A DNA stretch of 64,000 bases from a virus. Taxonomy: Duplodnaviria; Caudoviricetes. The notes below the pieces were generated by a model that saw only the letters and a list, made by a program, of their open reading frames with translations, did no database searches and was not told the DNA's origin. The first letter of the stretch is position 1. Every line of letters starts with the position of its first letter. The stretch lies in the IMG/VR virus record IMGVR_UViG_3300011008_000999. The stretch is one strand, 5' to 3'. Positions 1 through 64,000 of this stretch are shown in pieces. The position numbers and the translations under genes were made by a program.

Positions 1-74
1 ATAATTTCTAGACTCTCTCAAGTCTCTAATTTTTTTCAAGTATACTCATAGTTCCAACCTCCTATTTTAACTCC

Positions 75-941
75 TTATACAGTTTTTTCTAAAAGTTCAA
101 TTAACTTTTCAAAGGATAAATTATTATAATAACCGTCCCAATCACCTTTAACATGTGCTACTTCAGAACTACCTCTAAAAATATATATATTTCCTCTAGT
201 TACTGGATCATGATCTTTATTCCATTCAGCGTTTAAGAAATGTTCACCTCTACCATAGTTAGAAAAAGGCTCTGTACATACCCAAGCTGAGTTATGTAAA
301 CCAGAATATCTAGCAACTAAATCATATCCGTCAATCTTATAATCAGCAGCTAATTTAACATCTTTAATTTTATATTGATTAGTTACTTTATCTAAAAATA
401 CATTACCTGCGCAGACTATTCAGAGAACAGATATATTTACACCAGGCATACCTAATGGTGCTTTACGTGAATATTCAAAATTTTTCCAACAATTACTATC
501 AACACTAATTTTATATTGTGTTACACTATATAAAACAGTATCATCTTCGCAGATTAATTCTATTATAGTACGATTTTCATCAATCATATAAATAACACCT
601 TGATCATATACTAATTTAGGATTTTTAATGCTTTTTATTTCAGGTGTTTCAAAAGTAACTTCTTTAAAAATATCCTTAAAATAATAAGCGCCAATTAACT
701 CATGTACATAACTAGTTATTTGATGTTGAAGATTACTACAACCTAACATTTTAGCTGCAATATAATACTGCACTAATTTATGAACAGATTTAATTGATTT
801 AACATTAGTACCTTTATTATTAGTCTTTCTATTTAATATTTTATCATAATATTTCTGTTCAACATCTTCATTATGTAATTTGTTATTCTTATTTGCTTAA
901 CACCACTGGCGTAATTCTTCAGTAAAATTATTTTCATCCAT
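75..941 (-). pseudogene. Hypothetical gene (289 codons) with two in-frame stops
   Basis: RBS GAGGTG then ATG at 941. One frame runs to TAA at 75-77, interrupted by TAA (897-899) and TGA (420-422). ORF 420..773 is the middle part. Confidence 0.7.
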
Positions 942-954
942 TTATATCACCTCT

Positions 955-1263
955 TTATATAAATGTATTGTCTACAACATCAGTTATATCATACTTTTCC
1001 ATTCTAGTAAGTAAGTCTTTTACAAACTCTTTTTCCTTTTCTTTTGTGTTAAGACCTCTAGCCCACCAATCATCATAATCATCATTCATAGCACGAAAGA
1101 TTTCAATAACATCTTCTGTTGATAGTTGATATTCCGACCTACCTTCATCTCTATACTTTTGAACACGTCTCTTACAATATTCAGCAATTCGTTCAGCTAA
1201 CCAATTCATATCTTCAGGCTTAGGTCCACAAGGTGGTTTATATCTTCCATAGTCCTCGCTCAT
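955..1263 (-). CDS. hypothetical protein
   Basis: ORF with GGAG RBS, operon-like spacing. Confidence 0.7.
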   Translation of the reverse strand: MSEDYGRYKPPCGPKPEDMNWLAERIAEYCKRRVQKYRDEGRSEYQLSTEDVIEIFRAMNDDYDDWWARGLNTKEKEKEFVKDLLTRMEKYDITDVVDNTFI

Positions 1264-1274
1264 AATAATTTCTC

Positions 1275-1478
1275 CTATTCTTCTATCTCGTCATAAGCCT
1301 TCATAATATTTTCTTTTGCAATAGTAAGATCTTCAATAGCTCTATCAATTTTCATTTCCATAAACTCTAAGCTGTTATAACCATCAAAGTCTTCCATTTC
1401 TTTCTTTATTTCTTTGATCTTATATTCAGCCTCACCACAGTATGTCTTAATACATTCAATTTTAGTCTTTAATGCCAT
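1275..1478 (-). CDS. hypothetical protein
   Basis: ORF with AAGGAGG RBS. Confidence 0.7.
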   Translation of the reverse strand: MALKTKIECIKTYCGEAEYKIKEIKKEMEDFDGYNSLEFMEMKIDRAIEDLTIAKENIMKAYDEIEE

Positions 1479-1495
1479 AATAAACCTCCTTAATA

Positions 1496-1531
1496 ATAAA
1501 AATACCTAACCTCGTATGAGATTAGGTATTG
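1496..1531 (-). terminator. intrinsic terminator
   Basis: AATACCTAATCTC-ATAC-GAGGTTAGGTATT hairpin followed by a U-tract on the minus strand. Confidence 0.65.
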
Positions 1532-1546
1532 TTCGCATCCATTCGT

Positions 1547-1567
1547 TATTATAATTAAATAGTTCTT
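1547..1567 (-). promoter_or_regulatory. class B promoter-like motif CTATTTAATTATAAT
   Basis: Motif recurs in intergenic regions at about 10410, 26410, 37650, 39710, 45240, 49170 and 58090. Confidence 0.5.
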
Positions 1568-1569
1568 TA

Positions 1570-1755
1570 TTATAGCTTATCCCATAAATGACCTACCCAT
1601 TTGCCGATTATAAATCCGGACAGTAATGAATATATTGTAGAAGGTTCTAATCCAGCTTCTATTAAGATCGCGTATAGTAAATTAAATAATATAGCCATTA
1701 CTACCATAAAAATTATGCATATCAATAGTTTTCTTAACATGTTAATCTCCTTCAT
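1570..1755 (-). CDS. small membrane protein
   Basis: Two hydrophobic segments. Confidence 0.6.
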   Translation of the reverse strand: MKEINMLRKLLICIIFMVVMAILFNLLYAILIEAGLEPSTIYSLLSGFIIGKWVGHLWDKL

Positions 1756-2074
1756 AAGGTTCAGGATCTATCATCCAAGCAAGTACACGATCAGTTATGT
1801 CATTAGTAATCTTACCATCAGGCAGTCGCGTACATACCTCTTCTGAAGTAAATTTTTTACTATGAGAGTAATATTTTGCTCTAGCCGTGAAGTTAGGATT
1901 ACCTTTTATAGTGACTATTACTCGTATATACATATAGTCCCAATAATTATATCCTTCATCATCAACTTCATCTGGATCAAAATCTTCATCAGCAAGATCT
2001 TCTTGAATGAGATCATATAACTTTTTGTCATCAGTGTATTCAGGTAGTCTTTTAGTAACTGGAATCCAACTCAT
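1742..2074 (-). CDS. DUF551-like phage protein
   Basis: MSWIPVTKRLPE ... VLAWMIDPEPY signature. Confidence 0.6.
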   Translation of the reverse strand: MSWIPVTKRLPEYTDDKKLYDLIQEDLADEDFDPDEVDDEGYNYWDYMYIRVIVTIKGNPNFTARAKYYSHSKKFTSEEVCTRLPDGKITNDITDRVLAWMIDPEPYEGD

Positions 2075-2076
2075 AT

Positions 2077-2550
2077 TTAACTCTCCTTTAAATTAAGACG
2101 TCTTTCAAACTCATCTGCAATAAGTCCAATACTTCTTGCATGATACCAAGCAGTATGAATATCTCTAAGATTATTGATCAAAAGCTGGTCGTCCATCTCA
2201 GCAAATATCTTCTTAAGATCATAATAATGTATTGTATTATATTCAGCTTCAGCCGCTTTTATTCTATCTGCACCAATCTGTATTATAGACTTATTATTTG
2301 CTTCGGCTACATCTATTCTCTTTTCAAGCTGATCATATACCTGTTTCATTTCGGCATAGGTCTGTTTAAGTTCAGCATTTTCGTTTAGCAGTCTAGCATA
2401 AATTCCAAACTTTTCTTCAACAAGCTTTGCATTTTCTTCATTAAGGCTTTTATTTTCAGCTTCAAGCTGTTCGTTCTTAGATTCAAGCGCATGTATATAG
2501 TTAGCAACATCTTCCATGTTATTAAGTTCAGGTCTAGTCATAATATTCAC
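2077..2550 (-). CDS. coiled-coil hypothetical protein
   Basis: Heptad-rich ORF. Confidence 0.65.
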   Translation of the reverse strand: MNIMTRPELNNMEDVANYIHALESKNEQLEAENKSLNEENAKLVEEKFGIYARLLNENAELKQTYAEMKQVYDQLEKRIDVAEANNKSIIQIGADRIKAAEAEYNTIHYYDLKKIFAEMDDQLLINNLRDIHTAWYHARSIGLIADEFERRLNLKES

Positions 2551-2621
2551 CTCTCAATAAAAATAAAACAGCTACTACTCCCATAGCTGAGAATAGTAGC
2601 TTATGTTTAACTGTTAAGATA

Positions 2622-2656
2622 ATTATAACATGTATTTTGACATTTGTAAATAGTTT
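2622..2656 (-). promoter_or_regulatory. sigma70/SigA-type promoter (class A)
   Basis: CTA-TTTACA-17 nt-TATAAT with extended -10 TG. Confidence 0.75.
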
Positions 2657-2668
2657 TATGATCTTCTT

Positions 2669-3343
2669 TTACTTTCCTCTAAATGAGGTTTTTGTATCAA
2701 AACCATGAGCAGTAATCTTATCGTTGTTAGTTATTCCAATAGGATCAGTTCGCTCAGATTCTGTTTTAAGTAGTGAAAAGTGCTCTTCAATAGCTAAGAA
2801 CATCTGCATAGGATCGATAACTTTACTAATTCCAGTATCTATGAGAATAGGTGGCTGAAAAGTAGTATCAGTTTCTTTAGTCTTATAGTTATAGTGATGA
2901 TGTACACTATCACAAAGAGTACATTCAGAAATGTAGTCATTAGTATCAATCATATTCTTGATCTTATCTACATTCTCTAAAATCTTATCATGATCAGTTT
3001 TGTTATTTTTATCACGTAAGAAATAACTAATAAAAGAAATAAGCTCAAGCTTAAGAAGTTCTCTCTTTTTATTGAAATTCTTCCAAGTAGTAAGTAACTC
3101 TACCTCATAATTTCCATTAAAGTAATCTCTATTAGTAATAGTTACAAGCATTAACCAATAAGTAGCTCCACACTGAAGAACTACAAATCTATAGTTAGAG
3201 TTTTTATCATATCTAACCCAATCAAGCTTATTGCAAATATCAGCTTTAGGTACAATATAAGAATCTCTACGATCAAATACAAGTGTGTCTTCAGGATTAC
3301 TTAAGTAGTCATAAAAATCATGCTTTTTATCAATAATTCTCAT
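2669..3343 (-). CDS. conserved phage-type hypothetical protein
   Basis: MRIIDKKHDFYDY ... HGFDTKTSFRG termini. Confidence 0.7.
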   Translation of the reverse strand: MRIIDKKHDFYDYLSNPEDTLVFDRRDSYIVPKADICNKLDWVRYDKNSNYRFVVLQCGATYWLMLVTITNRDYFNGNYEVELLTTWKNFNKKRELLKLELISFISYFLRDKNNKTDHDKILENVDKIKNMIDTNDYISECTLCDSVHHHYNYKTKETDTTFQPPILIDTGISKVIDPMQMFLAIEEHFSLLKTESERTDPIGITNNDKITAHGFDTKTSFRGK

Positions 3344-3352
3344 AATATTCTC

Positions 3353-3547
3353 CTAATCTATAGGTTTCCATGCAGCCACATCTTCTCTCTTGTGGTCCAT
3401 GTAATAAATATCTTCAAAACAATAACCGCATTTGTAGAATGACGAATCTACCTTAAATGCTTTATATACACGACCGTCTCTAGTCATAATGTATACAAGC
3501 TTACCAAATTCTGGTTCTTCTTTTTCAATAGAAATATATTCACTCAT
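3353..3547 (-). CDS. DUF551-like small protein
   Basis: YISIEKEEPE ... VAAWKP. Confidence 0.5.
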   Translation of the reverse strand: MSEYISIEKEEPEFGKLVYIMTRDGRVYKAFKVDSSFYKCGYCFEDIYYMDHKREDVAAWKPID

Positions 3548-3914
3548 TTATGTCCTCCAAGTACATTGGTACTATCATTTTATATGTAGTCTGCCAATAG
3601 TTAACTGATTCTTTCTTACCTTCAAAAGTTTTGTAATAAAGATCTCTATCACCATTTTGTTTGATTTCTTTTCGAATTCGTTCAAGAATAGTATTAAGTT
3701 TGAGTCGTTTTTCAGGAAATTCATCTATTCGATGTATATCTGTTAGACTTTCACATTTTTCTGGAATAAGAACGATCTGTGTTTTAAGTCCTTTTACATC
3801 AATGAAACCATACTGGTCATGATATGGATAACACATATGATTTGTTAGATCATATTCTTTTGCATACTTATCTATATATTCTTGTACAGTATTTACAAAT
3901 CTTGATGCTTTCAT
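3540..3914 (-). CDS. hypothetical protein
   Basis: ORF with RBS. Confidence 0.65.
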   Translation of the reverse strand: MKASRFVNTVQEYIDKYAKEYDLTNHMCYPYHDQYGFIDVKGLKTQIVLIPEKCESLTDIHRIDEFPEKRLKLNTILERIRKEIKQNGDRDLYYKTFEGKKESVNYWQTTYKMIVPMYLEDINE

Positions 3915-3923
3915 ATAGTCTCC

Positions 3924-4199
3924 TTAATAAATAGGTTTGTATTTATCTTTTAACGACTGTTTATGTTCTTCTATTCGTTTATCAAGATCTCTCCAACTTT
4001 GTTCTTGTTCTTCAGCATCAATCATTAGTAGTAGACCAAATGCTATACCTATTGATATAATCATTAGAATGCCAGATACTATCATAATAATCATACCAAT
4101 TTCAGTTAGCTGATTATGAAATGCAGATGGAGTTAGTCCAAAGAATAATGCGGCAAATATTAAAATACAAATACTAGAAATTCTAAAAGCTTTTTTCAT
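3924..4199 (-). CDS. two-TM membrane protein
   Basis: GGAGG RBS before MKKAF, two hydrophobic helices. Confidence 0.6.
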   Translation of the reverse strand: MKKAFRISSICILIFAALFFGLTPSAFHNQLTEIGMIIMIVSGILMIISIGIAFGLLLMIDAEEQEQSWRDLDKRIEEHKQSLKDKYKPIY

Positions 4200-4225
4200 A
4201 TATACTACCTCCAAATTATATTTGT

Positions 4226-4260
4226 ATTATAACAAAGAAAAAAGTACTTGTAAATAGTTT
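4226..4260 (-). promoter_or_regulatory. class A promoter
   Basis: CTATTTACA-17 nt-TATAAT. Confidence 0.75.
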
Positions 4261-4596
4261 TAAATAAAAAAGAGTTACTCATTATTCATGAATAACTCTC
4301 TAACTTCTTTATATCACATGATATAGACTAGTTATTTTTGCAAATGGTTCAAATTTGATATTTTTATTAATAATTATATTAGCATATTAGAGTATCATTT
4401 TTTGCAAATATAACTTAATCAAAAATGAATTATATAGTAAAGAAATTTGTCATTCTTGTAGGTTTACATTCAGACGCATTTCTATATCTATCACATGCAT
4501 TACAATATCCAAGTCTATATAAAGCAAATAAAGACATACAAAATATTGATATTTGTAATGCAATAATTATAACTTTTTTCATAACTTTTTCCTCTT

Positions 4597-4633
4597 AAAA
4601 AGAGAGCGCTAGCCATATTTCAGACTAGCGCTG
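4597..4633 (-). terminator. intrinsic terminator after the FtsK C-half gene
   Basis: AGCGCTAGTC/GGCTAGCGCT stem plus U-tract. Confidence 0.7.
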
Positions 4634-4642
4634 TTAATCTTA

Positions 4643-7600
4643 CTATTGTGTAGGATTCTTAGGTTTAATATTAAGCTTAATTGTAGGCTTAGGTGTCATA
4701 GGCTGATCTGCAGTCGTCTTATCTATATTAAGCTTAATCTGTGGCTTTTGACCTGGAATCTGATTTAATGCGGCTCCAATTCTTTCTCTATTAGATGGTT
4801 GTCCAAAATTAGGTTGTGAAGGACCACCAAAATTAGGTTGAGCAGGACCTGATGAAGTGAAATTAGGCTGTGCCTGACCAGTAGGTTGAGTAGGTTGTGT
4901 AGTATTGACCGATGTATTAGAAGGTCCAAACATTGCTTCTAATCCACTAAGTCCTAAATCAGGTGAATCTGCTTCTACAGGTTTACTTTCTGTAGGCTTA
5001 GCATCATTAGATTTCTTACCACCAAACTTAAATGTTACTGGTTCTTCTTCATCTTTCTTAGGTGGAGCTTCTGTCTTAGGTGCTTCTTCTGTTTTAGAGT
5101 GATCTTTGAAGAGCTCATCTTCATCAAGATCCTCATCCTCTTCAAACTCATCCTCTTCTTCGATCTCGTCTTCCTCTTCTTCAGGTTCCTCGCCAATCTT
5201 ATGCTGAAGTACCCAACCAGTATTTAACTCATCGAAGTTTTTACCTTGTCTCTTACATAACTCTACAAACACAGGATTATTGTAAGAAAGCTTCTGATCT
5301 TCATCGAACTCCCAGTCCATTTTTAGGTTGTTGTATAATTTGTAAAATTTTGTATAAATTGCTGGACTTCGTTTTTACTCCATAACACTATGTAGTTTAG
5401 CTTATTCTTTTTAGCACATTTACACTTTTGTACATCTTTATTAGTCCATACATATAACGCAACTTTATATTGTGGTCTAGTTTTTGCTTTATTTGTCCAA
5501 ATTTGTACTGTTTCTAAATCTTTTTTATTACGTTTATTAAAGAAATGTCCATTATGGTGCCAATAACCATTAATTTCAATAAACATATCATACGCAGGTA
5601 AATAAAAGTCACAATGAAATGGATAACGTACTTCTTTATACTGTGCTATATATTCAATCTTATTTTGTATAAAGAACTGTTCTAAAGTATCTTCTAGTTT
5701 AGAATAATTACCATTCTTTTTCATTGTATGTACAGCTTTCTTCCATAAAGTTGGATTTTGTACTGCACATTTATTACCATATTTAGTTATGTTAGTTTGA
5801 TTAGTTTTGGCTTTTATTTCTTGATTTTGTTGTGGATTTTCACATCCATACTTTTTAAGATTAGTATGTTTAATTTGTTCTTTTACATGCTCACTTTGAA
5901 ATGCATATTCTGTACCATATTTATTTAGACATGTTTCTTTAATCTTATCTTTTCCATAAGTAGAAGCATATACATTAGTGGCGCCATATTTATCTAGACA
6001 AGTTTGCTCATATTTTTGTCTAGTTTCAATATCTTTTTGAGCACATGAATTTCCACAATATGTACCATAACCAAGAACATTTCCAAAGAACTTAGTAGGC
6101 TTACCACACACTTTACATATACCATCTAAGCCTGATTTTACATATTTATCATAGTATTCTTTATCAGACATCTTATGTTTACGTAAATGAGATGTGATAC
6201 CTTTATTTTTAACATCTTGACCACAAATTTTACAAATCATAATTAACCTCGCTTTTACTTTCATAAAAGATTAGACTATATCATTACTCCTTTCGGAGAA
6301 CCTACTACTTCGCTTTAATAGATTTACACTAAGCTAATCTCACTTAGATACTAACCATAACTGGCGCTACTCTACTCACTTCGTATACTATTAAATAGTA
6401 TCTTATTTTCATCTGTATTTCAAGACCTATAGCTTTCGATAGTCGTTGAACCCATCTCTATTCGAGACTTGGCTGCTGATTTTCCATTCTTAAAACCCTT
6501 AGGACTCGCCATAACGTCCTTAGGTCATCTGTTTAATTTTTTCTACTTTCGTAGCGTTCACACCTGTGCATATTTCATCACTATGTTGTAGCTTAAACAG
6601 CTTTAGGTACGTATCATTATTTGATACTGTTCCAGCAATTCAATAGGTTTAAGGAGAACCACTGGGATTGTTAATTCTCCGGCTGTGTATAATATGTCTG
6701 AGTTTCGATAATCTCATTACCAGAACCAATAAAACCACGACCTTTAATCTGTGGTTTAGCTAACTGAGAAATATCCTTTTCGAACATAAGCTGAGAGGCA
6801 CCATCATCAAATCCACCAAGAAGAACTGACATCTGAATATTGTTCTTCAAGTCAGTAGAAATAGTAGAACCAGAAGCTCTCTGACATGCAAGTGCAAGGT
6901 GAACTGCTGCTGCACGACCAAGACGTGCAATAGATCCAAGCGCCTGTTTAACTATATCAACTGATTTATAGTCATCAGATGTCATAAGCTCATTCAACTC
7001 ATCTGCAAGGAAGAGCAATACTTTAGGTGTATAGATACCCTTTGTCATTCTGATAGTGTTCTTATCAATATATGAATTGTAGCCTTTTACTTCAGGTAAC
7101 TGAGGATTTCTTCCTTCCCACTTGCCTTCCATTATACCATCGTAAATTTTTTGAATAGTAGTAATAATAGGCTGACGTCCATCAGGATAAATAGCTTTCA
7201 TTTTGCTATAATTTCTATCAGATTCATCCAGGTCTACCATAAGCTCGAAGATTTCATCAAACTGAACCTTCTTACCCATAACTTCAAAATAATTTACTTC
7301 TTTATCTTTAATTTTATAAACATTATTGCGTAGATAACCAAGTATCAAACTCAGATTTAGTATAAAATACAAATAATTGTACTTTATTATGTTTAGCTAC
7401 TTTTAACTTATGTGTATCTCTAACTGTCCAAGTATGAATAGCATTTTCAAAATACTTAGATGTTTTAGATTTTTCTATCCACTCTGCTAACTTTTTACTA
7501 TCAGTTTTCTTATTATACGGATGTAATCCATGTGTCCAATGAAAGTTAAGTTCAATATAAATATCTTTAGATGGAATGTATAAATCGCATACAAAAGGAT

Positions 7601-10370
7601 ATTTAGTTGACTTATATCCATGTTTAGCATCTGGATAAATACTTAAAAGTTGCTTATAACATAAATCTTCTGTCTTTGATACCTTAAATGAATGATTCTT
7701 CTTTTTAGTCAGATAACTTTTATGTTTAATTTCAGCTTTTTCTTTATCTGACTTCGACATATATGCATCTCTATGCTTTTGACCAATAATCTTCATTTCT
7801 TCTTCAGTTTTACTATCAAATGTAGCTTGTCTTTTTGCGTAAATTGCTTTCTTTTCTTCATCAGATTTAGCATAATATTTGTCTGAAATTTTTTGCTTTA
7901 CTGATTCTGCAGCAAATGGACTTGTTGTTCCATATACCTTAAGACAAGTTTCTTTATACTTCTTACTATTATTATATGTTTCATCTCCATACTTTTCTTG
8001 ACAAGTAGATTTTCTTTTAAGAATAGATTTTTGTTTTTCATCATTTGTTCTATTTAATAAAGACTCACTCGTCTTATTTGGATTATTGTATGTAGGAGTT
8101 CCATACCTAATAGTTTTAGTAGTTTTAACTGAATCAGAATGTATAGTAGATTTATTTAAGCATGATCTAGAACAATACTTATTATAACCTTTGAAAATAT
8201 CTTTAAAGCTTGTAGGTTTACCACATACTGTACATATGCCTTTTCCAAAGTACATATCATAATATGTTTGTTGACTAACATTATGTTGTTCTAAATGTTT
8301 CTTAAACAACCTATTTGAAATTGGTTGATTACATATTCTACACATTGTTTCATTCATTCTAATCTCTCCTTAGACTATATCTTTACCTTCAACTTAATGG
8401 TCAGGTAGTCACCGCTTCGCTTTCGCTACTCCTTTTCAGGATAGTCGTTGAACTTTCCTCTATTCGAGACTTAGCTGCTGATTGCTCATTATTTCAGTGT
8501 TTAGGATTTAACCATGCACCATCTTAATGTTTCTTTCTACTTTCGTCGCATTCACACTTACGTATATTTCATCGTTATGTTGTAGCACATTAAGCATTAG
8601 AGTTGTCGTCCCAGCAATTCAATGACCATATTCTTGCGCATATTTCTATACGCCCAGGCCAATAATTTTATAAAATCAACCTGCATCTGTTCCATGAACT
8701 TAAATCGGTCCATCATAATCTGTTGGAAATTTGCTACAGCGTCTGCGGCCGTAGGTACATCCAAAGCTACTCCTTTTACGCCCTTTCGGATAACTTCATA
8801 TTTTTCAATACAAACCTGACTATATCTCGTATCTAAAATGATTATCTAAACTGATTATACCATTGATTATCTCCAAATTTTTCTATACAGTAATCCAAAT
8901 ATTTCTGAATATCAGATCTTACCCAAAGAACTACATTATGCGCATCCATACGTTGCTGTTTTGCTTTATCTTTTAATGTAAGATCTTCATCTAGAAACTG
9001 ATCACCTTTAATTTCAATAATTTCATCTTCAATAATAAAATCTGGAAAATAATAGCATTCTTTACCTTCATCATTAGTATATTTGAATCTGAGTGGTTCT
9101 CTTTCGATATGGATTTTATGGTCTATACAATAGATATATACTGCTAATTCCCAAGAACTATCAAAATTTAGAGAATCATACTTATAATGTTTCATAGTTT
9201 TTACATGAATCTCATGATTTTGTTGTGGATTTTCACATCCAAATCTTTGTAAATTAGTTTCTTTTATCTTTTGTTTACCATATTCAGAACCCCCATACAT
9301 TTTCTGTACCATAGCGTTCTTGCATAGTCTGTTTAGATTTTTCTTTTACAGTTTCACCTTGTAAAGAACATGTATTACCATATCTAGACATATTTGTGGA
9401 TTGTGTTTTTAATTTGATTTCTGGTCTTTGCTGTGCATTTTCTACACCATATTTCTTTAAGTTAGCCTCTTTAATCTTTTGCTTTACTGCATCAGCAGCA
9501 TAAGGATTGCTAACTCCATATTTTGATTGTATTGTTTGTTTAACTTTATCTTGTGTTTCTTTAGTAGAAAAAGATGTAGGATAACCATATTTCTTTATAT
9601 TAGTATCTAATCTTTTGATTTGAACATTTTTATCATTATTCATACAGTTCTTATCACAATGTTGTCTATAACCAGATTTCATACTAATAAATTCTGTTGG
9701 TTTACCACAAGTAAGACAAACTCCTTCTTTATCAGATTTTATGTACAGATCATAATACTCTTTATTAGTCAAATTATGATGTTTTACATGCCATGACATT
9801 GATTTATCAGATTCAAATTCTTCTCCACATATTTTACATATAATCATTTCAAATACTCCTATCACTTTCAACTGTAACTCATCTTCAGTCGTACTCTCCT
9901 CACGGAGATAGTCGATACACCTTCAATTAAGCTTGGCACGGTATTACCTGCTATCTTACGAAAGACCGTAGGATCTCTTAGTCAGCTGCTTCGTCTATGG
10001 CCTAAGGCTATATATCTTGTTGTAACACTTCATATAGCAGTCTTATTCAACTGATACCGTTAGCAATATAGAATAAGATCTATATCACACCCTTGAGTAA
10101 TGAGGTTCAATAGGAATGCGCAAAGCTACTTACGCCACGTAAAAGGTTAAATTCTACTCTTTTACAGTCCACACCTACAAGTTGGAATCGATCTGAGTAT
10201 CTAGATACATGGCCTACGATACTCTGTTCACAAACAGATTTACCTGAATTGTGGAATACCGTTCCATCAGGCATTAAGTACATAGGGTCATCTTCTAGTG
10301 AGAATCCAAAGTAAGTGTCGGTTTTCTTTAGTGGTCGTACTTCAAAATCGACCTGTTTAACCACACTCAT
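4643..10370 (-). CDS. FtsK/SpoIIIE-like ATPase A, C-terminal half with N-terminal IntC. Spliced join(10132..10370, 8679..8786, 6674..7328, 4643..5317), 558 aa
   Basis: AAAGGAGG RBS and ATG at 10370. IntC ends HN then SGKS (second half of Walker A), VDCKRVEF, Walker B LLFLADE, IARLGRAAAVHLALACQR, KGRG. Exons sum to 1677 nt in frame. Acidic and Pro/Gln-rich tail. Confidence 0.88.
5318..6673 (-). ncRNA. group I intron 3 in FtsK C-half
   Basis: P1 GGAGAAU/GUUCUCC with U-G pair. P10 UCCCAGU/ACUGGGA. Core GAATTGCTGGAA, AATCAGCAG, GTTCAACGACTA, GATATAGTCT. Terminal G at 5318. Joins QPEN|DWEF. Confidence 0.88.
5323..6240 (-). CDS. intron-encoded homing endonuclease (Zn fingers, KYG repeats, Vsr/DUF559-like PD-(D/E)XK domain)
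   Basis: CKICG..H..H, CKVCGKPT..YC..C, KYG repeats, YPFHCDFY..IEINGYWHH. Confidence 0.8.
   Translation of the reverse strand: MICKICGQDVKNKGITSHLRKHKMSDKEYYDKYVKSGLDGICKVCGKPTKFFGNVLGYGTYCGNSCAQKDIETRQKYEQTCLDKYGATNVYASTYGKDKIKETCLNKYGTEYAFQSEHVKEQIKHTNLKKYGCENPQQNQEIKAKTNQTNITKYGNKCAVQNPTLWKKAVHTMKKNGNYSKLEDTLEQFFIQNKIEYIAQYKEVRYPFHCDFYLPAYDMFIEINGYWHHNGHFFNKRNKKDLETVQIWTNKAKTRPQYKVALYVWTNKDVQKCKCAKKNKLNYIVLWSKNEVQQFIQNFTNYTTT
7323..8357 (-). CDS. intron-encoded homing endonuclease
   Basis: Same architecture (CRIC..H..H, CTVCGKPT, YPFVCDLY..IELNFHWTH). Its stop codon lies in the downstream exon. Confidence 0.8.
   Translation of the reverse strand: MNETMCRICNQPISNRLFKKHLEQHNVSQQTYYDMYFGKGICTVCGKPTSFKDIFKGYNKYCSRSCLNKSTIHSDSVKTTKTIRYGTPTYNNPNKTSESLLNRTNDEKQKSILKRKSTCQEKYGDETYNNSKKYKETCLKVYGTTSPFAAESVKQKISDKYYAKSDEEKKAIYAKRQATFDSKTEEEMKIIGQKHRDAYMSKSDKEKAEIKHKSYLTKKKNHSFKVSKTEDLCYKQLLSIYPDAKHGYKSTKYPFVCDLYIPSKDIYIELNFHWTHGLHPYNKKTDSKKLAEWIEKSKTSKYFENAIHTWTVRDTHKLKVAKHNKVQLFVFYTKSEFDTWLSTQ
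7329..8678 (-). ncRNA. group I intron 2 in FtsK C-half
   Basis: P1 CAGGU/GCCUG. P10 UUAUUG/CAAUAA. Core GAATTGCTGGGA, AATCAGCAG, GTTCAACGACTA, AAGATATAGTCT. Joins MEQMQ-V-NNVYK. Confidence 0.88.
8787..10131 (-). ncRNA. group I intron 1 in FtsK C-half
   Basis: P1 GCGU/GCGC. Core TAACGGT, ATACCGTG, GTGTATCGACTA, GAGATATAGTCAG (same subtype as the nrdD intron). Joins LLRG-V-KGVKGVALD. Confidence 0.85.
8842..9871 (-). pseudogene. intron-encoded endonuclease with +1 frameshift
   Basis: ORFs 9284..9871 and 8842..9312 join if one G is removed from the G5 run at 9290-9294 (NVWGSEYGK). Zn fingers, KYG repeats, FDSSWE..YFPDF..IEIKG nuclease. Confidence 0.75.
10248..10370 (-). other. split intein A, C-terminal piece (IntC, 41 aa)
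   Basis: Block F TYFGFSLEDD and block G GTVFHN followed by the Ser nucleophile of SGKS. Confidence 0.9.
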
Positions 10371-10533
10371 ATAATAATTTTCCTCCTTTGCTAATAATAG
10401 CATTAAGCTTATATTATTAAATAGCTTCTTAGCAACAATCCCAGTTATATAGAATATCTGAGAAGTCATGTTGTTTAAGTTTAGCTCCGTTAATAAAAAA
10501 GTTTGCTACACTACAATCTCCCCATAACATAAT

Positions 10534-10623
10534 AGAATAACCTCTGCCTACGCAGAGAAAACTTATTACTGTAGTCATGAATCTAATTACATATAGAATA
10601 ACCTCTGCCTACGCAGAGAAAAC
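10534..10623 (-). CRISPR. orphan type I-E-like CRISPR mini-array (2 repeats, 1 spacer)
   Basis: Identical repeats GTTTTCTCTGCGTAGGCAGAGGTTATTCT (29 nt, CTCTGC/GCAGAG hairpin) with 61-nt period and a 32-nt spacer. No cas genes in the window. Confidence 0.7.
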
Positions 10624-10924
10624 ATTGCCAGTAATTATCTAATGTAAGTATTCCTACGACTATTTGAACTCCTATAAACAAAAATGGAATTATAGGATGC
10701 CATTTGTGAATTTTAATTTTATCTTTATATATATAAATGAATGATCTCACACAAATTACAATATATAAATATACAGTTGGCATATCTTTATTAAGATAAT
10801 AGCACAAACCATTAAAGAAATTGAATAGAAAAGTCACTAAAAATATATTTTTTGTTTTTTCTGTTGTCGCTATATAATATTGAATTATACATACGATTAT
10901 TTGTGTTAAGATCAATTTTATCAT
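10583..10924 (-). CDS. YgjV-like membrane protein, 3' end replaced by CRISPR repeat sequence
   Basis: Multi-TM sequence whose last codons read through repeat 1. Confidence 0.5.
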   Translation of the reverse strand: MIKLILTQIIVCIIQYYIATTEKTKNIFLVTFLFNFFNGLCYYLNKDMPTVYLYIVICVRSFIYIYKDKIKIHKWHPIIPFLFIGVQIVVGILTLDNYWQCFLCVGRGYSICN

Positions 10925-10947
10925 AATAATTTCCCTACCAAAATTTG

Positions 10948-11574
10948 TTATCGGTTATCACAGCTAACTAATAACAAGAATAAGTCTTTGTCTAAAGTAT
11001 CTGAACATAATATTTGATATGCGTTATATTTTGATTTTGCTGATCTATAAGGTCGATCTTCAGTCATAGCGTCATATCGATCACATAAAGATACTAGTCT
11101 AGTGGCAGTATCAATATCACGAAGATTGTCTGGATAACCAGTTCCATCACAACTTTCATGATGATGTAATACAATATCTTTAACTAAATCTGAGAAATGA
11201 ATTGGACATGCTGGTGTAGAAGATGCTTCTAACTCTAATAATTTATTATATCCTAGTTTTGGATGTTCCATAAGAATGCGAACTTCTTCTATAGTGAGCT
11301 CGTCCTTCTTATGAAGTACTTCTTTTGGAATATCCAACTTTCCGATATCATGTAATAATGCACCACGAATACAATCCATTTTATCATAGATTAAATCGGT
11401 TCTCATATCTTTACCAATTTGAGAATAACAAATTTCTGCTGTTAAATGCGCTACATTAAGTGAATGTCTAAATACTTCTGGTAATGTTTCAGACATTTGA
11501 TGCATAACTCTTGCTATTCCAGGTTCAACTAAGATTCTAGCCACTAGAAGATTAAGCGGATCTTGGTTATTCAT
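10948..11574 (-). CDS. HD-GYP domain phosphodiesterase
   Basis: HSLNV, LLHDIGK, HHE..DGTGYP, DRYDAMTEDRPYR. Confidence 0.88.
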   Translation of the reverse strand: MNNQDPLNLLVARILVEPGIARVMHQMSETLPEVFRHSLNVAHLTAEICYSQIGKDMRTDLIYDKMDCIRGALLHDIGKLDIPKEVLHKKDELTIEEVRILMEHPKLGYNKLLELEASSTPACPIHFSDLVKDIVLHHHESCDGTGYPDNLRDIDTATRLVSLCDRYDAMTEDRPYRSAKSKYNAYQILCSDTLDKDLFLLLVSCDNR

Positions 11575-11589
11575 GGTAATCTCCTAAAA

Positions 11590-11630
11590 TAAAAAATGGG
11601 TGCAAGCCCATGCAGACCTGCACCCATTTG
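11590..11630 (-). terminator. intrinsic terminator
   Basis: AAATGGGTGCAGGTC/GGCTTGCACCCATTT plus U-tract. Confidence 0.75.
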
Positions 11631-11651
11631 AATCATTGAGTTATTTATTTA

Positions 11652-12089
11652 TTACTCAGCCTTAGGAGCTTCTGCCTTGGGAACTACCTTTGTCTCCGGA
11701 GCAGGCTTAACAGCCTTCTTCTCAACCTTTGCAGCAGGATTAACTGCCTTCTTTGCAGCAGCTTCCTTTGCCTTAGCAGCGTCAGCCTTTGCCTTCTCAG
11801 CTGCCTTCTTTGCAGCTTCCTTTGCCTTAAGTGCAGCAGCCTTCTCAGCTTCCTTAACCTTAACTGTAGCAGCCTTTACTGCAGCCTTAGCAGCAACTGC
11901 CTTAGTCTTTGCTTTAGCGGCAACATCAGCAGCCTTAGTAGCTTCCTTATCGGCTACCTTTGCAGCAGCTTCTGCCTTCTTAAGAGCTTCCTGAGCCTTT
12001 ACAACTGCCTTGTCAACCACCTTTGCGGCCTTTTTAGCAACTGGCTTCTTCGCCTCAACCTTCGTAGTTACGTTTTCTGTCTTTGCCAT
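11652..12089 (-). CDS. Ala/Lys-rich histone H1-like protein
   Basis: Very high K/A content with AAKKA repeats. Start MAKTE after RBS. Confidence 0.6.
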   Translation of the reverse strand: MAKTENVTTKVEAKKPVAKKAAKVVDKAVVKAQEALKKAEAAAKVADKEATKAADVAAKAKTKAVAAKAAVKAATVKVKEAEKAAALKAKEAAKKAAEKAKADAAKAKEAAAKKAVNPAAKVEKKAVKPAPETKVVPKAEAPKAE

Positions 12090-12148
12090 AATTTTCTTCC
12101 TTTCAATATTAAAAGTTTTTGTGTTATTTATGCTAACCTCATAGAGGA

Positions 12149-12567
12149 TTAACAATCTACTATAAATCTTTTTAGTGACCAATCGCCACTATGATAAGTT
12201 AAAAGGCCAATTGGAATTTTCAAAGTTCCGACAATACTTGCAATTACTAACAATACTCGTGTATTTATTACACATGAACTTTTTTCTTTTTTAGCCTTTA
12301 ACTTATCTGTCCTGACATATACATCAGTAATATTAAATAGCTTTTCGTTAAGATTAGCAATATCAGGTATATTTTCTATTTTGAAATATCCTTTTTGCAA
12401 GTTATACGTTGCAATTGCTCGGCTATAATCTAAATCAAATGTTTGACATACTAATTTACATGCGTCTTCTAACTCTGATCGTAATCCATCTTTCATCTTT
12501 AATCGAAGAATAACGTTAGCAATATAATTGGTGCAAGTGATACCCACACAATAATTGTTTCAGTCAT
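12149..12567 (-). CDS. hypothetical protein, possibly frameshifted near the start
   Basis: GAGGAG RBS and ATG at 12567 is 2 nt out of frame with ORF 12149..12547 (GTGTGG). Confidence 0.45.
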
Positions 12568-12631
12568 TCTATACTCCTCTATTTACTCATTAAATAGCCA
12601 ATCATGACTATTTAATGAGCATTCTATATTT

Positions 12632-13135
12632 TTAATCGATCATCCATGCAAGATCAATAAGTCTCTTATAAGAACTATAATCATAAACTTCTTCAACTGG
12701 TTTATGTCTCACTTTTCTTGCAGTTAATTTCTTACAGTATTTCTGTATATTAGTGCTGTTTGCTCTTCTGAGTCTCTTAGGAATCTCAACGTATTCACCG
12801 CCATAATGTCTTTTTCTATCATGAGCAGGAATAACTTTTCTTTCAGTAACGAAAGGCATACGATAGGTTTTTTCAGAAATTTCACCATTATCATCTATAT
12901 ATTTGATGGTAATATATCTATACTCTTTCTTTTCCTCGACCTGTTCAGGAATATGATCAATTGCTATATGTCCTACATATTTTCTATCCTTGACTCAGTA
13001 ACCTCTAGCATAAGCATACTCACCATTTGCTGCCTTCTTAAATCTATCCTTCTTCTTCAATGCAGTTTCTTTTCTTCTAAGACTTGCAATAAGTTTTGAT
13101 TTCTTTACACCAGGGATAGCTTTTACTTTTGACAT
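12632..13135 (-). pseudogene. basic hypothetical protein with in-frame TGA
   Basis: ATG at 13135 with GAGGTG RBS. Frame is continuous to 12632 except TGA at 12995-12997. Confidence 0.7.
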
Positions 13136-13160
13136 AAATCGCACCTCTTATTTAATTATG

Positions 13161-13197
13161 TATTTTAATATGTCCATATTTAATTGTAAATAGTTTT
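13161..13197 (-). promoter_or_regulatory. class A promoter
   Basis: CTATTTACA-17 nt-TAAAAT. Confidence 0.6.
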
Positions 13198-13273
13198 TCT
13201 AAAAAATTTTAGAAACTTTTTAAGATTTAGCCACTTTAAGCCACTTATTATTTTAATTCATTTATGACTTAAC

Positions 13274-14146
13274 TTATTCTACTACATGAACTGTCTGATT
13301 ATAAGAACCACCATCAGTTGAAGTCCACTTAATTGTATAATCACCAGGCGCAGTAATATCTTTAGTAAGAACACCTGAGATTTCACCAGTACCATAGTAA
13401 TGTACATACTGCTTAGCCATATCTAATACTTCTGCAGAATGATTAGACATAGACCACTCAAACCACTCACCATTAATAATAGCTGCAGTAGTTTCCTCAG
13501 TAATAGTTACAGTAAATACGGCATAATTAAGAGGTACATAAGTTCCATCATCCATTAATCTAACCCAAGCACATGTGTAGACACCAGGTGTATTAAAGTC
13601 TACATTATCTATTACTGGGAAAGTATTAGGATATGCTGAAGTTCCTTTAGTAATTTCAGAAATTGCAGTATTGTAATCAACTCCTTTGGGAAGAACTACA
13701 CTATGGCATTTAGAAACAGCTAATCCTGAATAAGGATCTGGTTCTGCAATAGAGATTTCAATTGAATCTGATACCTCATCTATAGAAGCTATAATTGTAG
13801 CAGTTCCATAGTTTACTATTTCAATCATACCTGTTTCATTTACAGTAATAACTGATTCATCGCTAGTAGTCCAGATAACTTCCTTATTAGTAGTATCTTC
13901 TGGTAAAATAGTTACGTCTAACTGCAAGATATCACCTTTACGTAATTTATCTATTTCACCAATTTTGATTGATTCTGCAGTAATAACTACTTCTTCAGGT
14001 TCTTCTTCAATTATTTCTTCAATAGGTTCTTCCTCAACAATAACCTTGTCAGGAATTGGATCAGTGATTTTATGCTCAACATTAGAACAACCAGCTAAAC
14101 ATAAAACACATGATAGAACTGCGATAGATGCAAATGTCTTTTTCAT
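13274..14146 (-). CDS. lipoprotein with Big_2 Ig-like domain
   Basis: Lipobox LAGC. ILPEDTTNKEVIWTTSDESVITV..G..GTATIIAS. Confidence 0.8.
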   Translation of the reverse strand: MKKTFASIAVLSCVLCLAGCSNVEHKITDPIPDKVIVEEEPIEEIIEEEPEEVVITAESIKIGEIDKLRKGDILQLDVTILPEDTTNKEVIWTTSDESVITVNETGMIEIVNYGTATIIASIDEVSDSIEISIAEPDPYSGLAVSKCHSVVLPKGVDYNTAISEITKGTSAYPNTFPVIDNVDFNTPGVYTCAWVRLMDDGTYVPLNYAVFTVTITEETTAAIINGEWFEWSMSNHSAEVLDMAKQYVHYYGTGEISGVLTKDITAPGDYTIKWTSTDGGSYNQTVHVVE

Positions 14147-14187
14147 AGTCTTTCTTAAATTCCTTTCTGTTTATACTCCCTAATTTT

Positions 14188-15270
14188 TTATGGCTTAAAA
14201 TATTTGGTATTTTCTGAGTTAGAGTCTGGTGTGATTTTCAATAAATAATTTGCATCTTTAGGAATTTCATACCAACCTTCACCTGAAGTCCAAATAGTGC
14301 CAGCTTTTACATTTATCATTTCTGGTGAAATATCACGTAATGTGTACTGTAAATTCAAATATCCTTTAATTCCTGCACCATCGTCTTTAATATTACAGAA
14401 AGTAATCGGAATTTGAATATCAGTAATTCTATTTCCATTCATAGTAAAGCTACTTGGGAAAAATACTGAATATCTATATACCGCCCATTGACAATCAACT
14501 TCATGCTGTAAATAAACTTTCTCATTTCGATGCGCTATATCTTTACTATTATTATAGTCTTTGATTACATTATCAGCTAAATAACCAGTTTCTACCTCAG
14601 TTATACTTATACATATAGGTTCGTAATCATCAACTGCTGGATTATAGACCATAGTACTAACCCATTCACCAAGTCTTGCAGGTGATTCTAGACTACCTTC
14701 TACTATTACACTTTGATCTTCTAATGGTAATGGAGCTTCACACTCTTCATTAACCATAAATGAAAGATTCTGCAATGCATCTTCTATAGAAAGTGGTTCC
14801 TTTGAAGTATTTACAATACTCATACCTATAGTATACTTATCTATTTCAGTATAAAATACTCGCATATAAGTATTAGGATCATCTGCTAAAGAGGCATTAG
14901 AAATAGTCCAGCTATCACTAACTCGACTACAATCATGTGCAATACTAAAATTGTCATCATTTAATTCGAACACTGAAACAGTTTTATTTACATTACCTTC
15001 AGTATCTTTTCGCTTAAATTCACCAATATAGTATTTATTATCTTGAATTAGTAAGACTGACGGATCAGTAGATTCAAAATCACTAGTCAAGTTGAGCGCC
15101 AATAAAATATTATCAGTGAATTGATTATACTCAAGATCATATTCATGACAATCAAATCTTGCTACTTGAATTTGAGGTTGTTCTTCTATAAGTTCAGTAG
15201 ATTCTTTAGAACAGGCACATAAGCCTAATACTAAAGATAAACAACCTAAAATTGCTATCCACTTTTTCAT
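14188..15270 (-). CDS. lipoprotein
   Basis: MKKW.. signal peptide, LCAC lipobox. Confidence 0.7.
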   Translation of the reverse strand: MKKWIAILGCLSLVLGLCACSKESTELIEEQPQIQVARFDCHEYDLEYNQFTDNILLALNLTSDFESTDPSVLLIQDNKYYIGEFKRKDTEGNVNKTVSVFELNDDNFSIAHDCSRVSDSWTISNASLADDPNTYMRVFYTEIDKYTIGMSIVNTSKEPLSIEDALQNLSFMVNEECEAPLPLEDQSVIVEGSLESPARLGEWVSTMVYNPAVDDYEPICISITEVETGYLADNVIKDYNNSKDIAHRNEKVYLQHEVDCQWAVYRYSVFFPSSFTMNGNRITDIQIPITFCNIKDDGAGIKGYLNLQYTLRDISPEMINVKAGTIWTSGEGWYEIPKDANYLLKITPDSNSENTKYFKP

Positions 15271-15308
15271 AATACATTTTCCTTTCAAAATAAAAAACAG
15301 GAAAAGTA

Positions 15309-15569
15309 TTACTTATCTTCTCCTGTTAAGAAATAATTTGGATAATTCTGTTTAGTTTCGTTAATATACTCTTTAATCTTTTCTACACAAAGTTGAATAT
15401 CTTTATCAACTTCCATTCCACCCTCGTATAAGATTAGTTCGGCACCAGCATAAACTAGACTATAGAATGTATCTGGATCTTCTGCTACTGGAATTCCTTG
15501 TCGTTTTAACTCAGTAGCTAACATATTTGCAATGGTTGTACACTGCAAAGTGTTTGAAATACTTGCCAT
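15309..15569 (-). CDS. hypothetical protein
   Basis: GGAGG RBS before MASIS. Confidence 0.6.
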   Translation of the reverse strand: MASISNTLQCTTIANMLATELKRQGIPVAEDPDTFYSLVYAGAELILYEGGMEVDKDIQLCVEKIKEYINETKQNYPNYFLTGEDK

Positions 15570-15573
15570 CTTT

Positions 15574-16068
15574 TTAATCCTCCATAACTTTTTCCATGAC
15601 ATAATGTGATCTAAATTCATCGTTCATGTGCATATAAATATTTACAGGAAGTTCAAGATGTTCGCCAGTATCTCTATCAACTAATGCAAGAATATGTCCA
15701 CCATTAACAGTATATGATGTACCGTCTATAGAAATTTCAAACATTTCATCTTCACCAGTATGTAATTCTTTTACCTTACGTGGTTGTCCATTCTTACCTA
15801 TTACTACGTCACCTAATTTGACGTCTTTAGCAAGTTTAATTCGTGAACCTACTGGATAGTTTTCATCATTTGAAAATTCTTCAATAGTGAAATTTCTTTT
15901 TACTCGTTTTCCATCAATAAGGTCAACAAGATGATGCTTCCTATATATATTTTTAATTAAATAGTCTTTTACCGTGATTACTTTTTTAATACCAAATCTA
16001 AAAAGTGATAAGGTATAATTTTCATCTGCGACAATAAAACTATCATCATCTAATGAGATCTTATACAT
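15574..16068 (-). CDS. stand-alone middle piece (IntM) of split intein A
   Basis: IKLAKDVKLGDVVIGKNGQPRKVKELHTGEDEMFEI..SYTVNGGHILAL is Hint block N2 plus block B. Lacks block A and blocks F/G. No extein. Confidence 0.85.
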   Translation of the reverse strand: MYKISLDDDSFIVADENYTLSLFRFGIKKVITVKDYLIKNIYRKHHLVDLIDGKRVKRNFTIEEFSNDENYPVGSRIKLAKDVKLGDVVIGKNGQPRKVKELHTGEDEMFEISIDGTSYTVNGGHILALVDRDTGEHLELPVNIYMHMNDEFRSHYVMEKVMED

Positions 16069-16070
16069 TT

Positions 16071-17433
16071 TTAACGTCCTTTCACTGGAAACCTAAAATC
16101 TATACTATAATATCCTTTAAGTTTATTTCTAGCATATCTACTACATCTAATTTTTCTTATTGCTTTAGATTCTATTTGACGAACTCTTTCTCTAGTTACA
16201 CCATAATGTGCAGCTACTTGCTCAAGAGTTCTAGGAATTCCATCAGTCAATCCAAATCTAAGTTTAATTATTTTCTTTTCTCTATCATTAACAAGAACTG
16301 TGTCTACTACATCTCTTACAAGTTCTTTTAACTCACTTTTCAGCAATTCTTCTTCTGGTGTAGGCTCTTGTGATGGAATAAAGTCACATAAAAGCGAATC
16401 TTCTTTATCTTCACCAGTACCAACTGGAGTATATAATGAAACTATATTACCTTCATAAGTAGACTCATATAATCTAAGAGTTGGAATATCCATAGATGTA
16501 ATAGATGTACTAGCAAAAAGTTTATTTTCGTTAATGTAATCTACTAATTCTTGTTCAGTACATGCTCTATCAAGTTTTCTCTCTAGATCTAATTTTGACT
16601 GTCTATTCTTAACTGCTTGCTCTACTGCGTGTATTGGTAGTCTAATAGTTCTACTATCATTTCCTAAACCTCTAAGAATAGATTGTTTAATCCACCATGT
16701 TGCATAAGTGGATAGTTTAAATCCAAGACTAGGATCAAATCTTTCAACTGCTGTGATAAGTCCCATATTACCATACTAGACTAAATCCATAAATGATAGT
16801 GCAGGTGTTACATAATGTTTAGCAATAGATACAACTAATCGTAGATTTCCATTGATAATTTTATTCTTAACTTCAAGTTTTCCTGTATTTACAAATTCTA
16901 TAGCTAATGCATATTCTTCTTCAGGTGTAAGCATTGGATATTTGCCTATATCTGAAAGATATTGTTTTACACCATCAACTGCACAATAGTCAGGTATTGT
17001 ATCTAGATCTATATCTTCTACATTTTCTACTTCGTATTCATCTGTATGTTCTTCGTCAGGATCAGATTCTACAATTTCTTCAATGGTAAATCCTAACTGT
17101 TCTATATATCTAATAAATAATTGTAATCGCTTAGCTTTAACTGCTTTTGCTATAGCCGCAATGTCAATATATTTATTCTCGCTTGCGTTATTACATAATT
17201 TTTTAATAACTTTAATATCTGCTTCATCAAAGTTATATTTCGATATTTCATTGTTTTCAGTAATTACAATGCCTTTTTCTGTAAAGTAATGGACAGCATT
17301 AATGTGCTGCCCATCAGTTCTAAAATGTGAATTTTTTGTCTACTTCGGCTATAAGAACTGAATAATCTAATGAATTATCCTTAACTAAATTTTTTTCAAT
17401 TGATTGACATTTTTTAATTAAGTCTTTATTCAT
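16071..17433 (-). pseudogene. RpoD-like sigma70 factor, disrupted
   Basis: NLRLVVSIAKHY, DLV*YGNMGL (TAG at 16776-16778 where Gln is expected), [21 protein letters not shown]. Also a +1 frameshift near 17320. Confidence 0.85.
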
Positions 17434-17448
17434 TATTAGCTCTCTCCT

Positions 17449-18705
17449 TTATTCTTCGAACAGACAGCTTATTCGCTCAGTCAGACGGATTTTTCTCTTA
17501 GCCTTATATTCGATCTGACGAATACGTTCTCTAGTAACACCATAGATTTGTCCAACCTGTTCAAGTGTCATAGCTTCACGTCCGCCAAATCCGTATCTTA
17601 ATTTTAATATATTTGCTTCTCGTTCAGTTAAGAAATTTTTGAATACATAGTTAAATTTATCAGCTAGATCATTTCTTTCTACATTTTCAGTTACACTAAG
17701 ATCTTCACTAGGAAGAAAATCTTCTAAACATGACTGTTCGCCATGATCTTCTTCACCTATAAGTGTATTTAACGAAACGGCATTAGTCATATTATAATAA
17801 CCTAGATATTCCTTAACTTTTTCTGCTGTAATAGTCTTATTATTAGAATTAGTTTTAACTACCCAACCGTTTTTATTACAGAGATCCGCAATTTCTTTAT
17901 AATCAGGTATTGTTTCATTATTACCTGCACTTTGAAGTTCTCTAATTGCTCTATGAATATATCTTAACTGCTCTACAGCATGTACTGGAATTCTAATTGT
18001 TCTGCCTTCATCTGCAAGAGCTCTAGTAATAGCTTGTTTAATCCACCAAGTAGCGTAAGTAGAAAACTTAAAACCACGAGCTGGATCAAATTTTTCTACA
18101 GCTTTTATTAGACCAATATTACCATTCTGAATAATATCATCAAATGTAAATGATCCATTTCTTGCAAATACATATCTTTTAGCTATACTAACTACTAACT
18201 TAAGATTATACTCTACTAATGCATTTCTAGCATCTATATCACCACTTTGTGCTTTGAGCGCTAAATCTTTTTCTTCTTCAGAAGTAAGTAGTTTATTATC
18301 ATGTATTTCAACAATATCTTTAAGATACTGCTTAACAGCATCTACAGATACATAATTTTCACCAGAAGATTCTATATGATCTAATTCTTCATCAGTAGGT
18401 TCATTTTCTACATCATTTATTCTTTCAGCATAAGATTCAATAGCATCTTCTTCTATTGCATCCATAAGTTCTTCATCAAGTTCTTCAGGAAGCTCAGTAG
18501 ATTCTGGTTCCTCTTCTTTTAATTTAGGCATTACAATAGTGATCTTATGTTTCTTAAGATAGTCTAATGCATTTGGAATAGTGGTACTGTAGCTAAATAG
18601 ATCTTTATTTTTCGCTATCTCGTTTATTATATCACCATAAAGAAGAGTATGATTCTTAGCCTGCTTTATTAACTTGTCACACTTATTTTTAAGCTTTGAA
18701 TTCAT
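17449..18705 (-). CDS. RpoD-like RNA polymerase sigma70 factor
   Basis: [52 protein letters not shown]. Confidence 0.92.
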
Positions 18706-18740
18706 ACTATCACTCTCCTTTCTATTTATACCATTTTATA

Positions 18741-19613
18741 TTATTTATCATTATAACCTGTTTCTTCATCATCGTAAATAGTTTTTTCATTAAACAATGA
18801 CATATCATCTGAATCAATCAATTTACCTATTACAATGAGACGTCCATTAGTAACATGATAAGCACAAGTAGATAAGGTAACTAATTTATCACCATATTTG
18901 ACATCACCAATACCATCTGTCTTATATAATGATTTGCTTGCTATCCATTTAACATATTCATCAAATTCTTCTTCAGTACAATCTACTACTTCCCAATAAG
19001 GAAATGCACCTTCATTGACATGTGTTAAACATACACCAATAATCTCGTAGGTACCAGTTCTATAGATAGTATCAAAAGTAAAAGTCTTATGATTTTTGTA
19101 AAAATCTTGTTTCTGGAATAATGTCAAATGATTAAACATTGTTCCGGCTCTCATGTGATGTCCATAAATAACTATATTGTCAGAAGGTCTTTCAATATTT
19201 GATGCTGAATTACAGAAAGGCACACCTGCATATTCATATTTCTTATAGAAGTTTCTATGTAAATAGTATTCTTCATCTCCAGGTGTTTGCATTACTGGAT
19301 AATCAATATTAGTACCTTCTACAGTTAACCATCCTACAAAATCATCATTTTGTTCTATTAACTTACTAAAATCTGGTTTAGTACGAACAGCTAACTCATG
19401 TCCATTATTTCCATATCCTAAATCTGTTTTATCTCTAGGAGTATCATCATCAATTGGCACTTCTACAATAAGATCCTTAAGATCCTGTAACTCACTTGAT
19501 GCTTCATGAGTATCATGTAAATAAAGATATATATAAGTACCAACAGTTGAAATTATAAATAGTCCAATAAATAGAAATACATAAGGGACTATATCTCTAA
19601 TTTTGTTTTTCAT
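18741..19613 (-). CDS. srtB: class B sortase
   Basis: N-terminal TM, GTNIDYPV, IYGHHM, TLSTC, GRL. Confidence 0.88.
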   Translation of the reverse strand: MKNKIRDIVPYVFLFIGLFIISTVGTYIYLYLHDTHEASSELQDLKDLIVEVPIDDDTPRDKTDLGYGNNGHELAVRTKPDFSKLIEQNDDFVGWLTVEGTNIDYPVMQTPGDEEYYLHRNFYKKYEYAGVPFCNSASNIERPSDNIVIYGHHMRAGTMFNHLTLFQKQDFYKNHKTFTFDTIYRTGTYEIIGVCLTHVNEGAFPYWEVVDCTEEEFDEYVKWIASKSLYKTDGIGDVKYGDKLVTLSTCAYHVTNGRLIVIGKLIDSDDMSLFNEKTIYDDEETGYNDK

Positions 19614-19628
19614 AATCTCCTCGACCTC

Positions 19629-20408
19629 TTATTTAATTATACTTAGAATGTTCTCATCTAAGTACTGCTTACAACCTTCTTTAAGTTCTTCAGGAACTCC
19701 ATAGAAAGCTTCTGCAATAGCACCAGTAATAGCACCAATAGTGTCACTATCACCACCCATAGAAATTGCAATTCTAATTGCATCTTCAAAATTTTTACTT
19801 TCTAAAAATGATTCAATAGCAACAGGAATAGTTCCCTGGCACGAAACATCAAACTTATATTTAGGTCTTACAAAACCACATCTATGTAACTTATATTTTA
19901 AGGTACCTTCAATATATCGTTTGATTTCTCTTTTTCTATGACCAGTTCTAGCTAAATATACTGCACCTGCTGCAGCTTTTGCACCTCTGATTCCTTCAGG
20001 GTGATTATGTGATGGATTAGCTGAATATTCTGCCATCTTTTCTACTTCTTCAATAGAATCAAACATCCATCCAATAGATGATACTCGCATTGCAGATCCA
20101 TTTCCCCAGCTATTATAAGGTTGAGGATCTTCGCTAAATATCCATTCACAGAATCTTCCACCATATCCAGCACCAGGATATTGTTTACCCCATTTCTGCA
20201 TGGATTCTGTAAAACATTTTTCTATATCCGCTTGTTCAGTTAAATTCTTATTTTTGATTTCTACACAAGCTTCATAGATTGCAAGTGTCATTACAGTATC
20301 ATCTGTAAATCTGTCTTCATAATTGAAGAACTCAAAGTCCTTTCCTTTATAGTCGTAACTTTCAAATCTACTTCCGGCAATATCACCAATAGCTGCACCA
20401 AATAACAT
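19629..20408 (-). CDS. ADP-ribosylglycohydrolase (DraG/ARH family)
   Basis: GAAIGDIAG, FTDDT, SWGNGSAMR, GGDSDT. Confidence 0.92.
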   Translation of the reverse strand: MLFGAAIGDIAGSRFESYDYKGKDFEFFNYEDRFTDDTVMTLAIYEACVEIKNKNLTEQADIEKCFTESMQKWGKQYPGAGYGGRFCEWIFSEDPQPYNSWGNGSAMRVSSIGWMFDSIEEVEKMAEYSANPSHNHPEGIRGAKAAAGAVYLARTGHRKREIKRYIEGTLKYKLHRCGFVRPKYKFDVSCQGTIPVAIESFLESKNFEDAIRIAISMGGDSDTIGAITGAIAEAFYGVPEELKEGCKQYLDENILSIIK

Positions 20409-20414
20409 ACTTTT

Positions 20415-22268
20415 TTAACTCCTTATGAAATATTGATCTAATCCATTAATAAAATGAAGTACATTATTAAATAAAGGCAATCCATTTACTACTGTAAATT
20501 CTGGTATTGAAATGATTAGATTATCTTCTGCTCTAGTCATTGCTACATACCAACATCTAAGTTCTTCTTCCTCATCATCTATATCATACTCAACACAGTC
20601 AAGTAAAATAGTGGTAGGCCATTCAAGACCTTTAGCACTATGGATTGTTGTAATTACTACTCCGCCTTCATCATCTTTGTCTTTGACTGAATCTAACGCA
20701 ATATCATCAAGGAAGTCTCTTACATTCTTATAACTAGCTGACATGCTCTTAAGAATTTCATATATTTCCTGATCTCTTTTGATCTTTTCAAGTGCATCGA
20801 ATTTAGCACTGCTAGACATCTTAGTAGAATTTTCTATCTTAGCAGTTCTTAATCCAAAGTAGTAATCAGAAATTTTATCAAGTAACTTAGGAACATCATC
20901 AGTCATAGTTTTATAATCTTCGACTTTAGATACAAGTTCATTAAGATCATTACTGAACTTTCTTGTCTTAAACTTATCCCAGAATCTTTCTTCACTACAT
21001 ACATCTGAAATATCTGTAGCAGCTTTAGCTCCTATTCCAGGAATCATTTTAAGTACATTGAACCAACTAAACTTATCTACTTTCTTATTAGTAAGTGATA
21101 AGAATGATAACATATCATCAACTACAGCATATTCAGTAAACTTAAGACCACCACGCTTGATAAATGGAATACCTGCTTTTGCAAGTTCATTTTCAAGTTT
21201 GAATGATGACATAGATTTACGTTCAATAATAGCAATATCACTTAAATCTTGTCTATGATTCATATTAAGATCTTTAATCTTTTCAATGATCCATTCAGCC
21301 TGCGCTCTATCATCATGATGATACTTAATAGAAGGCTTATTACCATGTTTGTCATTTGCCTTCATATTAGTATATGTCCAAGATCTTACATAATTATTCA
21401 TCATTGCATTAACTGCATCAAGAATTTCTTGTGTAGATCTAAAGTTTGTACTAAGTGTAAATGTATCGCAATCAGGAAATGAATCTATAAAATTTTGAAT
21501 GTTCTGTACTCGAGCACCTCTAAATTTATAGATAGACTGTGAAAAATCACCTACAACTACAATATTTGAATTATATTTACTTAACTTCAGAAGCATTCTT
21601 AACTGAAGATCATTAGTGTCCTGAAACTCATCTACCATAAAGAACTCATAAGTCTTTGCAATCTTTTCACAAATTTCGTCATTATTAAGTAGATCGTTCA
21701 TATAAACTAACATATCATCAAAGCTAAGTTTCTGCTGTTCCATACCAGCTTTCTTAACTTCTGAATATAACTGTCTAATCTCATTAGCATATTCTGAATA
21801 CTTTGTATTATAGATACACTGTTCCACTGTTGCATCAGTATTAGTGATTCTTGAAAAGATCGAACCTAATTTAGTTGCACTAGGGAAATTTTTAAGTGAT
21901 TCATAATATTCATTAGTACTCTTAACATACTCAATAAATGTATTGTACTTAGAACCAGTAAGTATCTCAAATCCAGGCATAATACCAATAGAACGACCAT
22001 ATCTTCTAAGCATAAGACCACAGAATTTATGATATGTAGAAGCATAAACCTCTTTACACTTTTCATTTACTTTAGCTGCACGATATTTCATTTCTTCAGC
22101 CGCAGCATTAGTAAATGTGAGCATAACAATTTTGCTTGGTTCAGTAATATTAGCAAGTATTTGGATTCTACCTATAAGAGTAGAAGTCTTTCCACTACCT
22201 GCACCAGATAATACTGCTGCTGGACCATAGATATGATTTACTACTGCCATTTGCTCTTCATTTAACAA
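20415..22268 (-). CDS. UvrD/PcrA superfamily 1 helicase
   Basis: GAGSGKT, VDEFQD, VGDFSQSIYKFRGA, NFRS, TIHSAKGLEW, YVAMTRA. Confidence 0.92.
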   Translation of the reverse strand: MLNEEQMAVVNHIYGPAAVLSGAGSGKTSTLIGRIQILANITEPSKIVMLTFTNAAAEEMKYRAAKVNEKCKEVYASTYHKFCGLMLRRYGRSIGIMPGFEILTGSKYNTFIEYVKSTNEYYESLKNFPSATKLGSIFSRITNTDATVEQCIYNTKYSEYANEIRQLYSEVKKAGMEQQKLSFDDMLVYMNDLLNNDEICEKIAKTYEFFMVDEFQDTNDLQLRMLLKLSKYNSNIVVVGDFSQSIYKFRGARVQNIQNFIDSFPDCDTFTLSTNFRSTQEILDAVNAMMNNYVRSWTYTNMKANDKHGNKPSIKYHHDDRAQAEWIIEKIKDLNMNHRQDLSDIAIIERKSMSSFKLENELAKAGIPFIKRGGLKFTEYAVVDDMLSFLSLTNKKVDKFSWFNVLKMIPGIGAKAATDISDVCSEERFWDKFKTRKFSNDLNELVSKVEDYKTMTDDVPKLLDKISDYYFGLRTAKIENSTKMSSSAKFDALEKIKRDQEIYEILKSMSASYKNVRDFLDDIALDSVKDKDDEGGVVITTIHSAKGLEWPTTILLDCVEYDIDDEEEELRCWYVAMTRAEDNLIISIPEFTVVNGLPLFNNVLHFINGLDQYFIRS

Positions 22269-22280
22269 ACCACTGTCCTC

Positions 22281-22781
22281 CTAAAACAAATCTTCAAAGC
22301 TGAGTCCATTCTCTTCAAAAGCTTGTCTAACTTTATTCTCTGATCTACGGATAATCCAACGAACTCCTTCTCTTGATAACTTAAATTCTTTTGAAAGAGT
22401 TTCTAATGTCTTACGGTATGTAAAAATTCCATAATAACTAGTAAGTAGATCAAATTCTCTATCAGTAAGAAATTCTTTAATATAGTCAATTAACTTATCT
22501 GGATCATAAGTTCTTATAACTCCGAAAGTGACTTCATCAAACTCAACTTTATTATCATCATGTGTTGTTGAAATATTTTTTAACTTTCTATTTAATGACT
22601 CATATAAGTTCTTTTTAAGGTTCTTGTTTTTACAATGTTCTTTGTTACTTAAGTAGTTAAGCATCGCCATTTGACCATCAGAAAGTAACTCATCCTCATC
22701 ATGCTCTTCATTGGCATATTTCTTTACCAAATTCATAAGGCTCGGCATGAACTCCTCTATAAACTTTTCGTCGAACGTCAT
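22281..22781 (-). CDS. small sigma70-like factor (regions 2 and 4)
   Basis: DEDELLSDG; LTDRE..YYG..TLETLSKEFKLSREGVRWI. Confidence 0.65.
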   Translation of the reverse strand: MTFDEKFIEEFMPSLMNLVKKYANEEHDEDELLSDGQMAMLNYLSNKEHCKNKNLKKNLYESLNRKLKNISTTHDDNKVEFDEVTFGVIRTYDPDKLIDYIKEFLTDREFDLLTSYYGIFTYRKTLETLSKEFKLSREGVRWIIRRSENKVRQAFEENGLSFEDLF

Positions 22782-22803
22782 TATACTAATTTCCTTTCTA
22801 TTA

Positions 22804-22840
22804 TATTATAACACAGATTTCTCTTAATGTAAATAGTTTT
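22804..22840 (-). promoter_or_regulatory. class A promoter
   Basis: CTATTTACA-17 nt-TATAAT. Confidence 0.75.
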
Positions 22841-22847
22841 ATATTAC

Positions 22848-22885
22848 AAAAGGACTGGCGTCCCTGTAAGTGATGGACGCCAGTA
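22848..22885 (-). terminator. intrinsic terminator
   Basis: ACTGGCGTCC/GGACGCCAGT stem plus U-tract. Confidence 0.75.
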
Positions 22886-22916
22886 AGGAAAAGAGAAAAG
22901 TGAAAAAGATAATTTA

Positions 22917-23930
22917 TTATGAAAGTCTGTTTCCAGACATTTCAACAAGTTTATCATATACAAAATTCATAGACTGAATAATCTGTGGATGAGGTGCACC
23001 AGTAGTACCATGCTTTCTAAGATTAAGTATATGCTGCCACTCGATTTCATTTGCAGTTATAATAATCTCAGTCTTTACACTTGTAGGAAGTACATCTCTT
23101 GCAAGCTGAGGTTTAACACCAAGCATAAGAAGTTTGAAATAATCATACTCAGCTTTCTCACATGCATCTTTCCAGGTTGCATATTCTTCAGTACCATCTA
23201 CAAAATCTGCAGGACAAATTACAGTAATCTCATTACCAAACTTATCCTTAGAATAGTTACAATATCTAGTACTTTCCTGAGCAAAAGATGCAAGTCTATG
23301 ACGTACAAACTCATGTGTAATACCTCTATCACATATTACCTTAACAGTATGTACATAATGTCTTGAGATAAGTTTATTAGCACTTTCAGTATCTGCACCA
23401 AACATAGCTTTAGCTACTTCAATAAACTTTTCTCTAGTAAGAACCATTACCTTATTCTGATCTTCTGTGTAGTCTTTAACTTCTCCAATATCATCAAAAA
23501 CTTCAGGATATTCTGCTGCAAGTTTCTTATGAATGAATTTAGATAAATAGCTACAACTACGCATGAATGATTCATTATAGATAGCTATAAAAGCTCTAAA
23601 AGAACCAGAAATAATAAAATGTGCACCACAGTCTGTAATATTGATGAAATTCTTAAGAGGGAAATTAGTTCCGTCTATATCAATATCATTATTAACTACT
23701 GCCTGTACAAAAGGTACTGCAACATCATTAGCAACCATAAGAATAATATGTGAGTGCTCAAGCATTGCAGTATGTCCAGAATTTTTAAGTCCTTTTACAA
23801 ATTTTACTGCACTATCATCAGTAATGTTGTTCTCAGACTTATAGCAAGTACGACCTGCCATTTCCATAAACTGATAAGGTGACATACCTGTAGGATCAAG
23901 ATATGTCGTTGAGGGTTCAATAATTCTCAT
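22917..23930 (-). CDS. thyX: FAD-dependent thymidylate synthase
   Basis: AGRTCYKS, GHTAMLEH, HEFVRHRLASFAQESTRY, ARDVLP. Confidence 0.93.
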   Translation of the reverse strand: MRIIEPSTTYLDPTGMSPYQFMEMAGRTCYKSENNITDDSAVKFVKGLKNSGHTAMLEHSHIILMVANDVAVPFVQAVVNNDIDIDGTNFPLKNFINITDCGAHFIISGSFRAFIAIYNESFMRSCSYLSKFIHKKLAAEYPEVFDDIGEVKDYTEDQNKVMVLTREKFIEVAKAMFGADTESANKLISRHYVHTVKVICDRGITHEFVRHRLASFAQESTRYCNYSKDKFGNEITVICPADFVDGTEEYATWKDACEKAEYDYFKLLMLGVKPQLARDVLPTSVKTEIIITANEIEWQHILNLRKHGTTGAPHPQIIQSMNFVYDKLVEMSGNRLS

Positions 23931-23960
23931 TTTGTAATTTCCTTTCTTATATTTATATAA

Positions 23961-24320
23961 TTATGATAGAGCTTTCTTTACTGCTTCTACAACTCTATCT
24001 GCTTGAAATGGTTTAACAATAAAATCTTTTGCTCCAGCTTGTATACAATCTATTACCATAGCTTGTTGTCCCATAGCAGAGCACATTATACACTTAGCTG
24101 AACTATCAAAAGCTTTTATGTTTTTTAGTGCTGTGATGCCATCTACATCTGGCATAGTGATGTCAAGAGTAACTAAATCTGGTTTAAGTTCTTGATATTT
24201 ATCAAATGCTTCATTACCGTCTTTGGCTTCTCCAATAACGTCAAATCCATTTTTAGTTAAAATATCCTTGAGCATCATTCGCATAAATGCTGCATCATCT
24301 ACGATTAGTATTTTAGACAT
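23961..24320 (-). CDS. cheY: CheY-type single-domain response regulator
   Basis: KILIVDDAAFMRMM, LDITMP, SAMGQ, DFIVKPF (Firmicutes CheY pattern). Confidence 0.88.
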   Translation of the reverse strand: MSKILIVDDAAFMRMMLKDILTKNGFDVIGEAKDGNEAFDKYQELKPDLVTLDITMPDVDGITALKNIKAFDSSAKCIMCSAMGQQAMVIDCIQAGAKDFIVKPFQADRVVEAVKKALS

Positions 24321-24331
24321 AATTAACCTCA

Positions 24332-24778
24332 TTATTTATTTGTTGTTTCTATATCAACAGCTTCTTCATTTTTAATTAAAAACTTTGGAATCCTATTTGG
24401 ATTTTTCTCATAAAATTCTTTTCTTACTTGATTACAATTAGCATATCCTTTACTATTAAATATATCATCAATATATTGTACAACTTCTTCAAAGGATAGC
24501 TTTTCAAAATACTCAGTATTAGGTATACGATTTCTATTGAAATGAGTATGACATGTAGTCTCAATAGAATATAAATAGGTCATAGGGCTAATAGCCACTC
24601 TAAGGATCTTATTACCTCCGTTATTACTACCGGATAGTGATCTAAACCTTTGAGCAGGATTAGTCGTACGACCTATTTTAATATTTCCTTGTGGATAATT
24701 CTGAAGTACATATATGTACAATTGATTCTCATCTGCAATAGTTTCTCGTATATCTGAAAGATTCATATATACATTCAT
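24332..24778 (-). CDS. T5orf172/GIY-YIG-like nuclease domain protein
   Basis: YIYVL..IKIGRTTNPAQR..E..H..R..EYF. Confidence 0.7.
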   Translation of the reverse strand: MNVYMNLSDIRETIADENQLYIYVLQNYPQGNIKIGRTTNPAQRFRSLSGSNNGGNKILRVAISPMTYLYSIETTCHTHFNRNRIPNTEYFEKLSFEEVVQYIDDIFNSKGYANCNQVRKEFYEKNPNRIPKFLIKNEEAVDIETTNK

Positions 24779-24789
24779 TCTATTCTCCT

Positions 24790-25581
24790 TTAATGTACTA
24801 ATGTATCATACATCATGATAGGAGTATTTTCTTCCATACATCCAGTACCACCACAAATAAGTATACTGGTACTTGGAACTGTTTCATACAACTCGTCATT
24901 CTTATTTTGATCATTAAGATACCAGCCAATTGGGCTGACTTTTTGAGTATTTGGATTAATCGTAAGTCCCATAGGAACAATATTCCAGAACTTATCATCA
25001 TTAGGTGTAAATGAAGCTCTATTAGGAATAGGTTGTCTCTTTTTACACTCTACCATAATAACACCCTGGTCAATAAAGGTTTTAATGTAGTAATAAGAAT
25101 AGTGAATTGATTTATCTGACATTTCAGTAACAAATTCTTTCTTATCTACTTCCTTACCAGATCTATCATAGTTGATATAGATGTATCTACTATCATAAAA
25201 GATAATTGACGTACCTAAACGTTTTTCAGCAATTTCGTATACCCAATCATCAAAAGGTGCGCGTCTTAAGAATATTAACTTTACAATTATTCCAAATAGT
25301 AAGATTACTAGTGAAATTACTATTAGACCCATACAGAAATACATTCTGTATATTTTATTTGCAGTTAGCTTCATGAAAATCGGATTTCCAGTTTTAACTG
25401 CTACAATTGCTGCGACTATAGCAAGAACAGCAAAGACTAATCCAAAAATAGCTAAGAATCTACATATCTTAAATGTTTTATACGCAAACTGATGTTTAGG
25501 CTGTATACCTTTTAAGACTTGGACGTCATCATGAGAATCAGCAATACTATCATGTACTGCTTTTGCTTCTTGTTGAGCCAT
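24790..25581 (-). CDS. FtsK/SpoIIIE-like ATPase A, N-terminal half ending in a 16-aa IntN
   Basis: Two TM helices, VPMGL, then SILICGGTG (first half of Walker A) followed by CMEENTPIMMYDTLVH*. Confidence 0.88.
   Translation of the reverse strand: MAQQEAKAVHDSIADSHDDVQVLKGIQPKHQFAYKTFKICRFLAIFGLVFAVLAIVAAIVAVKTGNPIFMKLTANKIYRMYFCMGLIVISLVILLFGIIVKLIFLRRAPFDDWVYEIAEKRLGTSIIFYDSRYIYINYDRSGKEVDKKEFVTEMSDKSIHYSYYYIKTFIDQGVIMVECKKRQPIPNRASFTPNDDKFWNIVPMGLTINPNTQKVSPIGWYLNDQNKNDELYETVPSTSILICGGTGCMEENTPIMMYDTLVH
24793..24840 (-). other. split intein A, N-terminal piece (IntN, 16 aa)
   Basis: Cys1 block A pattern CxxxxTPIMMYD. Confidence 0.85.
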
Positions 25582-25612
25582 TTTTATTTTTCACTTCCTT
25601 TCATTCAAAATT

Positions 25613-25978
25613 TTAATACACTTCATCGACGATGTGAAATACTTCACCATCTATCGTTTTAATACTAACTCGAACTGTAGTTTTTGTTGATTCTTCAAAA
25701 GACTTAACAAATCGATTGAGTACATTTCCATATACTGTACCAAATTTCTTTGGATCTGTAGTAGGATAACATTTACCTTTCAGTCTGTTACAATACTGAT
25801 CAAATCTTTTATACCAATCAGTAGGTAGTTTTTCTACCTCTACTACATCATCTTCAAGATCATCAATACATTCTTTGGCATCAGATTCATCAGCAGCAGA
25901 CATAATGTAGTTACCACTTCTATCTCTAATTATACATCCATCTTCAGTTATCTGGATCTCATAACCATTGTACTGCAT
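25613..25978 (-). CDS. hypothetical protein
   Basis: ORF with RBS. Confidence 0.65.
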   Translation of the reverse strand: MQYNGYEIQITEDGCIIRDRSGNYIMSAADESDAKECIDDLEDDVVEVEKLPTDWYKRFDQYCNRLKGKCYPTTDPKKFGTVYGNVLNRFVKSFEESTKTTVRVSIKTIDGEVFHIVDEVY

Positions 25979-25992
25979 TTGTCTACTCCTTT

Positions 25993-26343
25993 CTATAGTT
26001 CGCCTTCATATAGTCCTGCTTCTTTCAATTTGTTTAACATTTCCCATTGTGCATGTGTCAAAGGTTTATCATTTGGTTTAATAATATTATCACTCCAAAT
26101 AGATACACATCCAGACATATTACATAGCCATGTAACGAAGTCGAAGTAGTAGTCCTCTGGACACATATCAGCTAACTCCGACCTCGAAACATGTAATTGA
26201 TCACAACATATAGCAATCAGTTTTTCCTGATGTGATGGTACGGCATATTCCACTGTGCCATCTGGGAACATAACTACTTCCAAATAGTGCACATAGTGTT
26301 GCTTATGCTGTTCAATATCAAATTTAGAATATAAATCGTACAT
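25993..26343 (-). CDS. conserved hypothetical protein
   Basis: YLEVV..DGTVEYAVPSHQEKL motif. Confidence 0.65.
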   Translation of the reverse strand: MYDLYSKFDIEQHKQHYVHYLEVVMFPDGTVEYAVPSHQEKLIAICCDQLHVSRSELADMCPEDYYFDFVTWLCNMSGCVSIWSDNIIKPNDKPLTHAQWEMLNKLKEAGLYEGEL

Positions 26344-26425
26344 ACTCTACCTTTCAATAAAAATGGAGCAATTGGAATTTTTATTTTTACAATTGCTCCT
26401 TTTTATTAGTATAATTAAATAGTTC

Positions 26426-28924
26426 TTAATTTTTTGGCTTAATATTGAGCTTAATCGTAGGTTTTTGTACAGTGGCATCTTCATCAGGAATTGCTTCGAT
26501 CTGAAGTTCTACAACATTACTTGCCTTTTCAGTAGCATTAGTAATTGCATTACTAAATGCGTCTGTAACTACCTGCTGGAATTTTTCTTCCTGAGTAATA
26601 TGAGTAGGAGGAACGATCTCAGTAGGGAATACTAAGTCTTCCTTATCAATAAGGAACTTCTTAGATTCATCTCCATTGAAGTTAGCAATATGCTGTTTTA
26701 CCGAGTTATTAAAGATACTCTGTACATCTCTAATTTTACATATCCAATTACCAAGATATGTCCATACTTCATTTCTTGCCTCATCAGTTGTATTAAATCC
26801 TTTGTTAAATACAAGAGAATCAAAAATCTGAAGAAGCTGTGAATTATCGTAAGTAGGGAACTCATATACCATAGTAAAGAGATTCTTCATAGCATCAATT
26901 CCAGGAGATGCATAATCACCAAGAACAATAGTAACATCAGTATTTTCCTGAATTGCTGTATTGATTGCTGAAAGTGCTTCACCAGAGAAGTTATCAGTAT
27001 TTTCAAATAACATATTATAGTTCTTAATATATAATACACCACCTGATGCATAAGAGATAATTGCTTGAGCTCTCTTAGCAGTATGTCCTACAAATGAACC
27101 TTTAAGAAGTTCTGCAGGAATTTCAAGGTATTTGTTTTCTGAGATGTAACCTAACTGATACAAATAACCAGTTAAGATTCTAGTAAGTGTGGACTTACCA
27201 CATCCTTCATCGCCAATAAACAATACTTTCTGATGTACTGTTTGATTATAGAACTCTTTCTGACTTCTAAGAATATCAATCTCTTTCTTAAATGAATCTA
27301 ATCCAACAAGATTTGCAAGATCTCCATCAGGATTCTCAGAACCTTCTTTCATGTGAGGTTTAAGTTCAGAAAGTCTAATAATTTGTTCGTCTAACTGATC
27401 TGCTGCTGAAGCGTTCTTTAATTCATGCTGAAGTACTTTCTTACGAGCATCTGCATAAAGCTGTACATCTTCAGCTATAATCAGATGATTGTTAGAATTA
27501 GTTTTAGTACATCTATCTGCATAGTTATCCATAATAGCATCTACTGCATTACGAACTGTACGAGCATTACCGAATGCTTTAGATTTCTTTTCAAGAGTAA
27601 ATGCAGATCTAAGAATAGGTTTTGCTTCATCACTTAACTGATAAGGGCCACCAGGATAACTTTTAATGAAGTAATTGAAAATATCGATCATTTCATCTTC
27701 ATTATAATCGTTAAAGTAGATAGTATGCTTTACACGAGAAGTAAAACCTTCATTAGTAGCAAACAATCTAGTCATCTGCTCTTCATAACCAGCTAAGATA
27801 CATACGAAATCTTTACGATGATCTTCCATTGCTTTAAGAAGAACACCAATTACTTCAAAACCTTTCTTTTCCATAAGATATGCTTCATCGATGAAGAGTA
27901 CTCCGCCGTAAGCATATTCTATAATTGCCATAGCTCTACTAGTATCACCTGCACAGAGGTAATCACCAGAGATTTCTATGTATTGATTGTTCTTAATATA
28001 ACCTAAATCATAAAGGATCTTAGTAACGATACGAGCAACGGTTGTTTTACCAGTACCAGCAGAACCAAGGAATGCTAAGTGACAACCATTATTTGACTCT
28101 TTTCCGTAGAACTTAATTCTATTCTTAAACTTCTCAATCTGATCTTTAACTGATTCAAGACCAATCATATCGTGAAGTTCTTTATCAGAATCTTTTGCAC
28201 CTTCGCAAATCTTAGTATCAATATCTGCAGGAAGAAAAGGACTTCTCTTCTTTGTAGGATTATTTGTATCTACAATAGTCTGAGTTCCATTATCTTCAAC
28301 TGAATCACCAAGATCAAGGAAAGGACACTCACAAGGAAGATCAAACATTACTGATGTATAAGGTGTAGTATGACCAGCTTGTCTAAGATACTCATCTGCA
28401 CACTGAAGAATAAGGTCTGTTCTAATATTAGGCTTTGTAAAGTAGACCATTGCAATAGTCTTCATCTTATCAGAAGCTCTATATGTCATAGGAACTGTTT
28501 GCATGAATCCAGAAAGATTCTTTTCCATTTTCTTAAGAGTAGACTTCTGTCCACTATATGTAAGAAACTTGAACAAAATTCCTAAAGCTATACATATTAC
28601 TAATGTAATAACTGCTGGAAGTATAGCACCTTTAGCACAATCAGCAAATTCCTTAATTCCAAGGTGGAAAAGGTTTTTAACAGTGAATATGATCCATGCT
28701 ACAAATGCAAATACGACAGAAACTCCTAAATTTACTGGAAGACCTCTAAGAGCTCCGCCAATAAATTTTTCTTTATTATAACAACCTGTCATAAAAGGAG
28801 TGTCATAATCTGGAATTATTTTTAGGTTTTTGTAGAAAGCGGTTAACTGCTTTTCGTATCTTTCAACGACTTTAGATTGTTCGTCTAAGGCAGTACACCA
28901 ATCCTTTAAACTTCTTATTTCCAT
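26426..28924 (-). CDS. membrane-anchored tandem AAA+ ATPase (SpoVK/CbxX/EccA-like)
   Basis: Two TMs. IGLESVK, GSAGTGKTTVAR, GGVLFIDEAY, ILAGY, FGNARTVRN. Second AAA domain is degenerate (GDEGCGKS). Confidence 0.85.
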   Translation of the reverse strand: MEIRSLKDWCTALDEQSKVVERYEKQLTAFYKNLKIIPDYDTPFMTGCYNKEKFIGGALRGLPVNLGVSVVFAFVAWIIFTVKNLFHLGIKEFADCAKGAILPAVITLVICIALGILFKFLTYSGQKSTLKKMEKNLSGFMQTVPMTYRASDKMKTIAMVYFTKPNIRTDLILQCADEYLRQAGHTTPYTSVMFDLPCECPFLDLGDSVEDNGTQTIVDTNNPTKKRSPFLPADIDTKICEGAKDSDKELHDMIGLESVKDQIEKFKNRIKFYGKESNNGCHLAFLGSAGTGKTTVARIVTKILYDLGYIKNNQYIEISGDYLCAGDTSRAMAIIEYAYGGVLFIDEAYLMEKKGFEVIGVLLKAMEDHRKDFVCILAGYEEQMTRLFATNEGFTSRVKHTIYFNDYNEDEMIDIFNYFIKSYPGGPYQLSDEAKPILRSAFTLEKKSKAFGNARTVRNAVDAIMDNYADRCTKTNSNNHLIIAEDVQLYADARKKVLQHELKNASAADQLDEQIIRLSELKPHMKEGSENPDGDLANLVGLDSFKKEIDILRSQKEFYNQTVHQKVLFIGDEGCGKSTLTRILTGYLYQLGYISENKYLEIPAELLKGSFVGHTAKRAQAIISYASGGVLYIKNYNMLFENTDNFSGEALSAINTAIQENTDVTIVLGDYASPGIDAMKNLFTMVYEFPTYDNSQLLQIFDSLVFNKGFNTTDEARNEVWTYLGNWICKIRDVQSIFNNSVKQHIANFNGDESKKFLIDKEDLVFPTEIVPPTHITQEEKFQQVVTDAFSNAITNATEKASNVVELQIEAIPDEDATVQKPTIKLNIKPKN

Positions 28925-28936
28925 AATTTGCCTCCA

Positions 28937-29527
28937 TTAAGTCTCGTATCTACCAGTATCTGTTGATATACAAAAACAAGGTAATTCACCAACGAGTTCT
29001 ATTTTATTTATAATCATTCCATTACAATAAAGTTCAGCATTATACTTACCCATAAGATAATCTATACCTTTACAAGTAAACCAATATGTATTTTCATCTA
29101 CTTTCTGCGGTTCGCTTTTAACAACAACCTGCTGTAAATATACTCGCTTAACTGTATCAAAATGAAAATCATAAATTTCTGTTTCATCATTTGTTATAAT
29201 AGGATCAACCTGTACATCAATAGGTTCATTATAACAAAACTTTTCAACTATTGCTTTTTCTTCTAGAGTAAGTTCTTCTTCACTAGTTATTTCATAACTT
29301 TCTTCAAGTGGTACAAATGTACAAAACTTATCAAGTTCATCTTTTGCTTCTCTAGGAAGTTTACTTACGTCTATAAGTAATACATGATTATAAGCACATG
29401 TAAATTCTTCATTTCTATTATATGTAATCTTGCAGCAAAGTTCAGGATGCGTTCTATGTATCTGAGTTACTCTACTGCCGTCTTTCATGATGTCACCAAC
29501 TTTGACATCTTGCCATTTCTTTATCAT
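28937..29527 (-). CDS. stand-alone middle piece (IntM) of a second split intein (B)
   Basis: Starts at KKWQDVKVGD (block N2), block B FTCAYNHVL, block F LPCFCISTDTGRYET then stop. Lacks block A and the terminal block G. Confidence 0.75.
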   Translation of the reverse strand: MIKKWQDVKVGDIMKDGSRVTQIHRTHPELCCKITYNRNEEFTCAYNHVLLIDVSKLPREAKDELDKFCTFVPLEESYEITSEEELTLEEKAIVEKFCYNEPIDVQVDPIITNDETEIYDFHFDTVKRVYLQQVVVKSEPQKVDENTYWFTCKGIDYLMGKYNAELYCNGMIINKIELVGELPCFCISTDTGRYET

Positions 29528-29892
29528 AAATTCCCTCCAGTTATTGGCAAACTACCAAAGGAATCATATTTTTCAATGTACCTTGTTAGTTTTGTATATT
29601 GTTTATTTATTTCATTATATAAATAGTCTAAGAATATTTTTCTTGCTTTTTCATCGTCGCGCCCATATAAAAGAACATATTTACCATTAATTACTGTACC
29701 AATACTACTTTTAGGAATGACTTTACAGTGTTTTTCACCTCTAGTATATAGTCTGATATAATTACCTGCACCATACATAAACTGTCCGTAGTTAAATACA
29801 CCATTATCTTCAATTTTGTCTTCATACTGTTCTTTTACCACTTCAATAGTTTGTTTATCGAAATCGAAGTAATAATGGTAAATATCTTTCAT
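29524..29892 (-). CDS. hypothetical protein
   Basis: ORF with RBS. Confidence 0.65.
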   Translation of the reverse strand: MKDIYHYYFDFDKQTIEVVKEQYEDKIEDNGVFNYGQFMYGAGNYIRLYTRGEKHCKVIPKSSIGTVINGKYVLLYGRDDEKARKIFLDYLYNEINKQYTKLTRYIEKYDSFGSLPITGGNL

Positions 29893-29903
29893 CTTAGCAC
29901 CTC

Positions 29904-30362
29904 TTAGTGATGTTCCTTAAACCACTGAGCATCAGCTTTTAGATCTTCAGGTAATGCGTTTATATTATAATAAAGAACAAACGTATCACCATTATACATT
30001 GCTTTGAAATGAGTACTTTCATCAGTTCCCCAATAGATATGATTTTTCATAATCTCTTCAACTGTCATATCAAAGAAAAGATTTTCAAATTCGTATCTAG
30101 CATAATTAGCAATATCTATAAGTCTAGTCTTATATCCAGCTCCGCAATAGAAGAACCAATAATTTTCCATGTCTCCGCCACAAGGCTTAACATAATTCTT
30201 CTTAATACATTCTATTTCATTTTCCTTAAAAGTAATTTCTTCTCCATTATTTAAGTTAGATCCACTGTATGGTTCAGAAACTTGATCTTGAATAATTTCG
30301 ACTATGTAACCTGTGGTAAGATTTATTCTATCACCAGCTTCAATCATTATTTCATTATTCAT
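29904..30362 (-). CDS. hypothetical protein
   Basis: ORF with RBS. Confidence 0.65.
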   Translation of the reverse strand: MNNEIMIEAGDRINLTTGYIVEIIQDQVSEPYSGSNLNNGEEITFKENEIECIKKNYVKPCGGDMENYWFFYCGAGYKTRLIDIANYARYEFENLFFDMTVEEIMKNHIYWGTDESTHFKAMYNGDTFVLYYNINALPEDLKADAQWFKEHH

Positions 30363-30373
30363 AGTCAGCTCCT

Positions 30374-30964
30374 TTAACTAAATCTCTCTTCTGCACCAAA
30401 TCTATTTGCCAGTGCCGCGAACTCATGTAACTTTTCAAGATTACTGCTTTGAATAACTACTCTTATAATTTTCATTGTTGGATAATCTGGATCTATACCG
30501 TCATTAACATAACTAAGTATATTAAAATCTGTATTTTCTCCCAACGTATCTAATGCTTTTTCCCAAGCAGATCTAGTATGTGAACCTACACGATATCCAT
30601 CATGATTATCTATACATATACTAGTTGATTTAGGATAATGGCTATATAGTAAAAATAAATCACGTAATGCAAATCTAGATACTTTATTTTCAGGATCAAA
30701 CGCATCAGGATCATTTATCCATGTATGATAAAAATCATCTACTTCTACAAGATCATCTCTTTTAAGCTCATTAATGGTATATTCGTAAGATAACCAAAAT
30801 GGTTGTAACTCAATTGGTTGTGCTTGTGCTTTTACTAATTCTAGTTTAGTTTTATCGCCATTTACATATTTAGCAATTTTATCACTAGTACCAGTTATAT
30901 TAGCACCGTCATCTAAATAAGCAGTCCATAGTGTTTTTTCTTTAATTTCTTCTAATGAAATCAT
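30374..30964 (-). CDS. hypothetical protein
   Basis: ORF with RBS. Confidence 0.65.
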   Translation of the reverse strand: MISLEEIKEKTLWTAYLDDGANITGTSDKIAKYVNGDKTKLELVKAQAQPIELQPFWLSYEYTINELKRDDLVEVDDFYHTWINDPDAFDPENKVSRFALRDLFLLYSHYPKSTSICIDNHDGYRVGSHTRSAWEKALDTLGENTDFNILSYVNDGIDPDYPTMKIIRVVIQSSNLEKLHEFAALANRFGAEERFS

Positions 30965-31007
30965 GATTAGCTCCTCTCCATTACAAAAGAGCTATCTTAT
31001 TATTTTT

Positions 31008-31045
31008 TATTATAACAAGATAGCTTCATTATGTAAATAGTTTTT
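31008..31045 (-). promoter_or_regulatory. class A promoter overlapping a hairpin
   Basis: CTATTTACA-17 nt-TATAAT. Confidence 0.7.
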
Positions 31046-31054
31046 CAAATATTT

Positions 31055-31480
31055 TTAATCATTCTTTATAAATTCAAAAATGAATTCATTAGGCCAATCA
31101 AATGTTACATTAATCTGTTCATCATCCCAATTAGATCCTTCATATCCATCCAATCCACTATCTTGATAATTAGAAAAATCTTGTTCTTCAAATCCAGGAC
31201 CAAGTCCATCTGATGTTTGACCTGATACAAAATTACTAATTGATTTAAGTTCTGCTGCAGATAAAGCTTTATTTGTTAAAAGTTCTACATATCCAGAACT
31301 TTCATCTTTAAGACGCCATTCAATTTTTTCTACTGCATTTCTTATATCTTCTGCGATACGATTATCATCTTTAAGATATTTAGTCATATCATCTGCTGTA
31401 AGATACGCTTGTGCATCTGATAAATCTTTTACACATGCGGTTAGTTTGAAATATGTTCTATAGATATACATAATTCTCAC
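31055..31480 (-). CDS. hypothetical protein of Firmicutes mobile elements
   Basis: GQTSDGLGPGFEEQ resembles the GQxSDGwGEGFEQ motif. Confidence 0.55.
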   Translation of the reverse strand: MRIMYIYRTYFKLTACVKDLSDAQAYLTADDMTKYLKDDNRIAEDIRNAVEKIEWRLKDESSGYVELLTNKALSAAELKSISNFVSGQTSDGLGPGFEEQDFSNYQDSGLDGYEGSNWDDEQINVTFDWPNEFIFEFIKND

Positions 31481-31519
31481 TCTCCTTCTTCATAGGTCCA
31501 TAATACATAAAAGACTTTT

Positions 31520-31828
31520 TCATCCTTGCTCCTTACAATATTTTTCTTTATGCGCTCGTACTACAGAATCTTTAGCAAAACCAAGAATATCATGATTACA
31601 GCGTTCTATTCTATATGTACCTGGTTCTGAATTTAATTCTTTAACAACAATAGCATTTCCCATTTTTTGTGGATCACATCCAAATCCACCAGTACATAAT
31701 ACAATCTGATACTTTTCATCTTTATATTCTTCTTTGAAAAATTCTGGTTTTATAATTACAAATCGTCCTTGTAAATCTGTACTATAAACGTCCTCATCTG
31801 TACAATCTTGTTTTGTATACATAAGCAT
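31520..31828 (-). CDS. hypothetical protein (ICE-associated type)
   Basis: YQIVLCTGGFGCDP motif. Confidence 0.55.
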   Translation of the reverse strand: MLMYTKQDCTDEDVYSTDLQGRFVIIKPEFFKEEYKDEKYQIVLCTGGFGCDPQKMGNAIVVKELNSEPGTYRIERCNHDILGFAKDSVVRAHKEKYCKEQG

Positions 31829-31835
31829 TTCCCTC

Positions 31836-32135
31836 CTATTTTAGTCGGTCGGGATTGTACTTATCATTAAGCCAATTTTCAAGAATTACATTAAAATCTT
31901 CTCTATTAACTATATCAAACCAATCTCTTGGACATAAGGCTTGATAACCTTTTGTCTTATTGAGAATAGTTGTCCACATCCATCCTTGTCCAGCGTCAAG
32001 ATAACAATCGCCAACCTCATATAGTTCCTTATTAGGACTATTTTTTGTCATAAGTGTTGCAAATTCCTTCAAACTTTGATACTCTTCAGAATCTTCTTTA
32101 AAGGTACATTGCATACCTTGATGGTATTTACCCAT
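31836..32135 (-). CDS. hypothetical protein
   Basis: ORF. Confidence 0.6.
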   Translation of the reverse strand: MGKYHQGMQCTFKEDSEEYQSLKEFATLMTKNSPNKELYEVGDCYLDAGQGWMWTTILNKTKGYQALCPRDWFDIVNREDFNVILENWLNDKYNPDRLK

Positions 32136-32137
32136 TT

Positions 32138-32482
32138 TTATTCCTCCACTACATCAAAGTACATATCAATAGGTTCATCTTCAAAATAAAGATCACACTC
32201 AATATTTTTGTACTCTACTGTACAATCTAAATTAGGATTGCCAGGTTTTTTTAATGTACAACGAGCATTTCTTGGAATATATACATCAATTCTATCTCCA
32301 GTTTCAACTAAGTCTAATCCATAAGAATCGTCAATATTATCCAATTCGAGATTATCATTGGTAAGATTATCCCAACATTCAGAATAAGAATTTGGAGTCT
32401 TTGAGTAAATGCAAAGTGGTTGAGTTACAAATGCAGTTATTTTTCCTTTGTTATTGAGTTCGTCTAATAACATAATTATCAC
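32138..32482 (-). CDS. hypothetical protein
   Basis: ORF. Confidence 0.6.
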   Translation of the reverse strand: MIIMLLDELNNKGKITAFVTQPLCIYSKTPNSYSECWDNLTNDNLELDNIDDSYGLDLVETGDRIDVYIPRNARCTLKKPGNPNLDCTVEYKNIECDLYFEDEPIDMYFDVVEE

Positions 32483-32503
32483 TCCTTTCTAGTCTTCAAA
32501 TTT

Positions 32504-32773
32504 CTATAAAAACCATCCACACATCCACGTTTTATCTGACCAGTCGTAAATTGCTATGATATCTCCAGATTTATCCTTTCTATATACCATAGTTGCAAAT
32601 GATTCTGCATCTTCATAATATCTAAATCGATCATCTAGATTTGACCATAACAATTCGTTTGTATGCTCAGTAAGAAATTGTTTTAGTGCTCTTTTTGAAG
32701 ACTTATCAATTTCTTTAATCTCTTCAAAGAGATCTGCTTTGATATAGCATACAGAATATCGTTCATTACACAT
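32504..32773 (-). CDS. hypothetical protein
   Basis: ORF, translationally coupled. Confidence 0.6.
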   Translation of the reverse strand: MCNERYSVCYIKADLFEEIKEIDKSSKRALKQFLTEHTNELLWSNLDDRFRYYEDAESFATMVYRKDKSGDIIAIYDWSDKTWMCGWFL

Positions 32774-33123
32774 TAAATTTTTACAAATTGGTCAGTTTCA
32801 CTATCAAGTGTAAAACTTCCCCATGTCCCTTCATAGATTGTACTTTTATCTTTCTGGACGATGGAATTAATAGTTCCGGCAAGAAACTTGTTTTGATCTT
32901 TAATAATTTCTGTAGGCGATGTAGAATTTTTAGCATAAAAGATCATTAAGTCATCACCAACTTCAATTTTCTGATCTCTTTTTCCGCTTTGTATGATTCT
33001 TGCTTGTATAACCATTTCGTTACAATTATCACAACAGCGGCTTTCATAGTCATCCTTATTACAAAGAGGAAATGGATTATTTCCCCATTGTCCTACTGGA
33101 TTTCCGCATATACAACATTTCAT
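32773..33123 (-). CDS. Zn-finger hypothetical protein
   Basis: CCICG..GNNPFP..CCDNCN. Confidence 0.65.
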   Translation of the reverse strand: MKCCICGNPVGQWGNNPFPLCNKDDYESRCCDNCNEMVIQARIIQSGKRDQKIEVGDDLMIFYAKNSTSPTEIIKDQNKFLAGTINSIVQKDKSTIYEGTWGSFTLDSETDQFVKI

Positions 33124-33126
33124 AGT

Positions 33127-33558
33127 TTACTCCTCAAAATCTAAATAAATTATAAATGCAGCTTCAAAAGGTTGATGTTCAATACACTGTTCAAAGTCCC
33201 AATTTTCTCCCATAGTAGGATTAGGTCTATATTCAACCTTAAGTTTAAGACTCTCAAGCTTCTCTTTAATTGCAAGTGCTGCTTTATCCATTTTCTTAAT
33301 ATTGTCATTATGAAGATCTTCAGCTATTGTACGAGTATTAAAGATCATAGGTGAAGTTGAACCAATCTCAATTCTATTATGCGCTCTATCGCTATGAACT
33401 ACTCTAAGATATAATCTTGGTGCTTTATAACCAGTCTGCACAGCTTCTTCTAACATAGCTTGAAGTTCATCTTCAAATCGTTCATCTTCGAGAATTTTAT
33501 TTACTGCAACTTCAGCGTCAAAATACTGTCCTGTAACAGCATCTAAATTAAATGCCAT
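33127..33558 (-). CDS. hypothetical protein
   Basis: ORF with RBS. Confidence 0.65.
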   Translation of the reverse strand: MAFNLDAVTGQYFDAEVAVNKILEDERFEDELQAMLEEAVQTGYKAPRLYLRVVHSDRAHNRIEIGSTSPMIFNTRTIAEDLHNDNIKKMDKAALAIKEKLESLKLKVEYRPNPTMGENWDFEQCIEHQPFEAAFIIYLDFEE

Positions 33559-33571
33559 TGTTTTATCCTCC

Positions 33572-34045
33572 TTAGCGTTTTACAAATACATGCTCAGATG
33601 TATAACAATCTTCATTAGATGGTTCAGTCTTTTCACTAATCTGATCATAACCAAACTCATCCATAAGCCATTTAAGTCTTAGGTGTTGATGTTTCCAATC
33701 ACCATTTGTAATGTATACATGAACTATTCTACCTTCAGTCCATACTTCATACATTCCTTCAAATTTCTGTTCTCTAAGATATTCATCTACAATCTGTTCA
33801 AGACTTTTCTCTTCTTCAGGTGGAGTCATTTCTTTAAGATCAAACTCTTTTAATTCTGAAGTATTAAGAACACCATCTAAACAAATGTATAGACCAATTG
33901 TACCTTTATCATTCTTACCTTCACGAGACTCTAATACATGAAGATCCTTAGGAATAGTGCCAGGACCTGTGCCATGTAAAGTAAAGTACCAATAACGTCT
34001 TTTCTCGTAAGGTACTTCATCTGAATATCTTTTAGGTGTGTCCAT
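33572..34045 (-). CDS. hypothetical protein, DarA-C/polyvalent-domain-like N-terminus
   Basis: YWY..GPGTIPK..LNTSELKEFDL. Confidence 0.45.
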   Translation of the reverse strand: MDTPKRYSDEVPYEKRRYWYFTLHGTGPGTIPKDLHVLESREGKNDKGTIGLYICLDGVLNTSELKEFDLKEMTPPEEEKSLEQIVDEYLREQKFEGMYEVWTEGRIVHVYITNGDWKHQHLRLKWLMDEFGYDQISEKTEPSNEDCYTSEHVFVKR

Positions 34046-34417
34046 ATTGTATCTCCTTAAAGTTCTACTAAATCTACAATTTGTATACTATATTGAGTAT
34101 CTTTATATTCATCTTTAATTTTTACTACTTCATTAGCAGTTAATGGATTTGATTTACCATACATTAACCATTCACTAGTTTCATTATCTTCATCCACAAA
34201 TTCTTCGTCTTCACGCGCAAGTCTATCCATAAGTGTAGAATATTTATCACGAAATAAACTATATACTTCATCTAACACATCTGTGTCATCATACTCGTGT
34301 GTAAATTCTGAATGTTTAAATTTTTCATATATTGCAATATCAATTATAAATTTTTTATCAGTAACTGCTAAAATTTCAGTTGTAGGTATATCTTCTATAT
34401 ATACATTACCTATATTA

Positions 34418-34560
34418 GTGAACTACTCCGACTTATAGAAGTCGGAGCTTCCTGCTTCAACCACTACTGCGTTGGTTACGTTGATACGTAACTCAATGTC
34501 TTACACAGTGTCCACAGGCGTATAAGTTTGGGCTATTCCATCCCTACTGGATATTTAGTT
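34418..34560 (-). ncRNA. putative TnpB omega/reRNA scaffold
   Basis: Structured right-end region downstream of tnpB (family knowledge). Confidence 0.55.
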
Positions 34561-35699
34561 TATGCTACCTCGGTGAGTAGCCGTAATCCCTCGTTTAGGA
34601 TATTGATAGCTGCGTTTTGGTCACGGCTTATTGTAAGTCCACACTCGCATGTCATTTTACGGATAGTTAAGTCCTTCATTTTGGGATGTAGCATTCCACA
34701 ACAATGGCATATCTGCGATGACGGAAACCACTTATCTACTTTTACAAGATACCTGTTCCTATCGGATAGCTTGTATTCAAGCATAGATAAAAACATACCA
34801 TATCCGTTATCAAGAGTGGCTTTGCCGTTACCAAAACCTTTATTTGACATAGATTTCATGTTCAGAGATTCTACGCATACAACATCATACTGATTGGCTA
34901 TCTCAGTAGATATTTTATGCAGATTATCTAATCTCTGATTAGCTATATGTCTATGGATTTTATTTACTTTACGTAATTGCTTTATATAATTATTGGACTT
35001 AGCTTCGTGTTTCTTAGACCCTTGCATACGTGATAGTTTGCGTTGAGCTTTTGCAAGTTTATCATGGCTTTCACGATAGTATTTGTGATTTGTACCAATG
35101 TTACCGTTACTATTTACATATAAGCCGTCAGATGCATAATCTAATCCAATAGCATTGTTTTTATCAGCCACGTAAGGATTTACGGCATTCTCAAACTCAA
35201 AAAGAACAGAGATATAATACTTACCATCTGATTCCTGTGATACTGTAGCTGATTTTATAATCCAATTGCTATCAGGAATGCGATGGATTACAGCCTTTAC
35301 CTTACCTATCTTAGGAAGCTTGATATATTTATTCTCTATGATAGCAACAGTGCCTTTTTGATTATTAGTAGTATAAGACTTACGGCTATGCTTGGCAGAC
35401 TTGAATTTAGGAAATCCGTTTTTCTTTTTACGGGATTTTCTAAATGTATTGTGAAATGCCGCTTGTAAATCCATCTGTTTATTGGCAAGAGCAAGACTAT
35501 CAACCTCTTTGAGATATGGATAGTCTTTCTTGTATTTAGCAGGTGTGACAGTAGGAAACTTGCCAGTTAGCTTATAGCCGTCAATCTTATCAGAAAGCAT
35601 AAGATTATAGACCTTACGGCAACAACCAAAGGTCTTAGCAAACATAACAGATTGTTCAGTTGTAGGATATACTCTGTACTTAATTGCCTTATTTGCCAT
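34560..35699 (-). CDS. tnpB: RNA-guided endonuclease TnpB
   Basis: FGCCRKVYN, IGLD, VESL, FPSSQICHCCG..CECG..RDQNAAINI. Confidence 0.93.
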   Translation of the reverse strand: MANKAIKYRVYPTTEQSVMFAKTFGCCRKVYNLMLSDKIDGYKLTGKFPTVTPAKYKKDYPYLKEVDSLALANKQMDLQAAFHNTFRKSRKKKNGFPKFKSAKHSRKSYTTNNQKGTVAIIENKYIKLPKIGKVKAVIHRIPDSNWIIKSATVSQESDGKYYISVLFEFENAVNPYVADKNNAIGLDYASDGLYVNSNGNIGTNHKYYRESHDKLAKAQRKLSRMQGSKKHEAKSNNYIKQLRKVNKIHRHIANQRLDNLHKISTEIANQYDVVCVESLNMKSMSNKGFGNGKATLDNGYGMFLSMLEYKLSDRNRYLVKVDKWFPSSQICHCCGMLHPKMKDLTIRKMTCECGLTISRDQNAAINILNEGLRLLTEVA

Positions 35700-36096
35700 C
35701 TTTCTTTCCTTGTGATTGAATGTATTGTTTTATAATATCTACAGTAGCTCCGCCTGTGGTTAACAGACAAAAACTCTGTGACCAGAACATCTCTTTCCAT
35801 AATGACTTACGAATTTGAGGATATTCTTTTTTGATAAGCCTACTGCTTGCAGATTTATAAGCATTGATAAATTTGCTTATTTCTGTATTGGGCTGTCCTC
35901 GAAATAGTATATGTACATGGTCTATATCGTGATTCCATTCCTCTAACGAGATGTTATAGGAAGGAGCTATCTTCTCAAATATCTCTTTGAGACGATTTGA
36001 GATTTTATCATTTATCACCTTATTGCGGTACTTCACGCACATGATAAGGTGATAGTGCAACATGAATACTGAATGATTATTTGTATCTAATTGCAT
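35689..36096 (-). CDS. tnpA: IS200-type Y1 transposase
   Basis: YHLIMCVKYR, DHVHIL, KSASSR, YIQSQ. Confidence 0.93.
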   Translation of the reverse strand: MQLDTNNHSVFMLHYHLIMCVKYRNKVINDKISNRLKEIFEKIAPSYNISLEEWNHDIDHVHILFRGQPNTEISKFINAYKSASSRLIKKEYPQIRKSLWKEMFWSQSFCLLTTGGATVDIIKQYIQSQGKKDGK

Positions 36097-36311
36097 TGTA
36101 TTTATAACCTTTCTGATATATACGACTGATTTGTAATTAGATTATAATGCTATAAGATACAAAAGTCAAGAAAACGCCGTGTTTATCGCAATTCATCCCA
36201 CCACCTACGCTTTCGCTTAGAGGTGGGGGATTTCTTGCTCACAGCGTGTTAAAATATTTTTCAAATCTTTTCATATCTTCTGAGTGTTTCACTACAATTT
36301 CTCCTTATAAT

Positions 36312-36563
36312 TTATCTAAGTACTCGTCTTGTATAATCATAGTATTCATCTTCTGTAGCTTCTTCAATTTCAGCTACACTACTTCTTTTAATAAAACCAA
36401 TTTCATTAAACTTGTCAAACCAAGCCTTTGCATCAGCTTTACTATTTGCCTGAATTACACATACAATAGCTTTAGAAGTGAATAATTCTTCATTAGCATC
36501 AAATTCTGTTGTTTCAGTTAATTTGAAATACATGCTTTTTATCCTTTCCAAAACTTTCCGCAA
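36312..36563 (-). CDS. hypothetical protein
   Basis: ORF. Confidence 0.55.
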   Translation of the reverse strand: MRKVLERIKSMYFKLTETTEFDANEELFTSKAIVCVIQANSKADAKAWFDKFNEIGFIKRSSVAEIEEATEDEYYDYTRRVLR

Positions 36564-36991
36564 TATTTAGCATAAGCTACAAGTTCTGCTTCAGTTGCAG
36601 GTTCAAAGTCGTCTTCAATATACTGAATAGTACCGTGTTTATTGACAAATTCAAGAATTTCATCAATATCCTTACCAATCATAACTGGAATATGCTCAGT
36701 ATCAGGTGGAAGACCAATTCTTCCCCACTCAGTACGTTCATACTTAACTTTTCTAATGATCCAATCAGGTTGAGTATCAAGAAGATAATTGATATAGTCT
36801 ACAAAAGCTACATCTTCTTCTTTCCATTCTACTTTATCAAGATTGTCTACAATAGGAGCTCCACACATATCGCAGAATTTTGGCTTATAATTAGGACCAG
36901 CATTGATAATATGTCTACAATTATTACAATAAACATGAGTACAAATTGTAGGCGAATTTCCATACTTTAAGTAAACTTCATACTCAACCAT
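36539..36991 (-). CDS. Zn-ribbon hypothetical protein
   Basis: CNNC..FCDMCGA. Confidence 0.6.
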   Translation of the reverse strand: MVEYEVYLKYGNSPTICTHVYCNNCRHIINAGPNYKPKFCDMCGAPIVDNLDKVEWKEEDVAFVDYINYLLDTQPDWIIRKVKYERTEWGRIGLPPDTEHIPVMIGKDIDEILEFVNKHGTIQYIEDDFEPATEAELVAYAKYCGKFWKG

Positions 36992-37005
36992 ATCGCTACC
37001 TCTCT

Positions 37006-37296
37006 CTAATTAAACCAGATTTTTTCCTCTCTGTCATAAATGGACGCATCATCACCACTTCTGTGCGAATCTACGTATTTTACTGCACATTCATTTGCTT
37101 CATCTTCTGAATCAAATTCACCAAGTTGTTCACCATAATCCATTGGATCACGACGACCAGATTCAAGAGCTTCAAACAATTCTATATCATAGTCTTGCAT
37201 ATAGTTCTCTTGACAATCTCTATCAAAACCATATACTACATAACGTTTTGTATTATTATCCATGACTCCAAACCTCCTTAGTTCATTTCCTGCCAA
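37006..37296 (-). CDS. hypothetical protein
   Basis: ORF. Confidence 0.55.
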   Translation of the reverse strand: MAGNELRRFGVMDNNTKRYVVYGFDRDCQENYMQDYDIELFEALESGRRDPMDYGEQLGEFDSEDEANECAVKYVDSHRSGDDASIYDREEKIWFN

Positions 37297-37601
37297 CCAT
37301 AACTATCACAATACCACATACGAGAATCATCAAATATAACAATATCAGATGTACTCATAGAATGTGCTCTAAAGTCACTAGGTCTAGCAGTATTGAACTT
37401 AACGAACATTGCTTCGAGTATCTCCTCATCAGTATGATTCTCAAAATCTTCCTCATACTCATATACTTTTTCGTAATAATTCTTAAGATCTCTCTTAAGA
37501 TTAGGAATAACCTTAGTTACATACGAATAATCCATAAAGGAGATATCGTGACGTTCATCAATATCATTACGCACTTGATAAATTTCAACTTTAGTTGTCA
37601 T
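37278..37601 (-). CDS. YodL-like domain protein
   Basis: IYQ..YEKVY..LEAMFVKFN..PSDFRAHSMSTSDIV..YCDSYGW. Confidence 0.75.
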   Translation of the reverse strand: MTTKVEIYQVRNDIDERHDISFMDYSYVTKVIPNLKRDLKNYYEKVYEYEEDFENHTDEEILEAMFVKFNTARPSDFRAHSMSTSDIVIFDDSRMWYCDSYGWQEMN

Positions 37602-37670
37602 TTTTTAGCTCCTCCTTTGTTTGTTATTTGTATTTTTTAATTTCCATTCTATTATATATAAATAGCTTAA

Positions 37671-38168
37671 TCAAAATCTTGACTCAGCTATTTCTATAAG
37701 CTTGTCTAACTCTTTTTCTTCAAGAAGTTCGAATTCTTCTTCAGTTAATCCGATAATATAAGTCTTTCCACCCATTGGAACATCATGTGAAGATTCTCTA
37801 CATTTAATAGCATTTCTACCTTCTTCTTGTAAGTCAAGTGATATATCATAAGATCTTTCACAAGTTTTTGTGATTTCGTCAGTAAACATATATCCACTTG
37901 CACCATTATATTTACATCCACATGCAATTACAAGATAGTGAGGGAATTTACCAATCTTATCTGTAAGAATATAATTAAGTTCATTTTCGTCGAACTCACC
38001 TGATTCCCAATCTATTGCATCTTCTGAAATATCTGCATTTCTAATTTCTTCTAAACTAAGAATTAAAACACCTTCATCTGGTGAATCACCTACATAGTTA
38101 CGCATTTGTTCATCATTAAGCTTAGTTTGATCTACTTTATAAAAAGTACAAGAATCTAAAATATTCAT
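37671..38168 (-). CDS. hypothetical protein
   Basis: SSHDVPMGG motif. Confidence 0.6.
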   Translation of the reverse strand: MNILDSCTFYKVDQTKLNDEQMRNYVGDSPDEGVLILSLEEIRNADISEDAIDWESGEFDENELNYILTDKIGKFPHYLVIACGCKYNGASGYMFTDEITKTCERSYDISLDLQEEGRNAIKCRESSHDVPMGGKTYIIGLTEEEFELLEEKELDKLIEIAESRF

Positions 38169-38170
38169 AA

Positions 38171-38371
38171 TTATACCTCCAAACAGATCTTAATATAGCC
38201 ACCACATCTATAGACTTTTTCAGTATTATCCCATTTCCAATCAGTATCTTTCATGGGTTCATAATCTTCAATTCCTTTATAGATTTGATTTTCATTTTCA
38301 TCATATACGATTACAATGTCATCTTCAAACTCTATTTGTTTTCTTGCGTATGTCTTATATCCTCTTTTCAT
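38171..38371 (-). CDS. hypothetical protein
   Basis: ORF with GGAGG RBS. Confidence 0.6.
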   Translation of the reverse strand: MKRGYKTYARKQIEFEDDIVIVYDENENQIYKGIEDYEPMKDTDWKWDNTEKVYRCGGYIKICLEV

Positions 38372-38382
38372 AACATACCTCC

Positions 38383-38634
38383 TTAGTCGTGCCAGATAGT
38401 ATCTGGAATTCGATACTTAAGCTGCTTAGCAAGCTCTCTAAGCTCTTCTAACTCACGCTTATCAAATTCAGATTCTACAGGAGATTCATAGGAGTCACCG
38501 TAAGCTTTCAAGGTAAACTCTAACGTATCATTTTTTCCAGATCTATTTATACAGTCATTTACATCTTCAAAACACCATAAATAGTGCTTTTCTAAGATTT
38601 CTACAAATCTTTCAGCTACAATTCTAGCATTCAT
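38383..38634 (-). CDS. hypothetical protein
   Basis: ORF with GGAGG RBS. Confidence 0.6.
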   Translation of the reverse strand: MNARIVAERFVEILEKHYLWCFEDVNDCINRSGKNDTLEFTLKAYGDSYESPVESEFDKRELEELRELAKQLKYRIPDTIWHD

Positions 38635-38645
38635 AGTAATACCTC

Positions 38646-38972
38646 CTATTCTTCTACACTTAAGAGTCTAGGATTATAAATATAATAGTTATCAGAATAT
38701 GATGAAGGTGGTACAAAATAACCAGTAATTCTAACCATCTTTCCTTCTTCAAATGCAAGATCCTTTGCAATCTTTGAATCATATTCTGTCATATCTGCAT
38801 TTAGAGAAGCATCATAGATATATGTATTACCTTCACCATCAGCAAATCTAAACGCATCATGATTCTTACCTTTATAATAATCTGAGTTATTTACTGAGTC
38901 TAACTTAAGTGTTTTAGTTTCGTGTTCAAGTTCGATTCTCTGTCCATCAGGACTTCTAAAAGTTTTAGCCAT
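38646..38972 (-). CDS. hypothetical protein
   Basis: ORF with GGAGG RBS. Confidence 0.6.
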   Translation of the reverse strand: MAKTFRSPDGQRIELEHETKTLKLDSVNNSDYYKGKNHDAFRFADGEGNTYIYDASLNADMTEYDSKIAKDLAFEEGKMVRITGYFVPPSSYSDNYYIYNPRLLSVEE

Positions 38973-38982
38973 AATGTCCTCC

Positions 38983-39291
38983 TTAATGTCCAGTCATTGC
39001 TCCAACATCCCAAGGTTCAAAATAATATTTGCTTTCAGCATCATCTGAACTCCAAAATTCAGTTTGCATAAGTTCTACTTCTACTGGAATCTTAATTCCG
39101 TGTGCTTCAGCTTCAACACCTTCATAGATCTTCATCATTACTTCATACCAAATAGCTCCATCTTCAAAGACATACGTCTTACGATAGTATTCAGCAGAAT
39201 TTCCTTGAGTATCACACTGAAAGTCATTATTATGTTTACTAAAGAATTTCTTCTTTTCTTCTTCATATTCATGATATTTGACAGTATTCAT
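38983..39291 (-). CDS. hypothetical protein
   Basis: ORF with RBS. Confidence 0.6.
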   Translation of the reverse strand: MNTVKYHEYEEEKKKFFSKHNNDFQCDTQGNSAEYYRKTYVFEDGAIWYEVMMKIYEGVEAEAHGIKIPVEVELMQTEFWSSDDAESKYYFEPWDVGAMTGH

Positions 39292-39302
39292 AATATAACT
39301 CC

Positions 39303-39605
39303 TTAAAAAATGTCGATTTTGTCTAAAGTAAATTCATTTAATTCTGGATGTGTTTTAAGTAAATCTCTAATATTATTATTAAGTTTATCTTTTAATTCAT
39401 CTAGATCTATATCATTTTTACATGAACATGACCATTGACATTTGTAATTATCCATTACTTTAACAGGTTCACTATATCCGCTAATTAAAATAATTCCAAA
39501 ATCTCTAAGAATTTCATTATACTCAAACTTAGTGTCCCATTTAACAAAACTTATATAATCACCATTAAGTGTAAATATTATATGACTCATTCTATATTCC
39601 TCCAT
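39303..39605 (-). CDS. hypothetical protein
   Basis: ORF downstream of a TTTACA-17-TATAAT promoter (39612-39642). Confidence 0.6.
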   Translation of the reverse strand: MEEYRMSHIIFTLNGDYISFVKWDTKFEYNEILRDFGIILISGYSEPVKVMDNYKCQWSCSCKNDIDLDELKDKLNNNIRDLLKTHPELNEFTLDKIDIF

Positions 39606-39705
39606 AAAGTTATTATATCATGTAATCACAGAAATGTAAACTCTTTAAAACAAAATGCTAACCTATTTTCATAGATTGGCATTTTTCACATTCTTACGTT
39701 ATTTT

Positions 39706-39740
39706 ATTATAATTAAATAGCTCTTAAATGTAAATAGCTG
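39706..39740 (-). promoter_or_regulatory. composite class A + class B promoter
   Basis: CTATTTACA TTTAAGAG CTATTTAAT TATAAT (17-nt spacer contains the class B motif). Confidence 0.65.
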
Positions 39741-39743
39741 TAC

Positions 39744-39779
39744 AAAAAGAATGCTTAGCCTATTTCTAGACTAAGCATT
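39744..39779 (-). terminator. intrinsic terminator
   Basis: AATGCTTAGTCTA-GAAA-TAGGCTAAGCATT plus U-tract. Confidence 0.75.
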
Positions 39780-39800
39780 GTTATACTTCTACATCTTGTT

Positions 39801-40835
39801 CTATATAATTTCTTTTAAGTAGCTAATATAGAACTCTATTTCTTGTCTGGACCATAATACTACATAATTAAGATTATTCTTTTGTGCAGTATCTCTCTTT
39901 TTTAGATCACTTTTTGTCCAAACATTAATAGCATTAGTGTATTGTTTATGTCCATTTTTTGCTTTATCTTTCCATATAGATAAAGTATCTAGATCGGCTT
40001 GACTATTTTTATCAAAGAAGTGATTATTATGTGACCAATATATATTAAGCTCTATATAAATATCATAGTCGATTAAATAAAAATCACAATAAAATGGATA
40101 TTTTGCTGAACTATATTGTGTCGTAAATCTTATACCAAGATTTGTTAATTCTTTCTCAAAATAATCTTCATCACTAGAATAATTACCATTCTGTCTCATA
40201 GTAGCATTAGCTTTTATTCTTGCATCTCTACTATTACCTGGATTAGTTGTTCCATATTTTTTCATTGATGTAGATATAATCTTATCTTTTACTGATGGAA
40301 GTTGATAAACATTAGTATATTGTTCACCATATTTATGTTTGATCGTATTAACTATACTCTCTTTATGAGAAGCTGATTTATTATAGCAAGTCATACAACC
40401 AATTCCAATTAAATGTTTTGTAGTTTGCTGACAAGTTTTACACCATTTTATAGTATCTTTTTCATGAGCTTTTTTCATATTTACTGAACCAGTTTTTAAT
40501 CCTACTTTACTAGAACTTATTCTAGCTTTTTCAGACTTATTTCGTTCAATCATGTGTTGTCTAGCTTGTTCTATATTTTTAGGATTACTTCTAAAAGTTT
40601 GATTCTGTTTTTCTATTTTGTCTGAATCTTTATTGGAACATTTACTACTACAATATGTATGAAAGCCGTTTGCAAGATTTATAAATTTAGTATCATTTCC
40701 GCAAACTTTACAAGTATGGTTACTATCAATATACTGTATATAGTACAAATCAGATGAAAGTTTATGAGCTTGTCTAATATGTGAACTTAGTGCTTTATAA
40801 CGTATAAAGTCTTTTTCACAAATTCTACATTTCAT
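39801..40835 (-). CDS. free-standing homing endonuclease (same family as the intron ORFs)
   Basis: CRIC..H..H, CKVCG..YCSSKC, KYG repeats, YPFYCDFY..IELNIYWSH. Overlaps the FtsK-B stop by 11 nt. Confidence 0.8.
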   Translation of the reverse strand: MKCRICEKDFIRYKALSSHIRQAHKLSSDLYYIQYIDSNHTCKVCGNDTKFINLANGFHTYCSSKCSNKDSDKIEKQNQTFRSNPKNIEQARQHMIERNKSEKARISSSKVGLKTGSVNMKKAHEKDTIKWCKTCQQTTKHLIGIGCMTCYNKSASHKESIVNTIKHKYGEQYTNVYQLPSVKDKIISTSMKKYGTTNPGNSRDARIKANATMRQNGNYSSDEDYFEKELTNLGIRFTTQYSSAKYPFYCDFYLIDYDIYIELNIYWSHNNHFFDKNSQADLDTLSIWKDKAKNGHKQYTNAINVWTKSDLKKRDTAQKNNLNYVVLWSRQEIEFYISYLKEII

Positions 40836-42117
40836 CTGATTGTACCTCCACAGATTGATCTATATAGATAGCCTTTCCACCGCCAGTTTGATAAATATAT
40901 GCTGCATCAAATGGATATGATTCTCCTCCATTCCATTTATTATTCCTAGTATCGGTAAATAAGAATAAATGGTTATCAGAGTTAATCATAAAACAACGTA
41001 CTGGTTTATTCTTAACTACTTTTACATCTGAAATTAAGTAATCTGTAAGATTTCCAGGAATAATATCACCAGATTTAACCTCTGATGCAGTTATTGGGCA
41101 TATTTTATCTTTTCGTAAAATTGCTAATTTGTGTACATCATCTGCATATAAAACTATACTGTCATCATTATACTGACTCAGTGCATCTAATGTAAACTTA
41201 TACAGTTTATTAGATTCGTGAATTTCATATACTGCAAGTACTTTGACTGGTTTATTTCCATATCCAAATACTTCATCACCGACTTCAATAGTCTTTATAG
41301 TTTTATATCCTTTAGTAGTAGGTACTATTGTATTTAATCCTAAAGGTGATCCAACGCATAAGGCCTGAGGAGCAGATGGTGTATCAACTGTTTTAGCAAT
41401 TTTTCCATCATCATAGATATAATTAGATCTACCTTCATTCTTGATCGAGTTCAAATTCCAGGAAACTTCTCCAAGTCCTGAAAGACCAATAGGAATAAAT
41501 TCTGGTGGTCTTAACCAACTTCCTTTATATTTTGCAATATGAGGTGGAAGTGGTGTTCCTACGAAAGCACATTCTCTTGCAGCAAAGTCAAATTCATTAA
41601 CCCACTCATAATTAGGCAGATACTTATTAAGTGATAAACACAAGTTAACTGCAACTTGTTCCTTGAATGTGTTAGGATTGATTTTAATCGTAATTCTGTT
41701 TATCTTAGTACCTTCATATCCTAATTGGAAAGGTGGATTGTTAATATCCTTTAATTCAAATTCGCCAGTTTCTTTATTTTTAACCTTCGAATCGTTAGAA
41801 ATAACTGGCTCAAGAACTCCAAATACAGCTAATAATTCTTCTCTTTGTTTAGTGACTATTACTTTTTTAATGGTAGCGAGAATTACCATTGTAATCAATA
41901 AACCAAAAGCGTATAAGCCGAGCAATACCCAAAAGATCTTATGACCTTTGAGTGGTAAAATCTGGAATAGTACACCTAAACCAAGAAGACCAACAAGTAT
42001 AAGAGCATCTCTTTTTGAATAAGAATATCCGACGCTATTGCCATCGCCGATGTTCAATATTTTATTTGTTACAAACTGAGCTACGGCGACGACTAAGAAA
42101 AATACAAATATAAACAT
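40825..42117 (-). CDS. FtsK/SpoIIIE-like ATPase B, N-terminal half with mini-intein and terminal IntN
   Basis: Three TMs, IPIGL, APQALCVGS [intein] TGGGK [AIYIDQSVEVQSDEM*]. Confidence 0.82.
   Translation of the reverse strand: MFIFVFFLVVAVAQFVTNKILNIGDGNSVGYSYSKRDALILVGLLGLGVLFQILPLKGHKIFWVLLGLYAFGLLITMVILATIKKVIVTKQREELLAVFGVLEPVISNDSKVKNKETGEFELKDINNPPFQLGYEGTKINRITIKINPNTFKEQVAVNLCLSLNKYLPNYEWVNEFDFAARECAFVGTPLPPHIAKYKGSWLRPPEFIPIGLSGLGEVSWNLNSIKNEGRSNYIYDDGKIAKTVDTPSAPQALCVGSPLGLNTIVPTTKGYKTIKTIEVGDEVFGYGNKPVKVLAVYEIHESNKLYKFTLDALSQYNDDSIVLYADDVHKLAILRKDKICPITASEVKSGDIIPGNLTDYLISDVKVVKNKPVRCFMINSDNHLFLFTDTRNNKWNGGESYPFDAAYIYQTGGGKAIYIDQSVEVQSDEM
40828..40872 (-). other. split intein B, N-terminal piece (15 aa, Ala1)
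   Basis: AIYIDQSVEV directly after the Walker A Lys resembles class 3 block A (ALxxDTxIxT), then stop. Confidence 0.6.
40888..41346 (-). other. contiguous class-3-like mini-intein (153 aa)
   Basis: PLGLNTIVPTTKGYKTIKTIEVGDEV.., ADDVH, block F PVRCFMINSDNHLFL, ends YIYQ before Thr. Removal gives GSTGGGK. Confidence 0.8.
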
Positions 42118-42195
42118 CGTCTGCCTCCTTATACTATTATTTGAAGTTCAGTATATAAAGTTTTACGTTTATTCGATTTTTCATAAGTCTTACCT

Positions 42196-42681
42196 CTACA
42201 TATCTTCTGAATCTACTGAGAGAATTTTACCTGTTTTTGTATCGATAATTCGCTGGTTAGAAGATCCTCTAAAGGCAAGTGTAGTATCTTTGAGGTCTAC
42301 TCTAAATTCACCATCAACTACTACATCTACATACTTCATTACTTCTAAGTCTTTTGAGTCTCTATATAAGTTTCCAGTATAAAGCCAAATAGTCTTATTA
42401 GGAAATCTTTCCTTAAACTCCTTACATAATTCAGTTACTTCAGGTAAGTTTTTCTTGTACAATGGATCACCACCTGAAAGAGTTAATCCATCAATCTGAT
42501 CTGTTATACAGCTAAATAAATATTCTTTTACTTCTTTTGTGAATGGTTGTCCAGCATTAGGATTCCAAGATTCCTTGTTATGACATTCCTTGCAATGATG
42601 ATGGCAGCCTGCAACAAACAGAACAGTTCTCCAACCTTCACCATCAGCTAAGCTGGTACGATAAATAGTCATATAATTCAT
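42196..42681 (-). CDS. nrdG: anaerobic ribonucleotide reductase activase
   Basis: DGEGWRTVLFVAGCHHHCKECHN, LSGGDPL, FRGSSNQRII. Confidence 0.93.
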   Translation of the reverse strand: MNYMTIYRTSLADGEGWRTVLFVAGCHHHCKECHNKESWNPNAGQPFTKEVKEYLFSCITDQIDGLTLSGGDPLYKKNLPEVTELCKEFKERFPNKTIWLYTGNLYRDSKDLEVMKYVDVVVDGEFRVDLKDTTLAFRGSSNQRIIDTKTGKILSVDSEDM

Positions 42682-42743
42682 AATTTGCCTCCATTGATAG
42701 GTCACCTTTTACCTATCAATTTCTTTTCCGTGGTTTTATAAGG

Positions 42744-44489
42744 TTACTTTATTCGTCTAAGCATTTGCTTTGCAAATAATATTAGACTTAATATAAATGC
42801 TATGATCGATCCGACTATACTATAAATAGATATGCCAAATACAAGTGGTTCAATTCTAGCAGCACATAAGATAGCTGAACCTATAATAAAAGAACAAATA
42901 ACAAGTGCTAAAAACAGACCTGATAATGAGTGTTTGAACTCTTTCACTACAGTATCAGTATTATCAATATTCAAATTGATCTTAGCTTGTCCTCTTAAAA
43001 TAGCTCTTAACATATCATTTGTTAATGCCGGTAATTCGATTCCTTTTTGTAGAGATGTAACTGCATTCTGAACATTCTCGCCAATTATTTGTTTGATTTT
43101 ATCAGTTTCAAAAATATCTCTTAAAATGAAATCACGTAGAATTGTCATAAGATTAAGTTCATCAGTTAAACCTATAAGTACACCTTCAAGTGTTACTAAT
43201 CCTCTTGCTAATATGTTTATCGTTGATGAAAGCTGTAATCCATTAGCATTAACTGCTGATAGGATGTCACTTAACATAACACTTATATTTATCTCTTTTA
43301 AGTCGACTGAACTATACTTAGTTACAAGATAGTCTACGTCTGTATATAATTTTGCCTGATCTATTGGTTTATTTGTAGTAGTTAGACTCATTAGTGCAAA
43401 TATCAAAGCATGTGTATCTCTTTGAGTAATTGCAGTAATTGCCTTTTTTAAGGCCGCTTGTTCTGATCTAGGTACATGATGTACCATACCAAAATCAATC
43501 CAAACTATTTCAGGTATATCGTCATTCATTCTTATAAATATATTACCTTGATGTGGATCAGCGTGAAAAAATTCTTCGTTCAAAACCAGTGCAATAAAAT
43601 TCTGCGCAAGTCTATTACCGAGTTCTTTACAATCAATCTCAGGTTTATTAGGTGCTTCATCAATACCGAAACCATCTATAAACTCCATAGTAAGAACTTT
43701 TTATGTAGTGTACTCTTCATAAATCTTAGGACACGTAACATTTTTGTAGTGAGACATTGCATTTCTAAATTTTATTGTATTTGTGGCTTCAACGAAGAAG
43801 TTTAATTCTTGCTGTGTAATCTTCCATAAGTCATCTAATAACTTATATAGATCCACTCCACCAAGACCAGGAGCAAGTTTAAGTGGTCTTAAAACCATTC
43901 TAAATAACATAATATCCTGACGCATGATTATATCAATATCAGGTCTTTGGATTTTTACTACCACTTTTTGATTATTGCTTTTGAGAATTGCTTTATGAAC
44001 TTGACCAATACTAGCAGAACCTATAGGTTTTCTATTGAATGATGAAAACACTTCATCTACTGGTTTACCAAGTTCATGTTCAACAATAGAAGAAATAACT
44101 TCATACTCTAAAACGTTTGAATCAGAACAGAGTTTCTCTAATTCTTTACAATATGTTTTAGGCAGAAGTTCATTTCTTTTAGACATGATTTGACCTAATT
44201 TAACAAATGTAGGTCCTAAATCTTCTAATAACATTCTTAACTTTGTAGGTGTTAAACCGTCTTTAGTTAGTTTATGCTTTCTAATTACTTTTAGAATTTT
44301 CCAAGCTCTTTGACGTTTTTCCTTTAGTGTAGCGCCAGGAATATCTTCTTGAGTTTTAAAAATTCGGTTCACGATCTTATTGTTGTCATCCAGACCATAA
44401 ACCTTATACTCGTAAGTTTCTACGTCAATATCACTAAGTTTTATAGGAGTGGATGTAGACAATAATTCAGGATTATTTGACTTTTTCAT
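42744..44489 (-). pseudogene. ABC1/UbiB (AarF) family kinase with in-frame TAA
   Basis: LGPTFVKLGQ, SASIGQVH, VVKIQRP, YTT*KVLTMEFIDG (TAA 43701-43703), FFHADPHQGN, IDFG. Confidence 0.85.
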
Positions 44490-44536
44490 CTAAATCTCCT
44501 ATAAGTCTTATTGTTTAATTTCCACACGACTAAGTA

Positions 44537-44737
44537 TTAAGAAATAATCTCAAATACATTAAGTTCTGCTTCTCCGTACTCAGTCAATTTATCAATCGCC
44601 TTCTGAGCTGATTCTACTGAAACAAATTTCTTTGCTTCGCCTTCATTGAAAGTATTTACAAAATGTTTGTTTTTATAATCAATGTACTTTACAAATCCAT
44701 TCTCATGACTATAAGTATTTGTCCACTTAATTTTCAT
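44537..44737 (-). CDS. hypothetical protein
   Basis: ORF. Confidence 0.55.
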   Translation of the reverse strand: MKIKWTNTYSHENGFVKYIDYKNKHFVNTFNEGEAKKFVSVESAQKAIDKLTEYGEAELNVFEIIS

Positions 44738-44764
44738 ACTTTGTAATTTCCTTTCTTTAGATTT

Positions 44765-45067
44765 TTACTCTCTAGCATCTTCATACATAGTTGTAATACG
44801 AGCTTCTAATTCACTATCATTTTCATTAATATCAACATCAAGTATTACATCTCTTGGATTATCTCCAAATTTCTGCTTATTACATTCGCCACACATTTTA
44901 GAGACAAAAATCTCACGATATGTAGAAGGGAAAAATTGCGGATTAAAAATCTCCTGAATAGGTCTGCTTCTACGCATAGATTCCTCTAATTTTGATCTAG
45001 TAACAAATGTAGCTCTTTCTTTATAACAAAATGCGCAAGTAAATTCGTGTCTTTCTAAACGTTCCAT
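44765..45067 (-). CDS. Zn-binding hypothetical protein
   Basis: CAFC..CGEC. Confidence 0.6.
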   Translation of the reverse strand: MERLERHEFTCAFCYKERATFVTRSKLEESMRRSRPIQEIFNPQFFPSTYREIFVSKMCGECNKQKFGDNPRDVILDVDINENDSELEARITTMYEDARE

Positions 45068-45268
45068 GATTATTTCCTCCTATAGTCTTAAATTGACTAT
45101 CTAGTTACTTAATTTCTTTAATATATAAACTATAAACTGCATAAAAAGATGTTCCCAGATGTCATTCTAGGAACCTCTAGAGACAATAAAATGAGTGCAA
45201 TAGTTATTACCTCCATTGCACTCATCCATACTTTAATTATATAATTAAATAGCTCTTATTTAAGCTTT

Positions 45269-46567
45269 TTAATCAGCAAGCTCAACAAGATATCTGCAAG
45301 CTACCTGAGCTTTATCATATACGATAACTTCATCTCTTCGAATATATGAAGCAGAATTCGCATGAGCATGTACTGACTGATAACCCATCTTTCTGAATTT
45401 CTCAAACTTCTTACCATCAAGATCACAAACACGGATTTCTCCATTAATTCGATCATAGTTATTAGTGCAATCGAATGAATTGCCTTTAATAACTGCATTT
45501 ACAAACATCCATCTGGATCTACGATCTGAATCTCTTCTTGTATAGTTCCATGATTTATTAGGACTCGGTGCGCTATAGATACCATCACCGAATGCAGATC
45601 CACAATAAGCAGCGTTTGCAGGTCGAATGATAAGACCATTTGCCATGATCGAAAGAACGTTCTCAGCACCAGTACCATGCCAGTACAACTTAATGTTTGT
45701 ATCACAATCTTCAAGACCATTGGTCTTAAGATACTCAGCAAACTCAGTATCTCTTACCGGATTTGCCACTTTATACACATTCTTAACTCTGAAAGATCCA
45801 GAATCAGATTCTTTCTTGAGTTTATCTTCGATCATCTTAACTTCCTTAGCAGTTGCAGTAGTAAAACCAAAACCAAATGCCTGCGAAATAGTATTTACAC
45901 CGTCTGCATTATTAGTTGCTTTACTCTGAAGGACAATGTTATCCAACAGTGACTGCTCATTACTAATATACTTATCGAGGTCTTCTGCTTTAGGAAGCTG
46001 TGTAGGATTATAGACTGCATCTCGTACATTCTTGATCTTTCTAGGAATGATCGTCCAAATCTTCAACAGCGCCTTATTAAACTGATCAGCACAGTCCTTA
46101 ATGAAGCTTGCCTTTGTCTGAGAATTATCTGTAACTCCCTTTTTCTTACACCAGTCTTTATAGCTATCAGGTGTAGCGAAGTCATTCTTAATAGTAGTAA
46201 GTGTATTGATAAGGTCCTGAACTTCTGCAATAGTAGCAGCATTCAACGTACCAATGTCAGTCTGATTAGAGACGTACTGTCTCGAAATGGCAAGTAGATG
46301 ATTGAGCAACTTCTCAATTTCCGGATCATTCTCAGGTTTGTAACCTTTCGTAACTGTCGTCGTCTTAGAAATGTCCTGATAACCTTTCTTCACCTTTGAA
46401 TTGTACTTAGATGACCAATCCTTAATAGGATAAGTAGTCTTAGTTCCATCAGTACCAACTCTTCCCCATGTTACAGTAAATGTTCCATCATTATTATCAT
46501 GCATGTGATAGAACTTGTTATGATTATCAGCGGTTACCATAATGAGCTTTACATCTGCGTTTGCCAT
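45269..46567 (-). CDS. WGR-domain PARP-like ADP-ribosyltransferase
   Basis: NKFY..VTWGRVG (WGR). YWHGT, FGDGIYSA, DEVIVY (H-Y-E triad). Confidence 0.88.
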   Translation of the reverse strand: MANADVKLIMVTADNHNKFYHMHDNNDGTFTVTWGRVGTDGTKTTYPIKDWSSKYNSKVKKGYQDISKTTTVTKGYKPENDPEIEKLLNHLLAISRQYVSNQTDIGTLNAATIAEVQDLINTLTTIKNDFATPDSYKDWCKKKGVTDNSQTKASFIKDCADQFNKALLKIWTIIPRKIKNVRDAVYNPTQLPKAEDLDKYISNEQSLLDNIVLQSKATNNADGVNTISQAFGFGFTTATAKEVKMIEDKLKKESDSGSFRVKNVYKVANPVRDTEFAEYLKTNGLEDCDTNIKLYWHGTGAENVLSIMANGLIIRPANAAYCGSAFGDGIYSAPSPNKSWNYTRRDSDRRSRWMFVNAVIKGNSFDCTNNYDRINGEIRVCDLDGKKFEKFRKMGYQSVHAHANSASYIRRDEVIVYDKAQVACRYLVELAD

Positions 46568-46701
46568 GCTTTTTACCTCTTTTCTTATATCTTACGTTGT
46601 GTGTTGTTGGTATAACCAACCTTATTAGATCTTAAATTTATTATATCAAGAAATAGTATAATAGTATAAATGTAAATAGTTTAGTTAAAATATTTTTAGC
46701 T

Positions 46702-46905
46702 TTATACTTCAGGAATTTTTACTCCAAGTTCCTTAGCAATAACTGCAAATGCAAAAGCTACTTCTCTGCGCTGTGATTCTGGAAATTTCTCTGCAATATT
46801 TGCAGTATCACTATCGCTGTCCAACGTATCATTGACAGTTTTAACTAACTGCTCAATAGGGTACATTTTTTCTTTAATATAATAAGCTGAAATATGTTTA
46901 TCCAT
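46702..46905 (-). CDS. hypothetical protein
   Basis: ORF with RBS. Confidence 0.55.
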   Translation of the reverse strand: MDKHISAYYIKEKMYPIEQLVKTVNDTLDSDSDTANIAEKFPESQRREVAFAFAVIAKELGVKIPEV

Positions 46906-46923
46906 ATAATGATCTCCTTTCTT

Positions 46924-47292
46924 TTATATATGTATTCCTGAGAACTTGCCTAATGATCTAAAATATTCAGCAACTTTCTTATAATGTTTAGGATAGTATT
47001 CAGAACTTACACTATGAATATAAGTTGATTTATCATCGATTGATATCGATACTTCAGGTCCATCACACAATCCAGGCTGATCATAATAATCTTTCCATTT
47101 ACTAACTATTTTTGCAATTTTATTTATTTTTGACCTATCAAATTTTGTTATTTCTCTTGATACAGAATTAATAGTTTCGTCATTAAATTTATATTCTTTA
47201 ACATCAATACGGTTGTCTGCACAATCAATTGTAACCTCAGTTGTATTAGATCCATATCCACCATTAGAAAATGTAAGTTTAGTAAATTCCAT
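46924..47292 (-). CDS. hypothetical protein
   Basis: ORF with RBS. Confidence 0.6.
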   Translation of the reverse strand: MEFTKLTFSNGGYGSNTTEVTIDCADNRIDVKEYKFNDETINSVSREITKFDRSKINKIAKIVSKWKDYYDQPGLCDGPEVSISIDDKSTYIHSVSSEYYPKHYKKVAEYFRSLGKFSGIHI

Positions 47293-47306
47293 ACATAATA
47301 CTCCTT

Positions 47307-47579
47307 TTAATCATCTAAATCCTGGAAGATTTTAATTTCACTAGAATCACCTAGTTCTTCTACTAAATCTGGAAGATGATCATCACAGTATGCATCATGT
47401 TCTTTTACTTTTTCTCCATGTTGTTTATAATATACTTCAAATACGTGTGCATTATACTTATCAGTTCTATGACCGATAATATTACAGCATTCTTCTGGAT
47501 CTCTTCCAATATAACGTCCCAATATTACTGCTCCATCAAGACGTCTATATCTATACCAATGATTAAGTTCAAATCTCAT
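47307..47579 (-). CDS. hypothetical protein
   Basis: ORF. Confidence 0.6.
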   Translation of the reverse strand: MRFELNHWYRYRRLDGAVILGRYIGRDPEECCNIIGHRTDKYNAHVFEVYYKQHGEKVKEHDAYCDDHLPDLVEELGDSSEIKIFQDLDD

Positions 47580-47581
47580 AA

Positions 47582-47938
47582 CTACACCTCTTCAAAATAA
47601 TATGAATTAGGTAATTGACCACCTACTTCTAGAAAGTCACTATACTTTTTATCTATAATAATATCTTGGCCAAACTTTGACATTTGATTTACACAATGTT
47701 GATGATAACTAGGACTATTATCACCATAACATTCAGGTTCAAGATCAAACGTTAATATAAATTCATGCTTAACTTCATCAGTATATTCTTCTTCATGGTA
47801 TCTAGTATCGATATTAGTAATTATTACTAAATAATCTCTTTTTAACCATTCATGTGAATTAAACTTTATTCGACCTTCTATAGTTCGCATTTGATCATGT
47901 GTCATTTTATCTGGATAATTAAGTACAAACTTAAACAT
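47582..47938 (-). CDS. hypothetical protein
   Basis: ORF. Confidence 0.6.
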   Translation of the reverse strand: MFKFVLNYPDKMTHDQMRTIEGRIKFNSHEWLKRDYLVIITNIDTRYHEEEYTDEVKHEFILTFDLEPECYGDNSPSYHQHCVNQMSKFGQDIIIDKKYSDFLEVGGQLPNSYYFEEV

Positions 47939-47939
47939 A

Positions 47940-48260
47940 TTAAACCTCCTTCAAATATCCAATAGACTGTGCAAAATTTATGAATAACTCATTAAGTCTA
48001 TCAATATTTTTATCAATAAAATTCTGCTGTTCTTCAGTACGTTCTCTTTCAATAAATCCCCAAACCGGTTCAGTAAATACAAACCTAGTTTGTTTAGAAC
48101 GTTTAGGTTTATAATCCATAACTGCAATAGCAAATCTATCTTCTGAATTGATTTCATCAGTTAATATCCACACATACGTACAATAATGGTCTCTAGATAA
48201 TTTGCTGATATATGCAGGAAGTTGTATATGTTCACTTGACATTCCAGTAAATTTAATCAT
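47940..48260 (-). CDS. hypothetical protein
   Basis: ORF. Confidence 0.6.
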   Translation of the reverse strand: MIKFTGMSSEHIQLPAYISKLSRDHYCTYVWILTDEINSEDRFAIAVMDYKPKRSKQTRFVFTEPVWGFIERERTEEQQNFIDKNIDRLNELFINFAQSIGYLKEV

Positions 48261-48263
48261 ATA

Positions 48264-48491
48264 TTACTCCTCAATAAGAATATCTAAATGGTTATCAACT
48301 ACATTAACATTAATTACATTAAAACTCTTAAAATTATTATCTGGCCACTGTTCATTTAAGTAATTAGAATAACCATAAAGCTTTCCACTATATAATAGCT
48401 GTCCACCTACACCAATTCGACTATTATTATATAACTTTATAACAACTAGTGTGTCATTGCAAAATACTTTAGTTAATTCTCCAAGTGTCAT
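48264..48491 (-). CDS. hypothetical protein
   Basis: ORF with AAGGAGG RBS. Confidence 0.6.
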   Translation of the reverse strand: MTLGELTKVFCNDTLVVIKLYNNSRIGVGGQLLYSGKLYGYSNYLNEQWPDNNFKSFNVINVNVVDNHLDILIEE

Positions 48492-48555
48492 ATCTATACC
48501 TCCTTAAAAAACAAATGCCAACACTCAATTAAGAGCATTGGCATTTTTCTCATTC

Positions 48556-49110
48556 TTACATAATCTCTTCAGGTGTTCCGATAGGTCTTACATATTTACC
48601 ACCAGCAGAGCCAGATTCAATCTTATAATCGTCAATCCAGTACTTAATATTGTTTCTCTTTGCATTAAGTCTGCTTGCTTTATCAAATGTACTACGAAGG
48701 ATTCCATCCTTAGGTGTCTGAATATATGCGTGAATAGATTTATCATCACTGGCTTTATCACGATCCATATAGATAGTGTGATAAGACTCATATTCCTGAA
48801 CATTCTCAAGGAATCCATCAATTGTATCGTCAATAGTTTCGTTTTTCTTAAGTTTAAAAGTCTTAAGAACACTTCTATGTCTGAAACTATAATCATCAGT
48901 AATATTAAGACTATCAGTTACACCTGCAAGTGCGATCTGTACAGTTTCGATCATCTCAAGCATCTGAGAGTTCTTCATATATTTTCCAGCATCTAAATCT
49001 TCCATACATACATCAGGAAGATCAAGCACTTTACTAGAACTACTATCCTCAATTTCCCATCCACTAAGCGAAGTCTGTGATCTCTGAACCTTAAAAATTC
49101 TCTGTACCAT
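48556..49110 (-). CDS. hypothetical protein
   Basis: ORF flanked by promoter (49205-49240) and terminator (48506-48548). Confidence 0.7.
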   Translation of the reverse strand: MVQRIFKVQRSQTSLSGWEIEDSSSSKVLDLPDVCMEDLDAGKYMKNSQMLEMIETVQIALAGVTDSLNITDDYSFRHRSVLKTFKLKKNETIDDTIDGFLENVQEYESYHTIYMDRDKASDDKSIHAYIQTPKDGILRSTFDKASRLNAKRNNIKYWIDDYKIESGSAGGKYVRPIGTPEEIM

Positions 49111-49294
49111 AATAATTTGTCTCCTTTTAATAAATTCTATTTTTCGATCTTTATAAAAGTAAGTTCATTACTATATAAATAAATAGCTCTTTAACTATAA
49201 TCTTATTATAACACAGTTGTTATAAAAAGTAAATAGTATTACAATAAAAAGATATAGCCTTTAATTAAAAAAGACTATATCTTTTTGTTATTTT

Positions 49295-50197
49295 TTAGCA
49301 AGTAGTACAAGCTGCACGAATATCTTCTACTGCTCCATGATGTTTTACACGATGCTGAACTTCATCAATCTTTCCATCATTAAATGCTGTGAGAAAATCC
49401 TCTATCATACTAGATTGATTCCATAATACAATATAGTTTAGTTGTTTACTATATTCTTTTTTACGTATATCTAGACTTGTCCATACATTTATAGCAATTT
49501 TGTAGTACTTACTATTTTTACTTTTCCACATATTTAATTTTTCTATATCTTGTTCATTAGTTTCATCAAAATAATGATTATTATGCGTCCAATGGAAATT
49601 ACATTCTATAAATAAATCTAATGACTTAATATAAAAATCACAATTAAATGGATAACGTTCATCAGAATATTGTCTTACTATATCAGTTTCTTCAAATATG
49701 GTTAACAAATACTCATAAAATTTATCTTCAGCTTTAGATGAACAAAATGTATTATTTTTACGTTTTGTGTCATTTTGACGTTGAATCATTTCTTTCGAAT
49801 GAACTTTTTCAATAACATTAGGTTGGTTAAATGGATTTTTTACACCATATTTTAATAAACATGTTTGTTCAACTTTTTGTTTATACTTAGTTGTTTTATG
49901 TCCTTTACTAATATTATTACACCAGTCTTCAGTAAAGACTCTACCTTTTAAAGCTTTAGATAGATTTTGTTTATGCTCTTCAGAATCAGGTAATTTTCCA
50001 TATCTAAAACCATCAGGTAATGGTTCAGAAGCTTTTATACACTTCTGAACCATACCATTAGTTATCCATTTAGTTCCTTTAGTAAAAGAACCATAGTTTG
50101 TTCTACCTCTAATAAAACCTTCTGGAATAGTATCAGTATCATAAAATTTTTTATCTATAATACCATTTGTATACCAATGTTTTATCATTATGAACAT
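49295..50197 (-). CDS. free-standing homing endonuclease with NrdD C-terminal duplicate
   Basis: WYTNG/WITNG repeats, KYG, YPFNCDFYI..IECNFHWTH. Ends AFNDGKIDEVQHRVKHHG. Confidence 0.8.
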   Translation of the reverse strand: MFIMIKHWYTNGIIDKKFYDTDTIPEGFIRGRTNYGSFTKGTKWITNGMVQKCIKASEPLPDGFRYGKLPDSEEHKQNLSKALKGRVFTEDWCNNISKGHKTTKYKQKVEQTCLLKYGVKNPFNQPNVIEKVHSKEMIQRQNDTKRKNNTFCSSKAEDKFYEYLLTIFEETDIVRQYSDERYPFNCDFYIKSLDLFIECNFHWTHNNHYFDETNEQDIEKLNMWKSKNSKYYKIAINVWTSLDIRKKEYSKQLNYIVLWNQSSMIEDFLTAFNDGKIDEVQHRVKHHGAVEDIRAACTTC

Positions 50198-53100
50198 CCT
50201 TTACATACATTAGCAAAATTGTCTGCATTAACTGTACCATGGTGTTTTACTCTATGTTGAACTTCATCAATCTTTCCGTCATTAAACGCATCAAGATAAG
50301 ATTCAGTAATATAACCAGTAACTCTTCTAAGTCTCTGGATATTTGTGCTCTTGCATGCAGGACACTCATTTCCGATCTCACCTGACCAACCACAATCACG
50401 ACATGTATCAAGACTAAGGTTGATTCCAAGATAAGGAATATCTTTAGCCATAGCATACTGAACAAGCTTTCTAAGAGCTTTAATATTCTTGCTAGCTGCA
50501 GTATCGATTTCAACATAAGTGATACATCCAGCATTAGAATATCCAGTAAGTTGTGCTTCAAGATCAATCTTCTCGAATGGAGTCATATCACGCCATACAG
50601 GAATATGTATAGAGTTGGTAAAGAACTCTTTATCAGAAACATTCTTAATTACTCCATACTTCTCTCTAAACTTCTTGAGTGCAGTATGGCAAAGAGACTC
50701 TGCAGGTGTGTAATATACACCAAAATTAATATGAATAGTCTGTCCCTGAATAGTATAAGTATCAGCTTTATATTCTGCACACTTCTTATTAAAGAGAGCT
50801 TCAATTCGTTTTGCTAACTCCATACCTTCTTCAGTAGTTTGATCTTTACCAATAAGAATCTGAAGAGTTTCAGCTACGCCTAACTGACCAATAGCAAGTG
50901 TACCATGTTTAAGAGCTGAAATGATTCCTTCCTTAGGAATATAACCAAGCATTGTTCTATTCTGATACATAAATGCTGCAGAAGCTGGACTCTGACTTGC
51001 AATAAGTTTAAATCTTTCAACAAGACCGTCTTTACACTCTTCAATCTTTCTAGTAAGAATCTCAAAGAAATCTTCAATATTCTTCTCACCAATACGACCT
51101 TTAGCTTTCATAGCAAGAGTAGGAAGAATAATAGTAGCAGGAGCTAAGTTACCTCTACCATCTTTCTGATTTCCTGAATAGAAATAATCCTTAGGTGGCT
51201 TACCATACTTAACGATCTCATCTACAATATAACCGAAATTAAAATTAGCATCATAACCATTGTATGTTCTACACGTTTTATCTAATGTTACCATTAGCAC
51301 TGACTATATCTTCTACTTAAATGTTAATTCATTTAATCACAATTTGCACATGTGAGGATTTCTCCGTAGTCTTCCGCTTCGGTTCTCAGGTGGGTCTTGT
51401 TTCCTTCTTCCACCGACGGTGCTTATCTCCGTCCCTACTCCCTTACATTCATCGGGGATAGTCGATACACTTTTTATTTTAAGAGTTCTAATTTATAGTT
51501 GTCATAATAGATAATATTTGTTGGAAAGTTTAGTCTATTTTTAAGACCTAAATGCTTATATAAAGCATTTCTACTTCCAAATATGAGTTCTGTACCATCA
51601 GCTAAGTTGGTCATCTTAACTTTAGTACCTCTGCTATGTTCATTTGGCATAGCATAATTTTGATATTCATCATCTTCAAATGCAATTAACCATTCTTTTC
51701 TAAATAAAGTATTATCAGAATGAGATGCTTTAGCCATTAACATACCTCTACTTTTTATATTAAAAAAGTTAGCTGTTTCACCTAAAGTATCAAAATGATG
51801 TTCTTCACCAGTAATAATAGATTTAACTTTTAATTGGTTACTATTACCATTATTTTTACCTTTATTGGCATTTGAAATTTTAGAATGTATAATTGTCATT
51901 TCTTTGTCTGATTTGCATAAGTATGTATTTCCACCTTCTCCACCAGGTGTAAGATTATATCCTATACTACCATTAGTAGAATTGTAGTATGCTATCCAAA
52001 ATTGTTCTCTTTCATTAAGTTCCTTTACTGAATAACATTCTTCAATTTGTTCATATTTGAAATTGTTTTTACCATACTTATGAATAGCTCTAGCTAAATA
52101 ACTTTTAGATGTTGCACTAGCACCATCGCAATGTCTAATAAATCTAGCTTCTATACTCTTATTATAAACTTGACCAATATAAATTTTGCCATTTATAAGA
52201 TTAGTTATCTTATAAATATATCCGTATTTGAACTCATACATTTTTATAACCTCTTAAAATAACTTAGCACGGTCTCATCAATCATTCATTACACATACAA
52301 ATAATGAAGGACCTAACCGTTAGCCACATTTCTGTGACACCCTCGAGCGAGGTTCAAAAGATTTTAGATGAGCTGCAGTTTACACTTACCCATCGTGCTC
52401 ATAATTTCTACAGGATCAATAATAGTCTCATCGATTTCAACTACATCTCCGTTAAGAACCATTTTGTAATGTCTAGCTTCATTCTTATTTTCATTTACCC
52501 AAGCTGCAAGTTTAGCCATCTTCTCTTTCGAGATCTTAGCGAGAACTGCTCTCTTGTGTTCTATATCTTTCATTCTACCAGCAGTATCAATTGACCACTG
52601 TGCATTTGTGTAGTTAGGATAAAATCTCTTTGCAGTACATCTAAGTGCCTTAAGGAAAATATCATAGTTAGGTGTGCCTGGCATACCATTGATTTCTGTA
52701 TGATACTGGAAAATTCCACAAGGGAAAATAGGTGTCTTATGAAGAGGACCAGTTCCATCAAGAGTCGCATCAAGAATAGCATGAGAAACCATTCTACCTT
52801 CAGTAAGTGTACAAGTACCATAGTTAATAGAACTAAACGGTAACTGCTGACCACTTCTTGATTGAAGAGAGTTGAGGTTATGTACAAGAGCTTCTGCACC
52901 CTGATGCACTTCTCTAACAGTTAAATCATAAGCATACTGGAAACAAGGATCATCCTTATAGTCGTCAATAGAAAGATCTGCACAATTAGCAGGTACCTTC
53001 CAATCTTCATGCTGAATATACTTTTTACCATCTCTAAGATGTTTAAAGAATGACCATCTAACACTAGGTACAGCTGACCAATCTAAGTGAGTATATGAAA

Positions 53101-53761
53101 CTCCACCAAACTGCTGAAGTGACTGAACCTGCATATAAACTGCAGCCTGTTGAAGAAATGTACTAGCAGATCTTGCAGGTCTAATATCAGTCTGCTTAAT
53201 ATGCACACCATCTTTATTCATGTTATCTACAGGAATTGATAAACAGTTATGCATTCCTGATGAATAAGAATCAAGATCATGTGTATAAACTTCATTATTG
53301 TTATGATTATCACGAGCTGTTTTGCTCATTATTTTAAGTGCATTATCTTTAAGAAGGATTCTAGCTGCTTCATTCATTCTTCCTGAGAATGATCTTTCAT
53401 CACAGTTAGCATTAGAGTTCTCTATATTAGAACCACTAAGTTTCTTTTCAAAAGCTTTAATGATATCTGACTGATAGACATGCTCCTTCTGTCTATCATA
53501 GTGATAAGTAATATAGCTTTTAGCTACTTCTTTATATGCAGTCTGCATCAGACGATTTTCTACCATATCTGAGATGTTTTCTGCATCTACAATATTTACG
53601 TTTTTCTTATTAAGTTCTTCTTCAATCTGATCGGCTATTCTGTTAGCCATAAATTCAGGCACATTTTCTTCTTCAGTAGCATTAGACGCTAATCGTATGG
53701 AGTTTACGACTTTTGATTTGTCGAAATCTTCCAATTTCTTATTATATTTTCTAACTCGCAT
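50188..53761 (-). CDS. nrdD: class III anaerobic ribonucleotide reductase. Spliced join(52388..53761, 50188..51273), 819 aa
   Basis: ATP cone, HDLD, SRSGQQLPFSSINYG, STMG|CRT, GRGNL, TPAESL, CxxC..CPAC, RRVTGY glycyl-radical motif. Confidence 0.95.
51274..52387 (-). ncRNA. group I intron in nrdD
   Basis: P1 AUGGGU/GCUCAU. P10 CUGCA/UGUAG. GTGTATCGACTA and GAAGATATAGTCAG. Terminal G at 51274. Restores MGCR. Confidence 0.9.
51474..52241 (-). CDS. intron-encoded GIY-YIG homing endonuclease
   Basis: GYIYKITNLINGKIYIGQ..R..E..GYNLT. Confidence 0.9.
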   Translation of the reverse strand: MYEFKYGYIYKITNLINGKIYIGQVYNKSIEARFIRHCDGASATSKSYLARAIHKYGKNNFKYEQIEECYSVKELNEREQFWIAYYNSTNGSIGYNLTPGGEGGNTYLCKSDKEMTIIHSKISNANKGKNNGNSNQLKVKSIITGEEHHFDTLGETANFFNIKSRGMLMAKASHSDNTLFRKEWLIAFEDDEYQNYAMPNEHSRGTKVKMTNLADGTELIFGSRNALYKHLGLKNRLNFPTNIIYYDNYKLELLK

Positions 53762-53771
53762 AATTGTCTCC

Positions 53772-55346
53772 TTATAAGTACTGATCTACATTATCAATAG
53801 GCAGTGTTAAGTCTAATTCTTCAATAGGCTTAACTGCATCATATTCCTCTTCTTCAGTTTCAGTTACATCCTCTTCTTCTTGAGGCTTAAACTTAACCTT
53901 CTTTAAAATTTCAGAATATGGTGCAATACGATATACTTCTTGAGTACCTTTTTTATTGAAGATAGGATATTTTGTAATAAATAATGCAGTAGGTTTAAAT
54001 GTACCTATAGCGCCTTTATAAGGTTTTCTCAAGCTCATAATATCGTAGCTCTTATCAAATTTACATACACCTGCAAGCAACTCTGCAGTTTGTTGTGTGG
54101 CACCAGCATGAATAATATAGTTGTTAATCGTACCAAGAATAGCTTGAACAAAATACTCACCTGCATTCATGGCAATCTGATTTACGTCAAGAATAGAGAA
54201 TACCGTCTGTACACCACCAGATCTACCTTTTTCAAGTAAGTCTTTAATAAGTATAGATGATTCAAGTGTACCAAACTCATCTACACAAAGTAATAATTTA
54301 TCTGGATAATGTCTTCTTGTACCTCTGTCCATTATATCAGTAAACACAAAAGAGCTTAACTGATTGGCCAGTGCTTTATTTGAACTAGTGAAACTAAAGC
54401 AAATTACAAATGGAGAGTCGATCTCAAATGTAAAGCTTGGATCATCACCAAACAGAAGTTCTGCTTTAGAAGTTAATAAGATTTTCAGTGACTTTTGTAA
54501 GTTATTGAAACCATCTCGTTCGTTCTGTTGTGGATGATATGATTTAGCAAATCTATATAAACCTGCTATATAGTTTGTTGTTTCACTATTCGTATCACGA
54601 TAACTGTCATAATCTCTAATAAGATTTTGTATAGCTAACTGCATGGACGTTTTATAATGCTCATCAGCACCATCTGTAGACCACCTACGAGTGTTCATCA
54701 GCGCTTCAACCTTACCTGTTTCATCGAGATTTATAAATGGATCATAAGTGAAGTTGCAATCTCTAGCACTAAATTCATAATAAGGAAGACCTGCGGCGGA
54801 TGCAAATCCTTTCATCTCATCAAGAATATCTTCTTCACCTTTATAATCGAAAAATACAACTGGTTTGCCTTCATCTATTCGTTGCTTAAGTATAGTCTTC
54901 ATAGTAGTAGTTTTACCAGAACCAGTAGATCCAGTAATGAATGTTTCACCAGATAGAATAGTATTATCTAATTCTATTGCGCGCATATTATATTTGATCT
55001 CATTATGATTTACTGGTAGAACTCGTCCAATAGCAAGTTCTTTAGGTCTACGAAGTTTGTTGAAAACGGCGCTAACACTAAATATCCTTCCGGAATAATC
55101 TAGGTCAGCGCCGTCACTCACATGATTTCTATACTTTATAAACATGAGGAATGCAATTAGCAGTACTGAGTATATAATGGTAAACCAACCAAAAACAAAG
55201 TAGCATACTATTCCAAAGAATCCCTGATCCAATAAAATAACTGGAACTGTCTTTTTCCTGCATAGCAACATGTTTTCACAGGCAATTACAAGAAGAACTA
55301 CCAAACCAATTAATGATTTAGTTAGCATTTCTTGTACTGTTGTCAT
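53772..55346 (-). CDS. VirD4/TraD-like coupling ATPase
   Basis: N-terminal TMs, ITGSTGSGKTT, FFDYKG, YDPF, CVDEFG, EKGRSGG. Confidence 0.75.
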   Translation of the reverse strand: MTTVQEMLTKSLIGLVVLLVIACENMLLCRKKTVPVILLDQGFFGIVCYFVFGWFTIIYSVLLIAFLMFIKYRNHVSDGADLDYSGRIFSVSAVFNKLRRPKELAIGRVLPVNHNEIKYNMRAIELDNTILSGETFITGSTGSGKTTTMKTILKQRIDEGKPVVFFDYKGEEDILDEMKGFASAAGLPYYEFSARDCNFTYDPFINLDETGKVEALMNTRRWSTDGADEHYKTSMQLAIQNLIRDYDSYRDTNSETTNYIAGLYRFAKSYHPQQNERDGFNNLQKSLKILLTSKAELLFGDDPSFTFEIDSPFVICFSFTSSNKALANQLSSFVFTDIMDRGTRRHYPDKLLLCVDEFGTLESSILIKDLLEKGRSGGVQTVFSILDVNQIAMNAGEYFVQAILGTINNYIIHAGATQQTAELLAGVCKFDKSYDIMSLRKPYKGAIGTFKPTALFITKYPIFNKKGTQEVYRIAPYSEILKKVKFKPQEEEDVTETEEEEYDAVKPIEELDLTLPIDNVDQYL

Positions 55347-55831
55347 TCGTTTTGTACCTCACTATTTTGTGAATTTTCTGAATTTTCTAAATCTTCTGAT
55401 GAATCTGCATCCTCTCCAGAGTCGTCTTCAGAACCACCACCATGCGTTTCTTTCTCGATCTCATCACCTATATTAATTACCTCAGGTGCATTTTCATCTT
55501 TTATTTTCTCTCCAGTTTGACCAGTTGGATCCCAATAAATACCATCTTCATTGGTTATGACACTTGTGCCTTCAAGCCAATTAGAAATAGTTTCACCAAC
55601 ATTATGTGACCAATTGAAGAAAAATTTAAGGACACCAGTCTGGCTAACTCCGCCCATAATAACAAACAAGAAGAAAGCTATACCTAAAATGACACCTGCA
55701 GCTTTCCAAATGTCATCATAATTTGCTCTAGCCTGAGCAGTTTCATTTCTATGCTTCAAGCTTTGCCAAGCTTTTGGAAGTACAACTGTAGTCTTCTCTT
55801 TCTTCTTACCATCTTTAGCCATGACATTCAC
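55343..55831 (-). CDS. single-TM hypothetical protein
   Basis: TM plus acidic tail. Confidence 0.6.
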   Translation of the reverse strand: MNVMAKDGKKKEKTTVVLPKAWQSLKHRNETAQARANYDDIWKAAGVILGIAFFLFVIMGGVSQTGVLKFFFNWSHNVGETISNWLEGTSVITNEDGIYWDPTGQTGEKIKDENAPEVINIGDEIEKETHGGGSEDDSGEDADSSEDLENSENSQNSEVQNE

Positions 55832-55839
55832 TCCTTTCC

Positions 55840-56424
55840 TTAATTATTTGTACTACTATCAAATTTGTTTCGTATGTCAGCAACACTTATATGCTGTTTA
55901 CCTTGAATCTTTGCGAAGATCTCATCTTCATCAAAATCTCCATACGATCTAGAATCAGCTGAATTAGTTCTATTATCACCTAAACAATAATAGCTTTCAT
56001 TGTCTAAAGTAACACAGAAATCATTAGTTCCACCATAGTTATATCGGTCTTCTATCAACTCTCCATTTATATATAAATAGCCATCCTTGTACTCTATAGT
56101 CTCTCCAGGTAAACCAATTACTCTTTTAATAAGAGTCTTTTGCGCTACTTCTGAATAGATGACTACTACATCAAATCTCTGAAGATATTGATAGTTACGC
56201 TGTCCTATTACTAAGTTAGCGTCATAATAACTAGGTTCCATAGATGGACCTACAACCATTACTATCGTATAGTTAAAATTAAAGAAAAGCAGAATAACAA
56301 TCAGTATCATCATAATGATACATTTCTTCTGCTTATACCAAGGTACTTTTTGTACAGTTTCATCAGTTGATTCTATCTGCTCTTCATCTGAATTAACTGT
56401 TTCTGATTTATCTTTACTGTGCAT
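55840..56424 (-). CDS. lepB: signal peptidase I
   Basis: GPSMEP, IKRVIGLPGE, GDNRTNSADSR. Confidence 0.92.
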   Translation of the reverse strand: MHSKDKSETVNSDEEQIESTDETVQKVPWYKQKKCIIMMILIVILLFFNFNYTIVMVVGPSMEPSYYDANLVIGQRNYQYLQRFDVVVIYSEVAQKTLIKRVIGLPGETIEYKDGYLYINGELIEDRYNYGGTNDFCVTLDNESYYCLGDNRTNSADSRSYGDFDEDEIFAKIQGKQHISVADIRNKFDSSTNN

Positions 56425-57499
56425 TTTTCTCTTCCTCGCATTTTGTACTTCTTACTGTAGAATCAAGTAACATCTTATATGCAACTTCTTCCTTAGCTGT
56501 ATAGTTAGTTATACGCTGAGCTGGAGCCGTCCAAGGCGCTACAAATAATCTACAAGTTCCTAAGCCTCCAGCCTCTTTATATGCCTTTTTAACTTGTTCT
56601 ACAATATAATTATTTCCGCATAAATAAAGTAAATAACCAAAGACCATATTATTTCTATAAGACTTCATAATCTTATCATAACGATTACCAGTTTTAGCAG
56701 AAAGTTCCATTTCAATTGCCCAACTTTGTGGTTTACCATCAGGTGTTCTAAAAGCTGGAATAACTAAATCAGGACGTTGTGTATAAATACCATCTTTATT
56801 CTTTTCAGGATCTTCAGTTGCTAATGTGAATAGTGAATAATCTTGAAATTCTGCGGTAAATTTCTGCTTACTTCTAATTGACTGAATCAGTTTATCTTGT
56901 CCAGCTCTTATTGAAGTTGCATCTAATTTTCCACGGTATTCTTCTTCAATAAAGATAGGTACACCAACTTTTTGTTGTGATGTGATATTTAATGGATGAT
57001 ATGTAGGTAGACATTGTGCTTTACTCTCTTGAATAAAGTACCAAATCTCAGAACTAGGATTTCCCATCATAACATCAAATACAATCTGCATTTCTGCGCA
57101 TGTATGATTTAATAAGTTGAATGGAATATCAGAATACCATGTTTCTTTAACATCCATCAGCTCAAATAAAAAATAGGTAGGTCGAATGAATACACCAGTT
57201 GAACCAGTCTGTGCCCAAACTAAACCTACTCTAATAAATCTTTCTATTTGATTATATCCATTAGTAGCATATACTTCATACCACTGCTGAACTAACCATG
57301 CGGGAGCCCATCTAAAACGAGCTATAATATAAAGTACTACTTCATCCAAGGTATAAACAGAGGCCACATCATCAATTGTTTTGACTTCGATGTGGTCTGC
57401 ATATACATTAACATGAGGTGTAACTTTAGGATATCTGAAATACGTATTTTTGACTGCTTCTTGATCTTGTATCTCTAATAACTCTAATTGACTTCTCAT
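56414..57499 (-). CDS. Replic_Relax-like PD-(D/E)XK protein
   Basis: LNHT..RPDLV..AIEMELSAK..RY..I..Y; adjacent to the VirD4-like gene. Confidence 0.55.
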   Translation of the reverse strand: MRSQLELLEIQDQEAVKNTYFRYPKVTPHVNVYADHIEVKTIDDVASVYTLDEVVLYIIARFRWAPAWLVQQWYEVYATNGYNQIERFIRVGLVWAQTGSTGVFIRPTYFLFELMDVKETWYSDIPFNLLNHTCAEMQIVFDVMMGNPSSEIWYFIQESKAQCLPTYHPLNITSQQKVGVPIFIEEEYRGKLDATSIRAGQDKLIQSIRSKQKFTAEFQDYSLFTLATEDPEKNKDGIYTQRPDLVIPAFRTPDGKPQSWAIEMELSAKTGNRYDKIMKSYRNNMVFGYLLYLCGNNYIVEQVKKAYKEAGGLGTCRLFVAPWTAPAQRITNYTAKEEVAYKMLLDSTVRSTKCEEEKNAQ

Positions 57500-58038
57500 T
57501 CTTTAATCTCGACTTTCTGAGTAGTGTATCTCTTACCATCTTTAGATACAAAATCAGAAATCGCAGTGAAGTATACATAAGGAATTACAGGTATGACCGC
57601 CCATAATACAATCCACCAAGGATTCTTTTTGTGCGCCATTGTAAATTTCCACATCATCATACACCATAAAACCAATGTTACTACAGCAAAAGCAATCAAA
57701 ACATACTTCGATCCTACAGCAATATTTGCTACTACTTCAGGTACTTCAACCATAACTCGGCTAAAATCACCTTCATTTGTAGGCATTTGTATTGCATAAG
57801 CATAATTCTGCATAATCCATATTTCGTATCCAAAACATAATGCAAAATATACCCAAAATACTGTATGTGCAATTCCATTAGCTACTGCAAGCTTCTTACA
57901 ACCAACAGTGTGTCCTAATTCATACTTATTTAATCCAGGTATAAATGCATGCCAAACCTTCAAATCTCTTTTATAGAACATAATAGCTCTGCATATTGCA
58001 CATATTAGTGTCAATAATAATACTGCGCCAAATGTCAT
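57496..58038 (-). CDS. DUF5684-like membrane protein
   Basis: WHAFIPGLN.Y; several TMs. Confidence 0.55.
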   Translation of the reverse strand: MTFGAVLLLTLICAICRAIMFYKRDLKVWHAFIPGLNKYELGHTVGCKKLAVANGIAHTVFWVYFALCFGYEIWIMQNYAYAIQMPTNEGDFSRVMVEVPEVVANIAVGSKYVLIAFAVVTLVLWCMMMWKFTMAHKKNPWWIVLWAVIPVIPYVYFTAISDFVSKDGKRYTTQKVEIKE

Positions 58039-58322
58039 TTTTCTAACTTCCTTTCAAAAAAACTAATATCTAATAGCTACTTAAAGTATATTATTATTAA
58101 ATAGTCTTTAGTTGGACTCTTTTTCTTTGAGTCTCTCAGCTAAAGCTATTAAACTTTTCTTTGTTATAGTATAAAAGCCACAGTCTTCACATTTGAAGTC
58201 TCTGCGGCATTCATTTGGACATGAACAATCAAAGTCTACATCTTCGATAAATTTCTTAATTTCTTCTACTTTATCCATACTATGTATTTATAAATATCCT
58301 TTCATTGAGATAAAAACACTCC

Positions 58323-59699
58323 TTAAGCGAGCGTTTTAGCTAACTCAAGGAGTGCGTTTCTTTCATTTTCGACCTGCTCATCAATAACAGCTTCAAACAG
58401 ATCTTTAAGAATCTGACCAACAATAGGACCAGGTTTAATATTAAGTAGATCAATAATATCCTTACCGCCAACAGCGAGGTCAGTGATTTTGAATGCATTT
58501 TCTTGTTCTACTACAATATCAATATTCTTCTTAAAGAGTTCAAATCTCTGAAGCATATCATTCCAAGTATCTTCTTCACCTGCAGGACATCTATGATCCA
58601 TAATATCAGCTTCTTTAAGAAAGATCCAGTCTCTCACAAGATCTTCACTTGTATTAACAATGAATCTTCTAATATGCTTGTACTCAGGACTGATATGATC
58701 GTCATGATGAAGAATAAGACCAAGAACTCTTTCACGTTCTCTAGTAGAAATTCTAAGATCCTTTGCAATTACATCTCTAGCAATTTCTACACTAACAAGC
58801 TGATGATCGTAAAAATGATCACAGTTGTATTCATTATCATGTACTCTACTAAACGGTTTACCAATATCATGAAGCAGTGCTGCAAGCTTAATTTCAAACT
58901 TATTAGACTTACAACCATCTACAACATGAAGAATATGATCGTAAATATCATGAGGATGCCATCTACTATTGTGAGGTGCACCAATACAAGGAATCATCTC
59001 AGGAATGATCACACCTACAATATCAGAGAACTCCATGAAAATATCTCTAATAGGATTACCACAAGTAAGCATCTTACGAAGTTCATCAGTAATTCTTTCC
59101 TTAGAAATACATTCATCAAGCTTAGCAAGAACGTCTGTATCATGCATAGCAGTTTTAGTAGAATCTTCAATAGTGAAACCATACTTAATAGCAAATCTCA
59201 TTGCGCGGAGAACTCTAAGAGGATCTTCCATAAATCTCTGTTTTGCATCACCTACACAACGAACAATCTTGCTCTGAATATCATCATATCCATGAAAAGG
59301 ATCAGTAAGACTACAATCAAGAGGGTTCATTGCGATAGCATTCATGGTAAAATCTCTTCTAGCAAGATCTTCTTCTAGTGAAGGAGTGAAAGTTACTTCA
59401 CTAGGATGTCTACCATCATCATACTTACCATCTACTCTATAAGTAGTTACTTCGAAAAGTTCAGAATCTTTATTAGGTCTAACAGATACTGTACCATGCT
59501 GGAGACCAGTATCTACATGTGACTTGAAAATCTTCTGAATCTGTTCAGGAAGTGCATTAGTTGTAATATCAATATCTTTTGGATCTTTATGCATAAGGAA
59601 GTCACGAACATATCCTCCAACGAAATATGCCTCAAAGTGTTCATCTCTAATCATTTTTACAACTTCCATTGCGTTTTCTAACATTGTCATTTTCATCAC
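58323..59699 (-). CDS. cca: CCA tRNA nucleotidyltransferase with HD domain
   Basis: YFVGGYVRD, DIDITT, EVTTYR, DLARRDFTMNA, EDPLRVLR, LLHDIGK, PGPIVG. Confidence 0.92.
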   Translation of the reverse strand: MMKMTMLENAMEVVKMIRDEHFEAYFVGGYVRDFLMHKDPKDIDITTNALPEQIQKIFKSHVDTGLQHGTVSVRPNKDSELFEVTTYRVDGKYDDGRHPSEVTFTPSLEEDLARRDFTMNAIAMNPLDCSLTDPFHGYDDIQSKIVRCVGDAKQRFMEDPLRVLRAMRFAIKYGFTIEDSTKTAMHDTDVLAKLDECISKERITDELRKMLTCGNPIRDIFMEFSDIVGVIIPEMIPCIGAPHNSRWHPHDIYDHILHVVDGCKSNKFEIKLAALLHDIGKPFSRVHDNEYNCDHFYDHQLVSVEIARDVIAKDLRISTRERERVLGLILHHDDHISPEYKHIRRFIVNTSEDLVRDWIFLKEADIMDHRCPAGEEDTWNDMLQRFELFKKNIDIVVEQENAFKITDLAVGGKDIIDLLNIKPGPIVGQILKDLFEAVIDEQVENERNALLELAKTLA

Positions 59700-59715
59700 C
59701 TCTTTAACTTGTTTT

Positions 59716-59752
59716 TATTATAACACGAAGTTGAGGTAATGTAAATAGTTTA
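59716..59752 (-). promoter_or_regulatory. class A promoter
   Basis: CTATTTACA-17 nt-TATAAT. Confidence 0.75.
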
Positions 59753-59854
59753 TTCAAAATTTTCGTCAGAATAATCTTCACGGTCATCATCACATCCGTC
59801 ATCACAACCATTACTATTTATTAAGATTTCTTTTTCATCCATAATAGATTCTCC

Positions 59855-60070
59855 TTATTTCTTCAGCTTTTCATAAACTTCATCCATAATATCTTTTACA
59901 TATTGATCCTGATTGATACCTAAAATAGTAGCTCCTGCTTTTATCTTATAAACTATATCATCAGCAACAATAGAAGGTAAATATTTTGGAGTGCCTGTAG
60001 CACAACAAGTAAAATCCATTGTTTTATATGCATCACAATATTTTGTATTTTTACAATCTACACATTTCAT
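59855..60070 (-). CDS. Cys-rich hypothetical protein
   Basis: ORF. Confidence 0.5.
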   Translation of the reverse strand: MKCVDCKNTKYCDAYKTMDFTCCATGTPKYLPSIVADDIVYKIKAGATILGINQDQYVKDIMDEVYEKLKK

Positions 60071-60246
60071 AACTTTTCCTTAAATATCTAAATCATCCAT
60101 CTCAACATCAGAGTCTAATGAGGTATCACCAGAGGTCTCTGGAGATAACTTTGCTTTTCTATTATTTATATATTTAATTATTATAATAGTAGCAACTGTG
60201 AGACCACTGAGAACTACTAAGATAGATCCTATACCTACTAATTTCT

Positions 60247-60924
60247 TCATTTCTTTTTACCTCTTCTTAAATTTTCTTTTCTTGACGGTCTAGCTGCTAT
60301 ATGATTAAATTTAGGCTGATATGATTCTATCATAGCCTGTTCAGCGTATGTCAATAACTCATTAAACTCAAATTCATCCTTAAGTTTAGGTAATTTGAAT
60401 AAAGTCTTATATGATAAATCTGGCAAATTATAATTCTTAGCCATCTCATAATACTTAAATTCTACCTTATGAGGCATCTTACTAATAGAGATTCTTTGCT
60501 TATGAAGTTTAGTTCCCTGAATCTGGAATTTAGCTTTCTTAAAATTCTCTTTATGTTGTTTGATTCTCATAGAAATATTGACGCTCTGACCTACATATAA
60601 ACAAGTAGATCCACAAAAGATTCCATAGATTCCAGCGGTATTAGAAATTCTATGCTGAAACTGTGACTGGTATCTACGATTAAGATGAGTTAATCTTTTC
60701 CTATAAGGATATAAGAAATGATCTTTAGTTATCTTATCTCCAAATCTATCTTTGTTATCTTTTACAAGATATATTGCTGTTTTCAATTCTAAACATTTCA
60801 GACATTGTCGATTAATAAACCAAGTCTTGCCGTGTATTTTACAAGTATCTTTGTATTTGGTGTCTTTATGATCCCAACATACAACATACTTACCACTGTT
60901 GCATCCACATACTTTACATTTCAT
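60247..60924 (-). CDS. GIY-YIG nuclease with N-terminal Cys clusters
   Basis: GIYGI..LYVGQS..RIKQH..E..I..PKFN. Confidence 0.75.
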   Translation of the reverse strand: MKCKVCGCNSGKYVVCWDHKDTKYKDTCKIHGKTWFINRQCLKCLELKTAIYLVKDNKDRFGDKITKDHFLYPYRKRLTHLNRRYQSQFQHRISNTAGIYGIFCGSTCLYVGQSVNISMRIKQHKENFKKAKFQIQGTKLHKQRISISKMPHKVEFKYYEMAKNYNLPDLSYKTLFKLPKLKDEFEFNELLTYAEQAMIESYQPKFNHIAARPSRKENLRRGKKK

Positions 60925-60939
60925 TAGGCACCCTCCTTA

Positions 60940-61224
60940 CTAGAAAATATATAACGACTTCTTTACCTCTGGCCATGCAGCTTTTAAGTGTTTTTCTATT
61001 TCTGGTAAGTTAGACTTAGAACAATAATAATCTGTATATGTAGCAGTAATTCCATTTCCACCTAAATACAGTGCTAAATTAAGATCAGATTTTTCTGTAG
61101 TAAAATATTGCCATGTACTATCCCACGTCTTGTCACTTAATTCTCTGTAAATCAATAAAGAATGGTTCCTATATAATTGATATCCATGCTTTTTGACACC
61201 ACTATATTGATCAAATAATCCCAT
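60940..61224 (-). CDS. hypothetical protein
   Basis: ORF. Confidence 0.55.
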   Translation of the reverse strand: MGLFDQYSGVKKHGYQLYRNHSLLIYRELSDKTWDSTWQYFTTEKSDLNLALYLGGNGITATYTDYYCSKSNLPEIEKHLKAAWPEVKKSLYIF

Positions 61225-61244
61225 TGTCTAACTTCCCTCTTTCG

Positions 61245-61445
61245 TTACTTATTTTCCTCTAGTTTTTTGAGTGCACTTTGATACACCTGTGGAATGTACT
61301 CATAAATCATCCCTTTATCATTACATACTTGTACACCAGTAATACTACTAATAGTCTGACAAAACTTCTTGATACGCTCTATATCCTGAGATTTAGGTCT
61401 AAAGCGATCATCAAATAATGCTTCACGTTCCTCTTGTATATTCAT
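61245..61445 (-). CDS. hypothetical protein
   Basis: ORF with RBS. Confidence 0.55.
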   Translation of the reverse strand: MNIQEEREALFDDRFRPKSQDIERIKKFCQTISSITGVQVCNDKGMIYEYIPQVYQSALKKLEENK

Positions 61446-61534
61446 TGGTTTACCTCTCCTTTATATAGATTTGACTTTCGTCAATTATTTTCAAATTCAA
61501 AGAGGGCCTAACTTAATAGACCCTCTAAATAGTA

Positions 61535-62434
61535 TTACTCTTCTTCAGTCTGAACTACAGCCTGAACTGGTTCGGATTCATCAATAGTACTACTATCTAC
61601 AATAACAAACTGTCTAGGTTCATATAACTCAGGATGTTTCTTTCTATGCTTGTACATCATCTTTCTAAATACTTTATAGAATAAACATACATTAAAGAAG
61701 AATACCCAAGCAATAAATAAAAGAACTAATATAATCTGAACACTTTCTCCAAATGCATCCCAAAATGATCTAAGTGCATCTCCTACACCTATAAAGAATT
61801 TCTCAAATGCATTAAAATCAGTATAATAATTAAGCTGAACATTTATATCTGCATATTTAAGTCTCTGCTCAAGTTCTGTTCTAGAAATAGTATCATAATC
61901 ATAATAGTCTGGATCATAATCGACTATTTTCTTACCTTCATAATTAGTAATTCTCTGTGTATATGTAGTTACTTCTAAGTTATTCTGTTTGCAAATCTCG
62001 TCTAACTTATCGATAACTTCATCTACATAGGCTTTATTAACCTGAATAGTAAATGATAATCTTCCAGAAGTTTTATATAAATCACTATAATATCTTCTAT
62101 CTTTATCATAAACATTGTATGAATTATTGACATCCTCAATGTAACCATCTCTGTCTTTTACAAAAGCTTGAATGTCTTCATAATCCTTAAGCATTTCATT
62201 TTTAGACTTTTTATGTTCTCCACTTGCATAGAAGGTATAACTATAATCTGCATAGCTACTATCTATATAAGTAGAACTATAATCCATATCATAATCATCT
62301 AACATAAAACTTGCTTCGCTACTATTAGTTATAGCATCACCTAATCCTTTAGATGAATAACTGTTACCACATCCTGTTAACATACTTACAGTAAGAACTC
62401 CAAGTAATGCTAAACAACCTAATTTTTTTCTCAT
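61535..62434 (-). CDS. lipoprotein with C-terminal TM (DUF4349-like)
   Basis: LTGC lipobox, C-terminal hydrophobic helix. Confidence 0.6.
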   Translation of the reverse strand: MRKKLGCLALLGVLTVSMLTGCGNSYSSKGLGDAITNSSEASFMLDDYDMDYSSTYIDSSYADYSYTFYASGEHKKSKNEMLKDYEDIQAFVKDRDGYIEDVNNSYNVYDKDRRYYSDLYKTSGRLSFTIQVNKAYVDEVIDKLDEICKQNNLEVTTYTQRITNYEGKKIVDYDPDYYDYDTISRTELEQRLKYADINVQLNYYTDFNAFEKFFIGVGDALRSFWDAFGESVQIILVLLFIAWVFFFNVCLFYKVFRKMMYKHRKKHPELYEPRQFVIVDSSTIDESEPVQAVVQTEEE

Positions 62435-62446
62435 GACTTAGTCTCC

Positions 62447-63118
62447 TTACTCTGTTATTGTTATGTAACTCGTTGCAGTTGCTCCATCAGTTGATGTCCA
62501 ATAAACTGGAAATGTTCCAAGTCCAGTAATTGCACTAGGATCACACATGACAGTTCCTGAACTTGCATCTACTGCACTTTTAAGCGCCACTTCAATTGCA
62601 TCATTTCCTCCGCTCATAGACGCACTTACATCATGTACTTTAATATAAGGTGTAGTTTTAGGTGATTCGGTTTTTTCACCGCTATTGTTATTTCCACTAT
62701 TATTATCAGAATTTCCATTGTTATTAGATGGTTTTGTTGTAGTTTGCTGAGTTTGTGGTTCAGTATTTTTAGATGTTTCTTCAGTATCTTTAACAGTCTC
62801 TTTCTCTGCTGCTTGTTGTTCAGCTTCAAGCTCAGCTAATTTTTCATCGAGACTTGCTTCTACATCTGTCATAGCTTGATTATAAATCTCGTCATAGAGT
62901 TCTTTTCTTACTTCTTCTTTGACCTCTTCACGAAGCTCTGCTTTAATAGTTTCTACATTAGTAGTAGCAACTTCAGTAGTTTCTTCTAAAGGATTAGTCG
63001 CAACTTGTGTAGTATCTTGTTTATGTGATTTTGAACCAATATAGTAACCAGTAAAACCAACTAAAATCATACATACAACGGCTGCTATACAAAGAAGAAT
63101 AATTGTCGTCTTTTTCAT
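62447..63118 (-). CDS. membrane-anchored surface protein with C-terminal Ig-like module
   Basis: N-terminal TM, coiled coil, low-complexity linker, GTFPVYWTSTDG. Confidence 0.6.
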   Translation of the reverse strand: MKKTTIILLCIAAVVCMILVGFTGYYIGSKSHKQDTTQVATNPLEETTEVATTNVETIKAELREEVKEEVRKELYDEIYNQAMTDVEASLDEKLAELEAEQQAAEKETVKDTEETSKNTEPQTQQTTTKPSNNNGNSDNNSGNNNSGEKTESPKTTPYIKVHDVSASMSGGNDAIEVALKSAVDASSGTVMCDPSAITGLGTFPVYWTSTDGATATSYITITE

Positions 63119-63131
63119 GTGATATTCCTCC

Positions 63132-64000
63132 TTATTCAGTTAAATATACAGTTTGATCACAGGATAAACCATTTTCTGCTTCCCAATGAATAGAATATGT
63201 ACCAGGTCCATCAGGCTGAAATGATATAAATGGCCCAGACGTCATTTGTGCTTTTACTCCATCGTAATTATAATAGTGCACATTATTTGCTGCTCGTATT
63301 ACAAAAGCTTGACCAAATGGTCCATCTGTAGAAACAGACCATGTAAATGCATCAGCAACTATTTGAGGATTTCTACCTGTATGTGTACCATCTTCATTAG
63401 TTGGTGTATTTTGCCAATCTTCCGCTCTCCATTCATCATCTCTAGAATGATCATTATAATCAATCTGATCATTTGTTACACCAGGATCATTTGCACTACC
63501 ATTACCACCTCCACCAGGTTTATTATTGTTATCATGTTCAGTTTGTGCAATCTGCTGAATTTTATCATCAAATTTTCTTGCAACATCTGTAGTATTGCCA
63601 GAATCTTCAGCTAAATCAACGTCATTAAGCTTAATATTACCATCAGCTAATTCAGCTATCTGAGTGTCAGTTAATGTTACTACATATAACGGTAAAATTA
63701 GTTCAGTCTTGTTACCAGATTCATCAGCAAATGTATAAATGCATTCTCTATACTCTATAGAATTTCCTACCCAATCTGGTTTATCTGGATATGTAATAGT
63801 AACATCAGAATAATTATCTGAATAGTCTAATATGAAATCTTTTACATTCCAACTAAGTGTACCATAATATTCTGAAGTTGTTGTATGATTTCGAACTATA
63901 TACATTGGTTTATACTGACCATCTATACTTTTCTTTAATTCTTCTTGAGTAATAGGATCTTTTAATCTAGCAACTGGTGCGACAAAATCAATTACATTTA
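63132..64000 (-). CDS. surface protein with Ig-like modules (5' end outside window)
   Basis: YTFADESGN, PGTYSIHWEAENG; frame continues upstream of 63905. Confidence 0.55.
   Translation of the reverse strand, partial: NVIDFVAPVARLKDPITQEELKKSIDGQYKPMYIVRNHTTTSEYYGTLSWNVKDFILDYSDNYSDVTITYPDKPDWVGNSIEYRECIYTFADESGNKTELILPLYVVTLTDTQIAELADGNIKLNDVDLAEDSGNTTDVARKFDDKIQQIAQTEHDNNNKPGGGGNGSANDPGVTNDQIDYNDHSRDDEWRAEDWQNTPTNEDGTHTGRNPQIVADAFTWSVSTDGPFGQAFVIRAANNVHYYNYDGVKAQMTSGPFISFQPDGPGTYSIHWEAENGLSCDQTVYLTE

Follow-up and report, generated by a model that had tools for sequence, protein, structure and literature searches.

Three predicted group I introns with nuclease genes in an FtsK/SpoIIIE-like ATPase gene of a bacterial virus

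The orf142 gene of Staphylococcus phage Twort contains three group I introns in one gene (PMC22036, in the account given of it in PMC11878797), and the DNA polymerase and terminase genes of the Bastillevirinae contain two or three (PMC11878797). In the Jug and crAss-like phages of animal guts, with genomes of 360-402 kb, a mean of 18.5 group I introns per genome has been reported together with inteins and PD-(D/E)XK-type nucleases; core genes are interrupted, and about half of the predicted introns were confirmed as spliced by metatranscriptomes (PMC12880540). The introns in that report are located in terL, nrdD and polymerase genes, and FtsK is mentioned 0 times (PMC12880540). A close relative in kind among intron-borne enzymes is I-Bth0305I from the recA group I intron of Bacillus phage 0305phi8-36, which belongs to the Vsr-like homing endonucleases of the 'EDxHD' family (PMC3239194). 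Our literature search found no published group I intron in an FtsK gene. In the nrdD (sunY) intron of T4, the ORF is reportedly located downstream of the ribozyme core, with the remote 3' junction restored by P10 and P9.0-type pairings.

Here we analyze a 64,000-nt window of viral DNA (Duplodnaviria; Caudoviricetes; IMG/VR record IMGVR_UViG_3300011008_000999) in which three mobile group I introns probably interrupt the C-terminal part of a phage FtsK/SpoIIIE-like ATPase gene. Their removal would yield a frame of 558 aa (Table 1). Based on the sequence comparisons described below, we assign this reading a probability of about 0.88. The arrangement resembles that of Twort and the Bastillevirinae in that one phage gene holds several IA-like group I introns, with short internal exons and a risk of exon skipping. 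In those cases, however, the host genes are tail, polymerase or terminase genes, whereas the host gene here is FtsK/SpoIIIE-like, its relatives have at least 14 sites in total and alleles with at least 6 introns, and it would additionally depend on protein splicing by a split intein. In contrast to the introns of the Jug phages, which average 206 nt (PMC12880540), the introns here are 1.35 kb long and carry ORFs. For one relative of the window (L001), the source contig is 394 kb long and has terminal repeats, a resemblance in size to the Jug phages.

Table 1. Features of the interrupted FtsK/SpoIIIE-like gene, in window coordinates
Feature	Coordinates	Strand	Length	Remarks
Exon A	10132..10370	(-)		Translation; colinear with L002 5653-5891
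Predicted intron 1	8787..10131	(-)	1345 nt	Absent from L002; ORF-less copy in L001
Intron 1 homing endonuclease gene (putative), apparently broken	8842..9847	(-)		ATG 9847; from ORF list
Exon B	8679..8786	(-)	108 nt	KGVKGVALDVPTAADAVANFQQIMMDRFKFMEQMQ; colinear with L002 5892-5999
Predicted intron 2	7329..8678	(-)	1350 nt	Group I, IA-like; RF00028, model R1; absent from L002
Intron 2 homing endonuclease gene (putative)	7323..8357	(-)	344 aa	PHROG 3339 'homing endonuclease', E 1e-14
Exon C	6674..7328	(-)	655 nt	FtsK/SpoIIIE ATPase core including Walker B LLFLADE
Predicted intron 3	5318..6673	(-)	1356 nt	Group I, IA-like; RF00028, model R1; absent from L002
Intron 3 homing endonuclease gene (putative)	5323..6240	(-)		Likely ATG 6240 after GAGG; PF24308, 58.4 bits (cut-off 27)
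Exon D	4643..5317	(-)	224 codons + stop	Colinear with L002 from 8303 and L001 from 7087
Intrinsic terminator-like hairpin	4605..4632	(-)		Directly 3' of exon D stop codon

The four minus-strand exons sum to 1677 nt and join in one frame of 558 aa plus a stop codon, with 0 internal stops. Exon A opens with a 41-aa intein C-piece (10370-10248, terminal residues VFHN), followed by the C-extein from SGKSV... to ...LLRG and by the first two bases, GT, of a Val codon. Exon B supplies the third base of this codon, 35 further codons and the first two bases of the following Val codon. Exon D holds the end of the ATPase region and then a low-complexity acidic tail. The hairpin that follows it is the sole strong terminator-like hairpin on the gene strand; from 10370 down to it, the only other terminator-like match is the P1 stem of intron 1. 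Exon C alone scores 23.4 bits against Pfam PF01580, compared with 56.3 bits (cut-off 24) for the uninterrupted allele of the IMG/VR relative L002, where the match crosses junctions 1 and 2, and the host gene matches PHROG 1358 'FtsK/SpoIIIE-like' with an E-value of 3e-22. The Walker A motif would read GGTG-SGKS once the intein pieces are ligated. On the PF01580 score of the L002 allele, which is above the cut-off, and the Walker A and B motifs, the host gene is assigned as an FtsK/SpoIIIE-like ATPase. A tblastn search of GenBank phages with exon C returned only two distant matches (26% identity), and thus no cultured relative. A separate gene terminates with ...ICGGTG followed by C, and a free Hint-domain gene lies between that gene and exon A; together with the VFHN|SGKS boundary, this is consistent with the link to protein trans-splicing that the sequence-only reading of this DNA had drawn.

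The intron positions are supported by related alleles. In L002 the coding sequence is uninterrupted at all three junctions, with a residue-for-residue match. In L001, introns 1 and 3 are present at the same sites in ORF-less form (335 and 432 nt, respectively), and intron 3 carries its ORF in L012. The same arrangement occurs in L001/L007 and in L012, which were assembled independently in several studies. Exon B differs from its L001 counterpart at 13 nucleotides, 13 of them synonymous and 0 non-synonymous, and on this comparison is under purifying selection. The coordinates and junctions that the sequence-only reading gave for the three introns are therefore upheld by the frame, the U...G ends, the uninterrupted L002 allele and the ORF-less L001 copies, as is its joining of the exons, including the 108-nt one missed among the ORFs, into 558 aa with the frame unbroken. 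Its further proposal that the gene is essential and conserved is borne out as to conservation, which the data show along with purifying selection; essentiality goes beyond what the data show.

The three junctions read CGTGGCGT|AAAGGG, CAGGT|CAATAAT and GAGAAT|GACTGG. In each case the preceding exon base is U and the final intron base is G (8787, 7329 and 5318), and where a junction can slide, only one placement among the solutions giving an identical mRNA has these U...G ends. Across the window and its relatives, U(-1) and a terminal G can be placed at 23 of the 25 mapped junctions, and at 7 of the 7 that are uniquely fixed by protein colinearity. All three introns have the P1 U-G wobble pair. 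The P1 and P10 of intron 3, 7 bp each, are equaled by 1 of 5000 decoy exon flanks, and those of intron 2 (5 and 7 bp) by 12 of 5000. The P1 U-G pair, P10, core elements and terminal G that had been claimed for every intron are thus found in all three, but the P1 and P10 of intron 1, 4 bp each and adjacent, are equaled by 581 of 5000 decoys and are not beyond chance on their own. The P1 of intron 1 continues over the splice site as a 7-bp hairpin, GCGU|AAG with UUUGCGC, with the U-G pair inside.

Introns 2 and 3 both give full-length matches to the Rfam model RF00028 when short stretches are searched, intron 2 at 8368-8659 (38.2 bits, E 2e-8) and intron 3 at 6252-6682 (27.8 bits, E 3e-5). All matches here score below the curators' cut-off, the gathering score of 50 bits; large insertions (the P5 extension, P7.1/7.2 and the ORFs) lower the RF00028 scores. 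For the family of intron 1, only J8/7-P7'-P9 of ORF-less or ORF-remnant relatives, including L001, matches RF00028 (21 bits, E 0.003-0.005), and P3-P6 of this family has no Rfam match. A search with group I models, which the sequence-only reading had suggested, speaks for introns 2 and 3, below the gathering score, and for intron 1 only through a partial match of its family. It should be mentioned that no group I match came from an Rfam scan of the whole window (gathering scores) or from a scan over 12 kb (E-values up to 10); because the group I model matches only in short stretches, these negative long-window scans are not evidence of absence.

The RF00028 alignments of introns 2 and 3 contain the hallmark stretches AAUUGCUGG, AAUCAGCAGCCAAG, GUUCAACGACUA and GAUAUAGUC, and P3, P4 and P6 of these introns are recovered by RNAalifold. 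In all three introns P7 pairs GACUA with UAGUC, and at least two hairpins (P7.1/P7.2) can be read from the sequence between GACUA and the P3' strand. The core of intron 2 (P1-P7') lies within 8678-8358, with P7 at 8446-8442/8377-8373 and the ORF filling the 3' part; a closing helix (P9/P9.0) was sought by eye in this intron and none was convincing. The core of intron 3 (P1-P9) spans 6673-6252, with P7 at 6444-6440/6278-6274 and the P9 hairpin at 6269-6252. Model R1 scores 200 bits on intron 2 and 230 bits on intron 3, finds no additional copy within the window and does not detect intron 1. A P3-P7 model built from five copies was searched against the window and the loci of seven relatives. It found 19 copies, all on the gene strand, 18 of them between exons of the FtsK-like gene and 1 in another gene. 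In the alignment of these 19 copies, which is fitted to the model and so favors the structure, 95.2% of the cells are paired, compared with 27-43% with slid partners, and compensatory changes occur in 31 of the 45 pairs. By sequence and predicted structure, introns 2 and 3 are assigned to one IA-like family with P7.1/P7.2 and a long P5 extension.

Intron 1 is assigned, with weaker statistical support, to a second and more divergent family. Its predicted P1 hairpin is located at 10135-10118, P7 at 9913-9909/8822-8818 and P9 at ~8817-8794, with the nuclease ORF in the loop of P8. In the L001 copy, the ribozyme part of which is 95% identical, the P8 stem is capped by a short loop at the exact position of the ORF. 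The helices P3, P7.1, P7.2, P7, P8 and P9 were derived from a comparison of 5 family members, with the pairing of P4-P6 ambiguous. In these 5 sequences RNAalifold recovers P3 as well as the P7.1 and P7.2 hairpins, with compensatory base changes, and alignment A6 shows such changes in P8 and P9. Minimum-free-energy folding of the ORF-less copy of intron 1 was not informative (z = -1.05), which is what a pseudoknotted ribozyme would lead one to expect. The guide of this family varies by site. In the window it is CUUU-GCGC; site 71/72 of L011 has UUCAAU-GCGC, and site 43/44 has UUUU-GCUC. What looked like a duplicated 'LLRGV' ahead of an intron in L011 proved to be a tblastn over-extension into the P2 region of that intron, the true junction being KR|VEF. 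An extra L001 intron at codon 46/47 has no Rfam match.

Genes for DUF7487 nucleases are found in all three introns, the intron 2 ORF being placed with them by PHROG 3339 and by 31% identity to the intron 3 enzyme, without a PF24308 match. The intron 1 gene is frameshifted at a run of five G (9294-9290), and the resulting ORFs terminate at 9284 and 8842. Its N-terminal part has a zinc finger and DUF7487 (PF24308, E 1.5e-17 and 7e-8, 64.7 bits, cut-off 27), and its C-terminal part resembles TnsA-like PD-(D/E)XK nucleases (PF08722, E 1.5e-4, under the cut-off). As this gene is broken, intron 1 may be decaying. The intron 2 ORF begins immediately 3' of P7' and runs on past the 3' splice site, with its last sense codon and stop (7325-7323) within exon C. 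The intron 3 ORF is located downstream of P9; an alternative start at 6264 would lengthen it, beginning within the P9 hairpin. Within the ribozymes of these families, the position of the nuclease ORF varies from before P3 to in P8 and after P9.

The intron 3 enzyme comprises a zinc finger, DUF7487 helical repeats and a C-terminal Vsr-like nuclease domain, and has 403 homologues, one of them named Vsr endonuclease by JGI. Its AlphaFold model has a pLDDT of 90, and Foldseek ranks Vsr (1cw0 and 1vsr) and I-Bth0305I (3r3p) as the three best matches, with weak E-values (0.026). Sequence searches of the PDB with the nuclease and with the family profile returned zinc-finger noise only, with no match to 3r3p. 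As modeled or aligned, the C-terminal domains of the intron 2 and intron 3 nucleases would both be Vsr-like. Five residues (D219, E230, H237, H240 and D249) are invariant in the nuclease family and could correspond to the EDxHD motif; the literal motif is absent, the sequence reading IEINGYWHH. With I-Bth0305I the intron 3 enzyme shares the intron-borne location, an N-terminal DNA-binding region and, by Foldseek, a C-terminal Vsr-fold nuclease. However, the DNA-binding part here consists of the zinc finger and DUF7487 repeats instead of NUMOD motifs, the ORFs are located after P9 or in P8 instead of P5, and the nuclease has no detected sequence similarity to PDB entries.

We propose that the gene is expressed through a single precursor of ~5.8 kb, bounded by the start codon (10370) and the terminator (~4605), in which each intron would fold as a ribozyme (P1 to P9) with a G-binding P7. 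An external guanosine would attack after the exon U that is paired with G in P1; P10 would then align the downstream exon, and the terminal G would be released with the intron. The ligated mRNA would encode the 41-aa intein C-piece and the ATPase from the SGKS half of the P-loop onward. In introns 2 and 3 the nuclease ORF is located downstream of the core, which places the 3' splice site ~1 kb from P7, and the 7-bp P10 would bring this remote site to the core. The layout is that of T4 nrdD (sunY) with a different nuclease family, except that the intron 2 ORF begins right after P7' and terminates within the downstream exon. The zinc finger and DUF7487 would bind DNA, and the Vsr-like nucleases of introns 2 and 3 presumably cut intron-less alleles, leading to homing. 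The anatomy, the junctions, conservation, covariation and the presence/absence polymorphism are seen directly in the sequences; that the introns splice, that the ribozymes do so unaided and that the nucleases are active is inferred.

The elements may be real group I introns of which at least one splices poorly or needs a protein helper, in which case the full-length ATPase would be made little or not at all, or only late or conditionally. We consider this improbable. Intron 1, with its short exon pairings and frameshifted nuclease gene, is the main candidate, but its ribozyme is kept at 95% identity in L001 and the helices covary across the family. The ~1 kb between P7 and the 3' splice site in introns 2 and 3 raises the same doubt, although the T4 nrdD intron, with its ORF also downstream of the core, does splice. 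In intron 2 the ORF additionally spans the 3' splice site, so that ribosomes and ribozyme would compete. Exon skipping has been documented where one phage gene holds several group I introns (PMC11878797), and skipping of exon B would stay in frame. The purifying selection on the exons of intron-bearing genomes argues against poor splicing.

Less probable still, and in our view very unlikely, is a truly fragmented gene, in which nuclease genes would have inserted between pieces that are translated separately and assemble as subunits with no RNA splicing, comparable to the split nrdA and topoisomerase genes known from T4-like phages. The window does contain free-standing nucleases of this family, and the last three bases of intron 3 form an in-frame ATG ahead of exon D, but L001 has no ATG at this position and neither exon B, with its 36 codons, nor exon C has a conserved start codon or ribosome-binding site. 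Fragmentation would also have to account for covarying ribozyme cores that flank every nuclease gene and persist after nuclease loss, and for boundaries that follow the U...G rule. An element of another kind (a group II intron, an intein or an archaeal-type bulge-helix-bulge intron) or an assembly artifact is hardly credible. Such a view could draw only on Rfam scores that all stay below threshold; inteins were rejected by stop codons in the exon frame inside all three insertions, a group II intron by the lack of both a reverse transcriptase and a group II RNA match, and an artifact by the recurrence of the arrangement in L001/L007 and L012, which are independent assemblies.

The reading of three group I introns in one ATPase gene extends to the relatives. 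In the FtsK-like gene of eight related contigs there are at least 14 insertion sites within ~300 codons, and up to six introns in a single allele. Introns at 14 or more positions are unusually dense for one gene, though the type of element is ordinary in phages. The earlier description of such introns as unusual in an FtsK-type gene agrees with the lack of a published case; within this phage lineage, however, they are the rule. We suggest, at slightly less than even odds, that the FtsK-like gene is, by the standards of bacterial viruses, an exceptional sink of introns. Equally tentative is the suggestion, from related cores at different sites with retuned guides, that introns are still spreading within this one gene. 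The pattern points to reverse splicing or nuclease retargeting as a proposed route, with ribozyme and nuclease modules being shuffled.

Elements of this kind are already known, many group I introns and inteins having been published for huge gut phages (PMC12880540). The basic finding is textbook biology, and the density of sites in one gene might be the notable part. The annotation is corrected from four ORF fragments, one of them of 36 codons, and three 'hypothetical' genes to one FtsK-like ATPase gene with three nuclease-bearing introns, which bears on the functional reading of a giant gut phage and on the split-intein story in the same gene. The known hosts of phage group I introns now include an FtsK/SpoIIIE-type gene, and DUF7487 gains a concrete setting in intron-borne homing endonucleases, those of introns 2 and 3 having probable Vsr-like nuclease domains. 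Among the relatives, the same sites occur in intron-less, ORF-less and ORF-bearing form, which offers ready substrates for homing and splicing assays. If the proposed spread is true, the gene, together with its three-piece intein, would be a natural system in which to watch intron proliferation, and could address whether splicing in layers serves to time when the motor is made.

Three ATPase fragments stand in the ORF listing on the minus strand (10469-10107, 7372-6671 and 5320-4643), and the ORFs between them, of 195+156, 344 and 313 aa, are nuclease-like, not ATPase-like. The exon and intron borders proposed by the sequence-only reading for this C-terminal part of the FtsK/SpoIIIE-like gene are exact on the minus-strand reading, and the exons join in frame, as had been claimed, into 1677 nt, giving 558 codons and a stop codon with no internal stops.

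Exons and group I introns of the C-terminal part of the FtsK/SpoIIIE-like ATPase gene
Feature	Coordinates	Strand	Length (nt)
Exon A	10370-10132	minus	
Intron 1	10131-8787	minus	
Exon B	8786-8679	minus	108
Intron 2	8678-7329	minus	
Exon C	7328-6674	minus	
Intron 3	6673-5318	minus	
Exon D	5317-4643	minus	

The start of exon A encodes a 41-residue piece ending in VFHN, followed by SGKS. The separate gene upstream ends with ICGGTG followed by C, and a free Hint-domain gene lies between the two. The protein trans-splicing setting described earlier holds within these parts, from which the P-loop would be rebuilt through protein splicing. The region immediately upstream of the gene contains two copies of a hairpin (TCTCTGCGTAGGCAGAGG), at 10541-10558 and 10602-10619 on the minus strand, 61 nt apart and terminator-like by scan score.

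The most decisive test of the junctions is an uninterrupted allele. Two relatives were found in IMG/VR. In L002, a 290-kb contig with an exon C 88% identical to that of the window, the four exons run on without a break at all three sites. Residue by residue, the L002 protein agrees with the product that splicing is predicted to give (...EFNLLRGV-(K/M)GVKGVALD..., ...MEQMQV-NNVYKIKD... and ...YYTQPE(N/D)-DW...), and the Pfam FtsK_SpoIIIE match to the uninterrupted stretch (56.3 bits, cut-off 24) covers junctions 1 and 2. The second relative, L001, is 98% identical; on this 394-kb contig, which has terminal repeats, introns 1 and 3 are free of ORFs (335 and 432 nt) and intron 2 retains its ORF. 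The three alleles thus present the same sites as empty, ribozyme-only and ribozyme-plus-nuclease, a series that, judged from sequence, would be the classic mobile group I intron life cycle.

Exon B itself lacks a conserved start signal. Compared to L001, it has 13 differences in 105 positions, all 13 of them synonymous, which argues that the 36-codon exon is translated in the predicted frame; for exon C, 44 codon differences are synonymous and 5 non-synonymous. Exon B spans exactly 36 codons between introns of the same codon phase. Its skipping would keep the frame with the loss of 36 residues of the ATPase domain, and exon skipping has been documented in multi-intron phage genes (PMC11878797). 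The 10-mer AGTAGCTTTG at the start of intron 1 (10121-10130), overlapping the guide sequence, recurs inside exon B (8761-8770).

Rfam searches of the whole window and of 12 kb gave no group I match. Searching short stretches upstream of the ORFs with the Rfam group I family RF00028, a check suggested by the sequence-only reading, yielded full-length matches for introns 2 and 3 at 8368-8659 (38.2 bits, E 2e-8) and 6252-6682 (27.8 bits, E 3e-5), neither reaching the gathering score of 50. Both matches contain the hallmark stretches AAUUGCUGG (J3/4-P4), AAUCAGCAGCCAAG (P4'-P6), GUUCAACGACUA (J6/7-P7) and GAUAUAGUC (J8/7-P7'). The RNAalifold consensus of five copies contains P3, P4 and P6 along with a branched extension of P5, and compensatory change affects 23 of its 48 pairs. 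A covariance model of P3-P7 built from those five copies identified 19 copies in the window and the relatives' loci, every one on the gene strand, 18 of them between exons of the gene and one in another gene of the L001 phage. In the alignment of the 19 copies, which is fitted to the model itself, standard pairs occupy 95.2% of the cells versus 27-43% with slid partners, both sides are changed in 31 of 45 pairs, and none of 500 shuffles matched the observed paired cells or covariation score. P7 is separated from the 3' strand of P3 by extra hairpins (P7.1/P7.2), which characterise subgroup IA, the type usual in phages, and by our own reading of the sequence the introns may be assigned to this subgroup. 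Outside the FtsK-like gene, the 394-kb relative has a copy of the intron 2/3 family in another gene, at a distance of about 34 kb (L006, G001:C1:229419-232626), and two more weak RF00028 matches elsewhere (G001:C1:326589-326838 and 87590-87725).

Intron 1 belongs to a distinct and more divergent family, in which RF00028 matches only J8/7-P7'-P9 (21 bits, E 0.003-0.005; seen in the L001 copy without ORF and in a copy from the related contig L011). Five members of this family, at gene sites 43/44, 71/72 and 80/81 in the window, L001, L011 and another related contig, L010, share a long-range P3, a P2 hairpin, P7.1/P7.2 hairpins and a P4-P6 region, and 19 of 62 predicted pairs are changed on both sides. 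P8 and P9 show compensatory changes among L001, L010 and L011, and P7 (GACUA/UAGUC) is identical to that of the other family. The P8 stem of L001 has a short closing loop at the exact position of the window ORF, where L010 has a mere remnant of the ORF start.

Each of the three introns has the reported terminal G and is preceded by a U. With all exon gaps of the window and of seven loci mapped through protein colinearity, a U...G solution was obtained at 23 of 25 junctions, including all seven where colinearity permits one position only. The two failures are tblastn artefacts, one settled by hand and the other an HSP at the broken-off end of the L010 contig. The proposed P1 and P10 pairings amount to 14 bp for intron 3 (GGAGAAU-GUUCUCC and ACUGGGA-UCCCAGU; equalled by one decoy exon flank in 5000) and 12 bp for intron 2 (CAGGU-GCCUG and CAAUAAU-AUUAUUG; 12 of 5000). 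Those of intron 1 are present as claimed (GCGU-GCGC and AAAG-CUUU, 8 bp) but do not set its junction apart, 581 of 5000 decoys matching them. Its P1 extends beyond the splice site to form a hairpin of 7 bp that contains the U-G pair, and in our reading of this family the guide sequence follows the exon context site by site.

The ORF of intron 1 lies in the P8 loop, that of intron 3 after the P9 hairpin (likely start ATG at 6240, with GAGG ahead), and that of intron 2 starts 13 nt past P7' with AAGGAG ahead. With their ORFs downstream of the core, introns 2 and 3 have 3' splice sites about 1 kb away from it, a layout like that of the T4 nrdD (sunY) intron, whose 3' splice site is also remote from the core. 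In relatives, the ORF of this family is found in P8 (L002) or upstream of P3 (L011, in three introns), and these varied positions indicate several entries of nuclease genes into the ribozymes. Intron 2 has a nuclease ORF that overruns the 3' splice site (7323-7331), its stop codon being nucleotides 4-6 of exon C, as in L001; the full-length enzyme would be made only from unspliced RNA, and ribosomes completing it would traverse the P10 region. The last ~25 nt of intron 3, which include the final nuclease codons, resemble in register the last 25 nt of exon C (5318-5347 and 6674-6703, minus strand; local alignment score 12, reached by about 25 of 20000 random 30-mers) and match the exon C end of L002 equally well. 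The resemblance, only partly kept in the related locus L012, may be a relic of the entry of the nuclease gene into the intron.

For Pfam DUF7487 the ORFs in introns 1 and 3 score well over the cut-off, and those in introns 2 and 3 fall in PHROG families annotated as homing endonuclease; the intron 2 and 3 enzymes share 31% identity. A free-standing gene of the same DUF7487/Vsr-like family (39801-40835) shares 28% identity with the intron 2 enzyme (E 7e-29), and the family has 403 matches in metagenomes, many on 200-530 kb contigs. The structure model of the intron 3 enzyme, of high confidence (pLDDT 90.4), places a zinc finger at the N terminus, helical repeats after it and an alpha/beta domain at the C terminus. 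The model's best three PDB matches, all weak (best E 0.026), comprise two structures of Vsr endonuclease (1cw0, 1vsr) and one of the I-Bth0305I catalytic domain (3r3p). I-Bth0305I, an intron endonuclease, has the same domain order, the DNA-binding part N-terminal and the Vsr-like nuclease last (PMC3239194). A frameshift at a run of five G (9290-9294) splits the intron 1 ORF; the gene could be a pseudogene, or the shift a sequencing error or slippage. The C-terminal part of this ORF (8842-9312 region) resembles TnsA rather than Vsr, suggesting that the DUF7487 DNA-binding module is joined to differing nuclease domains.

Beyond the sequence-only reading, the FtsK-like gene appears to be an intron hot spot. 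Mapped from the exons in L001, L002 and L008-L012, insertions follow codons 43, 46, 50, 71, 80, 108, 116, 227, 230, ~255, ~263, ~284, 297, 301 and 334 of the 558-aa frame, and L012 has an additional gap somewhere near 296-317. L011 has six introns within 7 kb (1-7044), with a probable mini-exon of about 8 codons between two of them (3540-5826), L010 five in a 4.2-kb fragment (1-4229), and L001 four. The fourth L001 intron (3669-3991; 323 nt, ORF-less) lies within the P-loop codons (S-V|C), five residues past the intein junction. It is preceded by U, ends in G, had no match in an Rfam search and probably represents a third intron family. In the P3-P7 core tree some same-site copies group together (site 334, window and L001), and other, highly supported groups unite cores from different sites: 116 (L001) with 108 (L008), 230 (L011) with 301 (L009/L010), and 297 (L002) with 227 (L009/L010). 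The site 116 cores of the window and L001 are not sisters, and their nuclease genes are about 90% identical. Tree and nuclease identity together suggest that introns moved between sites and that modules recombined.

Two or three group I introns in one phage gene are known from Bastillevirinae polymerase and terminase genes (PMC11878797) and from Twort orf142, as cited there (reference 34). Huge animal-gut phages of 360-402 kb have on average 18.5 group I introns, plus inteins, with splicing confirmed for about half of those examined (PMC12880540). Our literature search found no paper in which an FtsK-type phage gene is tied to a group I intron; the note on Moonbeam names both, in separate genes. 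The central claim of three group I introns in the FtsK C-half is confirmed as an observation, its interpretation is supported, and we infer splicing from it: with a probability close to nine in ten, and with intron 1 the least certain, all three would be functional group I introns needed for production of the protein. A multi-intron phage gene is of a well-known kind, the host gene is noteworthy, and the density of insertion sites in its relatives is unusual.
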